Part shown: positions 1-64,000 of the stretch, piece by piece
Layout: each line of letters begins with the position of its first letter
How positions within the stretch are numbered: position 1 is the first letter of the stretch
Source: Squalus acanthias
Lineage: Eukaryota
Reading direction: 5' to 3'
Assembly: GCA_030390025.1 (NCBI GenBank)
Contig: CM059431.1
Location: forward strand, 121,336,001-121,400,000
DNA length: 64,000 nucleotides
Made by a program: the position numbers and the translations under genes
The notes under the pieces: model-generated
Told to the model about the DNA's origin: nothing
The model's input: the letters and a program-made list of their open reading frames with translations, nothing else
Database searches by the model: none

Positions 1-238
1 GCCCTTGAGAAGGTGGTGATGGGAATTCTTGAACCGCTGCAGTCCGTGTGGTGAAGGTACTCCCACAATGCTGTTAGGTAGGGAATTTCAGGATTTTGAC
101 CCAGCGACGATGAATGAATGGAGATATATGTTCAAGTCGGGATGGTGAGTGACTTGGAGGGAAACTTGGAGGTGATGGTGTTCTCATGCACCTGCTGCCC
201 TGTCCTTCTAGATGGTGGAGTTGCTGGCTTAGGAGGTT
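1..238 (-). mobile_element. CR1-group LINE 3' fragment
   Basis: Near-identical to 10861-11100 and 52100-52340, which lie in the RT-bearing copy. Confidence 0.8.
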
Positions 239-449
239 GAATTTCATTTGTCGTAAATATATCCACTCTCCTGACTTGTTTATCTTCTCTTTCCTTTACC
301 CAGGTCTCAGCCTAACATAGTCATCAACATTTAAACTCCTCCATATGTCCTATTCCACTAACAGGATAGACCCACCAGAGGTGGAGGCACAGTAGTATAC
401 AAACAAGTAATCATGAATCCTCTATATTGATTCTGGACCTTATGATGCT

Positions 450-838
450 TCTGAATCAGAAGGTTGTGGGTTCAAGTCCCACTTCTGAGCACATAATCTA
501 GACTGGCACTTCCGTGAAATACTGAGGGAGCGCTGCGCTGTTGGAGTTATTAAACTGAGGCCCTATCTGCCCTCTGAGGTGGATGTAAAAGATCCCACGG
601 CACTATTCAAAGAAGAGCAGGGGAGTTCTCCCAGTATCTTGGCCAACATTTATCACTCAACCAACACCTAAAACCGACGATTTGATCATTCATTTCATTG
701 CTGTTTGTGGGAGCTCGCTATGTGCAAATTGGTTGCTGCATTTCCTACATTACAATACTTCAAAAGTACTTCATCGGCTGTAATGCACTTTGGGGTGTAA
801 ACGGTGCTATATAAATGCAAGTTCTTTATTTTTTTTCT
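450..838 (+). mobile_element. Deu-domain tRNA-derived SINE (SacSINE1/AmnSINE1-like)
   Basis: B-box-like GGTTCAAGTCC, Deu-like core GTGGATGTAAAAGATCCC...ATTGCTGTTTGTGGGAG, and tail TATATAAATGCAAGT followed by a T-run. Confidence 0.8.
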
Positions 839-1077
839 ATGCAGTTGACTTTGAATGCCCTATAAGGTGGCTTAGCAAGCATTCATTTTTAAAACAACCG
901 CTACCATAAAAATAATAAGAGAAGCATGGGACTGATCTATCTGCAGTGGCCCAGACTTTGGATCAGAACAAGACTCAAGCAATCTCAGTCCCGCCAAATA
1001 TGCCAAGTTCTCTTCACCAAACTCTGCCGCCTGGCATCTTAGGTGGGAGAGCTGTTCCACGGACTACTCAAGCAGCA

Positions 1078-1700
1078 GTCTAACATAGCCATCAACATTT
1101 AAACTCCTCCATATGTCCTGCTCCACCAGCAGGTTAGACCTACCAGAGGTGGAGGCATCGTGGTATACAAGCAGGTAATCATGAATCCTCAATAATTTTT
1201 CTGTACCTTATGATGTCTCATGGCTTCAGGTCAAACAAGGTCAAGGAAACCCCCTGCTAACCACGACTTACCCCCCAACTTTGAATCAGTACACTTCCAT
1301 GGAGGAAGCACTGAGGGAAGCACAAACACAAAATGTACTCTGGATGGGGGATTTCAATGTCCACCACCAAGAGTCGCTCAATAATATCACCATTGACCAA
1401 GCTGGCCAAGTCCTGAAACATATAGGTACTAGACTGGGCCTGCATCAGATGGTAAGGGAACCAACATGAAGGAATAAACCACTTTATCTCATTTTCACCA
1501 CCTACCTGTCGTAGACATGTCTGTCCATGATAGCATTAGTACATTCTCTATCGTGTAGTGTGGCACTGTCATGGTGTTAAATGAACAGATATAGCAGCCA
1601 ACAGTTGGCATTCAGGAGGTACCGTGGGCCATCAACAGCATAAGTGCATAGCACTGCAAGTTGTAACCTCATCACCCAATGCATCCCTTACTGCTCTATC
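1078..1700 (+). mobile_element. Degenerate LINE ORF2 APE endonuclease fragment
   Basis: ORF 1281-1469 has NVLWMGDFNVHH...LHQMVREPT, an APE-domain motif. Confidence 0.7.
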
Positions 1701-3799
1701 TCCAATGTTCAATGGAGAGTGAAGAAGGGTAAACCTTTTTATTATGCTTCTGATATTTCTCATGTATTTTCTCATATTCCTTATTATCTAGTCATTCCTT
1801 TGCTCTTTATGTATCCTTACTATGCACAAATTGACTGTTGTGTTTGTCTATATTACAACAGTGACTGCCCTTTCAACAGTAATCTATTGGTTATAAGGGG
1901 CTTTTGGACAGCCTGAGAAGATGAAAGGTGTTAGAAATGCAATTTTTCTTTCTTGGATTTTGTTTTTTGACTTAATCTCCTTATTCACCCATGGATCTGT
2001 GACCTTTGCTGGAACTTCTTCATTCCTGGTCAGAGTATTTTTAGTCTATATCCTATCCAACTCGTACTTAAATATATGCCAGTGCTGACTTTCTATTTTA
2101 TGTACCCACTTCTCTGTTCAGTTCTTCTGGGCTAGATCCCTTTGATTCTGCTATAATCCATTATTTTTCATTTCATTTCAACACCCTGTCTATTTTGTTT
2201 CAGAGAGTGATATTGACCTTAGCATCTGACCTGAATAATGGGAAACAAGCAATTAAAGGGGAGTTTTTCATTCCCAGTGTTTTCACTATTATGACCAGGA
2301 AATCATGGATTGGGACTGCATAATTTCTCAATGTGCATTCCTGATATATTCCAGGAGCAACAAAGTATAAAATCTCCCCTGAAGAGTATATATAACATAT
2401 TAATATTATATACAACCTATTACATACCTATTTTGCCTTTAACTCTTTCCTCAAATCCCAGCTCTGTGTACTGATGAAAGGTCACTTGTTTTATGCACAA
2501 TAGGGCTGAGTTTAACTCCCTCTGCCCAGTGTAAATGGGGTGGTTGCAGCCCATAAATGCCATTGGGTCACTTACTGCCCCAATGGTGCTGCTGCTGCCG
2601 CCATCTCAGGTAGGGTTCTAAGATGGGTGGTTGGAGTGCCCGCCTGTTTCACTTAGGCCCACAAAAAAGCTCTGGGCCATTACTTGACACGTGTAGCTCA
2701 CTGGCGGCATGTCAATGAAGCCTGGCCCTCTAAATAGCTTGGGCATCCCTGCGGCAAGAATGGGTGGGCGGTGGGTGCTCACCTGTTCACTGCCTGTATT
2801 TATAATTGGCCAGAATACCTTTCATTAATCCATTACTCTGTCTATCTTCAAAAGGCCTTCTATTCTAGTAATGCCAAACATTTTTGCATTGGCAAAACTG
2901 GAAAGTTTGTATGTTTACATATTTATATTTTCTTTATTAACAATGTCAGTGTGTTTATGTGAGTGACTTCTTCCAACCTTTTGATTTGAACCTCAAAAGA
3001 CCATGGAATATGCATTAACATATCCTGCTGGGTCATTTTGTATTCACACAGTGAACAGAATCACAACAAATATGATGACTGGTCACTTAAGGTTTGTTAG
3101 CCAAGTGATAGTTGATTGCAAATCATTTGATCTTGAAGTTCTTTTATCTGAATTCTTCTCTCTCTTCAACATCTTTTTCTTGTGATACAATTTAAAATAG
3201 AGTCTGCACCACATATAGCGGACGCATTCGTAGTAACGTGATTTGCCCGCTATAGGTGGTGGATGTTAAAATTGACTCCTACCTACAGGAGACAGTCAGA
3301 AAGTGATGTCTTTAGGCAGCTTCAAACAGCTGATTGATGCTGTCTGAAGTCTCCACTTTATGACTGCTCCCACAATTGATAACAGTGCAAATAGCTGATT
3401 GAAGCTGCCTGAATATCTTACTTTGCCTGACATCAGCGGAGCAAGTACTGAACAGCGCAAAATAGTCAGTGGGCTTAATACGTTTGCGCCATTTGCTTGA
3501 CATGGGCACTGTGACAAGCGTAGACGGTGGAAGTGGTGGGGACTGTAAAACAAAGACATGCTGGATCTTACCTCAGAGCTTCTCCTGCTCCGGCCACTGT
3601 AACTGCACCAGAATTACAGCGGAAATCCTGGTTGCACGAGTAAATAGGGTTCCTGCCACACTGAAGTTACATCAGCGGAGCGGGTGCAGCTCTGAGGAAA
3701 TTCCTGCCGTAGTATGTGCAGACACGAACAGCAGAAATAAGGCTGGTTCCATTCCAGAAGCGAGGCAGAATAGAAAGACACGGTGAAAGGAGAGATTCT

Positions 3800-4962
3800 C
3801 TTATCCTGACTTTATTTCAACTAAAAGTTCAGTGCGCATATTTTATTATTTTTTACAAGAAAGGCACCCCTGATTTATTTGCAAAACTGTACAGAATAAA
3901 TAGCTTACAGGAATCTTACATTTTGTAACTGAAAAAATAGCTTGCAGACTTCTATATTGTATTTGAAACAAATCATACCCTTCAACATTTTGGTCTTTGT
4001 GTGCTTTTTTTTCCCCCCACATGTGTCAGCTTTTAAACTTATTGTGATTTAAAGATTTACAAAAAAAAAAGCACAACTTCTTTTTGTTTCAATTTTTCTT
4101 TAAAAAAAAGCAGTGAATGTAGTCCCAGGCTGAGAGGAACTGGGAATGCCTAATGATATAACTGACACAAGAGCAACGCCACAAAGAGAACATGACACAG
4201 TCTAAATACAGTGTGCAGCCACATCTGTGTCTGCTTCTTACAGTAGTTATTTCAGACTTGCAGATATGCAAGTACAAACTATAGTCTATAATTTAAAATA
4301 AAATCCAGCAGCATCAGAAGATTGGATTGTCAGAAGTCATGTAACACGCCCCCCCATATCAGACAATGAAATCATAACAGAAGACTGTGAGAGTATACAT
4401 GTTAACTAAAATAAAAATAAGCAAGGTCACTGGTTTACGTTGACCGAATAAGTCAGATTCCGTTTTGTTACATGGGATTTTGACTGTTGTTTTGGGGATC
4501 ACGTTCCACGATTTCATCCATTTTTCCATGAAAACTGCAAACCAGTGGCCTTGAAAATAAGGCTTCCCAGTAAATGTGCATACAGGCAGTAATCACACCT
4601 TCAGGTACCCTCTTTCGACCACCATTGGTTCACATGACAACATCTTTAGGTTATATTAATAGGATTGTCTTTACAACTACAAAATGATCGTCCTGACGCT
4701 TTATAAAGCTTTGTGCTTGACTACCGCACAGTCTGTATACTGTGAAACAAATGCTGTTGGCAGTTACTGTACCTGTATCTGCATTCTCAATGGCTGTTCC
4801 CAATGGTTTGTCTATCGATCCCTGAGTTTAATAAGGATTACTGCTGTATTGTATGTAGAAAAAGAGAATCATCTGTAAAGGCACTAATGTCTTAGTATAG
4901 CAAATGAGCTCATTTATCACAATGTAACAGCCAAGTTAAAAATGTCAATGTCCTTCAAGAAG
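3800..4962 (-). other. Probable SLITRK6 3' UTR with candidate polyA signals
   Basis: Repeat-free AT-rich stretch downstream of the stop codon; minus-strand AATAAA (plus TTTATT) at 3811, 3842 and 3875. Confidence 0.5.
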
Positions 4963-7532
4963 TCATGGTTGGTTCAATGCTGTCTGTTGTTCCAGTACCT
5001 CTAGGTAGTCAGGCTCAGTTTGTAGCTTTGCTTTCAGCTCAAAATATTCGTTTTTCGTCTCTTCAACCACAACTTTTTTAGGTCTGGAATACATGATCGC
5101 TTCCATCAGTTTCAGCTCTTCATGCCTCGATGGGTAACGAACATCGAGTTCTGGCTGCAGCGGCGGGATATTTTTCTTCAGGTATTCGGTGATCCCAATC
5201 TGCTGAAGTTCCCTTTCTTTTTCAAGAATATTTCTGTACATTGAACTAGGATCACGGAGGGGCACAAATTCTGGGGTCTGCTCTATTACACTGAATTTGA
5301 TATTGGAACTTGTGAGCAGAGAATCATTTTCTCTCATCATGTGACTCCTGTAAATCATTTTTGGCTCATTTCCATCTTTGCTTTCGCTGTCCAGCTCTAC
5401 ATCTCTCATGTTATATGGATGACTTCTGCACACTGGACCTATTGTGTTAATTGTGTGCTGCTCATATATATTTCCATCTGGTCTTTCTTCAGTATGGTGG
5501 GTCCTCTTATGTCCATATACACTGTACTGAACGTGCAATGGACTGCAGTCCTGTACTGGAGTAGTTTTAAGTTTTTTCTTTGATCTCCTCCGACGATGGA
5601 GCACAAGGACCACCATCCCGGCTGCACTGAATACAATCAATATGAATACCACTAACATGCTAAGGATCAAAACAGAAAGTGGCACCGTGTCCATGATAGA
5701 ACTCAGAAGGCTGGAGGCTGTACTAGTGGCTGCTGTGGTCAGGCTGATATCAATGGGCTGTGTTGGTGGGGCCGGGATATTTATTAATCCAGGACATATC
5801 AATTCATTGTTCAACATTTTCAAATCTTTCTTGGCAAACTTTTCAGGAGATTCGCACATAATCTCGCTCACAGTTACATTTTTATTGAGTTTTTCCATCC
5901 ATTGCTTCAAGCTTACCAAATCACAAGTGCAATCCCATGGATTGTCTTGTAGATCAATCTGAACTAGTAATTCAAGTTGATCTATTACATTGCTCACAGG
6001 GAGATGCATAAAATGGTTATTTTTAAGATTTAACCGTAAGAGTGGAACGCCAGCAAATATGTGTGGAGGCAAACTATGAAGGAGGTTATTGTTCAAATAT
6101 AAGACCTTGAGCTGTAGGAGACAGTGAACGTCCCTGGTACTATCTCTTTGATTATATTGTGTTCCAGATACAAGTATTGAAGGCAATGGAGCCCGATGAA
6201 CATTTCTTTTGTTAATCTTACAATATTGTTCCCATTCAAATACATCTTGTGGAGATTGGTGAGGTTTGCAAAAGCATCATCCTCAATTACTGTTATTCGG
6301 TTGTTCCCTAAATGGAGTAATTCCAGGCTGCCATAACCTTGGAGATCATATTTTGTCACAGACTGGATAATGTTATCAGTCAAATAAAGCTTTATTGGAT
6401 TTGGTGGACTGGGTACAAGGTCTGATAAACTTTTAATGTTTCTTTCTTGACATTTCATTATTTGCCCTACATTTGGTTGTGTGCTGCAATGACATGTTGT
6501 TGTGCAGGGCGATTTTGGATGGGCCGCAGGTCTTGTTATAGGAATTTTGCCATCATCCTGTCCATCAGGTTGTGGAATATATGGATCATTTTTAGGTTCT
6601 TTAATAACTGATTTATTAGCACTCTGAATATGAGTATTATCAGCAACTGGAGTTACCACCAAATGAATTGAATTTATGGGTTCTTCAAAGTCAGTTCCAG
6701 ATCCAGTAGGGCAAATCTCTGTAATTGGTGTTTTGGTTAAAACTTTACCTTGCAGTCTAAATGGGTGCACACAAACAACATCATCGATATTAGACTGGGG
6801 AGGCATGTTTTCCAGCCAGGATCTGAGTGGTAATAAATCACAATCGCATTTCCACAAGTTATCCTTCAGTTGAAGCTCCATTATCCTGCCAATATGCTCC
6901 AAAAGACCAACATAAGGAAGTGAATCTAAGTGATTTCCTCGAAGGTCCAGGTGCGTCAGGGGCACAAAACGGAAGATGTTGGTGGGGAGAAAGGGGATTG
7001 CATTGTCATTCAGGATGAGCACTTTTAGCCGGTGAAGCTTACTGAACGCACCAGGCTCAATAATATGGATTAAATTATTGTCTGCCTGAAGGAATTCCAA
7101 ATTGTCCAGTCCTCGAAATGTGCCCTCTCGCAGTACTTGCAAATAGTTGCCATTTATATGCAAGCGTTTTAGAGAATTAAGGCCAGCGAAAATCCCAGCT
7201 TCCAAGTCTTGCAAATTATTCTTGCCGAGATGTAGTGACAAAGCATTCCTGAAGTTCATGAAGTCATTGGGATTTAACATGCTCACAAAGTTTTCTTGTA
7301 GGTTAAGATTGTAGGTACATGTCTGCGGCGGTTTTATTTGGGATATTTCGTTAATGTCCTTGTTTTGACAGTTTATATGCAGCAAGCCATCTCTTTCCAC
7401 ACAGGAGCAAAGACTCTCACACACTTCCTTGTCTGAAGCATTTGAAGGATCTGCCTTCTGGGAACTGATTAGAACTAAGACTGCACTTAGAAGAAGGATC
7501 CAGGTCAACATTTTCTCAGAAATAAAGTCCAT
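4963..7532 (-). CDS. SLITRK6: SLIT and NTRK-like protein 6, single coding exon; reading frame broken by a 1-bp deletion at about 6118-6122 in this sequence
   Basis: ORFs 6093-7535 and 4963-6186 join into signal peptide + LRR1 (LEFLQADNN, FRFVPLTHLDLRGN, WLENMPPQS) + LRR2 + TM (VPLSVLILSMLVVFILIVFSAAGMVVLVL) + C-terminus EELKLMEAIMYSRPKKVVVEETKNEYFELKAKLQTEPDYLEVLEQQT, which is characteristic of SLITRK6. ATG at 7532; the ATG at 7511 (MLTWILLL) aligns with the mammalian start. The span is 2570 nt, one base short of a multiple of 3. Confidence 0.93.
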
Positions 7533-7556
7533 CAAAATTTCACGGTGTTCAAATAT

Positions 7557-7570
7557 CTGTTAAAAAAAAT
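7557..7570 (-). promoter_or_regulatory. 3' splice acceptor of the SLITRK6 coding exon (exon starts at 7556)
   Basis: Minus strand reads ATTTTTTTTAACAG|ATATTTG, 24 nt upstream of the ATG; SLITRK genes have a non-coding first exon. Confidence 0.75.
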
Positions 7571-8479
7571 CCACACAATTTATGTTATTTTTTGGACATT
7601 GTACACATAGAGGAACACAAAAGAGTCTCTGATTTAAATCTAAAAACAAAACCTTAAATAGGTACGTCATTTACAAGATCATGTTTTAGGGCGTGTTTGC
7701 ATTGCAAGTTAAGTGGTTGTGCTGAGCAATTTCTGCTTCGCACTGACACTCACGTGTATTGTAGATCTAGAGTCAGTGCTCACCTGACTCCAGAGAGAAA
7801 CAATGTGGAGTTGTAGACTCACACCGCCTATGTTTATCACCATACAAAGTGTAACTCTGTAACTCCGATGCATTAGTATTTATATGGACTTTCAGAAGGC
7901 ATTCGATAAAGTCCCTCATAAGAGGCTGTTAGCTCAAGTTGAAGCTCATGAAATTAAGGGCAAATTATTGACCTGGTTAGGAAATTGGCTGAGTGACAGG
8001 AGACAAGCAGTAGGGATAATGGGCAGGTACTCTAATTTTGTGACTAGTGGTGTCCCTCAGGGATCTGTGTTGGGGCCTCAACTATTCACAGTATTTATTG
8101 ATGACTTAGATGATAGGATAGAGAGCCACACATCCAAGTTTGCTGATGACTCAAAGATAGGCGGCATTGTAAGCAGTGTAGATGGAAGCATAAAATGACA
8201 AAGAGATATTAATAGATTAAGTGAATGGGCAAAACTGTAGCAAAGGGTTTCAATGTAGGCAAGTGTGAGGTCATCCACTTTGGACTAAAAAAGAATAGAT
8301 CAGAGTAGTTTCTATATGGTGAAAAGCTAGAAACAGTAGAGGTCCAAAGAGACCTAGGGGTCCATGTACATAGATCATTAAAAAGTCATGGACAGGTACA
8401 GGAAATAATCAAAAAGGCTAATGGAATGCTGGGCTTTATATCTAGAAGATTAGAATACAAGGGGGTAGAAGTTATGATA

Positions 8480-8831
8480 CAGGAAACTCTCTTTTAACCG
8501 GCACCCAAATAACCGGAAATCTCTCTTAACCGGCAAAATTCTTGAGTAGGTAACCGGGGTTTTCCTTCATCTCTCCTTTAAAAATAACCCCGAGGCATTT
8601 GCCTTGTATCGGAGCATGTAGATTGGGAGGGGAATGTGCAGCCCGGGTAGGCAGCGGACACGACAGATGGTCAGCTGGCGGTCCCCGGGGAGACGGAGCT
8701 CCGAATGCAGGCGCATGTCAATGTGTACAGGGCTCTCATACGTTGGGAGATATAACTCTCCGTTATCCGGACTTTTTGATTAACCGGCACCACGCCGGTC
8801 CCGTCGGTGCCGGTTAATAAAGAGTTTCCTG
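8480..8831. mobile_element. pogo/Tigger-like (Tc1/mariner) MITE nested in CR1
   Basis: TIRs CAGGAAACTCTCTTTTAACCGGCAC / GTGCCGGTTAATAAAGAGTTTCCTG, flanked by TA at 8478-8479 and 8832-8833. Confidence 0.85.
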
Positions 8832-8982
8832 TAGTTAGACCACACCTGGAGTACTGTGAGCAGTTCTGGGCACCACACCTTAGGAAGGATATATTGGCCT
8901 TGGAGGGAGTGCAGCGTAGATTTACCAGAATGATACCTGGACTCCAAGGGTTAAATTACAAGGAGAGATTGCACAAGCTAGG

Positions 8983-9185
8983 ACAAAAGCAAAATACTGC
9001 GGATGCTGGAAATCTGACTTAATAACAAAAAATGCTGGAAATACTCAGCAGGTCAGGCAGCACCTGTGGAGAGAGAAACAGAGTTAACGTTCTGACGAAA
9101 GGCCATCGACCTGAAACGTTAACTCTATTTCTCTCTCCACAGATGCTGCCTGACCTGCTGAGTATTTCCAGTATTTTCTGTGTTT
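8983..9185. mobile_element. Penelope-like inverted pLTR remnant nested in CR1
   Basis: Inverted arms of about 63 bp (9029-9091 / 9115-9177); 15-bp TSD ATTGCACAAGCTAGG / ATTACACAAACTAGG. Confidence 0.75.
9089..9123 (+). ncRNA. Minimal type I hammerhead ribozyme motif (PLE-type)
   Basis: GTT-CTGACGA-a-AGGCC-ATC-GACCT-GAAAC-GTT-AAC: CUGANGA core, stem II, GAAA and a palindromic stem III. Confidence 0.6.
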
Positions 9186-10792
9186 ATTACACAAACTAGG
9201 GTTGCATTCCCTGGAATTTAGAAGGTTAAGGGGTGATTTGTACAAGGTTTTCAATATATTAAGGAGAACTGTTAGGGTAGATAGAGAGAAACTATTTCCA
9301 CTGGTTGGGGAAGTCTAGGACTAGGGGACATAGCCTAAAAATTAGAGCGAGGCCTTTCAGGAGTGAAGTTAGGAAACACTTTTACACGCAAAGGGTGGTA
9401 GAAGTTTGAAACTCTCTTCCGAAATTGTTAATTTTACATCTGAGATTGATAGATTTTTGTTAACCTTAGGTTTTAAGGGATATGGGGCAAAGGCGGGTAT
9501 ATGGAGTTTGGTCACAGATCAGCCATGATCTCATTGAATGGAGGAACAGGCTCGAGGTGCTAAGTGCCCTACTCCTGTTCCTATGTTCTTATATGTTCCT
9601 ATGCATCGTCAAGGTGGGTGTAAAATGTGCCCGAGGGTCCCATGGATCTTCTGGACTTTTTAAACTGACCTGCAGTTAACTTAAATGTTTAGACAATCTG
9701 GATGCTGTGAACACACTGTCTAAACATTTTAAATGTCACTGCCTGGAGAGGGGCTAATTGCAAGCACAAGGGCGCAGGAATCTCTGCTTGGCAGCAGAAC
9801 TGACGTTTCAGCCATCAGTATAAATAGGGCACTGCCAGTCTTAGACTCCAAGCAGCAGTCTAAGCGCACCCTTAACATCAGAACAAGTACTATGACAAAC
9901 CTATAGCTCCAATATCCTTCATTTGAATTAAAATATCTAAGGACGAATTTTCATCTTTGCATTCCCAGCACAGAGCTTTGCACACTGGGAGCATATATTG
10001 GGCATTCAAGTATGATCCTAGGACTTTCCAACCATTAACTTTTAATAGACTGAAAATCATGGCAGGGGGCAAGTAGTTCGAAAGCCTTATAGGGCTGAAT
10101 CCGCTTAATGGAGAGAAAATTGCTTGCTGTGCATTTGCAATTTCCCTTGGTGAGCTCAATTAAAATGTGAAGCTCTACACTGGCAAGCACTAAAGATGAA
10201 CATTTACTCTTTTCTGCTTATCTTCAAGCTGCTTATTTTGATGTCACCTTTTTGATCACATTTCACACCACTTATGTAGACGAAAAAGCAGTAATTTATT
10301 TGCTGTGGTTTATCTTTTAGATGTTTGCAGGCCACCAGGCATAACAGTTCATAGTGGTGAGCAGAGTAGAAACAAGCAATTCCTTTCCATCATTTAATAA
10401 TCTTAAACACAACAGATAAACAGCAATATTGCATGAATACATTAGTACTTTACAATATAATACTTGCCACCCGTATTTTCTGTCTGATCTGCTTCTCTAC
10501 AGAGTCTGTCTCCCATTCTCCTCTCAATTGTCTCCAACTACTCCAGATATTAACGTTATAACTATATAGTAATTGTCTTAATATCACATCTTGCAAGATG
10601 TAGTGAGGCATAACCATTCCTGTTCTGCGGTTAGATGGAACATTTTAAAAGTGTATTGACTTTACATTAAAAATTTCTCTTGCCAAGTTAACATGTGGAA
10701 TTATCTTATATACATGATAGAACTCAGTGACTTATACATAAAAGAACAACACCACCATTTGTGGCATTGATACATAACTCAAAGGCTTTGAT

Positions 10793-11217
10793 TTTTTTTT
10801 ATTCGTTCCTGGGATGTGGGCGTCGCTGGTGAGGCCAGCATTTATTGCCCATCCCTAATTGCCCTTGAGAAGGTGGTGGTGAGCTGCCTCCTTGAACTGC
10901 TGCAGTCCCTGTGATGAAGGTACTCCCACAGTGCTGTTAGGGAGTGTGTTCCAGGATTTTGACCCAGCGACAATGAAGGAACGGCGATATACTTCCAAGT
11001 CAGGATGGTGTGTGACTTGGAGGGGTACCTGGAGGTGGAGGTGTTCCCATGCGCCTGCTGCCCTTGTCCATTTAGCTGGTAGAGGTCATGGGTTTGGGAG
11101 GTGTTGCCGAAGAAGCCTTGGCGAGTTGCTGCAGTGCATCTTGTAGATGGTACACACTGCAGCCACGGTATGCCAGTGGTAGAGGGAGTGAATGTTTAAG
11201 GTGGTGGATGGGGTGCT
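10793..11217 (-). mobile_element. CR1-group LINE 3' end
   Basis: Begins with polyT (polyA tail on minus strand); homologous to 52027-52450. Confidence 0.85.
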
Positions 11218-11294
11218 GTCATGTTTGGATTACTGCCAGTCAGGTTTAGATGCATGATCATAGAACTCTAAGTGGGGGCTACCATACATGTCAA

Positions 11295-11640
11295 AGTCAA
11301 GTGGTATGGTTATGGTGTTGGCCTAGCTACCCAAAAGTTGTAAACTCAAATCCAGCATGGCAAGTTATGAAACTGAATTTAAAAAGTCTAGTCATTTTTG
11401 GGATAGAAGCAGAACAAAAATAATAATGAAAGCTGCCAGAAATCAAACTAGTTCACTAATATTCTTCCAAGAAGGGAACCTGGTCTAGCTTCCATGTGAC
11501 TCTAGTCCATGCTATGGTTGACTTTTAGGGTCTTCTGCAGTGGAATAGAAAGCCACTCAGTTGTCTGGGCAAATAGGGATGGGAACTAAATGCCGTCTTA
11601 CCAACGTTGTCCACATTCCAAGAGCAAATGTATTAAAACA
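11295..11640 (+). mobile_element. Degenerate SINE sharing its 3' tail with the CR1-group LINE
   Basis: Tail GGGCAAATAGGGATGGGAACTAAATGC...CCACATTCC matches the reverse complement of 10800-10865. Confidence 0.6.
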
Positions 11641-13006
11641 AATCTCTACAGGAGAACATTTCACTCCAATTTGACTTCATACTAGGTACAGAATAATTCT
11701 AGGCTGGTGCAAAGCTATGTTTTAAAGATGCCCAAGTCTTTTTAATATTATAAGAAAGCAATTCTCCCACCTGCACACATGGAGCTATTTTGCTACTGGC
11801 CTTCTTGCGACCTGGGGGGATGTGCAATGGACAATATGAAGCACATTTTTTTCTGTTGCTGTACTTGGGAATATTGGATCACCTGAGTACAGCACAGGGA
11901 GGAAAATCAGGCAGGAAGGATCACATGCCCATAAGACAGCCTGTCCAATTTCCTACTCTTTAAATGGATAGAAAATTGGGTGGGCTCCTTCACAGGAGTG
12001 TGATCATCCCATCCCAATTTTCCACTAAGTGCTACTCCCATGTGATCCAATATACCCGGGCACAGGAACAGCCAACTGCACACCAAACTCCACAGATACC
12101 AATGTGAGACCAGTAGTCACTTTGGGCTCACGTTGTATGTCCAATATCATAATAGTTTATTTGGTTCAGCAAACCAAAGAGCAGCTCTTGTGTTCCCAGC
12201 AGGGAACTCTGCCCGCAGGGAACACATTGTGGGCAGCACGGGATATTTCATCCATTAAATTTATTAAATGGAAAATCACGATTTCCCATTGGGTCCTCTC
12301 TGCAAGCACAGCTCTTCACTCGGGGCATGGAATTGGACCTCAAGTTCCATTACGTATCCCTTGTCAGTTGTTACTTGAATATTTTTAAACCTTCAGACCA
12401 GATTATGGGCAAACGTTTCTAATATTATCCAAATTCATTCTCTGTAAGTATTATTTGTACATAGCATGTTTACATTCTAGGTGTAAATTAGCATGTGTTC
12501 AGGAACTGAATATTCAATGCCTTGCTTTCTTTTGTAATACATTCAGAATCACGCATAATTTAAATATGTAATGTACCTCTGTATCAAAATTGGGCATTAT
12601 AAAATGTATTGTACAAACAGATGTGGAGCCAGGATGCTGAATGCTTCAGGTTTTTTTTCATAATTGTAAATGGCCATGAAAAAGGCAGCATTGTGATACT
12701 GGTAGTGAAAGATTCTCACAATTCTCCACAATAAAAGTCCTTTGCAATTAATTCTAGAATATACTGCAGGCTGATAAGAAATAAAAGCTAGTGATCAGCT
12801 CTAAACTGATTATAAAATCTGAATTTATTCAAATTCAACCAATTTATTTTAACTCAGAAAATATGAATTCAGGGCACTTTGGCTCATTTTGGATTTGGAC
12901 TGCTTCATATTTCTTTATTATATAAGATTTCCCAATGGTAGCTTATCTCCAGTCAAAAAAGGTGCTGAATGTGTATATAGTTGGATACATCTGATGTGTA
13001 TACATG

Positions 13007-15077
13007 GGCCTCGATTTTAACCCCCTCTCCTCCCACCCCCCAATGGGTGGGGGAGGTATTTAAAATATCAGGATCGGGCAACCCAACCCCGACCCAATCT
13101 CATTCCCGCCCCTTTAAATTTTAAAGTGCACAAATCAGGCCCTAGACGATGCTCCCACAAAAGGCAGGTGGGGGCCTAATTAACATACCAAAGTCGCGGC
13201 CTGTTGACATCATCAGCCCCACAAATTAGATTTAACAGTAAGTGAGGGAGAGTCCCATACTCTGGGATTCCCGGCAGCAGATTCGAGGCAGGAACTGCTG
13301 GCTTCCCGAGGTAAGTGACCCTGTGGGTCAGTAGGAGCAAGAGTGCTCCCCTTGAGCCCCTCAAGGAAACCTTAGGCTTCCCCCAGCCACAATGTTCATC
13401 CTCCCCACCTTCCCAGCCCTCCCAATCTCAAACCTCTCACCAGCCCTCCCGATCTCAAACCTCTCACCAGCCCTCCCGATCTCAAACCTCCAGCCAGCCC
13501 TCCCGATCTCAAACCTCCAGCCAGCCCTCCCGATCTCAAACCTCCAGCCAGCCCTCCCGATCTCAAACCTCCAGCCAGCCCTCCCGATCTCAAACCTCCA
13601 GCCAGCCCTCCCGATCTCAAACCTCCAGCCAGCCCTCCCAATCTCAAACCTCCAGCCAGCCCTCCCGATCTCAAACCTCCAGCCAGCCCTCCCGATCTCA
13701 AACCTCCAGCCAGCCCTCCCGATCTCAAACCTCTCACCAGCCCTCCCGATCTCAAACCTCCAGCCAGCCCTCCCGATCTCAAACCTCTCACCAGCCCTCC
13801 CAATCTCAAACCTCCAGCCAGCCCTCCCGATCTCAAACCTCCAGCCAGCCCTCCCAATCTCAAACCTCTCACCAGCCCTCCTGATATCAAACCTCTCACC
13901 AGCCCTCCTGATATCAAACCTCCAGCCAGCCCTCCCAATCTCAAACCTCCAGCCAGCCCTCCCGATCTCAAACCTCCAGCCAGCCCTCCTGATATCAAAC
14001 CTCCAGCCAGCCCTCCCAATCTCAAACCTCTCACCAGCCCTCCCGATCTCAAACCTCCAGCCAGCCCTCCCGATCTCAAACCTCCAGCCAGCCCTCCCGA
14101 TCTCAAACCTCCAGCCAGCCCTCCTGATATCAAACCTCTCACCAGCCCTCCTGATATCAAACCTCTCACCAGCCCTCCTGATATCAAACCTCCAGCCAGC
14201 CCTCCCAATCTCAAACCTCCAGCCAGCCCTCCCAATCTCAAACCTCCAGCCAGCCCTCCCGATCTCAAACCTCCAGCCAGCCCTCCTGATATCAAACCTC
14301 CAGCCAGCCCTCCCGATCTCAAACCTCCAGCCAGCCCTCCCAATCTCAAACCTCTCACCAGCCCTCCTGATATCAAACCTCCAGCCAGCCCTCCCAATCT
14401 CAAACCTCCTACTAGCCCTCCTGATATCAAACCTCCGACTAGCCCTCCCAATCTCAAACCTCCAGCCAGCCCTCCTGATCTCAAACCTCTCACCAGCCCT
14501 CCCGATCTCAAACCTCAGACTAGCCCTCCTGATATCAAACCTCTCACCAGCCCTCCCGATCTCAAACCTCCGACTAGCCCTCCTGATATCAAATCTCTCA
14601 CCAGCCCTCCCGATCTCAAACCTCCGACTAGCCCTCCTGATATCAAATCTCTCACCAGCCCTCCCGATCTCAAACCTCCGACTAGCCCTCCTGATATCAA
14701 ATCTCTCACCAGCCCTCCTGATCTCAAACCTCTCACCAGCCCTCCCGATCTCAAACCTCTCACCAGCCATCCCGATCTCAAACCTCCCGATCTCAAACCT
14801 CCCGTCAGCTCTCCTGATTACCGACGTTTCCTCAGCTCTCCCACCCGGAGCTGACGCTCACTTCCCAGTGCTGTGGACCATCCCCACGGGTCCCTGGCTG
14901 CAGCCTCCTGCTACTAATGTTTCCTCCCGCCCACCGGCCAGGCTGCCAATTTGGCCGGCTGCCGGGAGGGATATGCTAATGAGGCCCTACCATTACGATC
15001 GGCAGGGCATCCACGTCCTCGGCATTGCCTGGTTCTTTTGGCCTCACTCTTACTGGCTCCCTGTTAATATCGGGGCC
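13007..15077. mobile_element. Harbinger-type non-autonomous element containing a minisatellite
   Basis: TIRs GGCCTCGATTTTAAC / GTTAATATCGGGGCC; 3-bp TSD ATG. Confidence 0.8.
13412..14802. repeat. 27-bp minisatellite, about 51 copies
   Basis: Unit CCAGCCCTCCCGATCTCAAACCTCCAG and variants, seen directly in the sequence. Confidence 0.97.
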
Positions 15078-16436
15078 ATGGTATCGGAATAATGACAAGC
15101 CCATGTTTTCATGGTCCAAACATTTCTATGGAGGTTTGGCAATAATAAGTCTTTTTTTTTCCTTTTAAACAGCTACAAAATAAATTCTGATCAAGGGGAT
15201 TTTACATATTGAAAGAAATGAAGAAGACATTGGGTTGATTTTCTCTTTGACAAAATAGCCTGAGTGCTATTTTTGCTTGAACACTGTGATTTGTCAGTCC
15301 CTTTTGAAGTGCAGCTTGTGTTTATGCCAAGTTTTGCATTGCCAAAAAGTCTTAATAGCAATGCTGGAATGCATCAATGAATTCTTTATTTGGGGTGGGG
15401 GGGAATTGAGTTAACTGTGCTCCATGTGAAATTTACACCTCACTTGTTCAAAACAAATCACTAACATTTATATTCCAATGTAATACAAGATTTGATGCAA
15501 GCATAAATTGGAATAGGCAAAAGGAAAGCAAAAGAAAAGATACAACTGCGTTTCATTGTTGTTGTCTCTGCGTGGGATATTTGGAAGCAAAACTTATTTG
15601 TGTGTGTGGCGGAGAGAGGAAGGAGAGGATAGTTATGTTTCTGGACCAGAATTGCTAAGTGTGATATTGATAATTGACTTAATTTAGGAGTGTGTCAGTT
15701 CCTAGATTATCTGGTTCTTGTTTTTTAGTTTGAATTCTTATAAAAGCATAATTAGGCTGTCAAAGCATGTTCTGCTTGGATTAAGATTATTATTGCTGGG
15801 AATGTTAATATTATGAAAGTGAATGGAAATTGTACACTGAAATTCCCTAATTGATCTAGATAAGAGATCATTCTATTACAACCATGTGTGTGTGTCTGTC
15901 TCTGTGTGAATATCTTGTTGAAAGCACACATATGCCTTTTTCTAGGTCAGTGCTTTACATTTTTCAACACAAGCACCAACCTTGCTTTTTCCCATCTTCA
16001 AGAGTATACATGTAATGGAGAAAACCTTGGTGATCTTTTCCCCCGTGACTTGTTCAAATGTCTCAGCGCACTGACCATTCTCTCCACCACAGATCATTGC
16101 ATTCCAGTTGTTGTATTCTATCTGTGAGGAGCACTAGAGAAATGTGGATTGTTTTATGTCATACCCAAACGTTAATTTATGAAGGGCTCTTTACTGTTTT
16201 ACTTCAACTTAGAAAATATGAAGTTCCACCACATAGCCATGTAGCAGATGCTATTTTAGCAAGTTTTTTTTTCTAGTACTTTTTCAGGTGTTTGGCGGCT
16301 TTAACAGAATAAAATTGTGAACAGATGTCTTATGCAGTAGCACTGATTCAGAGGATGTATTGGTTGCTCTCTAGGGTGTTACACATCATCATTATGAAGA
16401 TATATGTGAGGAATGCAACTGATCACAGCTCTCTTT

Positions 16437-17665
16437 CATAAGAACATAAGAACATAAGAAATAGGAGCAGGAGTAGGCCATATGGTCCTTTGAGCCTGCT
16501 CTGCCATTCAATGAGATCATGGCTGATCTTCGATTTCAACTCCACTTTCCCGCCCGATCCCCATATCCCTTGATTCCCCTAGGGGGAAAAATTGAGTTGC
16601 TTTGCGCCTCCCGTTAGCGCTAATGGGGCGCAAAGCACCTAGTACCCAGGCACGGTGCCGCTAACGCCTCCCGCGAAATTCAGCGGGAGGTTAAAGGCGG
16701 CGGTTGCCGGTAGCACCCCGTGGCGCTGCGCCTCTGGCGATGATGTCATCGCCGTGCACAGCACTCCGCTTGCGCCCCAGCTGCAAACTTCGCTCGCGCC
16801 CCCTGACCTATGTGCCGGACGCTATGTCCGACAGGGCTAGGGTGCCGTGTTTGCGGCTGCGGCGGCGCAAATTAAAGGGCAGGTGCCGGGCGGCCAATTT
16901 TTTGGGGGCCATCTGTCAGCACCTGCCCCCTTTCGCCTCCTCATGCGGGGTGCCGGCCGCGATCGATCAACCCGGCATTCCTCGAGTGCCGGGCTCTTTC
17001 GCCAGGCACCCCGCTCTCCGGTGGTCCAGCAGGGCCCTGGTGCGCACTGCACTAGGCCCCTCCCCTTTAATCAGGGGAGGGAGGCCTGTAATACCGCGGC
17101 GCTACGTGCTAATGTGCGTGGTGCTGTTGCACGTAGTGCTGCGATATTGAATGTTAGCGCCCTAAGAGGGAGGGGGAACGCTTCCAGTAGTGCCCCGCCT
17201 CCTGCTTGGGATGCTTCCACTCAATTTACGACACGGGGGCGCTAACTTTTTTCGGGGCGCTAAAAGTAGCGTCCTGGCGAAGTTAGCGCCCCAATGGGGA
17301 CGTGAACTTATTTTTCCCCCTAGAGTCCAAAAATCTATCGATCTCAGCCTTAAATATACTCAACGACAGAGAATCCACAGCCCTTTGAGGTAGAGAATTC
17401 CAAAGATTCACAACCCTCTGATTGAAGAAATTTCTCCTCATCTCAGTCCTAAATGGCCAACCCCTTATCCTGAGACTATACTCCCTAGTTTTAGACTCTT
17501 CAGCCAGGGGGAACAGCCTCTCAGCATCTACCCTGTCAATCCCCCTCAGAATCTTATATGTTTTAACGATATCACCTCTCATTCTTCTAGGCTCTAGAAA
17601 GTATAGGCCCAATCTACTCAATCTTTCCTCATAGAACAACTGTCTCATCCCAGGAATCAATCTAG
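16437..17665 (-). mobile_element. CR1/HER1 LINE 3' end split by a MITE
   Basis: ATAAGAAC tail repeats; ORF 17283-17747 YEERLSRLGLY...RRNFFNQRVVNLWNSLP. Confidence 0.88.
16582..17320 (-). mobile_element. Harbinger MITE of the same family as 59479-63664
   Basis: Ends GGGGGAAAAATT / TATTTTTCCCCC; the left end matches the reverse complement of 63580-63664; duplicated (C)TA(G) target inside CR1. Confidence 0.88.
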
Positions 17666-18711
17666 TTGTCATCATCACCCTCACTGCAACGCCCTTGTTA
17701 GATAACGGTGTCTGAACCATCAGTATATGAGATCCTCTATATATCACTGACTATTACACAGTAGTATCAATTAAAGATTAACTAGATCCTTTACTGCAGC
17801 ACTTTTTGATTACGACAGTTGATGACAACTTCCAGATACTACTATTGTAACACAAACAATCATTTTTTGTACTGTGACAGTTAATAGTGTCAATGCAACA
17901 TGAAGATCCCATGTGACACAAAACTGTATTGTGGTACAGGAATCCTTTGACAAGATGTGGACTAAGTAATCTAAAAATACTCTAGTGACCTGTCACAGCA
18001 AAGTCTCCTCTCACTGCTTGATTATTATGCATAAAAATATAAAGTTACAGAAAGGGTTTTAAAATTATGATTCTTTTTGTTTTCTTTTTGAAAACAAGTG
18101 TTTTAAAAATTATGCCTAAACTAGCAGAGACACAAACATTTGGAAAAGAGAAATAAATATAGTTTTCCTCAAGTAGAAACTGTGCCCAACCTCGGCCAGT
18201 GATAGCGGGTTAAAATAGCAAGGAACACAAGCTACAAATTAGGGGTTTGGAATAAAAAAGGATGTTTGGTGGAAATGTTTCAAAAAGTTACAGAATAAGG
18301 TAACAGAGAAGGCCATTGAAGTGCATTGCATTTTTGGGGAAGGAAGGATTTGAAGGATTTGGTGAAAAGGTGAGCAGGGGGGGCTGATCTTTGAAGAAGC
18401 AGCAAGGTTTGTTGGATATGATAGTCTTTTCCTGTTTCTAAAAGCTCTTTTTATGTTCTGACTGTCTACTTACACCTGTTTACTGGCGTGTGTTGCAATA
18501 TGTGAAACAAACTCTCCTTGCATTATTCTAAATAAATATATTGGGCATAGGTGTAGGCTCAATATTTTACTGGAATAAATAAATTCTCTTTTGTAACTAC
18601 AATAAGTCAAGAGATCCTTTATTTGAGTATGTTACAGTTAGCTGAAAACACAGGATAAAATTAGACATGGACATTCCAGAAACTATAACAGTAATATTGA
18701 GTAAAAGAAAG

Positions 18712-19160
18712 AAGAAATAACTTGCATTTATTTAGCAGCTTTCACAATCTCGGGACATCCCAAAGAAACTCACAGCAAATGAAGTATTTTTGGAATGTAG
18801 CCACTGTTGAATGTAGGGAAATGCGACAGCCAATTTGCACACAGCAAAGACCCATGAACAGGAATCAGATAAAGAGGTTTTTTTTGCGATGTCAGTTGAT
18901 GGATAAATATTGGCTATGGTCAGGAAAATTCCTCTGCTCTTCTTCGCATAGTGCTATGAGATCTTCTATGACTGCCTGAGAGAGCAGACAGGGCTTCAGT
19001 TTAACGTCTCATCCAAAAGACAGCACGTCTGACAGTACAGTGTTCCCTCAAAACTGCACTAGATGTCAGCCTAGATTATGTGCACAAATTCGGGAGTGAG
19101 GCTTAAACCCATGACCTTCTGACTCAGAGGCAAAAGTGCTGCCACTCAGCCAAAGCTGAT
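18712..19160 (-). mobile_element. Deu-domain SINE
   Basis: Reverse complement of the family at 27390-27783, including the tRNA-like head. Confidence 0.75.
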
Positions 19161-20705
19161 AACCAACCTGTTGAAGACTTCAAATCAACATATGAAAGAT
19201 CGATTTGAAAAACTGATTCAGAGGAAGAAAGAGGACACTGGAGACAGAAATTAGAAAAAACAAATCTCTTGCCTTCAAGGATTAGTGATAAAATAAATTG
19301 TATTGGTACTTCAAGCCAATATACATATCATTGTAATTACAAGTGGTACATTTATATGCTATCTAATATTTGCAATGCCACAATAGTTTTAATTACTACT
19401 GAACAATAATAAAACAGCAATTAAAAACATACTTTATCAACATTTTACAATGATTTGTGTTGTTAAAATGTCACTTTATTCATTGACAGACCCAAACATT
19501 ACTGGCTGCAAAACTTTGGGAGGACCTGTCACTTGAAGTATCCTCCATGGAGTGGTACTGTGCACTGGGAGCCACCTATGCCAAAAGAGAATTAAATACT
19601 TAACTGGGATCGTCTGTGGAAAGACCTTCAGCGAATCAGTGAAACTCTGAATGGCAACCTCCTAGAGCTGTGTGGAGGAACATTGATGATTGTACCTGAG
19701 TGTAATAGCACATTGATTCAGCAGTCATACAGTGTTGAATCTAACTGCCTCATTTGTGCAGGGTGACTGTTACTGTGCATTTGCAAATTGGCATGAACAT
19801 GGTTTGTGGCCTGTTGCAGGTTCTGAAGTGGTGGTCAGAGTGACAAACAGCCAGCAGCTATTTTGTCTGGTTGGTATGCCCCCTGGTCTGTTCTTGCAGA
19901 CCCTTTACACTCCAGAGAAAGCCCTGTGGATGAACCAGTGAAATGTGAAGTGTCTCTCTGCCACCCAGCTGCACAATTTAGACTCTGGTCTCTGGGTTCT
20001 CTTTGCCTGATTATTTGACATCTCTAGTGCTTTGTTATTGATGGCCAAGATAACAATTGCCTTAGGGTTGGATTTAGCAGACCTGGATGAATGCAGATGA
20101 TCTGTGGAAACAAGAAAGAGATGGTCCTCTTAATCTCTTTAGGCTAGATATATTTTAGAAATATCGGTGGACAATAATAGGGAAAATAATTTAAGCAGTG
20201 TAGGATAGGAACATAAACACAAGTCTATCAAGTAAAGTAAGGTTAAAAGTAGATTAACAAAGAACCTATGAAAGGTGCTTGTAAAATACTTCTTTATGGG
20301 ACAACTGCAGGGCAAAAAATGTCTCACTTACCGGCTAGTGTTAATTTTGAGGCAGTGTTATCTCTCTCATCAGAAGCTTTGTTTGAAAGTTGGTGTGAGC
20401 ACCTAAATAAGTCTAATTTTTTGAGCTCCTTCACTTCTGTGTTTTGATTTGCACCATTGTTTATTGTAAGCAACTTTCATTTTTTCTACCCATTCTAGGT
20501 CACTGATATGCAATCCTGTGCACTTTGTGGAATTGTAGAAGCTTTGTTGACTTCATGTTCAATCTTGTCCAAGACTTCTTAAGCCCTTCTGCAGCTGGGA
20601 AAATAAAGGCAGCTTCATGTTTAAGAAATTGCTTGATCAGAACAAACTGTTCAGCTGCAGAAAATCTTGTTATATTTGATCATTGACTTTGCACTCTGTA
20701 TCTGC

Positions 20706-21547
20706 GGGCGCGATTTTGCCAGCCCTGGGAGGCGGGTTTGGAGGCGGGACTGCCGGGAAAATGGAAGAATTTGGGGGTGGGTGCAAATCCGCCCCCAACC
20801 CGCCTTCATGCCATCTTGCCAGGAGGCGGGTAGCCGTCCCGCGCCGGGTCCCGTCTCCTTGGAGGCGGGAAGGTATTAAAGCCAATTAACTGCCTGTTAA
20901 CAGGTAGTTAACAGGCAGAAAATAGGCTTATCGCCATTTTGCCCACACAAGTGCGGGCTTCCCGAAGGCTCCGAACCCCGCCAGGGTCACCGAGGCGAGT
21001 AGTGGGTCTGCGGGGGTCGGAGGGGTGCAAAAGTGTGCTGTGGAGGTGAGTGATGGGTGCAAGTGTGGAGAGGTGAGTAACTGAGGTTAGTGAAAAGTGT
21101 TAGAAAAAGTGTACTTACCTTTGTTTCTTCCTGCAGGCTTCAGTCGGTGGGTATGCGGAGAGTCTCGCACCTCCGCGGTGGAGATGACGGATGGCCGTTG
21201 CATTCTCCAATGCAACAAGCATCTCATTTCTGCAAAAGAAAGGTTTGATGAGGTCTTGAATTCAAGACCCAGTCAAACTACAGAGAATGTCACTGTTTGA
21301 CAGCTTCACAGAGCTGTCAAACGATGACAATTCATCTGTCAAAAATTTTTGACAGATGAAACGTCGTACGTTGACGTTCTCTGCAACCGACTTTCCCTTA
21401 ATTGGCCTGCTAAGCCTGCTGGGCGGTCTTAACAAGGTCAATCAAGGGAAAATAGCGTGGGTTGGCCAGAAGTTGATGGAGGCGAGACTGAAACCCGACC
21501 AGTGGGTGTCCCACCTCCAAAAGCTCCCCATTCGCAAAATCACCTCC
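20706..21547. mobile_element. Harbinger-type MITE
   Basis: TIRs GGGCGCGATTTTGC / GCAAAATCACCTCC; TSD TGC. Confidence 0.78.
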
Positions 21548-23417
21548 TGCCATTTAATGCCATTAGCATACATCACATTTATTAGCACATATCAAATATC
21601 TCCTTGCCACCAGTTGATATGGTAAATTTGAATAATTTTAAATAATATCTCATTGGATGTCTTAACTTACTGCCAGTGGTAGGTTAAGATGCTGCAAGTA
21701 GAAGTGTTCTTGGCTATGTGGTAGTTAAACACACTAACCACCTGTGCAACTGTATATAAAGTATCTCAACACCCAACAGTTCAAATAAAACCTCCCCCAA
21801 ATTAGTGTGATGTGACTACATGTTTAATTCTATCACCATAAACAATTGTTTCGTTGCTCAGTAGAGTGCCTATTTACACCATAAAAACAGGAACACTATT
21901 ACATACATCAGTTAACAATGAGCATAGTATTATGAATTTAAAAAGCCACGTCAGATCCAGAGGATCTTTTTTCTTCCACTTCACAGACATTCTTTCATTC
22001 GTGTGTAAAGCCATGAATACTGATGTTAACATGCATCATTCCAGATTTATGTCTTTCTCATCCATAAAAGACCATCTGGAATTTATACTAATCTGTAGCA
22101 TATCTGCTCTGCAGAGCATTAAATAAAACAAATAGTGTTAACAAAGAAAGGTGAATTTCTTGGACAACTTAGTTTGAGTACAGGAATGCTACAAACTGCA
22201 TTTTGTGCCAATTAGAATTTTTTTTCAGATTTATAAAGCAAAATAACTATATTTGGAGAAGGAAACTGATGGGAACAAAATACTCTTCCAACTTTCAAAA
22301 GGAAGCAATACCCTTTGGAGGGTATGAAAATTCACAGTTTTGCTTCTCTACTGAAATACCATGAATTTACCCCTCCAATATCATATTGAGTGGCATAATC
22401 CTTCAGTGGTAATTCCCCTCTATCTGTCATACTGGTGTAATCCATATATTACAAATAGTCATAATACCCTCACCATCCAGCAGCACAACACACTTGTCCC
22501 AGACAATCAATAGTATATCACATTTAAAATGATTAAAAATATATGCATACATAAAGAGTATGAAAAGGAACAGGCACTTGGGTTGGAGATAAGCCTGTAA
22601 CACAATTCTTCACACCAAATGATGCTTATTAACCATTTGAGTTTTGTTTTTGTGTCTTATACTACTATCTGAATCCTTCAATTCAGTAATAACATTTGTA
22701 ACCTTATTCAGGTATGTGCACTTGGCATGTATTAAAATAAATCATAAGTATTTATCTTTAGGTCATTACAGAAACAATCTCAATGCAGCAATTGGCTATC
22801 ACTGCACTGTTATGCCACTAATAGACAGATTGAACACATTTCCACATAAAGATTATGCCCATTAAATGTAGTGACGTGTTCCAAATTAAATTTGAAAATC
22901 CTTTAGCTACGTAGAAATTATTACACTATGAATACTTCAGCCTACAGTTCCTTTATTCACTATTTTAACAGTGGTGTTAGCCTGCTGAAAACAAACGTAT
23001 TAAGCATTCGTATGCTAAAATGTGCACAATGTCATTTCAAAGCATTAGACTCTTAAAAAGCTTTTAAATGTGAGTTTATCCAGTGAGGAGCTGAATTCTG
23101 GAAACCAAGAGGATCCCAGGTTCGATCCTGGTCTTGTGCTAAGTTTGTTGATCTCACCCAGGACAGTGCTAGAGGTGATACAAATAGTCTCAGTGTCCTC
23201 AGAGATGGAGGGTAAAACTGGCCAGCGTTCCTGCTCTGATTGCTATCCCTGCTGCAAGTGCACACTTGTGGATGAAAAGTCACAAGGGATGCATTCCAAA
23301 ATTACTAATATGAATAAGGCTCCATAGCAGGAGTGCAAATGCATAGAATTACTCATAAGAAATAGTTCACTTCAGTTACTCAAAATTTAAAGGTCTCATT
23401 GTCTACTACAAAATAAT

Positions 23418-24188
23418 GACCGAGATTTTGCATCGATAATAATGGTGAGGCTAACAGCGCTCACCGTTATTATGGAATAAATCGGACAGCAACTTCTAGT
23501 GTCCTCATATGTGTAGTTAAACACAGAAATACGGAAGTTGCTGTCAGAGATACCCCGCTCCTCCACAGGGTGCGTTGTAACAGTACCTCGCTGATAGAGC
23601 CAGCACTGAAATCCATGCAATAGCATGATGTTGCGGTACTTTCCCACTATTTCCCCACTAAAGGCACCAGAAAAAGTTATGGCTGGTGCATTCAAGAGTA
23701 AATTAATTTTTAATGGCATGATAAGTGATAATTACTGCCAAACAACATCTGTGGCCCAGAGAATTTAATTTTACAAGTGTGGAGTCTCATTCCTTCAGAA
23801 TTTAATAAGTGTTGGAGATTTTTTTTAATTGTTTTTATCTACTTTTCCTGTATGTCTCTTATTTCTCTCTCAATATTATCTGTCTTTCCCAATCTTTATT
23901 TCACTTTCTGTACATGATTTAAATCTAATTTATATTTCCTGCTTTATACTTCCTGGTTTAAATTCTGCATGTCTCAGTGAGGGTTCTTCAATCTGATTGG
24001 CTGAAGAGCCTTGCTGTTGCTTTCCATGCTCACAGATGCCAAAGATCCCCTGTAGAGGGTGCAACACTGGATCAGATGCCGGATTAGAGTAAGTCTCCAC
24101 TCAAAACCCCATGAAAGCTTTGTGGGCGGCTGTCAGTGAGGTGAATGGCGAGCACCGTTCCTTCGTCGCTGACCGCAAAATCTGGGCC
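23418..24188. mobile_element. Harbinger-type MITE
   Basis: TIRs GACCGAGATTTTGC / GCAAAATCTGGGCC; flanks AAT/GAT. Confidence 0.7.
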
Positions 24189-26748
24189 GATGATTGACAT
24201 TGATCAGAGCAGACCACAGCATTTTTTAACAAATATAATGATAATGCTTGCATTATATAGCACCTTAATAGCCAGATTGCCACAAAACATTTCACATTTT
24301 GAATTTGCTATGTAGGCAAATACGGTGCTGCACATGTTTATTCACCAGACTGCACTTAGATTCTAATGAAGCACTTTCACATTTGCTCAGTGACTAAATG
24401 CATTTGCACGGTGAGATAAGGCATCACATAGACCAAGAGGTTGCACATGCCATTTCTCATCTGTGATAAGTGATCTCAATCAGGGTTGCAGTGGGTCATA
24501 CAAATGGCCTTAGCCTTTCCCCAGGCTACAGCAATTGGTGATAGTTTCTGCTCTTGATCACTATCCAAGGGCCACTGCTGGAAAACGCACATAAATGGAT
24601 GCTGGGTCAGGATAGAATTGGGCTCAGCTATGCTCCCATCCATTGCAGCTAACAGCTTGATGTCAGTGTCTACCAGCTGTTATGCAAAGTTGGCAAATCT
24701 TTGTTAAAACACATGCTGATCTGATTCTGAACAGCACCCAAGTGCAGTTACAATGGAGATTTCCTGGTAATGTTAATGTTTGATTTTATGAGAGTTGTCG
24801 GGGCATCCTAACTTAAAAACATTCCATTCAAAGTTCTGAAAGTCCACAGGAGGTCTAATGAGCTGTCTGAGCATTTTTAAATTTAGCTTTGCACAAGAAA
24901 ACTTATGTGGGCCTTCCTTTTTGAAAAGACTCATACTACTTGGTTTAATGCACTCAGGTGTCACACTGGAACCTGACAAATATACTGCTACTTGTCGATG
25001 TGAAAGTGGGAGTATAACTCCACCCTGAGACTTATAACTTTTTAATCTATCTCCTGTAATTAACCGTCCTTACGTCAGTGACGAGCCCTTATGTAATAGT
25101 TACTGTTATTCTGTCTGTCATCAATTGGTGACAATTAAGCAGAAAAGCCTACACTTTCATTGAGTCTTTAAAAGCATAAGCTTAATCTGCTTTAGTATTA
25201 CTAATCTATGTCTACATGACAGGGCTCCTAAAACCAAGTGGAAGGCTCACTAATTTTTCTTATATTTTACACAGCTCATGAATGTAACTATATGCTATGG
25301 CAATTGTATTCATATTGTATATTTTATTCTGATAATGAGACTGCTTTTTAAAATCAATGTTCCTCTCTTTTCCATTCCTTTCTCTTTGCTTAAACAAACG
25401 TCTTGCCATCAATAGTGAAGAAAGTGGGCGGGAAGTGTGCTTTGAGACCTCTGCCAAATGATCTCAGACATTGATCATGAGGAACTGTGCAAAAGTGCCC
25501 GAGGGATGACTCTCCACCAGTTTTTCCTTCCTGTGAGGAGGTGATTGGCTTTCATTAAGTAATTACCCAATGCAACACAGCTAAGATTAGAGAACCGATT
25601 TTAGGCATGAGCAGTCCTGGCATGATGCCTCACCTGCCGGGAGCATATATTGGAACATAGGAGCAGGAGTAGGCCATTCAGCCTCTCGAGCCTGTTCCGC
25701 CAATCACAGGAAATCACAGGCAAGCTACCCACAATTTCCCAGGATCTCTGCAATGCTGAGGATAATGGATGCAAACATACTTCAAATCAACACTCTATTC
25801 ACATTGAAACTCAGTACATCTGCACCTCTTAAATATAAAATGTTAAACCAACAGACATACATATAAGGGAGAAATTTTCCGAGACCCCACCTCACAAACG
25901 TGATTTGCCAATAAGCTGCCTACTGTGTGAAAGGTCTGGCCAGTGCCTTGGGGTCTCAGAAAAAAATGTCCATAAAGTAATAGAAGAAAGAACCAGCACC
26001 TGTTATGGAGAAGCACCCTGTAACCCAAGCTTGGGCACCAGATGATATTCATAAACTCCTTGAGCTTTGTTTTCCTAGCTTATGATACCTTCTGAAACCT
26101 TCTATTGAATTTGGGGCTTTTAACCTTATTCCCAGCATCTAATGCTTTTGTGTTTATTTTCATAAATTCTATATATCATTTTTTAGGTCTCTATGGGAAC
26201 AAGACCAATGCTGCAATTGGCTCTGACAGTGTTGTAAAGCCCTCTGATATGCTCACTGAATCTGCCTCTATGTGAGCATTCTGCTCCTGTTTAAACATTG
26301 AAGGAAACATGCAATATATACAATCTTGCTGTCTAAACAAATAGTATGCTCAAAATTTTTAATATATAGATGAAACACTTTGGGTACATTTCAAGCTTCG
26401 CCATATGGGTGGTAATCTGGTGGAGCATTTTGGCCGCCCGTTGTAGAATCCACCTGAGATATATATATTTTAAGATATCAATATATATCACAATAAAAGG
26501 AAGCTTCCATATTCACTTAAATAAGAACTGGGGCTTACTTATTTTCATTATAATTGCATATGTTTAAAGGATCAAAATATTCTATTTGTCTTCAGCTCCC
26601 TGCTTTGCCTATTTCTCTCTGTTGCTACCTCTTTGATTGTATTTTTGGGGTTACCATAGTTACTTATTGCCTTTTTCTTTGAAGAATATGAAAAGTCAAG
26701 GACATAAAAAGGTTCTTCTGCCCACCAAAGCTCATCCCTCTACCCTAA

Positions 26749-26870
26749 AGGGGTAATTTCATGAGCATGTGTCAGAGATAGGATTGTAACACCATAGCCC
26801 TGATTCTCTGACCTGCAGCTGCCACGAGCGAGGCGAGGCTCCAGCAGTAGAGTGTCCTGAAATTAGCTCT
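26749..26870. mobile_element. 122-bp Harbinger-type mini-MITE
   Basis: TIRs AGGGGTAATTTCA / TGAAATTAGCTCT; TAA TSD. Confidence 0.55.
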
Positions 26871-27389
26871 TAAATCTCATAGCTGAGCACACTGTATTTG
26901 GAACACCCCTCAAGTGTGTTTCTCTACTACCCTGTCAGACAGATTATTCCTTTGTATGAAGAAATTCTTTTTTTTTTCCACTTTTCTTTTAGTTATAGCT
27001 TCTGGTCCTACTAGTTTACTTTGAAGTAATAATCTGGATGTAACTTATCTAAGCCATTTAATATCTTATGTACTTAACTGTCTTCTCTCTAGCCTGTAGA
27101 GATGGAGCTGTATTAAGTCTTCATCATAACTCATCCTCATAACCTTGGAATGATCATTGTTGCTTTTCTCTTCACCTTTTTCAGGGCTTGTACATGCCTT
27201 TGTACTGTGGCGGTCAGAACTGCACACAGTGGGATAAAAGGATAGTGCCTGGTTGTGTAGTCTCACTCGACTGGAGCTTGAGTTGGACAAAATGAGGTCA
27301 TTCATTTTAATGGACAGAAAACTGAGACCATCATGAGTTGGATGTGTTGAATCCATATCCGATTCTGTGGCTTGAAATTTTCAACTTGA

Positions 27390-27783
27390 GCACAAAAATC
27401 TAGGCTGACAATGCAGTGCCTAACTGAGAGAGTACTATACTGTCCGAGGTGCCGTCGTTCGGATGAGATGTTAAACCGAGGCCCGTCTGCCCTCTTAGGT
27501 GGGTGTAAAAGATCCCATGGCACTATTTCGAAGCAGAGCAGCGAAGATCTCCCTGGTATCCTGGCCAATATTTATCCCTCAATCAACATCACTAAGAACA
27601 GTTTATCTGGTCATTATCACATTGCTGTTTGTGGGAGCTTGCTGTGTGCAAATTGGCTGCCGCGGTTCCTACATTACAACAGTGACTACACGTCAAAAAG
27701 TACTTCATTGGCTGTAAAGCGCTTTGGGATGTCCGGTGGTCATGAAAGGCGCCATATAAATGCAAGTCTTTCTTTTCTTTTTT
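27390..27783 (+). mobile_element. Deu-domain SINE (SacSINE1/AmnSINE1-like)
   Basis: Well-preserved core GTAAAAGATCCCATGGCACTATTT...ATTATCACATTGCTGTTTGTGGGAGCTTGCTG and a T-rich end. Confidence 0.85.
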
Positions 27784-28001
27784 GCCGCCCGGGCATTAAA
27801 CTGTTGTTGCAGATTGTGCACCCTTGATAGAAAGCAACCAACTTTCATTTCCATTGATTTCCCAAAGACTCACGCGTCCATTGAACATAATTATACTGGG
27901 AACCAAGTCTCTGAAAATTTACTCTTCCTCTGATCAGTGCATTGTATAGACTCAACATAACCTTAGTAGAATTGTATTCCCCTGTTTAGGTAATATATAT
28001 C

Positions 28002-28078
28002 ATGATGCGGAGATGCCGGTGTTGGACTGGGGTGGACAAAATTGAGAGGTCGCAACCTGGTGTTGTGCGACCTCTCAA
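28002..28078. mobile_element. 77-bp retro-insertion with an inverted segment (Penelope-like end)
   Basis: Perfect 16-bp TSD TTAGGTAATATATATC (27986-28001 / 28079-28094); 15-bp inverted repeat AATTGAGAGGTCGCA. Confidence 0.75.
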
Positions 28079-28144
28079 TTAGGTAATATATATCCTAGAG
28101 TTTTAGTGATTTTAAAAATTGCCTTTCCACCCTATCTAGACAAT

Positions 28145-28887
28145 GGCCCAGAAATTGATCTCGCTCTGTTCCCGCGGGGGTAAGCCTTTCCCGCGATGTC
28201 TCACCTCGCTTATGCTTTTTCTGATCCAGCTCGCACGAAATTGATGTTCCAGACATCAGCTGTGCTGGGCTTGCGTATCCCAGCGGCGTAGTTAATTCGT
28301 GCGAGCTGTGGGATCACGTGACTCAGTTAGAGCCAATGGCAGCACACCATCTTCCATTCATAAGTCTCACAGCATGGCTGAGAGACTTATGAATCTTACA
28401 CCCCCCCAAAATAACAGCTAAACCTCAATTAAATTTAAAAAAAAACCATCACATTAATAAAATAAGTATAGTTAATTAAATTAACCATTTTAAATAAAAA
28501 ATTAAATTTTTGAAAAAATTTAAAATCTTTTAAAAAGTTATAAAAATAAACTTACCTGTCTTTAAAGTCTATAAAAAAGATATACCTGTAAAAAAAAATT
28601 CAAAAAAATACTTAATTCACTACTTACCTTCTTAAAAGCGGGTCTTACTCCTCCTTTTTACATTTCCAAAATCTTCAGTACTTACCTGCGCGTCCAAAGC
28701 ATGAAGTGCACAGCGTGCGCGCAGCCTGTAGCGCGCACGCGATGCACTCCGGCCCCGCCCCCTTTTCGGAAGAGCAATTGCCGGTTTTCAGCGCATGCGC
28801 AGGGCATGCAGAAAACCGGCAATTGGAGTGGGAATACGCGAGAGTATGCAGTGCGTACTCTCGCGTCCCGGGATCAATTTTCGGCCC
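28145..28887. mobile_element. Harbinger-type MITE, hairpin-rich family (copy 1)
   Basis: TIRs GGCCCAGAAATTGATC / GATCAATTTTCGGCCC; inverted homolog of 45974-46710. Confidence 0.82.
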
Positions 28888-30354
28888 ATTGACTGTGATG
28901 AGTAAATTATTATCCCAGGATCCCTTTCATGTATCACACATTGTTTTGCTAAAATGTGCAATATTTACATTTGTCAGTATTACATTTCAGCCACCTACAT
29001 GCAAATCTTTGAAATTATTTTACTCATCCTTGGTTTCTATTGCTCTCAGCCAGGAATGTCATAATATTGCACTTGGTGTCAGTATCCAAGTCAATTATAT
29101 AGATAAGAAATAATACAGGTCCGAACATGACTCCTGTGGAGCTCCATCCAACACTTCACCACAATCCAATAATACATCTCTCGCTTGTGTTTTATGTTCC
29201 CAATCCTTTAAACAACTTGGTATCCAGTTCCATGCTCCATTTTTCTAAGCTTTGTTCTGTCTATTTTATATTTCATTTGTAAATTAAATGTATAATTCTG
29301 TGTCTATCCCAATGCATGTATTTTTATAATTTCTATTTTTCTTATCTATGTGCTTGATCCTTGGATTTTTTCTTTACATAAGAACTTAAGAACATAAGAA
29401 TTAGGAGCAGGAGTAGGCCATATGGCCCCTCAAGCCTCCCATGCTCTCCCCTTTCCATAATTACTGAGCTCACCACAGTCTGTGGACTGTTACGCATTGA
29501 ATGGCAGGAGACTATTTGTGCTATTTTTGAATGGATCAGAAAGAAACTGGTGGCATATGCAACAGATAAACAGGGATATTTGAGGTAAACCTAGCATATG
29601 TAGAAATAGATGGACAAAGCCACTATGTTAGGGAATGTATTTGGTCATGTCTGGGGAATCCTACAACTGTAAGTAATGATGGATGCAGGATTGCTTTGAA
29701 TACATATAGAAGCCATACAGTGAACAAAACATGACATGCACAGGGGCGACAAACCAGAAAGATTATGATAGATAATGCGGCTAGGATTCAGCTCACTAAT
29801 AGAAGAATTAGGACTAATGGGTGAGAAGATCTTGTTTTCACAATTGTATGCTACCTTCCCTCACAAGTACATGTGCCACATCTGAGAATCACATCTGAGA
29901 ATAATAATAGAAGTAGTGCACTGCTGCTTGTTAGTGGAGGGGCCATGACTCAAGTTGATTTCTAATGGCCCTGAGTTCTAATAGCTGGCCTTACATCTGC
30001 TGCCTGCACAGTTAGGCATGCACTATGTCTTTTTCATGCCTGCCTCTGTAATTGGTATTTTAACACTCTTGTGATGATTCATGTAAATGTGTAGGTGTGC
30101 AGTGCAATACTAAGGAAAATTACAGATTAATGATGCAGATGGCATACAATTGTATCTTTTCACTAACGTTAGGGATTCTAAATATTCCTAAACATGCTAC
30201 ATATTCTGCATAAGGGGAATTTTTTTTAAATCGTTTTGACTGGTGCCTGGCCAATTGACCACTGGAAGAGACGATAACATCCAGAAAAATATTAAGCTTG
30301 GTTTGAAGTTTGGTATAGGATTTTCCACAATGTGCATTTTTTTACTCTTGGTCA

Positions 30355-30960
30355 ATCATAGAATGTCACAGCACAGAAATAGGCCATTCAGCTCATCAAG
30401 TCTACATTTGTGTTTTTCTCCATATGAGCCATCTAATCTAACCTTACTCTCCTGCTTGCTCGCCATACCCATTACTATTCCTTTTGTTCAAGCAACTATT
30501 TACCTCCCTTTTAAAATGGACTATGCTTCAACAAGCGTTTGAGGCAGAGAATTCCTCATTGGGACTACCCTCTGTGTCATTTTTTTTCTAACCTCCCTTT
30601 AATATTTTTTCTGACTATTTTAAATTTGCGCCCTCTTATTACCATCACCATTTCACTGGGCAGTGGAAATAATCTATCCCTATTTACCTTATCAGAACTT
30701 TTCAGAATCTTTAACACTTCTATCAGGTATGCCCCTTATCATCTCAGCTGTAGTGAAAAGAGTCCTAATTTCCCAGGTGTATCTCAACAATTACAAACAC
30801 TCATCCATACTAATGTCTTATTGAATCAATGCTGCAGCATTTCTATTGCTTTTATTTCCTTCCAATAACGGGATACCCATAACTGTGTCCAATACTCAAA
30901 ATGCAACCTAACTAAGGTATGCACAAGTTTAACATCACCCACCTTCTTCTGTATTCTATC
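30355..30960 (-). mobile_element. Old degenerate CR1 LINE fragment
   Basis: ATCATAGAAT...AGGCCATTCAGC tail and a decayed match to the CR1 3' region. Confidence 0.55.
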
Positions 30961-31907
30961 TTTCCAGATACAAAACCAAGATTAACCATCAGCTTACCAG
31001 CAGATCTAAAGAAATTCCTATCTCCTCAGGATCAACTGATACTGCAAGTTTTTTAAGCCCACACACCATGACATGGAAACACACACTTCTAGTACAGTAA
31101 TAAACCTACTCAAATGTCAGGTGAAGCTTTATAATATTAAAGGATTTTCGCAATGTTGCTCATAGTAAATTGGATGGTGCAATGTTTTGTAATGTAAGGA
31201 GCACTGTACAATGGAATGCACAATGTATTCTTCTGCTACAGTGTTGTTGTATTTAAGTTGATCTTTTAAGTAGTCATTTCATGCAACTTTTGAAGGGTGG
31301 TGTCTGAAATGTGATGGGTGCAAGCTGGATGCAAAACTTTTATGCAGATACATTCACCCTAGAATATGAAAAAAAACCTGCAGTTATATTGCAGCTACCA
31401 GTCTCATACCAATATCTATAGAGCATAATGCACAGTTCGTAGATCAAGGTTTTCTGCCAATTGTGTATCACACTGCAGTCAGTAACAATTGAGCTCTGTA
31501 CATGTGGAGAGGTTCAGTTCCTGGGAGCTCATTTTTAATGTTAGGAGTGGACAGGAGTGTCCACTTCAACATTACAAAGATTAGGGGTGAAACTGGAATA
31601 TGTAGTGTTAGCATACAAATGTGTTAACATGTTGAGATATATTTCTGATGTCAATTATTTTAACGGAGGTGTTACAAAACAATTAATTTAAATGAATGTC
31701 TTTGTTAAAGTAGTAGGCAAAGGAATCCCTTACTAATTGTTTATAAGCTAACAACACACAGCACCATGTCAACCTAATTTGATGAATCAGTTTGAAAAGT
31801 GCTTACGAGATCCAATGAACTGCCTAAAGCAGCCTGGAGTTATACTGCACATGAAACTTGTGGGAGGTGGCCTCTGGAGATGTTTTCGTAACTGCGTTGG
31901 TATCCAA

Positions 31908-32095
31908 GCGGAAGCCAAGCGCAAACAGCGGAAGGAGCGCACGTCAACCCAAGCACCCCACCCACCCGCCCCTTCAACCACCGTCTGCCCCACCTGTGAC
32001 AGAGACTGTAGGTCCCGCATTGGACTCATCAGTCACCTGAGAACTAATTTTTAGTCTGGAAGCAAGTCATCCTTGGTTCCGAGGGACTGCCTAAG
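31908..32095 (+). mobile_element. RTE-clade LINE 3' end
   Basis: AEAKRKQRKER...CPTCDRDCRSRIGLISHLRT, the C-terminal zinc-finger-like motif of RTE ORF2. Confidence 0.75.
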
Positions 32096-33599
32096 AGACT
32101 ACCCTGAGGGTCAAATGTGCACTAGCTCACAAGTTATACTGCCAGTTTTGTGGCAGTGAGCATCCACAACTTTTTGGCAATAATGGAAGTGTGGCAATAT
32201 ATTCATAAAACAAAATCTTGATTAAAAATGTAAAAAATAATTTTACTTGAGCTCCCACTGTTGCTCGTGTCTCTTTCTCGTTCTTCCATCTTTTAAAAAA
32301 ATGTTACTATTTGTCTGTCTGATCTATCTTCCTTATACATTATTTTTCTGAAAGAAACCATACACCTACATTATTTCTCCTTCTGGACTACGTGTCCATT
32401 TTGAAGATAAAAGCAATTGAAAAAATGGTGTGTTCATTGGTTGAAATCTGGGATTACAGGCTGGTTTTCCGCCAAAAACAAACAGGCACAATGCAAACAT
32501 GTCCTTGGTCGCATCAAACGCAGAAAGGACTCTCCCAATCGGCATCGAACCTCCCGAGCACAATAGTCCCAATAGATGCAAGCTGTCACCAACCGTGACC
32601 TTACCCTCTGCTGCATAGTTGTCACAAGCTGTTATATAATAGTCTGGTTAACTGCTAACTTGATTGCGGGCCCTATTGCACAGAATAGGATTCTACTGCA
32701 AATGTAGGTCAGCACGAACACAAGAAGGCGAGTAACACCAGGCGCCCACACAACCTGACAGCTTAGTAAGTCAGGATCACACCCGCACAACAAGAATGCG
32801 CCTAAATTTCATTTCCACGGATATCATTCACTAAAGGTCCACGGAAACACGACTTAGAAAGTTGATGGCAAACAACTTTGATCTGATATTAGTTCGGACT
32901 CATTTCTGAGGTAAATGACCAGCGTGTCTTTACTGGACCTGAGTCCAAGTGCAGAACATTGAAATAATTCGCCACTTCCTATTAAGCGCACCTTCAATCT
33001 AAATTCCGATGGGACCAAAGTCTCTCGAACTATTTCCGAAGCAAACGGCCACAACGAGGAATTTCACGCATAATCATTTCCCCTTTCCTGGAGTGCAGTG
33101 GGGGAATAAGTACTGCATGTCCTCACCTGCACTGTACCCCACCGTATAAAGGGGACTCTACATGACAAGCCAAGGCAATAGGGCACTTTCCACAACAACA
33201 CTGTTAAGTGAATCAAATACACGGAGTTTCAATACATGGCTCTTTGGAATCTGAACTTTTGACAGCATTTCACTGTTATTGTTCATTGCTTTAAAAATGG
33301 CATTCTAATTATTCTTGTTTAAAGTTACAGAAACAGGTCTTCCTCTTAGTGACAACTGTCTGTGCCTCTCGGATTCCCAAGCAGAGAAGCCTGTGTAAGG
33401 AGACCCCAAAACACGGACCTTGTTGTGTAACTGTGCTGATAAAACCCTCTAACTCCTGAAACACCACTTCATCATCACGTTTAAACTAAAGCTCTCGTCG
33501 TCGATAACTGTCCACATCATCTCGGCCAATAGTATTGTGTGCATCTATATATATATATATATATATTAAACTTTAAAATTAAGTCAGAAAAAAAACATG

Positions 33600-34700
33600 T
33601 TTTGCTTTTATAAATCGATCTCTGTCGAACAGGCTGCTCTGTTGTTGGAAAGAAGCAGGCGGTGAGGAGCAGCTTTGATGGTGGGTCGCTTACCTGCAGA
33701 CCAGCTGGACTGTCCCAGAAACACAATCGGCCCGCTTAGATCTGCCAGCCAGTAATTTGGCGAGCAAGAAACAGAAACGCGTATTTCCGTAAATTGTAAG
33801 CAGTGCATCGAAGTGCGTTTCCCAGTGGAGGATGTAAGTGTAACGTAAGCTTCACTTACCTACAAGAGCAGCGTGGCCAGGATCAGAGCTGCCAGTATAG
33901 TGGTAGTGCAGAAGGGCAATGTCAGTGAAGTTTCTTTCACTTGGCTTTTTTCCTCAGAGAACAAAGTAGTCTCATTTTGACCCCGACTGTCAGTTTTCCA
34001 ACAGGTCCAGAATTGCTCTGACACAGTGCGCCAGCCAGACAGGCAGGTACTTGTTTAAAAAGGATTGGAAGTACCAGTCAAACTAAATAGGACGATTTCT
34101 GCTTGAGCAGACACCCGGCGTGCAGACTCAACTTGCTCCGGGTGCAGTTTCCTTAGATGCTGTTTTGTTTTAATAAAGACGTTTTTTTTTCCCCCCAAAA
34201 AATAAAGAGAACAAGAAAACAGTCCAAATCTACACTGGAGCTACAAGCTATCTTTCCTGGTGTTCTCTGAGTAATCTGATTGCCAGAGGGTTCTTACTTG
34301 CAGACTTCTTGACTTCTGAATCAGGCTCGGAAGCCCTGCCCCCTTTAGATGGCTTTAATCTGCTCTCGTCAGAAAGCGTGCGAGCTCCACCCTAGGACAA
34401 ATCATTTTGTCATTTGCACAATACCTCGTCCCGTCCCCCCCGCCGTCACAGAGTTACCGGAACTTCACGTAGCTTCGTCAATCTGCTCCTAATGGGATAC
34501 TAAACATGCTTCACGACTGCAACAGCCCTACATTTTACACTGCAATGAGCCTGATTTCTCGCCGTTTCTCCTGCATCACACTCGCTCACCGATAGGAAAT
34601 ACAATTGAATCCATAAAGGATTAGATCGGGAAGTACAGCATCCTTCGTTGCTTATTAGTTTACCGTTCTTCAGGCTATGAATTTAGATCACCAAGAGGCA
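33600..34700 (-). promoter_or_regulatory. Candidate SLITRK6 promoter and non-coding exon 1 (CpG-enriched, repeat-free)
   Basis: CpG-rich non-repeat sequence with a GC box at about 34435; minus-strand consensus donors TAG|GTAAGT (33860/33859) and CAG|GTAAGC (33694/33693). Assignment to SLITRK6 is inferred. Confidence 0.5.
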
Positions 34701-36608
34701 TTTTTTTCCATACGTTCGATTGTTTTTTTTATGCCGGGACAATAAACGACTAGCAAAGGGGAGAGTGATGGCAAAAGATGAAGAGAATTGTGACTTTACC
34801 GAGAAACAGTGCCTGAATGAAACTGTCAAATTCATTCAAGCCTATTAAAGTAAAAAAAAATGATGGGAATATACGAATAATGTGTCTCTGCCTGCGACTT
34901 TCTGCTTCATTACTCTCTCACCACGCAGAAAATCTTTTGCATTCCTTGTATTTCCAGGGGTTTGACAGAGAAAACGGCGATCCAACCTTGAATAAAAAAA
35001 CAGCAGGAGCCCCTGATCTTGAAACTAACACATGAATAAGATTTATGCACCGTGCAAAAATAACATGCATATTTAGACCTTTGCATCGCCCTGCGTGCGT
35101 TACAAATAGATTAGTTTCATACACCCGATACTTCATTCTCATTGATTCTTACTTTATTCTCACTTTCTTATTTTATCCTGCGATATTTGTTAACATGGTT
35201 TACAGAAATTCACGTAACCAGCGATATTATTTATTATTATAGAAGCAAAATAAATCATTATCGAAGATTAAATATTGCTAACTATATTTGTGACCTTAAA
35301 CGTGCTCGACAAAAGATGACCTCCCAAAAACAAAATAAAAATGAAAGTAACAAAGGTCTTCTTAAGTATTAATGTTCTTTGCAGTTGCAGTGCGCGCCGA
35401 CAAGGCATCCCGTTCTAAAGGTGCATCAGATACAGCCATTAATGCTCCTGTTAAAGTGATTCTCATTACACGGGGAAACTTAAACCTCTAAAAGTACAAT
35501 GAGAGGGATGAATGCCTGATTTCAAATGAAGATACTGCAGAACCACACAATATGCCTTTCCTGATAAATGTAACACGGTCTTTCTGCTATCAAATTTCCC
35601 CAAGTTACTTTGCCAGATGAATATCATACGAACATCAATGCAAATATTCGCCAGTAAAATCTTAGCAATTTCAGGATCACAGTTTTTAAAAAACACAGCA
35701 TTGCAATAGAAGGCTCGTGCCTGACTGATAAATATGCGGGGGAATCTTTTGGGAGAACTTTCGTGAAATTATGGATTTAGCCACTTCATTGTGGTCTGAT
35801 TGCTTTGGAATATCACAGTAATTACAACAAGTCTGGTTAACAACCAAGTGGATTAAGTGAGATCGACCAGGAAACACGCTTTTCAACTGTAATTCAACAC
35901 CGCCCCCTTCTGACAGCAAACCGTAAAGAGAGATTCGCAGCATTTGAGTCTCTTTGTACTATCAGTAATGCCTGCTTCGTGCTGCACGAGGGAGCACATA
36001 GCATCGGCTGTATTTTCAAAGCAGTAGGACCAGTGTTTCTACTTTCCGCCCACCTCCTTGTGAAGTTGGGATGGCGGAAATCTACGTTTGTGTATTTAGA
36101 TATACTCATAGATTCTACTTCAACAGCCTTCCTGTGCCCATCTAGTTTTACATAGCTGAAAATTTATGATAATGAAATAGCCGGTTCTTTTCAAGCACTA
36201 AACTATGAATGGTGGTACTCACAGTGTTTGTTTTAAATCTTTTGAACTTACTTTTTACTATTGGCAATTTTTTTGCACCACTTCCTTCTATAATGCACAT
36301 CATTACTGGCGCAAGACCACTTATTCCAGGTGGTCCTACTGATGTACATTAGCCCATTTTATCCTGAAGTTTTTGGAGTTAGGCCAGTGCAAAAGAGACA
36401 GAGAGACAGCAATGATGCCAATATCCAGTGTAAAGACAGTTTTACATAGAAAGTACACGTCGGAACCCATAGTTTGATGAAAATAAAACCCCAAATGATG
36501 CCAATACTTAGGAATTATGTTGACTGTTAGAAAAATGATTTAATTCTTCATAAACCACTGGTCCTGATGTATTCCATTAGTACAACATAAATTATAACTG
36601 TAAACATT

Positions 36609-38144
36609 GTGGTGCAGTTTCCTTTTTGGGCGCAATGGGGAAATTGCGACCAAAATGCGCTCAAAATTGTGCTGGTTAGGTTACGATTCATGTTTCTGAT
36701 AAAAATCATTTGCATAATCACAAATGATTATGCATGAACCAGTGTAAGAGACTGTAATCATTTTTACCCCTTTACATTAAAAAGTATTCATTGATGTATT
36801 TAAGAATGATATTCTTAATGGAATTCAATCCAGAGAAGTGTGAGGTAGTGCATTTCGGGAGGGCTAACATGGCAAGGGAATACACAATAAATGGTAGGAC
36901 ACTGAGAAGTGTAGAGGAACGGAGGGACCTTGGAGTGCATGTCCACAGATCCCCAAAGGTAGCAGGACAGGTAGATAAGGTGGTTAAGACGGCATACAGA
37001 ATATTTTCCTTTGTTAGCTGAGGCATAGAATATAAGAGCAGGGAGGTTACGCTAGAACTAGTTAAGCCACAGCTAGAGTACTGCATACAGTTCTGGTCAC
37101 CACATTACAGGAAAGATGTAATTGCACTGGAGAGGTTACGGAGATTTATGAGGATATCACAATGACTGGAGAATTTTAGCTATGAGGAAAGATTGGATAG
37201 GCTGGGGTTGTTTTCTTTGGAACAGAGGAGGCTGAGGGGAGACACCTATTTTGAGGTTTATAAAATTATGAGGGGCCTAGAGAAAGTAGATAGGAAGCAC
37301 CTATTTCCCTTAGCAGAGAGTCAATAAACAGGGGGTATAGATTAAATTAATTGGTAGGAGGATTAGAGGGGAGTTGAGGAGAACTTTTTTCACCCAGAGG
37401 GTGGTGGGGGTCTGGAACTCACTGCCTGAATGGGTGGTAGAGGCAGAGATCCTCAGCGCATTTAAAAAGTGCTTGGATATTCACTTGAAGTGCTGTAACC
37501 TACAAAGCTATGGACCAAGAGCTGGAAAGTGGGATTAGGTTGGACAGCTCTTTTTCGGCCGGCAAAGACATGATGGGCCGAATGGCCTCCTTCTGTGCCG
37601 TAAATTTCTATGATTTTATTTTTCTACGATTCTATGATAACCTGGTACCGATTCATTGATACAGCTGAAAGTGAGTTTATCACAAAAAATAAGCATTTTT
37701 AGTAAGAGTATCCAATCCCCCAATTGTGAGTAACCTGATTTAAAATCACTGAAAATGACTTAAAAAAACTATACTGAAACATTGACTACTTTCATTGGTG
37801 TACACTAGTCGGTTTCTTAGTAAATTAAATATTTTTTGATATGTAAAAAGTTTTAAAAGGTGCCTATTAGTGTCTGTGCGCCTAAGAAAATTTACAGAGC
37901 CTTCCCTAACCAGACCAATCGGAGGAAACTGGCAATGTCGACCCGGGGACGTGGTCAGTTTTGTAGGCGGGGCCTGATTCGGCTAAACTGATCTTGAACC
38001 AGCATAAAAGATCACAGCAACTCGAGCGTGAATAATTTTGGGTGTAATTTACGTTTAAAATTACCCAATCTTTTGCGCTGGTTCGGCCGATCCCGCCTTG
38101 ATTGTGCTGATTATTATTGGCATAAATAGTGGAAACTCTACCCC
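36609..38144. mobile_element. Harbinger-type MITE interrupted by CR1
   Basis: TIRs GTGGTGCAGTTTCC / GGAAACTCTACCCC; TSD ATT. Confidence 0.7.
36818..37637 (+). mobile_element. CR1/HER1 LINE 3' fragment
   Basis: MEFNPEKCEVVHFGRAN...; tail GGGCCGAATGGCCTCCTTCT...TTCTATGA. Confidence 0.9.
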
Positions 38145-39202
38145 ATTATATTCATTTTAATTTTTTCATTGAGCCAGGCAGACATATTGGTGTTGATTTA
38201 GTGATAGGCTGTTGAAATGACATGTATAGCGATATAAAGTAAAATAGCCCAAAGCATAGAAGCACACACTTAGCTATTTTTTTCCCAAAATTTCACTGTT
38301 TTGACACTGGTTTAATATGTTTGGGATAGGGATGAACAAACTTGTCAGTTTCACAGGTTTTGTTCTTAATGCAATTCTGATGTGAAGAACAGTGGGAGAC
38401 TCATGGGGTGTTCTTGACAGCTGTTAAGAGCAGATATAGAACAAAGAGAAGCTCTTCTGATCTTTTAAAGCGAAGGTAAGTCTAGAGGGAGTACTTTCAA
38501 TATTAAAGTACTCCATTATCCAGATATTGCAAAAAAAATCAAGGGAAAAACAATCTCGTAGCTGGAATAAGATAATCATTCTATTAATCTTTTGTTCTCA
38601 CTTCAGAGACCCACCATTCCTTCGGGTCTCCCCTCTCTGGCAGAGATGAGTCAGCAAGCGGCTTTACAAGTAATCCCATAGATTGACATTTGTACTGATC
38701 CTGGAAGGTTCAGAGCTAAACTGTGTACCTGGTTAATGCTAAATTGTCCTGCTTGGATGCTTCCTCAACTGCGTCCAGGATTGCCTTGGGTGCTGACTTG
38801 TGGGATTACAGAGGAGCTGCTCACTAATGAAAGCATTTGCTCCTACACTAACATCTTTGATTTATAAGTGCCGCGTGCCCTTTGGTACCTCATGTCAAGT
38901 GGCCATTCTTCATGTGTGAGTCTACGCAGCTTCAGGGGGCACAACAGCCAACCTGATCCGTTCTCATCCGACATCTACACTTGCTCACTTTCCAGCAGGG
39001 GTTCACTGGATAGCAATCAGGACCAGGAACCCCGACTACTTTTTCTTCATTTAACCAGATAGTGGCATTAAATCTGTTCCAGCTTTATTTGTAATTTATC
39101 TATCTCAATGAGACCTTAGCGTGCATAGGCCGAAGGGGAGTTCTCTGATGACATCACACCAGTATGTGTGCTCACTCCACATAGATTACCTGAAATGGAG
39201 AT

Positions 39203-39962
39203 GGGCTAGAAATTCCGTAGCGCCCCAACTTTTGAAAAGTAGAAAAAGTAGAAAAAGTAGCGCTAATGATTCTCTCCTGCCGGGAAATTCAGCTTTAGCG
39301 CTCCAAGAGGGAAGTGGAGCGCTAAATCAAGTGCTAACCACTTCTCTTAGGGCGCTAAAGTCCGAGAGCAGGGTGGTAGTGGCAGAGCGCTGAACAATTT
39401 GGAGCGCATTGCTAACGGCATCATAGGCTGCTTCCCTCACTTGAAGGGAAGGGCCAGTGATGGTGCACAGCCGACTTGTCGTCAGTTCTGTGTTGCAAGG
39501 CGACTGCGCGACTGCCATTACAGCCCCAAACACTCTCACAAAGTGGAGGGCTTGGACAACTTGCAGCAATGAAACGTCAAAAACTTTGAGAAGACACCAG
39601 ACTGGTGCAAAGAATAAAGGTTGGCCTACCTGAAAACCATTCCCTTTAATTAACGCTCCCCCAAGCAGCCAGCCGAGTTGACAACGCCTCCTCTTCCTGC
39701 CGTTGTTCACGCCCGGCGATACAGCAGGGGGCGGGAGGCAATTTCACATCTGGGGCGGTAATGAGGCGCTGCGCACTTTATGGCGTCACGATCTGCGAGA
39801 CACTAGAGGCCCAGGCGGTAAGAGTTAGCGCCAGCACTAAACCGGCACTGATGTTTGTGGATGTCGCTGCATTCGCCATGCCCGGTCGCTAACCCCTTAG
39901 TGCCCCGTTAGCACCAACCCCCAGGCGCTAACGGGAGGCGCTATCAACCGAATTTCTTAGAG
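39203..39962 (+). mobile_element. Harbinger MITE related to 59479-63664
   Basis: Starts GGGCTAGAAATTC; shares GGAGCGCTAAATCA and TTAGC...GGCGCTAAC subterminal blocks with both ends of the full element. Confidence 0.75.
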
Positions 39963-40130
39963 TGCTAGGCAGAGGAATGCCAGTCACTCACCTGGAATTC
40001 AACATAATGGCAGAGAAAATTGCTGCAGGATAAGAAATTTGATGGTGTGCTTGCTGGAACAATGTTTTGTCCCTCTCAGTGCAGATATTTACATTCTTTT
40101 AATTGGACAGATTAACATAAATCTTGTATA

Positions 40131-42355
40131 GGCTGCGAAATTGGGAGGTGTAGCGCCAGCCGTTAAGGCCAGTTTTGCTGAAAAAATGGCAGCCACCTCG
40201 TCTCTGCCCACATCCGGTGCAGAGCGCAGCGGCCGCCATTTTGGGCAGGTTGACAGTGCTGCCATTGCCTCGCACCCACATTTCCATGATGCAGATCATG
40301 ATGTCAATTGGTGTGCAATGACTGAATTGACACACGATCTGTGATTTTGGATATCGCCGCTTTTGATACCGCCCTGTCCAAACCACACATGGTAGAGCGT
40401 ACGTGCAGCAGTTCAACAGAGATGCTGCCAGCCCTTCTTAAAGGGACACACACATTTTTCAGGTAAGTTTAGATTTTTGCTTTTGGACTTTTTTTTAACA
40501 TTTTATTGGTGTAGCGGCTTGGTGCAATGCATTTAAAAAGTTGTTAAAGTGTGCAGGGAGTGCTGCTGGACGTTTGCAAGGCTTTGGCTGTTAAAGGAAG
40601 GCCTCTGAGAAGATCACTTGCTCCCAGTGCTAGGGGCTCTAGTTGCAGTCCCCCTTGGGCTGCAACATCACATGGAGATGACACAGAGGTAGCAAAGGGG
40701 ACAAGCTGCTCGCAGAGGGAGGAGGAAGCGGAAGAGAAGAAAGCAGAATGGGAGGAAACAGAAGAGGAGGAAACAGAAGAGGAGGAAGCAGAAGAGGAAA
40801 AAACAGAAGAGTAGGAAGCGGAAGGAGACAACCCAGACAGCCCCTTTCTGGCCAGGATAGCTGGGATTGAATCATCCACCTGCAGTACCAGTGAACACAA
40901 CCCCAATTCCCCTTTCAACATTTGTCCTACACCTTACCTTCCCTCTGTGACTGACCATAAGAGCACTCTCTTGGCCACAATGCTGAAATAAAGACCACCA
41001 CAAAGCAAACTTTCCAATCCAACTTTAACCATATATGCATGCAATATTACATCAAAAAATCAACTCATCACCCTTGTGCATTCCCTTACTGACTGTCCTA
41101 CTGATGTCACGCAGTGCTACCCCAGTGGCTGCAGCATGGCTGGTGGAAGGCTGCTGACTTTCGGTGGGGTATACTGCAGATGACCTTACAGGATGACCTC
41201 GAGGAGCTGATGGCTGGGTGTGTGAAATTGAGTGACTGTGTTTCTTCTTCTTCTTCTTCTTCTTCTTCTTCTTCTTCACTCTCCTCTCCCTCTTCTTGGC
41301 AACCACTGGATGGGCAGGCTGGATTTCTTGGGTGGCTGAAATGAGGAAGGCACAAGGGTAGGGTGGTGGTGAGGGGAGGGGGTAAAGCAAGAGGTGCACG
41401 CTTACACCATGTGCAGCTTGTAAATCAGAAGAGATTGTGGGATGAGGGGGAAGCGGGATGTGAGAAAGAGGATTATGTATGTGGATACCAGCATCTTGAA
41501 TTTTTTCAGCCCCACCACTGGCCAAGGGATCAGCTATGCCCCTGCCAAGAAAGGCCAGCACCGTCTCCTCCATGGGGGTGAGGTGATGTTCAGAATGTGA
41601 GGTGTGCCGCATGTTTGGTACAGATTGTTGATAGGTGAATGATGGGTGGGGTGGTCGTGCATTGAGCAGTGTGTGAGGCTAGTGGTGCAGTTGGTAGGAG
41701 TTAGCTTTTGAAGATGCAGTCTCTGACCTTGATCACTTGTCTGAGGTCATGAAACTTCTTTGGGCACTGGAGCCAGGTCCTGGGGGTGACACTGCTGGCA
41801 GTGATGGCCTTGGTGATCTGGTCCCATATCCTTCTTTCTGGAGGGTCTCCTGGCCCCCTGTGGGTAGAGGGCCTCTGTTCCAGTGTTGATCCCTGCACAA
41901 AGCTGGAGTGCTGCGCCCAATACCTTGCCCTGGCCTGTTGAGGCATTTGTGTCAGTGTTGAAGCACTTTTACCATTTTTTATGTGCAGAAGGCAGATCAG
42001 CTTTAAGAGTTGCAGACTGCGTGGTTCTGAAGGATTTATAGTTTTTTTTTGCAGAAGGCAGTTCAACTTTCAGAGCTGCATACTGTCTAGTGCAGAAGGA
42101 TTTTTATTTTTTGTTTTGCAGAAGGCAGTTCAGCTTTAAGAGCTAGAGACTGCCTTGAAAATCTAGCCTTGCTCCAGCGACACAAACTTGGCCCCCCTGT
42201 CAGCCGCGTGTTAGTCACTAGGTTGTGCGCTACAATCATGATAATTAGCAGGGAGCACCAAATTGACATGCTGTCTGCCCTTTCTGAACGGGCGTGGGCA
42301 TAATCTTGCATCGGGTGCACGTGCCCGTTTTCCAGTCTTATCGAATTTCACCCCC
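40131..42355. mobile_element. Internally deleted Harbinger (transposase remnant on +, Myb/SANT gene remnant on -)
   Basis: Ends GGCTGCGAAATT / AATTTCACCCCC; IWDQITKAITASSVTPRTWLQCPKKFHDL; colinear with 54268-57357. Confidence 0.82.
41243..41277. repeat. (TTC)n microsatellite in the Harbinger acidic tract
   Basis: Seen directly in the sequence. Confidence 0.9.
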
Positions 42356-43130
42356 AATATGCTTGCATTGAACATGATTTAATCTGCACTGGTGCAACTT
42401 GGTTTAGTTCAAGCTTGCAATTTCCTTTGCTAGTCATTCCTGCAAACTTGCCACATAACATAACTGCATCACCTCTCTCCAGGTTAATTCATAAAAGTAC
42501 AACAACCTGCTTGTCCTATAGCATCAGTTGGGCTACTACTGCTCTCTATTTATACCGATAATTTTTATATACGTTTCTTTCCACATTATTTTAATTTAAT
42601 TTAACTACATCTTTACCTAGCCTCATGCCATATCATGCTACACACCAACTTTCCATCTGAGAGGGCTAACAAGCACTGCTGACGTGTAACTGCACACACG
42701 GATGACACACACTCTCTCATCATGATTTACTCCATCACTGAAGGGAAAAAAATGGTCTCTGATCAGCTCCTCTTTCCGATGGTATTATTGAGAACAAAAC
42801 CTCAGGACATGGGAAATGACAGCCATTAGCTCATGAGCTCTTCAACATGCCCTGGGGCTAATCTAAATTATGATACAAGGCAACATTGCCTATTGTAAGA
42901 ACATGATTTCTGCTAACACATTCGTGAGAGGACAGTCCAGATACCTCACTTGCTGTTAAGTGTATGTAAGGGAGGGATTCAGTTCTGCTTTAATTCAGTT
43001 ATGTGCATTTCACTACCTTTAGTTTTGATCATGTAATTCATGGAAGAAGATAAACCAATATCAATCAACAAACAGAACATGTTTCTACAACTTTATTCTG
43101 ATATATGTGGTGGTACTCACTTGGCACAGT

Positions 43131-43288
43131 GGGGGTAATTGTCAATCTTGCCACCTACCCATTGTAGAACCAGCCCGATTTGTGGTCCTTTAAAATCAAT
43201 GGAACGGAAAGCAGACTGGTTCTATAAAAAAACCGGTGATCCACTGCACCAGCTTACTACCTAGGCAGCCAAGTTGAAAATGACTCCC
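43131..43288. mobile_element. 158-bp Harbinger-type mini-MITE
   Basis: TIRs GGGGGTAATTGTCAA / TTGAAAATGACTCCC; TSD AGT. Confidence 0.6.
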
Positions 43289-43385
43289 AGTATATTTTCA
43301 ACATCTCATTCACAGTAAATAATTGTGAAGCATCAGCCAAACAGTTCTGCAGTGCACTGGAGAAACTTGCTGAAGAGCAAACATG

Positions 43386-45693
43386 GGGGCCAATTTTAAC
43401 ACATGGTGCAAAAGGAGCGTCGGTGGGCGAAGTGCACCTGCCACCCGCCCGTTATTGCTGCCACGAGGCTTGATCCATTTTGAGGCATGGATCTGGAAAG
43501 CTGCACGCACAAAACCAACACCCCAATACAGCTTGGCGGTTGGGGAGGTTGGGATAGAGACTGGTTACTACATGGAACTGGCTGACAGTACAGTGCTGGA
43601 GGTGGATAGGCTATCCTGGGGAAGGGGGGGTGGGGGAATGAACACAGGCACAAGTATTTTTATGCTCCTCCTGGCACCACAACAATAAAAGGTGAAAATG
43701 GTTTTGTGCTGTTTTTAAGGACTGCTGGTAAGGCCGCTCAACATCCGTCCACTTGTACTTCAAAATTTCAAGTTTCAATCGGGGTTCTATGTATGTCATA
43801 GAACCCTGATTTGCATATTAAACGTGACCTCCTGTGTGAAACAAGCTGGCGCTCCAGCCACTCATCTAAACGCCCCTACCAGGATGGTGGTGGCCGGACC
43901 GCCAGTGTAAACAGGATAATAAGTCACCCAACGTCATTTCCACCCTGCTTACACAGGGCAGCCACAGTTTGGCCGAGATTTTGCTCACCTTGGCGGGTCC
44001 AGTCCGGCCGGTGTCGGTGGCAAGTCGTAGCCCCGCTGCTGGCTCCATCCCATTGCCTAAAATGAACTAACCTCAATGGGGCTAGTTAAGCCTGCCAAGC
44101 GCGTTTGCCGGCCCAATTAGATGGAGCGGGTCTGGTGAAGTCATTCATGACGTGTCTTGAGCCAGTTTCCTTAAAGGGGCCATGGCCACCTTACAGTTGA
44201 TGTTTGACCTGTCAGTGTTCTGCAGCATTGAAGTGCTGCAAACACTGACAATCACTGCACAGAGGCAGAGGGCAGCACCCAGGTTCTCCCATGACTCCCT
44301 CCATATGCTTATAGAGGAGTCAGAGCACACAGGGAGATCAAGAGAGCCTGGTTGCACATTGCACAGGAGGGCACAAGCAGGGATGTCATCATGAGGACCT
44401 GGGTGCAGTGGCGCAAACCTTTCAATGATCTCATTAGATCAGGAAAATGTGAGTACAAAACCACACTCACCTTCATCCTGCTGTGCTTCTCATCACATCC
44501 CCATCACTCTGTCTTCCCTAATCTACTCCTGCACATCCTTACTCACACCAACTTACCTTGCTCCTCCACCCATCCCTCTCTATCTACATTATCACTTCTC
44601 CATCTCACTAGCTACCCCCCACACTCACCCTCATCCTAGTGCAATCATACCAACTAACAACACACAAGGGTAGCCACTTGGCTGATTTATCCAATGTTCA
44701 TGTAAAGTTTCTGTTAATGTGGTGTCAAACACTGAAACCTTTATCAACACTTTGTGTTCTTGGACAGAATTGTATGCACCTTTGGAAGTGGTTTCGTGAG
44801 TTGCAGTGAATGGTGAGACATAACGGTACCCCCCGCAATGATGATGAGTTTGAAAGGAATGGCTTGGAGATTGTAGGGATGCTTTTTCGTGTTGGTGTGG
44901 GATGGTGCCAACCTGGTGCATCATGTGGCAGCCAGGGTGTACAGCATCAAGTGAAGTAAATCTGGCCATGGTGAGGCCATCTCTGGCCTCCTGGGCAGCA
45001 ATGTGCTCGGGTGCTGATGCCCTCTGACCTGGCAGCATCAGGTGATTGCGAAGAAGTTTGGTGGTGTTCTTGGTGCTGCTGATGTTGGGGCGGATAGTGG
45101 TCAGATTCTGAGGACCAAGGTGAAACAGTATAAAGGGCACCCATGCTGATGGAATAGATGGCAGGTGAAGTTGAAATGACAGAAGCAATCTGTCAGTGGT
45201 GAGAGCGGTTGTTCCAATAAGGTGACACAGGATGGAGAGTTTGCTCCAAACACTTGCAGCCTGCATAAAGCTCAATCTGTATTCCAAATGGAGTAAGCAA
45301 CAGCTTCTGCTCTTGCAAAGTGAAAGGCTGTGAGATGGGAGCTTTTACAGTACATTTCAAGCTGTCAACTAATCAGCTGATTCAATGGTCTTTCAACTCC
45401 CACCTCAGGTTAACAGACGTGATCCCCGAGCAGCGTGGACCTTGTGGGTGAGCAGTTAAAGTTAAAAGGTAAGGTTAAAACCAATATTAAGGGCTTGTCA
45501 ACAAGCCAATAATTGCTTTAATTGGGTTGCCCACCTCTGCGGGTTGGGTCCGATCCGAGATCACAGACGCGCCATTGATAAAGGCACATTGCGGTGGGAT
45601 GACCGCGGGTTCCTGACCCACTGTCAAAAAAATCTAATTTCCCACCTGACCCACCACCGATCCCACCCACTGACCCCCCGGAAAATTCCAGCC
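43386..45693. mobile_element. Decayed, possibly composite Harbinger (Myb remnant on +, transposase C-terminal remnant on -)
   Basis: AAPRFSHDSL...RTWVQWRKPFNDLIR followed by a GTGAGT donor at about 44450; AAQEARDGLTMARF on the minus strand; right end GGAAAATTCCAGCC. Left boundary uncertain. Confidence 0.65.
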
Positions 45694-45973
45694 AGCTCCC
45701 CAATCTTTATGGAGCTATGTACCTTTCACTTAAAGGTATATCAAGAGTCAATAAATTAAAGATTTAAAGTAAGTATTATCAATAATGATGACTGTAAACA
45801 AAAAAATCCTTGCTTGATGCTTTACGCCAGAGAACAATGTGTTACTGGGATTATTGGACTCAAAAGATGCATTGCTGTATATAGGTACATGATATTTCAT
45901 GACTTTTACCTTTATCAGTATATTCTGCTTTATTCCAATATGGCCAATAGTGACATAATGATTTATAATTAAT

Positions 45974-46710
45974 GGGCCAAAAATTCGGCACTTGCTGGGT
46001 GAGTACGCACTGTGTACTCACCCGTAAGGCCTCCTGAAGTGCCAGTTTCCTGCATGCACTGCGCATGCGTGGGAAACCGGAACTTCTGGTCTCGTGAAGG
46101 GAGCAGTTCAGAGGTGAACCGCGTGCGCGGGAGAGGCTGCGTGCACGCAGCGAACGCAGGTTTTTTTTCAGGTTTCTCCAGGAGGGTAAGTATTGAAGAG
46201 GCTGTGCTTTTAAAAAGGAGGCGCAAGACCCGTTTTCAACAAGGTAAGTGGTTAATTAATTACAATTTAAAAAAAATTTCAACAGGTTTATCTTTTTTAG
46301 ATACTTTAAAGAAAGGTAAGTTTATTTTTAGCACTGTTAAAAAGTATTTTAATTTTTTCAAAAATGTAAATTTTTGTTTAAAGTAGTTAATTTATTAATT
46401 TATAAAAAATTTATTTGAAGTTTAGGTGTTGTTTTGGGGCCGATTTCAATTCATAGATTTGACAGGCCTTCCTGTCAAATCTATGAATGAAAGATGGTCT
46501 GCTGCCATTGGCTCTCCATGGCCCACGTGATCCCAGGGGACGCATCGCACTAACTACGCCCCTGGGATACACAAGCACTGCGCGCCGGCAGCTGCAGGAG
46601 GCCCAGGAGCCGAAGTCCCCGTGGGCCCAGAGGTCAACGGCAGGCGCGGTAGGTAGGTGCGCGCGGGATCCTTGCACCCGCGGGAAGCCAGGGAGCCTAA
46701 TTTCTGTGCC
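45974..46710. mobile_element. Harbinger-type MITE, hairpin-rich family (copy 2)
   Basis: TIRs GGGCCAAAAATT / AATTTCTGTGCC; inverted homolog of 28145-28887. Confidence 0.82.
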
Positions 46711-48479
46711 TATATTATATCTCCATCTGGTTTCAATTGAAATAAAATTACAACACAAAAATACACATACAAGGATATTTTTGTTACGAGCAAATTACAG
46801 ATTTTTTTTTATTAGAAACACACAAATTTAGTGAAAGTGATGTGAATATTTAGCACTCAATTCCTAGTGAAAAAATTTCATTTAGTTGAGAAGGGATCAT
46901 TCTTTGAGGGGACAAATTATCATTTTTTTCCTGTGTGATGGTTTTGTGTTCTGACTGGACTGTTCTTATATTTGAGTAAAATATTATTTTCTATGGCGAC
47001 TGTGTCTCTTTCTACAGCTGTGGATAACACAGTGCAGCAAGGTTCGTTTTTTTCTTTTTGCTTTTGTAAATGGTTAAGTTTTCAAAAAAAACAGCTTAAA
47101 GGACTGAAATAAATGGTCCTCAGTAATTATATTGCACTTAACATGTTCTATGGATTTATCAAATGGAACTTGAAGCAAAAATTAAACAACACAAATACCA
47201 CTTTTGATTATGATGTTATATCATTTACAGGTACAGGTTTCAGATGTACCTCTGGAATGCAATATGCAGCCAGCACCTGAATCATGCCTGTTAGCAGGTT
47301 GCGTTTTAATGTGAACAGAGGGCTGACAACTCAGGGACTCTCCCCTCACCTTCAAAAGAGGTTATTTGAGTTTAGAAAGCTCCCCATTCAATGTACTGCT
47401 TGGAAACATTTTTACTTGGCTTGGCAAGGCTTGGTTTAATGAGATGGTCCAGTAAGTAGCTCAGCCAGATAGACCAGGAAGTTGGTTTGAACCTTGGCCT
47501 GTGCTCAGTTACATGACCTCAGCTGGGGCAGCAGTATGGATACTACAATTGGCTTCAGAGTCTCATGATTGGGGGAAATCACTCCTGCTTTCTTGACCAT
47601 GACCTGTACAGGACGTGCAGATATATAGTTAAGAGAAGACAGAACTGGGATCAATTGTAATGCTTCCTCAGCATTGAAAAGCTTGCCAACACTCACTATT
47701 AATCGTGGCCATTTCAGTGAGATATTGGAGAGTGATCAATGCCTGTGCAACCAGCAAGGAGTCAAATCCTTAAAAAGAGCAAGGAATGGGAGAAAGTAGA
47801 CAAGCAAAAATCTTGATTTGAAATTGGGCTGTCATTATACAGTAGCTGGTGTAAAGCCGAAGAAGGGTGAGCCTGCTTCCTGGAGGTAGCTGCTTTTGCC
47901 TTTAGTGCAGTTGTGAGTCAGATCACTGATATGATTCCTGAATATACTACTGGTTTTACATTTTTGTGCATCTAAAATTGCTTTACATCAATGCAAGATG
48001 AGTGGCACAATAGCACCATTAAACAATTTCTTGAATTAATGAAAACATTCCAGTAATAACTAGCTTGTCTGGGTTTGGACAGTTTTCTTTCCAAATATAT
48101 CTATGTGACAGGGACAATTCAGTCTTCCTGGTTGAAATGGCATCAAAACTATTGTCTTCCTGTGAGATTCCATGTATACCGACCGGAGTGGGGAGTTATG
48201 ATTCAGGGCATGATTATGATTTCAATATGCTTCCCATACATTTTCACATGTGCAGTGGGCTCTATGGTTGTCAGTCATCATTATATCTAGAGGGCAGCAG
48301 TTATTAACGAGCTGCCACTCCCACTACAAAGCAGCTGCTTTATATTGGTTGCAGATTTCTGTCAGCTCAGCAAGGGAATATGGACCGATCCGCTCACCCT
48401 TCCCCCTTTGATGAAGAAAGCTTGGATATTCTGCTGAAAGCGGTGCAGCAGAGGAGGTTAGCCATATTGAGGCTGAGGG

Positions 48480-49916
48480 TGTAAGGGGTTTCGGTTCAGG
48501 GTGCTTGTGCGGGGTTAGGCCTTCGTTGCCTAATACTATTGCTTGCTCTGGTCTCCGGCCAGCCTTGTTGCAATAAGCACCTGTGAGTGGTTCGACCCAC
48601 TCGCCCTTACGGTTCTAACACTGGACTTAGGTGCGAGAGCAGTAATGCAGAGAAAAACTCAAATAGACCCGGTTGAATAGTACGAAATGGAAATCTTTAT
48701 TGCATAACGTCCAAAATCATGAAGTACATGTCATAGGCACAAATTAATGACAGTACAAGTATAAATACATTCATAAAACTTGGTCTAGGGTAATGAGGAT
48801 CGCACGGCACATCGTAAAAAGGGGAACACATTATATTTATCCTTAATAAAACCACCCTCCCCTATTAATACCTACACTAATCTAGATTTGTAGGATCGAG
48901 GAAACATGCTCACCACTCGTGATACTTCGGAGAATTTTAAACGAGGCACTCGGCTTGTTTCGCTGCGACACCTGACTGTCACGTGTTGGAAGGGGTCTCT
49001 GTACCCCACTTGTTTATCTTCGCTGCTCCGGCAAGCAGGCTGGGCTCCCCGTTGTCATGAAGAACTCGACAGTGCTCGGACACGGTTGTAGAAGTCCAGA
49101 GAGACAATCAAAAGCTCACCAGTCAAGCGAGTCCATGAAGCGGCAAGCGAATAAGAGTTCAGCAGTCATCAGCCAGATAAGAGACATAAGCAAGAGTTCA
49201 GCCCGAGTCAAGAGTCGAATCAAGAGAATAAGCCCGAGTCAAGCGTTCGCAGAGATAAGAGTCGAATCCAGAGAATAAGCCCGAGTCAAGCGTCCGCAGA
49301 GATAAGAGTCGAATCCAGAGAATAAGCCCTTGATGGACATTTGTTCACTATAGTTATAGTGCTGTGTTCCCTTATCTCCCGCTCAAATCTTAATGTTTGT
49401 CCTTTGTGAAATGCTGGTGCACAAAACTCCCAGCATGGGGCGATTCTTTCCTTTAATGGGTTTCGGTAGCACCTTAAACTGGCCAACTATCCGTTAATGT
49501 TTTCCCCATTGTCGAACCGGCTAGGAGTCTCCCTGACTGGTTTTTGGGGCCTCCTCGAATACTGATATGTGTATTGCTGTGTCTGGATGGGCCTTCGATT
49601 GCCCAGTACAATGGTCCTTACTTGTGCATGGAAAACGATTCCAGCACTTATCTCTTGCTATTGTGTCGAATGCAGACAGGTTGCATCCTGTCTTTATCAG
49701 TGTTTGCTGCGTATTAACCAATCTTTACTGAAATGTTTATTCGAACGCCATTTTGTCTGCCCACTGTATTCTGGAAGCTTCTGCCACGATGCTCGGCGGC
49801 CATTTTACAGGCTTCTGTGTCCTTTTTAATCATGACAGCATTTCGTTGAAATAAAACTGATGAAACGAATCTGCTTTATCTCGTTATTTCGAATCGCGAT
49901 AATTGCAAATTTTACA
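48480..49916 (-). mobile_element. Solo LTR, 1437 bp (ERV/Gypsy-type)
   Basis: TGTAA...TTACA termini; 4-bp TSD AGGG; minus-strand AATAAA near 48696; CpG-rich. Confidence 0.85.
49210..49328. repeat. 47-bp tandem repeat (about 2.5 copies) inside the LTR
   Basis: Unit AAGAGTCGAATCCAGAGAATAAGCCCGAGTCAAGCGTTCGCAGAGAT. Confidence 0.85.
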
Positions 49917-50139
49917 AGGGGGAATTCTCCCTTGGAAATAAGCATCTCAGGGGGTAGCTTATTGAGTCAATACTATCTCCTATGTCCATAAGACATAGGA
50001 ATGAATGAAGAAAAAGTACTTTGGCCTGAGGAAGAGTGCCAAGTTAAATCTGGTCACAGTTTGCCAAATCAAATAAAGTTTCTGACCATAGATTGCGTGT
50101 CACAAGCACTGTGCTCCAAACATATTACAACATAGTTAC

Positions 50140-50630
50140 TGTTGTGGGATTTCTCTCTGCCCGAAAGCAGACGGAGACGAGCGTGTACTGGTTCCAAGCG
50201 ATCTTTATTCAAGCATGTGCAGGAAGAGGCCCTCTCAGTCTGAGCTGAGACGGGAGTCTAATTTTTACATTCGAGCAGTTGGCTTATGTACAATCTTACA
50301 TCTTGTTTCCTTCACATCTTCGGGACTTGGCCAATTAATTGTCCAAGTCACGTACACTTAATCACATCTCCACAAAACTCATCTTGTTTATCTCATTTGC
50401 CCTGTTTCCACATCTGCCATTGTTCTATCCAATTTACGTACGCTTAACCTCATCTTCGCAAATCACATCTTGGCGGTCCATTGTTCAATGTATGGCCTCC
50501 TTGCCTTCTTTTACTTCCCCAATCATCATGTAATATGCTTTTTCCAGCTGTCTTTGTTCTGCCAGCCTTCTCCTTTATTACGTCAGCCAGCTAGTCAGTT
50601 AAGCCACTAATCTAACTTTTAACCCCTTCA
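50140..50630 (-). mobile_element. Solo LTR, 491 bp
   Basis: TG...CA termini; perfect 5-bp TSD GTTAC; minus-strand AATAAA near 50204. Confidence 0.82.
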
Positions 50631-51019
50631 GTTACGGAATAATGTAAAAGTTTACCAATCAGTGTTTAATGCACAAGTATTTCTGATTGTACGTCACCTT
50701 CTTCTCTTCCTCCTCCTCCTCCTCTTTCTCCTTCCCTATCAAGGGTTGGGATTGTGTATCCTGGTCCTCTTGATCTGTTGCTCCTCTCTAGATGTGAAAT
50801 TGTGCAATGTGCAATACACAAATGATTTTGGAGATAGGACCACATTGTCCAAACAATGGAATCACTTTTAGCATGGAACTGGCATGTTCCACTAGAATAT
50901 CAGGTGGAGGTATGAGCTTCGTTGTATCTGCAGTTTGCATCAGATTGTGAGTTTCTCAAAGGGGTTTGTAGCTATGGTTGAAGTGGGTATACTTGGTTCC
51001 TAGCAGCCATCTATCCAAT

Positions 51020-51325
51020 CCTTCAAATATTCCCTCCACCACCGGCACACTGTGGCTGCAGTGTGTACCATCTACAAGATGCACTGCTGCAACTCGCCAA
51101 GGCTTCTTCGACAGCACCTCCCAAACCCACGACCTAGAAGGACAAGGGCAGCAGGCGCAAGGGAACAGCATCACCTCCAAGTTCCCCTCCAAGTCACACA
51201 GCATCCTGACTTGGAAATATATCGCTGTTCCTTCATAGTCGCTGGGTCAAAATCCTGGAACTCCCTCCCTAATAGCACTGTAGGAGTCCCTTCGCCACAC
51301 GGACTGCAGCGGTTCAAGAAGGCAA
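51020..51325 (+). mobile_element. CR1-group LINE fragment
   Basis: Reverse complement of 52130-52430 (AAVCTIYKMHC...KSWNSLP). Confidence 0.85.
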
Positions 51326-52026
51326 ACATTTAGCATTATTTATTGCAAAATTAAGACATCATAGGAACCCTGACAGCTGGTAGAAGTACTGTGCACACTC
51401 ATGCTACTGCCAACTTCCCATGTGAGGGAAGTGTTATCCCAGCAATTAAGGCTCCTGTCACTTGTCTGATGCATCGGTGATCAAACGACTGATTGATGTT
51501 GCAAATGTTTTCAGTAGTAGCTTGACAGGATCCAGTCGCATAGAAATTTAATGCTGTGGTTATTTCTCAGCCATGAGCAGAGTTCTGCTTGTGATGGAAC
51601 TTGTCTAGATGTCGTGTTTGAAAGGGCGATGCATCACAGTGACAGCCTACCTCATGAATTGAAAATTACAAAAGCAAGACTCTTCAGACATACGCAGGTA
51701 GGTGTGTCTAGGTCTAAACATGTGGCTCTTGGGTGAGAGTGAGTTGGCTGAGGCCTTCCTTCAACACAAACTGCTGTTGCTCCTCCAAATCTAGGAGTAT
51801 AGGAATGCCGAAAGGCATTTCCATGGTGGACATTCAGTCTTGTAATGGAAAATAAACTACGCAAAACATCAGTAGCTAGTTATGCACCATGGACAATACA
51901 GGCATAGTTATTCAAAAGAAAGACAAAACTTCCGATGTAACAAGAAACCGTCAAAGAGATATGTAAGAAGGAAACTCCCAAACACTAGAGTAGCAAATCC
52001 CAGCAGTGCTTGTTTTATATGGAGTA

Positions 52027-53725
52027 TTTTTTTTTACATTTGTTCCTGGGATGTGGGCATCGCTGGCAAGGCCAGCATTTATTACCCATCCTTAATTTCC
52101 CTTGAAAAGGTGGTGGTGAGCTGCCTTCTTGAACCGCTGCAGTCCGTGTGGTGAAGGTACTCCCACAGTGCTGTTAGGGAGGGAATTCCAGGATTTTGAC
52201 CCAGCGACGATGAAGGAACCGTGATATATTTCCAAGTCAGGATGGTGTGTGACTTGGAGGGGAACTTGGAGGTGATGGTGTTCCCATGCGCCTGCTGCTC
52301 TTGTCCTTCTAGGTGGTAGAGGTTGCGGGTTTGGGAGGTACTGTCAAAGAAGCGTTGGCGAGTTGCTGCAGTGCATCTTGTAGATGGTCCACACTGCAGC
52401 CATGGTGTGCCGGTGGTGGAGGGAGTGAATGTTTAAGGTGGTGGATGGGGTGCCAATCAAGCGGGCTGCTTTGTCCTGGATGGTGTCAAGCTTCTTGAGT
52501 GTTGTTGGAGCTGCACTCATCCAGGCAAGTGGAGAGTATTTCATCACACTCCTGACTTGTGCCTTGTAGATGGTGGAAAGTCTCTGGAGAGTCAGGAGGT
52601 GAGATACTCATCGCAGAATACCCAGCCTCTGACCTGCTTTTGTAGCCGCAGTATTTGTGTGTCTGGTCCAGTTAAGTTTCTGGTCAATGGTGACCCCAGA
52701 ATGTTGATGGTGGGAGATTTGGTGATGGTAATGCCATTGACTTTCAAGGGTTGGTGGTTAGAAGCTCTCTTGTAGGAGATAATCATTGCCTGGTACTTGT
52801 GTGTTGTGAATGTTACTTGCCCAAGCCTGAATGTCGTACAGGACTTGCTGCATGAGGACGTAGACTGCTTCATTATCTGAGGAGTTGTGAAAGGAACTGA
52901 ACACTGTGCAATCATCAGCGAACATCCCCACTTCTGACCTGGTGGCATAGTGGTTAGCACTGTTGCCTCACAGCGCCAGGACCCAGGTTCGAATCCGGCC
53001 ACGGGTGACTGTCTGTGTGGAGTTTGCACATTCTCCCCGTGTCTGCGTGGGTTTAATCCGGGTGCTCCGGTTTCCTCCCACAGTCCAAAGATGTGCGGGT
53101 TAGGTTGATTTGGCTATGATAAATTGACCCTTAGTGTTAGGGGGATTAAATACGTGGGGTTATGGGGATAGGGTGGGATATGTGTCGGTGCAGGCTCGAT
53201 GGGCCGAAATGGCCTCTATCTGCACTGTGGGGATTCTGTGATTCTGTGACCTTACGACCTTATGATGGAGGGAAGGTCATTGATGAAGCAGCTAAAGATG
53301 GTTGGGCCTAGGACACTGCCCTGAGGAACTCCTGCAGCGATGTTCTGGGGCTGAGATGATTGGCCTCCAACAACCACAACCATCTTCCTTTGTGCTAGGT
53401 ATGACTCCAGCCAATGGAGAGTCTTTCCCCCTGATTCCCATTGACTTCAAATTTACTACGGGCTCCTTGGTGCCACACTTGATCAAATGCTGCCTTGATC
53501 TCAAGGGCAGTCACTCTCACCTCACCTCTGAAATTCAGCTGTTTTGTCCATGTTTGGACCAAGACTGTAATGGGCTCTGGAGCCAAGTGGTCCTGGCGGA
53601 ACCCAAACTGAGCATCAGTGAGCAGGTTATTGGTGAGTAAGTGTTGCTTGATAGCACTGTCGACAACACCTTCCATCACTTTGAGAGTAGACTAATGGGG
53701 CGGTAATTGGCCAGATTGGATTTGT
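52027..53725 (-). mobile_element. CR1-group (CR1/L2/Crack-like) LINE RT region and 3' end, interrupted by a SINE
   Basis: Minus strand [27 protein letters not shown]...DIKAAFDQVWH-like and YSPLAWMSAAPTTLKKLDTIQ; polyA end. Confidence 0.9.
52941..53246 (+). mobile_element. HE1-like V-SINE
   Basis: tRNA head (TGGCATAGTGG, GGTTCGAATCC), V-domain GTGTGGAGTTTGCACATTCTCCCCGTGTCTGCGTGGGTT, CR1-like tail; TGACCT duplication. Confidence 0.9.
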
Positions 53726-54267
53726 TCTGTTTGAGCAAGAAGGTTTTAAAAAAAATCAGTGGGAGCAATTTACGCAAGATTAACTTCAATTAAGAGGTGA
53801 CTTCAATGGAAATAAAGATTGGGAGAGATGTAAAATGGGCTGCCAATTCACTATCACCTGGTGTACACTATCACACAAAATCAAAATTATCCTCACAGAG
53901 TGCACTGTCAGTGAGTTAGCCCTTGTGTACTTTTGATACATGTTGTCTGACAACTTAATTTACACTTATTGAGTTAGTAAATTTTTAAGTAACATCAGTA
54001 AGTTGGCATGCTTTTTGAGACTAGTCCATTAGGATTGTAAGCAACACCAATTTTGTATTTATTTTCCATGAAATATGTCGTTGTATTTTGTTTCGCTAAG
54101 GCGCTCTAGCAGAAAGGCAATGTTCAAAATAGTTGTGATGCTGATGTTCTGATATGCTGTGTTTGTGTTGGAACTGTATTTGCTTCTCTTTAGCTTTTCA
54201 AAATAATTATTATGAATAATGTTGATGAAGGTTATTAATTTCTGGTTGTCCAAGAGATAGTGCAAAT

Positions 54268-57200
54268 GGGCAAGAAATTTGGTTCCGCAGCGCCCGATTT
54301 TTTGGTGCTGGGGTGCCGTTTCGTGACAAAAATTGCGTCTGTGCCATGCGCACACACATCTGGTGTGTGTCATGCCAGAGGCCATCTTGGTGGGGGCAGT
54401 AGGCTGGGCGTTAGGAGTGGGCGCCGGAGGTATGCTGAGTAGGCAGATCGTGACGTCCATCAGCGTGCGATGCTGATTTGACGCCAGCACTGCCATTTTC
54501 AACCTAAATGCTGGAGCTAACACCCTGTCATAACCTCGCATGGCTGAACATGCATTTATCAGCAGCAATGACCACCCCTACCAGCGATATTTAAAGAGAT
54601 TAGCAACCACTCTAAGGTCAGTTACCGATTAATTTCTACTGGCTCTGTCTAAGTTTGTGGAACAGTTTGGAGCTTTCCAGAGTTGTTTAAAGTTGGCGAG
54701 GTGACAGGGGGTGGTGCTGCTAGTAGAGAAGGCCTTGGTTCTGACTTCAAGGGTTCTGGTCAGGCCACTTGCTCCCAGTCATGGGTGTTCTTGTTGTTAT
54801 TTTTTCGTATGAAGAGAAAAGCTTATAATGAGATGTCTAGTTTGGCTAGCCATTCAATGGCAGCGGGTGTACAATGAGCGGAATCTGTTAGCGCAGACCA
54901 TTGGCGTCCTTAAACAATGCTTCCACTGCCTAGACTGCTCTGGAGGAGCCCTGCAGTACTCACCAGAGCACATCTCAAGAATCATCATGGTCTGCTGCAT
55001 GCCATCATGAGGGCACAGCCCTTGCCACCAGGCATACGACGACCTGCTGCGGAGGAGGAGCAGATGGAGGAGGAGAAAGCGGAAGAGGAGGAAGCAGAAG
55101 GGAGGAGGCAACCCAGATAACCCCATTCTGCCCGGACTGTCCGTGATCATCTCATCCAGCTGCGATACCAGTGAACACAACCCCAATTCTCCGTTCAACA
55201 ATAGTCCAACACCTTACCTTCCCTCTGTTATTGACCATCACAGTGTCCTCTTGGCCACAGTGCTGAAATAAAAGCCACCATGAAAGAAACATTCCAATCC
55301 AACTTTATACACCAATCCATTCAATATTACATAACAAAGTCAACTAATCACCCTTGTGCATTCCTTTAGTACCTGTCTTCAGTGAACCTTTGCCTGTGGC
55401 TGCAGCATGGCTGGTGGAAGGCTGCTGACATTCAGTGGGGGAGACTGCATATGGCATTGCAATACCACTTCGAGCAGCTCTGGGCCTAGAAGGCCCGGCT
55501 GCAGACTGCTCCACCTTGGCATGGGCAGCAGTCTGGGCAGGCTGGCTGACAGGCAACAGCAAGGGCACTGGCGGAGTGGCAGTGGTGGGAGGACGAATGC
55601 TGTCATCCTGAGAGAGGTTTGTGTTCCACGGAGCCACTGTCACTCCCCTGGGTGGCTTCTGCCTGTGCTACAATGGAAGCTGAGACATCAGCCATCTGCC
55701 TCTGTATCATGATTGGGTCCACAAGTGCGCTAATGGAATCGCCCATCACTGCCATGCTGGAAATCATGGGCTCCAAGCTTTGTGCAAAGCCTTTTGCAAA
55801 GTTACTGCCAGACTCCTCCATGCTCCTTGACATTGCATTCAAGCTTTCTGGCAGGCCTGTCAATGCGGCAAGCATTTCCTTGTACATACCCATCAGCATT
55901 CTTCTGTAGGCTGCCCCATCGAAATCCTCATCGGAGTCCTCTGCAGCAGAACTCATGTGCAACCTTGCCCTCCGGGGAGCTGGCACCTGCTCTACCCTTT
56001 CCTCCTGCCCTGGCTGCAGCCCACTCATGCCCGATGACTCACCACGTGCAGATCCTGCCTCTAAGCTACCCTTTAAACTACGCGCAGTGCCAGTATCTGA
56101 GCTGGTGGCTGCGAGTGTCAGATTCTTCATCATCACTCTCCTCTCCCTCTTCTTCTTGCACCAACTGCCTGGCCAGGTTGGATTTCTTGGGTCTCTTAAA
56201 CGAGAAAGGCACAAGGGTAGGGTTGTGATGAGGGGAGGCGGGGTGGGGGGGGGCGGAGCAAGAGGTGCATGCTTACACCATGTGCAGCTTGTAAATCAGA
56301 GGAGATTGTTGGATGAGGGGGAAGTGGGATGTGAGAAGAAGGATTACCTATGAGGATACTGGCATCTTGTATTCTTTCAGCCCCACCACTGGCCACAAAC
56401 TCAGCGATGCCCCTCCCAACAATGGCCAGCACCGTCTCCTCCATGGGAGTCGGGTTATGCAGGCGCGCCTGTCCCCTGCTGGTTAGGTCCTGCTGGCGCT
56501 GGTTGTGAGCCACCTTTTCCTGCAAGAGAAAGAGAAATGTGTCAGTGAGTGTGGTTCAATGTGTTTGGGTGATATGCCTGCCATGGTTGAATAACTGACA
56601 GTGTGTGCAAGCTGTGAGATGTGGGTGTGAGGCTTGCAGCAGTGGTAAGTGTGTGGAGGTGAGGTGAAGCTATAAATGTGAGGTATGAGTCGTGTTTGGT
56701 AGAGATTGTTGGTAATGAGTGATGGGGTTGTGGTGCATTGAGCAATGTGTGATGTTAATGGTGCAGATGGTGGGATATGGCCTTGAAGGTGAATTCACTG
56801 ACCTTGATCACTCGTGTTAGGTCATTAAACGGTGTCCAGGTTCTTAGGATTAAACTGCTGGCATTCACCACAGCGGCTATCTGTTCCCATTAGACTTTAC
56901 ACATTTGCCTGGAGGGCCTCCTAGCCCCCTGTGAAAATAGCCCCTCTCTCCTCGAGTTGAGCTCCTGCGCCAAGGTCTCCAGTGCTGCATCGGAGAACCT
57001 TGGCACCGCTCTCTCCCCTGTTGTGACATCATTGTTGTTTTTACCTCCTCTCACTCTCTTCCCCAGACAGTTCAATGAACTGCTGCAAGCAGAATGCACC
57101 TCCCCTTTAAGAGGTGCAGACTGCCTTTCAGAAGTGGAGGTTAGCTTTGATTGGTGCTAGCCTTGCACGAACTTGGGCCCCCTGCTGAGCGTTCAGCCAC

Positions 57201-57357
57201 TCTGCAGCATATTCCACACTGGGCTGAACGCCACAATCACGCTAATCAGCAGACAGCATGAAGTTAGCGTGTTTCCTGCATTCCTTTGAACGGGCGCAGG
57301 GTGACTGTGCATTGCGGTACCCAATCCCATTTTCAAGGGCAAATAAATTTCTAGGCC
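54268..57357. mobile_element. Internally deleted Harbinger (transposase C-terminus on +, 3-exon Myb/SANT gene on -)
   Basis: TIRs GGGCAAGAAATTT / AAATTTCTAGGCC; QTIGVLKQCFHCLDCSGGALQYSPE; AVPRFSDAALETL; donor at 56802, acceptor at 56520. Confidence 0.88.
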
Positions 57358-58059
57358 AGTGTCTGTTATTTTAACTGTTTCCCTAGATAGTTGTCAATAT
57401 GTTGAGCACATTATGTTCAATAATTTATTGGAATAAATCCACTTATCCAATAAAAAGACAGTTTAAAAAGAAATAAAACCTAATATTTCACAGTGGCATT
57501 GCATCAGCGAGTCCAGCAAAGATTAGTTGCAAAATGTCCCTTTTCAAATTGAAGTGTAAGTATGTTACAGAGTGAACAGAGAGTCTGTATACAAGTGATG
57601 GATTTAATTTCCTCTTTGTCTCTTTAAATAGCAATGCTATTCATATCATAGCTTGGCAGAAAGTTAATGTAAATGAGTAACTGTATGACAAATAATTAAT
57701 ATTTAGAACTCTATAATCAAGTATGTACAGAGATAAAAGGCTATCATTTCTTTTGATCAGCTATCTTTTTCCAGCAATTTTTCATCCCAGTTCCATAGCT
57801 CATGCTGGGGTCACCTACTGAGGCACTGGGACAGAACTAACTTCATCATTTTGGCAGCAACTACACAGCTAGCAGAAAGTCTACTTTGTCAGAGTTGAAT
57901 AACACATTTTACATGTTGATGTCCTTTGTTTTGAAGGCATTATATCTGAGAATGACCATCACTGCTGAGAATGACCATCCTCTGAGTCAAATTCAGATAA
58001 GGTAGTGCAATAATAGTTTCGACTGAGGCTGTAAAGGCAGTTGCTTTTTTCCACTGAAT

Positions 58060-58607
58060 CAACAACAACAACAACTTGTATTTATATAGCACCTTTAACG
58101 TAGTAAAATGTCCCAAGGTGTTTCACAGGAGTGTTATAAGACAAAAAATTTGACACCAAGCCACATAAGCTTGGTCAAAGAGGTAGGTTTTAAGGAGCAT
58201 CTTAAAGGAGGAAAGAGAGGTTTAGGCAGGGAATTCCAGATCTTAGGGCCTAGGCAACAGAAGGCACGGCCACCAATGGTTGAGCGATTATAATCAGGGA
58301 TGCTCAAGAGGGCAGAATTAGAGGAGCGCAGATATTTCAGGGGGTTGTGGGGCTGAAGGAGATTACAGAGATAGGGAGGGGCGAGGCCCTGGAGGGATTT
58401 GAAAACAAGGATAAGAATTTTGAAATCAAGGCGTTGCTTAACTGGGAGCCAATGTAGGTCAACGAGCACAGGGGTGATGGGCGAACGGGACTTGGTGCGA
58501 GTTAGGACATGGGCAGTCAAGTTTACGTAGGGTAGAATGTGGGAGGCCAGCCAGGAATGTGTTGGAGTAGTCAAATCTAGAGGTAACAAAGGCATGGGTG
58601 AGGGTTG
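58060..58607 (-). mobile_element. L2 LINE 3' end
   Basis: SPITPVLVDLHWLPVKQRLDFKIL...LAPPYL; (TTG)n tail. Confidence 0.9.
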
Positions 58608-58861
58608 ATAGGAATCAGGAGAATTCTCAGGAAAGGCTGTAATGACAGCAGTTGGAGTCTGAAAGCCAAGAGTGTTTTCTGGAGAATCTTTCAGAGCAGC
58701 AGACTCAGCAGAATGAGAAAAGTTACATGCAGAAGAAAAAAGGAATGGCACCATTAGAAAAACCTGTTGGAGTAGACTTTGGAGAGGTAGTGGCCGTGAC
58801 ATTATCACTATTGGTAATCAGGAGAGTGCTGGCGTAACAGTGGGGCTTGGTTTTAATTACT

Positions 58862-58996
58862 TTCTGATGAAAGGTCATCGACCTGAAACATTAACTCTGT
58901 TTCTCTCTCCACACATGCTGCATGACCGGCTGAGTGTTTTCCAGCATATTCTGTTTTTGCTTCAGATTTCCAGCACCTACAGTATTTTGCTTTTGA
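58862..58996 (+). mobile_element. Penelope-like pLTR fragment with a hammerhead core (58864-58889)
   Basis: CTGATGA-a-AGGTC-ATC-GACCT-GAAAC; same family as 8983-9185. Confidence 0.7.
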
Positions 58997-59839
58997 CTTA
59001 CTTGAATGTGTCTGCTTGGCTCAGTTGGTAGTGTGTTTGTCTTTGAGTCAAAAGATTGTAGGTTTATTTGAGCAGGGTAGTAAAGTACTTAGGCTATTGG
59101 TAGAGGTGCTGGCTTTGACATTCCTGGGGCCGCTCTCTGTTAATGCAAATGCGGTGTTGTGGAGACTTTGCCTGCCCTTGTCCATCCCAGGCTAAATGAA
59201 AAAAAGGTAAGGAGCTCCAAGGGGTGCCATTCACCATTTGAAATAAGGTAATCGATCTCCTCTGGGACCAATTACCTTTCTGTTGGGAGCTTCTAGGAAC
59301 ATTACAGGTATTACAGCGGTATTCATGCCAACTCTCAGCGGGTGTGAGTTCCACTGAGGCCTAAGGAGGGCATAAAGGATGGAATTTCCCAGGGAAGCCT
59401 GGGAACTGTTCCAGCCACGCCCCCTTGAGGTTACAGGGCAGGTGGAAGAGGATGTGATTTGGCGGTATAAAAATCTAAGGGGGAGAAATTCGGTATCGCC
59501 CCGTTTGGGGCGCAATTATTGGCTAGGCGCAAAGTTTAGCGCCTGGTGTTGATGATCGCCTCCGACTGCCAACTTGGCTTCTATCGCCCCTGGAGGTGAT
59601 TGGAGCGCTAAATCAGGTGCTACACACCTGTCTTAAGGCGCAAAGGCTGAGGAGCGAGGCGCTAACTCAGAGCGCGGGCGAAGCTCAGGTGATGTCAGTT
59701 AGCGATGGAACACAGACACACTGGCGCCGGCCAGTTCTTAAAGGGGAGGGGCGATCTTGCTCTCCAGCCACACCCTGCTCATTGGAGCCTTGAATCTCGG
59801 CCTGGACAGACCTCAACCTCAAAGCTGCTGCAAAGGACT

Positions 59840-61867
59840 ATGGAGAGGGCCAGGGAACGAGCTCAGCGCTTCAGCGACCGGGCCTTGGTGGCTCTGGTTG
59901 GCTCAGTGAAGCACCGAAGAGCAATACTGTACCCAGAGAGTGGCAGGAGGCCATTCCCACGCCACTATAGAAAAGTGTGGAGGGAGGTGGCTCAGCACGT
60001 CTCCTCCAGGAGCATGGTGCCCAGGACCCATACGTAATGTTGGAAAAAGTTCAATGACCTCACTCGGGTGGTCAGGGTGAGTGGCTGCTTTTCAATAACT
60101 CTCTTAATCCCTCCATCTCAACCTCACTCTATGCCCAGAGGGTGTAAAAATCCCAATACCCAACACTCATCGAAGACCTATGGCCATCTCATAAAACACA
60201 CACGCACATTCCACACCTTGCATACATTAAGGGCTGTTCAACTATGGGAGGAACATCAGGCAAGCACATGGCTGCATACATTAAGGGCTATTCAACTATG
60301 GGAGGCACACCAGGCAAGCACATGGCTGTATATTTACTCAGACGCCATCCTTTTTCTTGCAGGCCAGGCTATCTCACAATAGGAGGCAGCAGCAACAGAC
60401 GGGTGGAGGGCCGCCTCAGCTGCAAACCCTCAGCGATCTGGAGGCCCACGTCCACAAGATCGTCGCAAGCCAGGTGATAGGTCCTGTCGCCGCTGGAGAG
60501 GTCGACGCCCTTCGGGACAGCAATGGTAAGGTCATCAGCTTTCTCTCCTCTCTCATTCCACTTGTCCCTCACAACACCAGCCTTTTACACTTTCAATCCA
60601 ACTTACTAACTCTCTCCAGTCCTTGCTCCCTTACTGCCCCCCTGTCCTGACGCTAAAGCCACCCTTGTACCTCCCTGCTTTCAGATGGTGAACCACCAGC
60701 TGAAGAGACGGGCCCTCAAGCAGCCAGTGTGAGCGACACCACAGGCGAGGAGGAAGAGGAAGCCGGAGCCTCAACGCCAACGTCTCCCGAGGGAGCCCAT
60801 GCCCACACTGGGACCACGCCTTCCCTGGAGGGGAGCAGGGGGGAAGGGTCTGATGAGGATGAAGCTCCGGGACCCAGCGGGCTGCAGCAACGCCATGGGG
60901 GTAGGGAAGCTCGGGGGCCTTCTCCCCGGAGGGAGAGTAGGCCAGTGAGTCCTGCTGCCCTGGATGCAGAGTAGGAGCGGCTCATCGCTGAAATGAACAC
61001 CCAGGCGGTGAACATGCACACTCAGCTCATGAGTGCAATGGGAAGGGTGCCCGAAAGCATTGATGCAGTGGCAAGGAGTGTGGAGCACTCCGCTGCAGCA
61101 CAGGCCGACGCAACGCAACTGCTTAGTGCTGCAATTCAGTCACTGGCTGCCGTGATCCAATCTCAGACTGCTCTCATGCAGTCTCAGATTGAGGCAACGC
61201 AAGCACTGCCTGCTGCCATTGTCGCTGGTTCAGCCACATTGCCCCGGGGCTCTCATGGCACCACAACAGGCCAGTAATCTATGGTCCAGCAGATTGCTCC
61301 GGATGCTGAGGTGCTGCCCCATGGGAGTGCCAGTGTGTCGGTCGAGCAGGGAGGTGCTGTCCTCTCTCAGGACGACAGCATTCCTGCTCCCACCACTGTC
61401 ACTTCACAGAATCCCCACAATGCAGATAGAGGCCATTTCGGCCCATCGAGCCTGCACCAACACATATCCCACCCTATCCCCGTAACCCCATGTATTTAAT
61501 CCCCCTAACACTAAGGGTCAATTTATCATAGCCAAATCAACCTAACCCGCACGTCTTTGGACTGTGGGAGGAAACCGGAGCAAACCCGGATTAAACCCAC
61601 GCAGACACGGGGAGAATGTGCAAACTCCACACAGACAGTCACCCGAGGCCGGATTCGAACCCGGGTCCCTGGCGCTGTGAGGCAACAGTGCTAACCACTA
61701 TGCCACCGTGTCACCATTTCACTTCCCCATTGCACTTGCCACCGCCTGTAACCCAGCCAGCCCAGACTGCTGCCGCCCATGCAGAGTTGGTGCAGTCTGC
61801 AGCCGGGGCCTCCAGGCCCAGAGCTGGTCGAGGGTGTCCTTCAAGGGCATCTGCACTGTTTGTAAAA
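59840..61867 (+). pseudogene. Harbinger Myb/SANT-like DNA-binding protein, 3 exons (59840-60076, 60363-60525, 60685 to about 61867)
   Basis: MERARERAQRFSDRAL...VWREVAQHVSS...*CWKKFNDL; GT-AG introns in compatible phases 0 and 1; stops at 60035, 60972 and 61275, plus a SINE insertion. Confidence 0.82.
61403..61708 (-). mobile_element. HE1-like V-SINE inserted in the Harbinger Myb gene
   Basis: Near-identical reverse complement of 52941-53246; TGTCAC duplication. Confidence 0.9.
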
Positions 61868-61931
61868 TAAAAAAGTTGTTGTATTCAAAATGTACATGTT
61901 TGGCCTTTGGAATCATTGCTGCCTTGGCCGG

Positions 61932-63160
61932 CTATAGGGGTTGTGGGTTGCTTTCCATCATGTTGTTCTCCATGCCAGAAGCCATCTTCTGAGTAGGGGC
62001 CCAGAAGCGGCTTGTTATCAGCCATTGACGGACGGCCCTTGCAGTTTCAACATTGTGGGCCTCCCTCCCGCCTTGGTGCTGATGCTGATCATCCTCCTCA
62101 TCCTCCTCCTCTTCCTCCTCCTCCTCCTCAGGTGGTGCACCAATCCCTGGTGACATTGGCTGGGTCCTGAGGATTGCAAGGTTATGAAGCATGCAGCACA
62201 CAACTATGAAGAGGGAGACTCACTCAGGAGAGTACTGCAGGGCTCCTCCTGAGTGGTCCAGACAGTGGAACCATTGCTTGAGCACGCTGATCGTCTGCTC
62301 AATGATGTTCCTGGTGGCGAGATGGCTCTCATTGTACCACAGCTCAGCAGGGGTGTTGGGGTTACAGTGTGGTGTCATCAGCCAGGTGCAGAGTGGGTAA
62401 CCCTTGTCCCCGAGGAGCCAACCACTTGGCTGATGCGGTGCCTGGAAAAGGTCTGGCACAGCAGTCTGGCGCAGGATGAAAGCAGCGTGGCTGCTGCCAG
62501 GATAGCAGGCATTGTCGGCGAGTATCAGCTGTCTGTGGTCACAGACCAACTGGACATTTAAGGAGTGGAACCCCTTGCGGTTTTGGAAAACCTCTGCATT
62601 CTCATGCGGTACCCGCAATGCCACAAACGTGTAGTCAATGGCGCCCTGCACCATGGGGAAGCCCGCTATCCTTGCAAAGTCAAATGCGCGTTCATGCTGT
62701 TTGGCCCGGATCATCGAGAAAGAGATGTACTGGCGGCTCCTTTTATACAGGGCATTTGTCACCTCCCGGATACAGCAATGGACCGCAAACTGGGAGATAT
62801 TGACAATGTCCCCAGTAGCTGCTTGAAAGGAGCCGGTGGCATAAAAATTCAGAGCCACTGTGACCTTCACTGCCACCGACAGAGACGCCCTGGTCCTCAG
62901 TTGAGGCTGCAGATCTAGTTGCAGCAGTTGGCAGAGCTCAGTGACCACCTCCTTGCTGAAGCACAGCCTACGCAAACACTGCTCCTCAGACAAATGAATG
63001 TAGGAGAATTGTTCCTGGAATACCCTGGGATGGTAAGGTCTACTGTGCAGAGGCCCACTGGCCCTCCTTCCTCTGTCCATGATTGCCAATCTCTCTCTGC
63101 GTCTCTGATGCCTCTGATTCTGCAGGCGCAGGACCATGCCCCGAATCAGTGCAGCCCCCA
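61932..63160 (-). pseudogene. Harbinger (HARBI1-like) DDE transposase with one premature stop at 62220-62222
   Basis: GFPMVQGAID, NRKGFHSLNVQLVCD, WLLGDKGYP, RNIIEQTISVLK, CCMLHNL; ORFs 62220-63230 and 61932-62201 are in the same frame. Confidence 0.9.
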
Positions 63161-64000
63161 CAGTCTCTTGACAATCGAAGTAATGAAGGTCAAATCCAAA
63201 AGAACCTGCAAAGTGCTGCTCAGTAGCCAAAACTCCTTCACACAGTGTTGACCCTCTACAGAAGTCTCTCTCTCTCTCTCTTTCAGAATCTCTATCAGAA
63301 TGAGTGGTGCAAAAATGTCTACCACAAAAAAAGGCAGGAAGAGGGTGCCTTTAAATAGCGCTCCCCAGCCCCTTTCTGACTGCAAACGCTCCCCTTTACC
63401 TGTCGTTGCTTGCAGCAGGTGGAAAGGAGGGGGTCACCACTCAATATCCGGTCCGGGGCACCACGGGGCGTTGCACGCTCGACTGACGTCACGATCTACA
63501 GGCGCAGGAGATCGTGGCGGTTGAGTTTAGCGTCGCCGCAAAAACTCTGGTCAATTTTGCGAGCGTTGCAAACATCGCCGCACCTGGGCGCTAGTTGCTT
63601 TGCGCCCCATTAGCAACCTCTTAGGGCGCTAACTGAAGGCGCAAAGCAACCAAATTTTTCCCCCTAAGTCCTTACTTTATTTGTAATAGGCAGAAACTAT
63701 ACTTTGACTTATCAGACCTGGGTTTGTATCTAGCCCAAACTGCTGGGATAATATGGGATGGTGCTACGCTCTAAGTAGAAAAGTTGTACTTGCAAACAAT
63801 ATGGGTCGGAGATAGGGCTAAAAAATTGTAGCTCTGATTCTCCAACCCGCAGTCCCTGTGCCATTTATGGCTTTTGTTTCTTATCCAGCTGCAAGAATTC
63901 TAAGTTAACAGTTTCAGTTGAGTCCTATTGAACAGAATTGCACAGTATAAATGACCTGAAAGGATGGCTGGGGGAAGGAAATGTCAATGGTGAAACAGGT

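Follow-up and report, generated by a model that had tools for sequence, protein, structure and literature searches.

The frameshift in SLITRK6 of a shark assembly is most likely an error of the consensus

In long-read contigs no error is commoner than the short consensus indel, and such indels produce false frameshifts, also where one haplotype stays unpolished, according to passages of one preprint (10.1101/2020.05.22.110833); excerpts of two further sources treat the same errors (PMC9516821; 10.1101/2021.07.16.452324). The closest described cases are TLK1 in a hummingbird primary assembly (10.1101/2020.05.22.110833) and PCDH17 in an older zebra finch assembly (PMC9516821), in each of which, as those excerpts present it, a small indel interrupts an intact, conserved gene and reads of the same animal were mapped. 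A figure that counts against error comes from high-accuracy human assemblies, in which a mean of 77.87% of frameshifted genes are backed by truth-set calls (PMC12212083, in excerpt). The shark SLITRK6 described here likewise carries a small indel in an intact conserved gene, and differs from TLK1 and PCDH17 in that the comparison was with contigs, from samples that may or may not include the assembled animal.

Truncation of the same gene is known from human disease. The alleles c.1240C>T and c.120_121insT p.Asp41* cause recessive deafness with myopia, as excerpts of PMC11430182 and PMC7709052 report, and nonsense-mediated decay (NMD) is presumed, as a prediction, for p.Asp41* in the part of PMC7709052 that concerns it. 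The human truncating alleles in these excerpts stop before the transmembrane helix, as the assembled shark gene does. They are validated, segregating and homozygous in patients, whereas the shark lesion is one assembled haplotype, contradicted by both of the other contigs that cover it (2/2). A literature search on SLITRK6 in sharks found nothing on the gene in these fishes among the part of the titles returned.

The stretch analysed, hereafter the window, is 64,000 nucleotides long, and SLITRK6 occupies positions 7532-4963 of its minus strand. This span of 2570 nt is one short of a multiple of three. As assembled, the 5′ frame (6093..7532, minus) opens with an ATG at 7532 and runs for 479 codons, ending in PGTFTVSYSSRSYI before a stop at 6095-6093; it encodes a hydrophobic N-terminus, the first leucine-rich repeat (LRR) domain and repeats one to four of the second, followed by a short out-of-frame tail. 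The 3′ frame (4963..6117, minus) holds 384 codons from 6117 to the normal stop at 4965-4963 and encodes the last LRRs and then an LRRCT cap (starting near 5937), a transmembrane helix (near 5673-5611) and a cytoplasmic tail that closes with PDYLEVL. Read directly, the minus-strand letters of 6140-6090 agree with those given in the initial annotation, and its gene name, one-base deficit and 479-residue product are borne out by the frame and by homology, as is its view that the downstream part is intact, with 384 open codons. A tblastn search of the window with the sawshark orthologue (P0003) returned two abutting matches in different frames, covering residues 1-472 at 92% and 472-857 at 95% identity. 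The same search found neither a second SLITRK copy in the 64-kb window nor a second lesion in the SLITRK6 frames.

SLITRK6 here consists of an upstream exon, a 26.3-kb intron and a single coding exon. Contigs of two RNA-like runs, X6 and X17, have loose ends at 7558 that match 33862-33891 exactly (the loose part in X17 is 183 nt long, and the match was established for its first 30 nt). These spliced contigs join 33860 to 7556, in keeping with the single coding exon already proposed from the sequence; the RNA nature of the two runs is an automated guess, yet their junctions are spliced. The 3′ end of the upstream exon (33860..33891, minus) is followed by a donor, GTAAGT, beginning at 33859, and this exon is read as non-coding because the ATG sits in the next one. 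The intron (7557-33859, minus) ends in a splice acceptor (7557..7580, minus) with a T tract and AG at 7558-7557, and the coding exon begins at 7556. In two further runs, X1 and X2, the coding stretch is continuous. The intron also holds a 27-bp tandem array of about 51 copies (13413-14787), strongly skewed between the two strands, each of which carries long open frames. Elsewhere in the window, a 376-codon open frame at 62220-63350 (minus) has by eye the look of what we take to be a Harbinger-type transposase, and frames at 7863-9022, 17283-17750 and 58134-58817 resemble decayed pieces of LINE reverse transcriptase, again as judged by eye.

Sequence comparison places the predicted gene as a SLITRK6 orthologue, nearer SLITRK6 than SLITRK1-5. 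The top matches of the 3′ half come from sharks and rays, bear the name SLITRK6 and are 85-95% identical, and no other SLITRK name occurs among the 120 matches listed for this half, many of which are unnamed. The best is that of Pristiophorus japonicus (P0003, UniRef100_UPI00398ED8A5), whose halves are 93% (436/469) and 95% (364/383) identical to the window. Residues 27-277 of the 5′ half match PDB 4y61_B (SLITRK2; E 3.9e-86) and 4rca_B (SLITRK1; E 4.8e-75), paralogues that span the first LRR domain only and are uninformative on a lesion in the second. Pfam finds LRRs in both halves (LRR_8), the cysteine caps align with those of orthologues, and the two frames combined give the two-LRR-domain architecture. 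The hydrophobic N-terminus is probably a signal peptide. A 21-residue stretch at 5673-5611 with a mean hydropathy of 2.89 is the predicted transmembrane helix, and with the conserved C-terminal tyrosine motif PDYLEVL it completes the layout of one helix and a tail. Domain order and the spacing at the lesion site are the same in P. japonicus and other cartilaginous fishes as in the window; their SLITRK6 is annotated as one open frame, whereas the window record is split by one base. The mammalian motif quoted in the initial annotation is indeed present in mammalian proteins, for example P0016. Four rodent and rabbit models (P0076, P0077, P0083 and P0085) all lack 31 residues (595-625 of P0018), a gap just before and into the predicted membrane helix that may reflect an internal splice or a common annotation quirk. 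Shorter mammalian isoforms were considered as an account of the lesion and rejected, the missing residues lying near 595-625 and not at the lesion site.

The lesion (6118..6120, minus) was defined by comparison with other samples. Contigs of 4 of the 23 runs listed were compared with the window, and two of them cover the site: X1 (sample S1, study P1, depth 16.3) and X2 (sample S2, study P2, depth 12.3), both labelled organism A; X3-X5 come from the same sample as X2. X1 and X2 each span 4900-7600 in a single contig with 99+% identity to the window, from which they differ by 4 and 6 substitutions, respectively. Relative to both, the window lacks one base between 6119 and 6120 and carries a substitution at 6118 that the initial annotation had not noticed: each covering run has an extra G (plus strand) behind 6119 and G>T at 6118 (2/2), and the window's form is seen in neither (0/2). 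Read by hand, the restored frame gives T-V-L-L-Q between PGTF and LKVLYL. What the window lacks is one of two adjacent Cs, no more than two bases from the substitution at 6118, a synonymous one in the open frame. X17 lacks cover here and X6 is interrupted by a hole, so that neither was counted and no RNA contig of these two runs bridges the lesion. The hole in X6 measures 56 nt (6096-6151) and lies between two contigs of depth 20.6 and 12.2; a single bubble at 6118-6120 would not produce edges at these positions, and a filter can cause such holes, which in themselves prove nothing.

These contigs bear directly on the suggestion that SLITRK6 was lost, or truncated to a secreted LRR ectodomain, in a very recent and now fixed event. 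The window's own sequence speaks for this. Both X1 and X2 have the base, and a lesion that is not common to all individuals is thereby excluded as a fixed loss; with no further lesion, no faster change in either half, and a product whose second LRR domain would be missing its final repeats and LRRCT cap, we regard fixation as extremely improbable. The two samples also answer, in part, the proposal that reads or transcripts be searched for the extra base: it was found in contigs of two samples. The best covering run may come from the assembled sample, in which case at least one allele of that animal is intact. Minor alleles are lost from contigs, and a heterozygous carrier would look identical.

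The X1 contig alone carries a duplicated GATC (6584..6587, plus), inserted at 6583, at one of the 13 GATC sites in the stretch. A second, real frameshift was considered and rejected, since the duplication forms the GATCGATC junction of MboI-type proximity ligation, for which the probability by chance is about 2%; the junction sequence of such libraries is given in an excerpt of PMC4556012. We read the duplication as a library artefact and not as a feature of the gene. Proximity-ligation contigs can thus hold false frameshifts of their own, and X2 matters because X1 demonstrates that one contig can hold such an artefact. Private substitutions are evenly spread, with 6118 and 6588 in the window, 5851 and 6615 in X1, and 6097 and 6954 in X2, so there is no excess in the window. 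At 6588 the window encodes N and all four runs K (4/4), and Chiloscyllium and Hemiscyllium have the same residue as the window; this private base was considered as the mark of a noisy record and dropped, the other haplotypes having equally many. At 6277 the window and X1 encode D, whereas X2, X6, X17 and most orthologues have G there.

The spacing of the restored frame at the lesion site is common to all 25 of the listed orthologues, which read SVLPQ there in most sharks and SALLQ or SSLLQ in some rays. Over 146 proteins the spacing is standard in 140; in 4 the search pattern ran on (standard by eye) and 2 were unmatched. Measured against four outgroups, amino-acid changes private to the window number 6-9 (5′ half) and 4-6 (3′ half); the intact Pristiophorus copy has more, 19-21 and 8-13. 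Substitutions between the runs and the window are synonymous in 3/3 cases downstream of the lesion and in 3/5 upstream, the other two changing a residue (6277 and 6588). By these measures the predicted protein shows no sign of decay in either half, a lack that cannot tell an error from a young allele.

The missing base at 6119/6120 is, with a probability we put at roughly 0.8, an assembly consensus error, and it is then the record that is broken and not the gene. Of the three explanations offered by the initial annotation, assembly error is thus favoured, a segregating allele keeps a minor share and a very recent fixed loss drops out, the base being present in both covering runs. Mechanistically, the consensus may have skipped one C of the CC pair, probably next to a synonymous variant at 6118, a position at which reads that disagree would make correction harder; a slip beside a variant site is suggested because the missing C adjoins the silent substitution. 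If the deletion and the substitution were independent events, their falling within 2 nt would occur by chance in about 0.4% of cases. The probability of an indel error in a 2570-nt frame was computed as 0.23 at Q40, 0.025 at Q50 and 0.003 at Q60, a calculation that stands apart from the accuracy of the present assembly. Homopolymer lengths in the window are uninformative on error. In the 27-bp array, 49 of 49 unit spacings are exact (13415-14738), which counts against error, the test excluding only error rates above about 2 per kb.

The main competitor of a consensus error is a real null allele, private or rare, that was heterozygous in the assembled animal and whose haplotype the assembler took. 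On this account one complex event removed the base and changed its neighbour. A deletion with an adjacent substitution can arise as one real complex mutation, a point against error, and a single mutational event accounts for the 2-nt adjacency no less well than a consensus error at a variant site. The contigs, moreover, cannot display a minor allele, and the window is otherwise clean, as the exact array spacings attest. Carriers would also be expected, the human disease alleles being recessive nonsense or frameshift changes (PMC7709052, in excerpt). From mutation-selection balance we estimate that, for a constrained recessive gene, null haplotypes have a frequency of 1e-4 to 1e-3. This prior lies, partly by our own reckoning, below the error rates of assemblies other than the best. 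Neither covering sample (0/2) has the allele, and the exact truncated protein is absent, from either start, from a collection of 15 billion sequences. No protein with the truncated tail was found either, a weak result in that it concerns 10 candidates and close relatives of those lengths were also missed. Searches for proteins that span or end at the lesion site gave one match among 10 candidates in one case and 0/24 in the other, nothing useful, and 42 pattern matches for the site in metagenome contigs yielded none that was confirmed. We therefore consider a carrier allele unlikely, at odds of about one in six.

Were the lesion real, it might be circumvented, either through removal of a cryptic intron with its 3′ end at the AG at 6113-6112 or through ribosomal frameshifting. 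The bases before 6112 do resemble a 3′ splice site. Between 7400 and 6114, no frame-restoring donor scores ≥5/7, and the GT..AG across the lesion measures 11 nt, which is far below the size of a spliceosomal intron. The run contigs have no splice joints at the site, no slippery run is seen there by eye, and a bypass is needless once other samples are intact; it seems to us barely credible.

The consequences of a real allele can be predicted from the gene layout. Its premature stop precedes the normal one by 1130 nt and falls within the last known exon, and because of this position junction-dependent NMD is not expected, so that the truncated mRNA would plausibly escape it. The second LRR domain of the product would break off behind repeat four, short of the remaining repeats and the LRRCT cap. 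A functional or stable secreted ectodomain is unlikely because the second LRR domain loses these parts, and the secreted ectodomain proposed in the initial annotation is accordingly doubtful, the product ending uncapped inside that domain. In a carrier, the 479-residue uncapped fragment would likely be misfolded and without effect.

The RNA-like contigs gave a second observation on this exon. A 58-nt contig of X6 (organism B; depth 9.8) joins 4802-4773 to 7556-7529, linking a splice-donor-like site in the 3′ untranslated region (4767..4802, minus; last exon base 4773, GT at 4772-4771) back to the acceptor at 7556. This site lies 190 nt after the normal stop of SLITRK6, and the joint is a canonical GT/AG junction of a downstream donor with an upstream acceptor, as in exonic circles. 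A neighbouring 1323-nt X6 contig would end exactly at 4773, provided that there is no indel beyond the compared stretch, and the depth of the back-splice-like contig compares with 12.2 for the contig of the linear exon junction (contig means, 9.8 vs 12.2). The junction, seen in one contig of one of the two RNA-like runs compared (X17 is without cover at the donor), would be the mark expected of back-splicing into a circle that takes in 2784 window bases and with them the complete SLITRK6 coding sequence. Because four letters are common to both sides of the junction, it may instead stem from template switching or exon repetition. At a distance the coding exon is flanked by an inverted repeat pair (446-834 with 19132-18708, 66% identity). 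No SLITRK-derived circle came up in literature searches confined to the accessible main text of papers. The circle-like junction may be worth more than the frameshift, as it would circularise the entire SLITRK6 coding exon.

If the lesion is a real carrier allele segregating in a wild shark, it would provide a natural SLITRK6 loss-of-function allele for ear and eye wiring in a cartilaginous fish. It would also contribute a single observation on the recessive load of a shark and could serve as a marker when populations are screened, but would not be a new mechanism. If it is a consensus error, as we favour, its interest is that of a correction: annotation of the record would call SLITRK6 broken, and screens for sensory gene loss in sharks could pick it up falsely. 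The animal likely makes a normal membrane receptor of about 856 residues which, by analogy with mammals, may act in neurite and synapse adhesion in the ear and eye.

Follow-up and report, generated by a model that had tools for sequence, protein, structure and literature searches.

Two diverged copies of a short DNA element, inversely oriented within the 64-kb window (the entire stretch of DNA analysed here), share three stems in which both arms have repeatedly changed in step, with pairing kept despite the difference in sequence. This covariation signal is real, and we favor, with a probability of roughly 0.55, the interpretation that these stems are DNA palindromes, namely, inverted repeats with short loops, in which polymerase template switching used each arm as a template for rewriting the other.

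The first-pass annotation had placed two diverged inverted copies and, within each of them, three stems at the coordinates listed in Table 1, and both the copies and the stems were confirmed there. The copies, A and B, are homologous end to end, with 522 of the 710 aligned columns identical, and are best conserved in an AT-rich core (mostly 80–87% in 50-column windows). Both have imperfect 12-bp terminal inverted repeats that start with GG and resemble the ends of the element at 59479-63664, which carries DDE_Tnp_4, and both are flanked by triplets that may represent a 3-bp target duplication, with one mismatch per copy. None of the four overlapping stop-free frames in A and B matches a Pfam domain, and no reading frame is shared between the copies. 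These ends, the non-coding character and the transposase-bearing neighbors with related ends identify A and B as a non-autonomous DNA element of the PHIS/Harbinger-like type. From the left end, the element consists of a GC-rich arm with CACGTG and CCAAT, which we take to be an E-box and a CCAAT-box, that is, putative promoter-like motifs; stem 1; the AT-rich core; three ACTTACC motifs; and then stems 4, 2, and 3, in that order, followed by the right end. As to the designation "MITE family", an nhmmer search detected no third copy in the 64-kb window, so that "family" refers here to two copies (n = 2, two copies per 64 kb); we infer that these belong to two subfamilies of the element. A scan of metagenome contigs with a 20-letter motif yielded 15 loci, none of which (0/15) aligns past the motif itself, and viral contigs, scanned with a gapped motif, contained no match.

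Table 1. Features of the two element copies, and the two-gene element in the same window
Feature	Position	Strand	Description
Copy A	28145..28887	+	Non-autonomous PHIS/Harbinger-like element, 743 bp; flanking triplets AAT, ATT
Left terminal inverted repeat of A	28145..28156	+	Imperfect, 12 bp
CACGTG and CCAAT motifs	28315..28337	+	Conserved
Stem 1 in A	28356..28394		17/18 pairs, 3-nt loop; 4 firm both-arm changes relative to B and one that is indel-dependent
Three ACTTACC motifs (28550, 28622, 28680)	28550..28686	-	Kept in B; the opposite strand of A reads (C/A)AG-GTAAGT, the 5' splice-site consensus
Stem 4 in A	28705..28748		16/18 pairs; disrupted in B (6 one-sided changes, 0 compensated)
Stem 2 in A	28775..28825		15-bp outer stem, invariant 6-bp inner stem; 2-3 both-arm changes
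Stem 3 in A	28836..28866		Near-perfect palindrome centered on a single base, with one break of the CpG-decay type; both arms changed at 2 pairs
Right terminal inverted repeat of A	28876..28887	-	
Copy B	45974..46710	-	737 bp; 73.5% identity to A; plus-strand flanking triplets AAT, TAT
Stem 3 in B	45997..46023		Perfect 10-bp arms, CpG-decay break further in, outer end frayed
Stem 2 in B	46036..46086		13/15 outer pairs; one CpG-decay-type break
Palindrome in B only	46136..46151		Perfect, 16 bp, loop-less; all 3 A/B differences there turn a mismatch into a pair
Stem 1 in B	46449..46488		18/18 pairs, 4-nt loop
Inverted repeat in B	46530..46568		Perfect, 10 bp, 19-nt spacer; 3 pairs unpaired in A
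Two-gene Harbinger element	59479-63664		TAA/TAA duplication; DDE_Tnp_4 frame ends before the domain end; Myb-like gene broken

The window, a repeat-rich region of the vertebrate type, contains several Harbinger-type elements, with ends that resemble those of A and B, as well as a leucine-rich-repeat gene. The two-gene element carries an inserted 310-bp repeat (61404-61713); another element (54268-57357) combines ends similar to those of A and B with AAT/AGT flanks and a transposase remnant, and the frame at 41704-42069 matches Myb_DNA-bind_5. No autonomous parent with internal similarity to A and B was found in the 64-kb window, and derivation of A and B from a neighboring Harbinger element found no support: among 11 other element ends or short elements compared with them, none gave a local alignment with z > 3. 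The leucine-rich-repeat gene (4963-7559, minus strand), which encodes a membrane protein and is presumably SLITRK-like, is split into two overlapping frames near 6096-6276, by a frameshift or a sequence error. Elsewhere, the window contains a palindromic element (9020-9186; 72-nt arms, 92% complementary) with a related, rearranged copy at 58859-59004, and a tandem array (13413-14787) of ~51 copies of a 27-bp unit that is open in several frames.

Three unrelated short Harbinger-like elements (16583-17320, 20706-21547, and ~39203-39962) contain 3, 4, and 2 local inverted repeats, respectively, compared to 0.07 in shuffled sequences, 0–1 in eight ends of longer elements, and 0–0.74 per 740 bp in four background stretches; thus, multiple hairpins are a common trait of such elements. 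At 738–842 bp, these elements are strikingly close to A and B in size; target duplications are TAG/TAG for the element at 16583-17320 and TGC/TGC for the one at 20706-21547.

Stem 1 had been described as having five compensated positions between A and a perfect 18-bp stem in B. The stem in B is indeed perfect and four of these positions are firm, the fifth being the loop-closing pair beside a 1-nt indel and, accordingly, alignment-dependent. Across the three stems, pairing is imperfect, with 2 of the 52 pairs unpaired in A and 5 of 52 in B (7 of the 104 pair-cells altogether). In the MAFFT alignment, 9 of the 52 pairs show Watson-Crick changes in both arms, with stems 1, 2, and 3 contributing 4, 3, and 2, respectively; the count becomes 8 in a global pairwise alignment and 10 when the stems are aligned by register. 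Under independent substitution, at rates derived from the unpaired columns, 1.5 both-arm changes are expected in the 44 pairs defined in A (P ~3e-5); when the uncompensated stem 4 is counted as well, 9 changes are observed versus 2.1 expected in 60 pairs (P ~3e-4). Controls with slid partners produced 0–1 both-arm changes. It is therefore highly improbable that the covariation results from chance, an alignment artefact or symmetric CpG decay. Two of the 10 changes do depend on the alignment, but P is ~2e-4 even with 8 changes, and random mutants at 27% divergence reach at most 2 compensations (150 runs per copy). A transposase hairpin located elsewhere in the window does have apparent compensations produced by symmetric CpG decay, but such decay was rejected as the cause of the nine changes in A and B, none of which is of the CpG-decay type. 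That hairpin (62221-62255 compared to ~54936-54970, within the transposase coding region) displays false covariation, with 3 both-arm changes, 2 of which are accounted for by symmetric CpG decay in each copy.

The rate of the both-arm changes bears on their mechanism. These changes affect ~0.18 of ~50 pairs, compared to a background divergence of 0.27 at unpaired sites, that is, ~60% of the background rate. Pure arm-to-arm copying predicts approximately the background rate, and the observed one is slightly lower (binomial P 0.05–0.09 in a simple model). Two simple models of selection on independent mutations, with unpaired sites assumed to be near-neutral, yield 0.3–2.5 compensations in 50 pairs at 5–12% mismatch, with P <=0.004 for at least 8. 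Within these simple models, the both-arm rate is too high for selection on independent mutations, and therefore a coupled mutation process likely lies behind the stems, whatever selection contributes. The spectrum was compared as well: compensation via G-U intermediates favors transitions, whereas 5 of the 9 both-arm changes are transversions, no different from the background spectrum (P 0.47; 47 transitions among the 155 changes between A and B outside the stems), although a transition share of 60% is also compatible with nine changes (P 0.27).

Changes of the CG-to-TG/CA type account for 0 of the 9 both-arm changes but for 3 of the 7 unrepaired breaks (4 if the frayed end of stem 3 is included). 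Between A and B, 22 CpGs are shared, 10 show deamination-type changes and 15 other changes, and the CpG observed/expected ratio is 1.14 in A and 0.87 in B compared to 0.41 in the window. This slight CpG decay, together with the high CpG ratio, implies that most of the divergence was free of methyl-CpG decay. Because the both-arm changes never represent CpG decay and the unrepaired breaks often do, the arm copying probably took place in the mobile lineage. The history of the element would then include a long mobile phase with homogenization of the arms, followed by a short neutral decay once inserted.

A related pattern emerges among the other repeats of the window, where the non-CpG transition share is 0.38 (138/365) in 6 Harbinger-Harbinger alignments compared to 0.60 (225/375) in 15 other repeat alignments, which probably represent mostly retroelements. 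Transversions outnumber transitions in all six Harbinger-Harbinger pairs (28269/46576, 40779/55052, 41266/56123, 41573/56654, 54893/62298, and 55446/61855), and 3 of the 15 others are transversion-leaning as well, besides one 1:2 case; the comparison includes alignments of at least 100 columns, shorter ones having been omitted, and the alignments are mutually non-independent. The difference hints that a separate mutation process might operate in mobile lineages of DNA transposons.

The initial list of three stems left out other inverted repeats that are not conserved between the copies, namely, stem 4 of A and two perfect repeats present only in B (Table 1). Compensation in stem 4 differs from that in stems 1–3 (Fisher P 0.02), and the register of symmetry in this place differs between the copies, with stem 4 in A versus the loop-less 16-bp palindrome in B. 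At least one new palindrome appears in 11–13% of random mutants, and with n = 2 the gains and losses of palindromes are unpolarized, so these cases serve as supporting evidence only.

Template switching could account for these observations as follows. A mutation in one arm would be either erased or copied into the other arm, where it would look like a compensatory change. Such copying would be active mainly while the lineage is mobile, a plausible setting being the gap-repair synthesis that follows excision, and resting copies would only decay. The stem cores that do not vary probably correspond to protein-binding or promoter-like motifs, and a folded RNA would be unnecessary. The first-pass annotation had offered two options, a structured or small RNA carried by the element and arm-to-arm conversion. 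The former gained no positive support, whereas the latter fits best because the both-arm rate is close to the background in near-perfect stems, the spectrum is transversion-rich, and some of the palindromes are lineage-specific. Published work is in line with this mechanism: template switching perfects near-palindromes and may keep apparent DNA hairpins without selection (PMC5453318), can both create and repair RNA hairpins (bioRxiv 10.1101/2021.04.15.439925), homogenizes inverted repeats at promoters (PMC13100816), and has been proposed to occur during transposon gap repair, as a model for MITE formation (PMC3814204). Several observations run against it, at least in the purely neutral form. 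When the loops were inspected by eye, none showed an inverted spacer, which would most clearly betray template switching; both-arm changes accumulated at slightly less than the background rate; and stem 4, although as long as stems 1–3, is not maintained in B, such that stems 1–3 could be specifically selected. Furthermore, neutral copying needs a homogenizing rate that we estimate at roughly 30 times the point-mutation rate. With two copies and no outgroup, the polarity and timing of the changes are inferred.

The retention of stems 1–3 across 27% divergence, with stem 4 not retained, also fits an interpretation that we consider possible although doubtful on balance, namely, that stems 1–3 are selected as DNA, either as symmetric sites for the element's Myb/SANT-like protein or host factors, or as cruciforms or single-strand hairpins aiding assembly of the transposition complex, with template switching supplying the changes and selection for mobility retaining the three stems. 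The inner cores are invariant (6/6 pairs in the inner stem 2); a YRCGCAS-type motif, chosen post hoc, occurs 6–7 times per copy compared to 0.4 per 740 bp of the window; and two other short elements build inverted repeats from a motif that is common to the ends of the element at 59479-63664. The core of stem 3 may resemble the Myb-binding motif of zebrafish Harbinger3_DR, a likeness that we did not use as evidence. Binding sites of the Myb-like protein are terminal or subterminal (PMC13668399), and the mobility of mPing is altered by internal sequence (PMC9921582). However, four changes within 6 bp of an arm of stem 1 are hard to reconcile with a single sequence-specific protein, the window lacks an autonomous partner with internal similarity, and the mPing study reports no shared sequence-specific internal element and favors GC content or nucleosomes (PMC9921582). 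The premise that Harbinger elements need nothing internal is too strong given that internal sequence tunes mPing transposition, although that study invokes no secondary structure (PMC9921582). A broader proposition, that stems 1–3 are selected parts, whether of DNA (hairpins, cruciforms) or of RNA (a module containing the three conserved splice-donor motifs), which a vertebrate cut-and-paste system of the Harbinger type would need for mobilization or escape from silencing, appears rather improbable to us; if true, the multi-hairpin build of ~750 bp in unrelated families would amount to a structural code renewed by transposition-tied, transversion-rich copying.

We regard as unlikely a selected RNA module, either a structured non-coding RNA or a small-RNA precursor, to which the stems and the three splice-donor-like motifs would belong and for which the CpG-rich end of the element would drive transcription. 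The ACTTACC core is invariant in the three donor-like motifs, the counterparts of which in B (46185-46321) retain the full consensus in two cases and have the exon-side base changed in the third, and the promoter-like motifs are conserved. A and B together hold 6 of the 15 ACTTACC motifs of the window, and conservation of the three motifs on one strand hints at transcription of the element, as far as can be judged from sequence. One more ACTTACC lies at 21113, in the unrelated element at 20706-21547. The folds of A and B reach z-scores of -10.5 and -8.7, respectively, compared to 20 shuffles each, but any perfect palindrome scores high as RNA, whatever its role. Searches with Rfam 15 gave 0 matches at the gathering score in the window; below it, A has 7 weak, generic hairpin hits and B has 3, all of them well short of the threshold and assigning homologous stems to different families. 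A tRNA scan of the window came out empty. The canonical pri-miRNA stem is ~35 bp long and gives a 22-nt product, and the stems in question, with 14–21 bp in 31–51 nt, are too short for it. The two strands fold with similar energies and neither is consistently favored, a comparison of A with B found no G-U strand preference in the stems, there is no transition excess among the compensations, and the loops, of 1–4 nt, are not conserved motifs. Exaptation of A and B as host regulatory elements, with the stems under host selection, strikes us as barely credible: the copies are CpG-rich and carry promoter-like motifs, but each of them contains unrepaired stem breaks, and both are paralogous insertions in repeat-rich DNA, at least ~20 kb from the sole host gene seen. 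Since the loci are paralogous insertions, the stems common to both copies arose before insertion.

If arm-to-arm template switching is indeed responsible, these copies would represent a clear natural case of hairpin covariation that comes from DNA copying rather than from RNA function. They would thus be a cautionary example for the discovery of RNAs in transposons by covariation, and would offer a high-copy system in which to measure how often template switching occurs. Should selection act on the stems as well, a cut-and-paste element would depend on internal symmetry or structure. In the open literature, with Repbase and subscription journals outside the scope of the search, we found no report of internal palindromes or compensated stems in vertebrate Harbinger elements, and the accessible portions of PMC3016246 and PMC8437027 added nothing on hairpins in such elements. 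Both the element type and the mechanism are known; a vertebrate Harbinger-like element that combines the two seems to be undescribed in the open literature.

With respect to the known transposon groups, a TWA target duplication is the rule in the strict PIF/Harbinger group, and ANT in the Pangu group of PHIS (PMC4482050). The flanks of A and B (AAT/ATT and AAT/TAT) do not fit TWA, so that membership in the strict group was rejected, and fit ANT imperfectly, in 3 of the 4 triplets and with the members of each pair differing; therefore, we use the name PHIS/Harbinger-like, non-autonomous. The flanking triplets of A and B would accord with the A-N-T pattern of the Pangu elements at the cost of one mismatch per copy, but the duplication is imperfect in both copies, no empty site was seen, and no transposase is tied to the family (PMC4482050). 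A and B share with Tourist-like MITEs and other non-autonomous PHIS elements, such as mPing, the short length, non-coding content, G-rich terminal inverted repeats and 3-bp flank, and they have neighbors with similar ends and DDE_Tnp_4 and Myb/SANT-like remnants (PMC9921582, PMC4482050). Unlike mPing, A and B have non-TWA flanks and, over ~740 bp, several local hairpins with arms that change in step, a feature that the accessible text on mPing does not describe (PMC9921582). The closest parallel to the proposed mechanism is the correction of quasi-palindromes (PMC5453318; bioRxiv 10.1101/2021.04.15.439925; PMC13100816), which likewise involves near-perfect inverted repeats with short spacers, clustered both-arm changes, and perfected repeats that are lineage-specific. 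In contrast to the cases described in the accessible portions of these sources, no spacer inversion was seen in A and B, and template switching would have acted repeatedly on the same stems within a mobile-element lineage, at about the point-mutation rate per pair.
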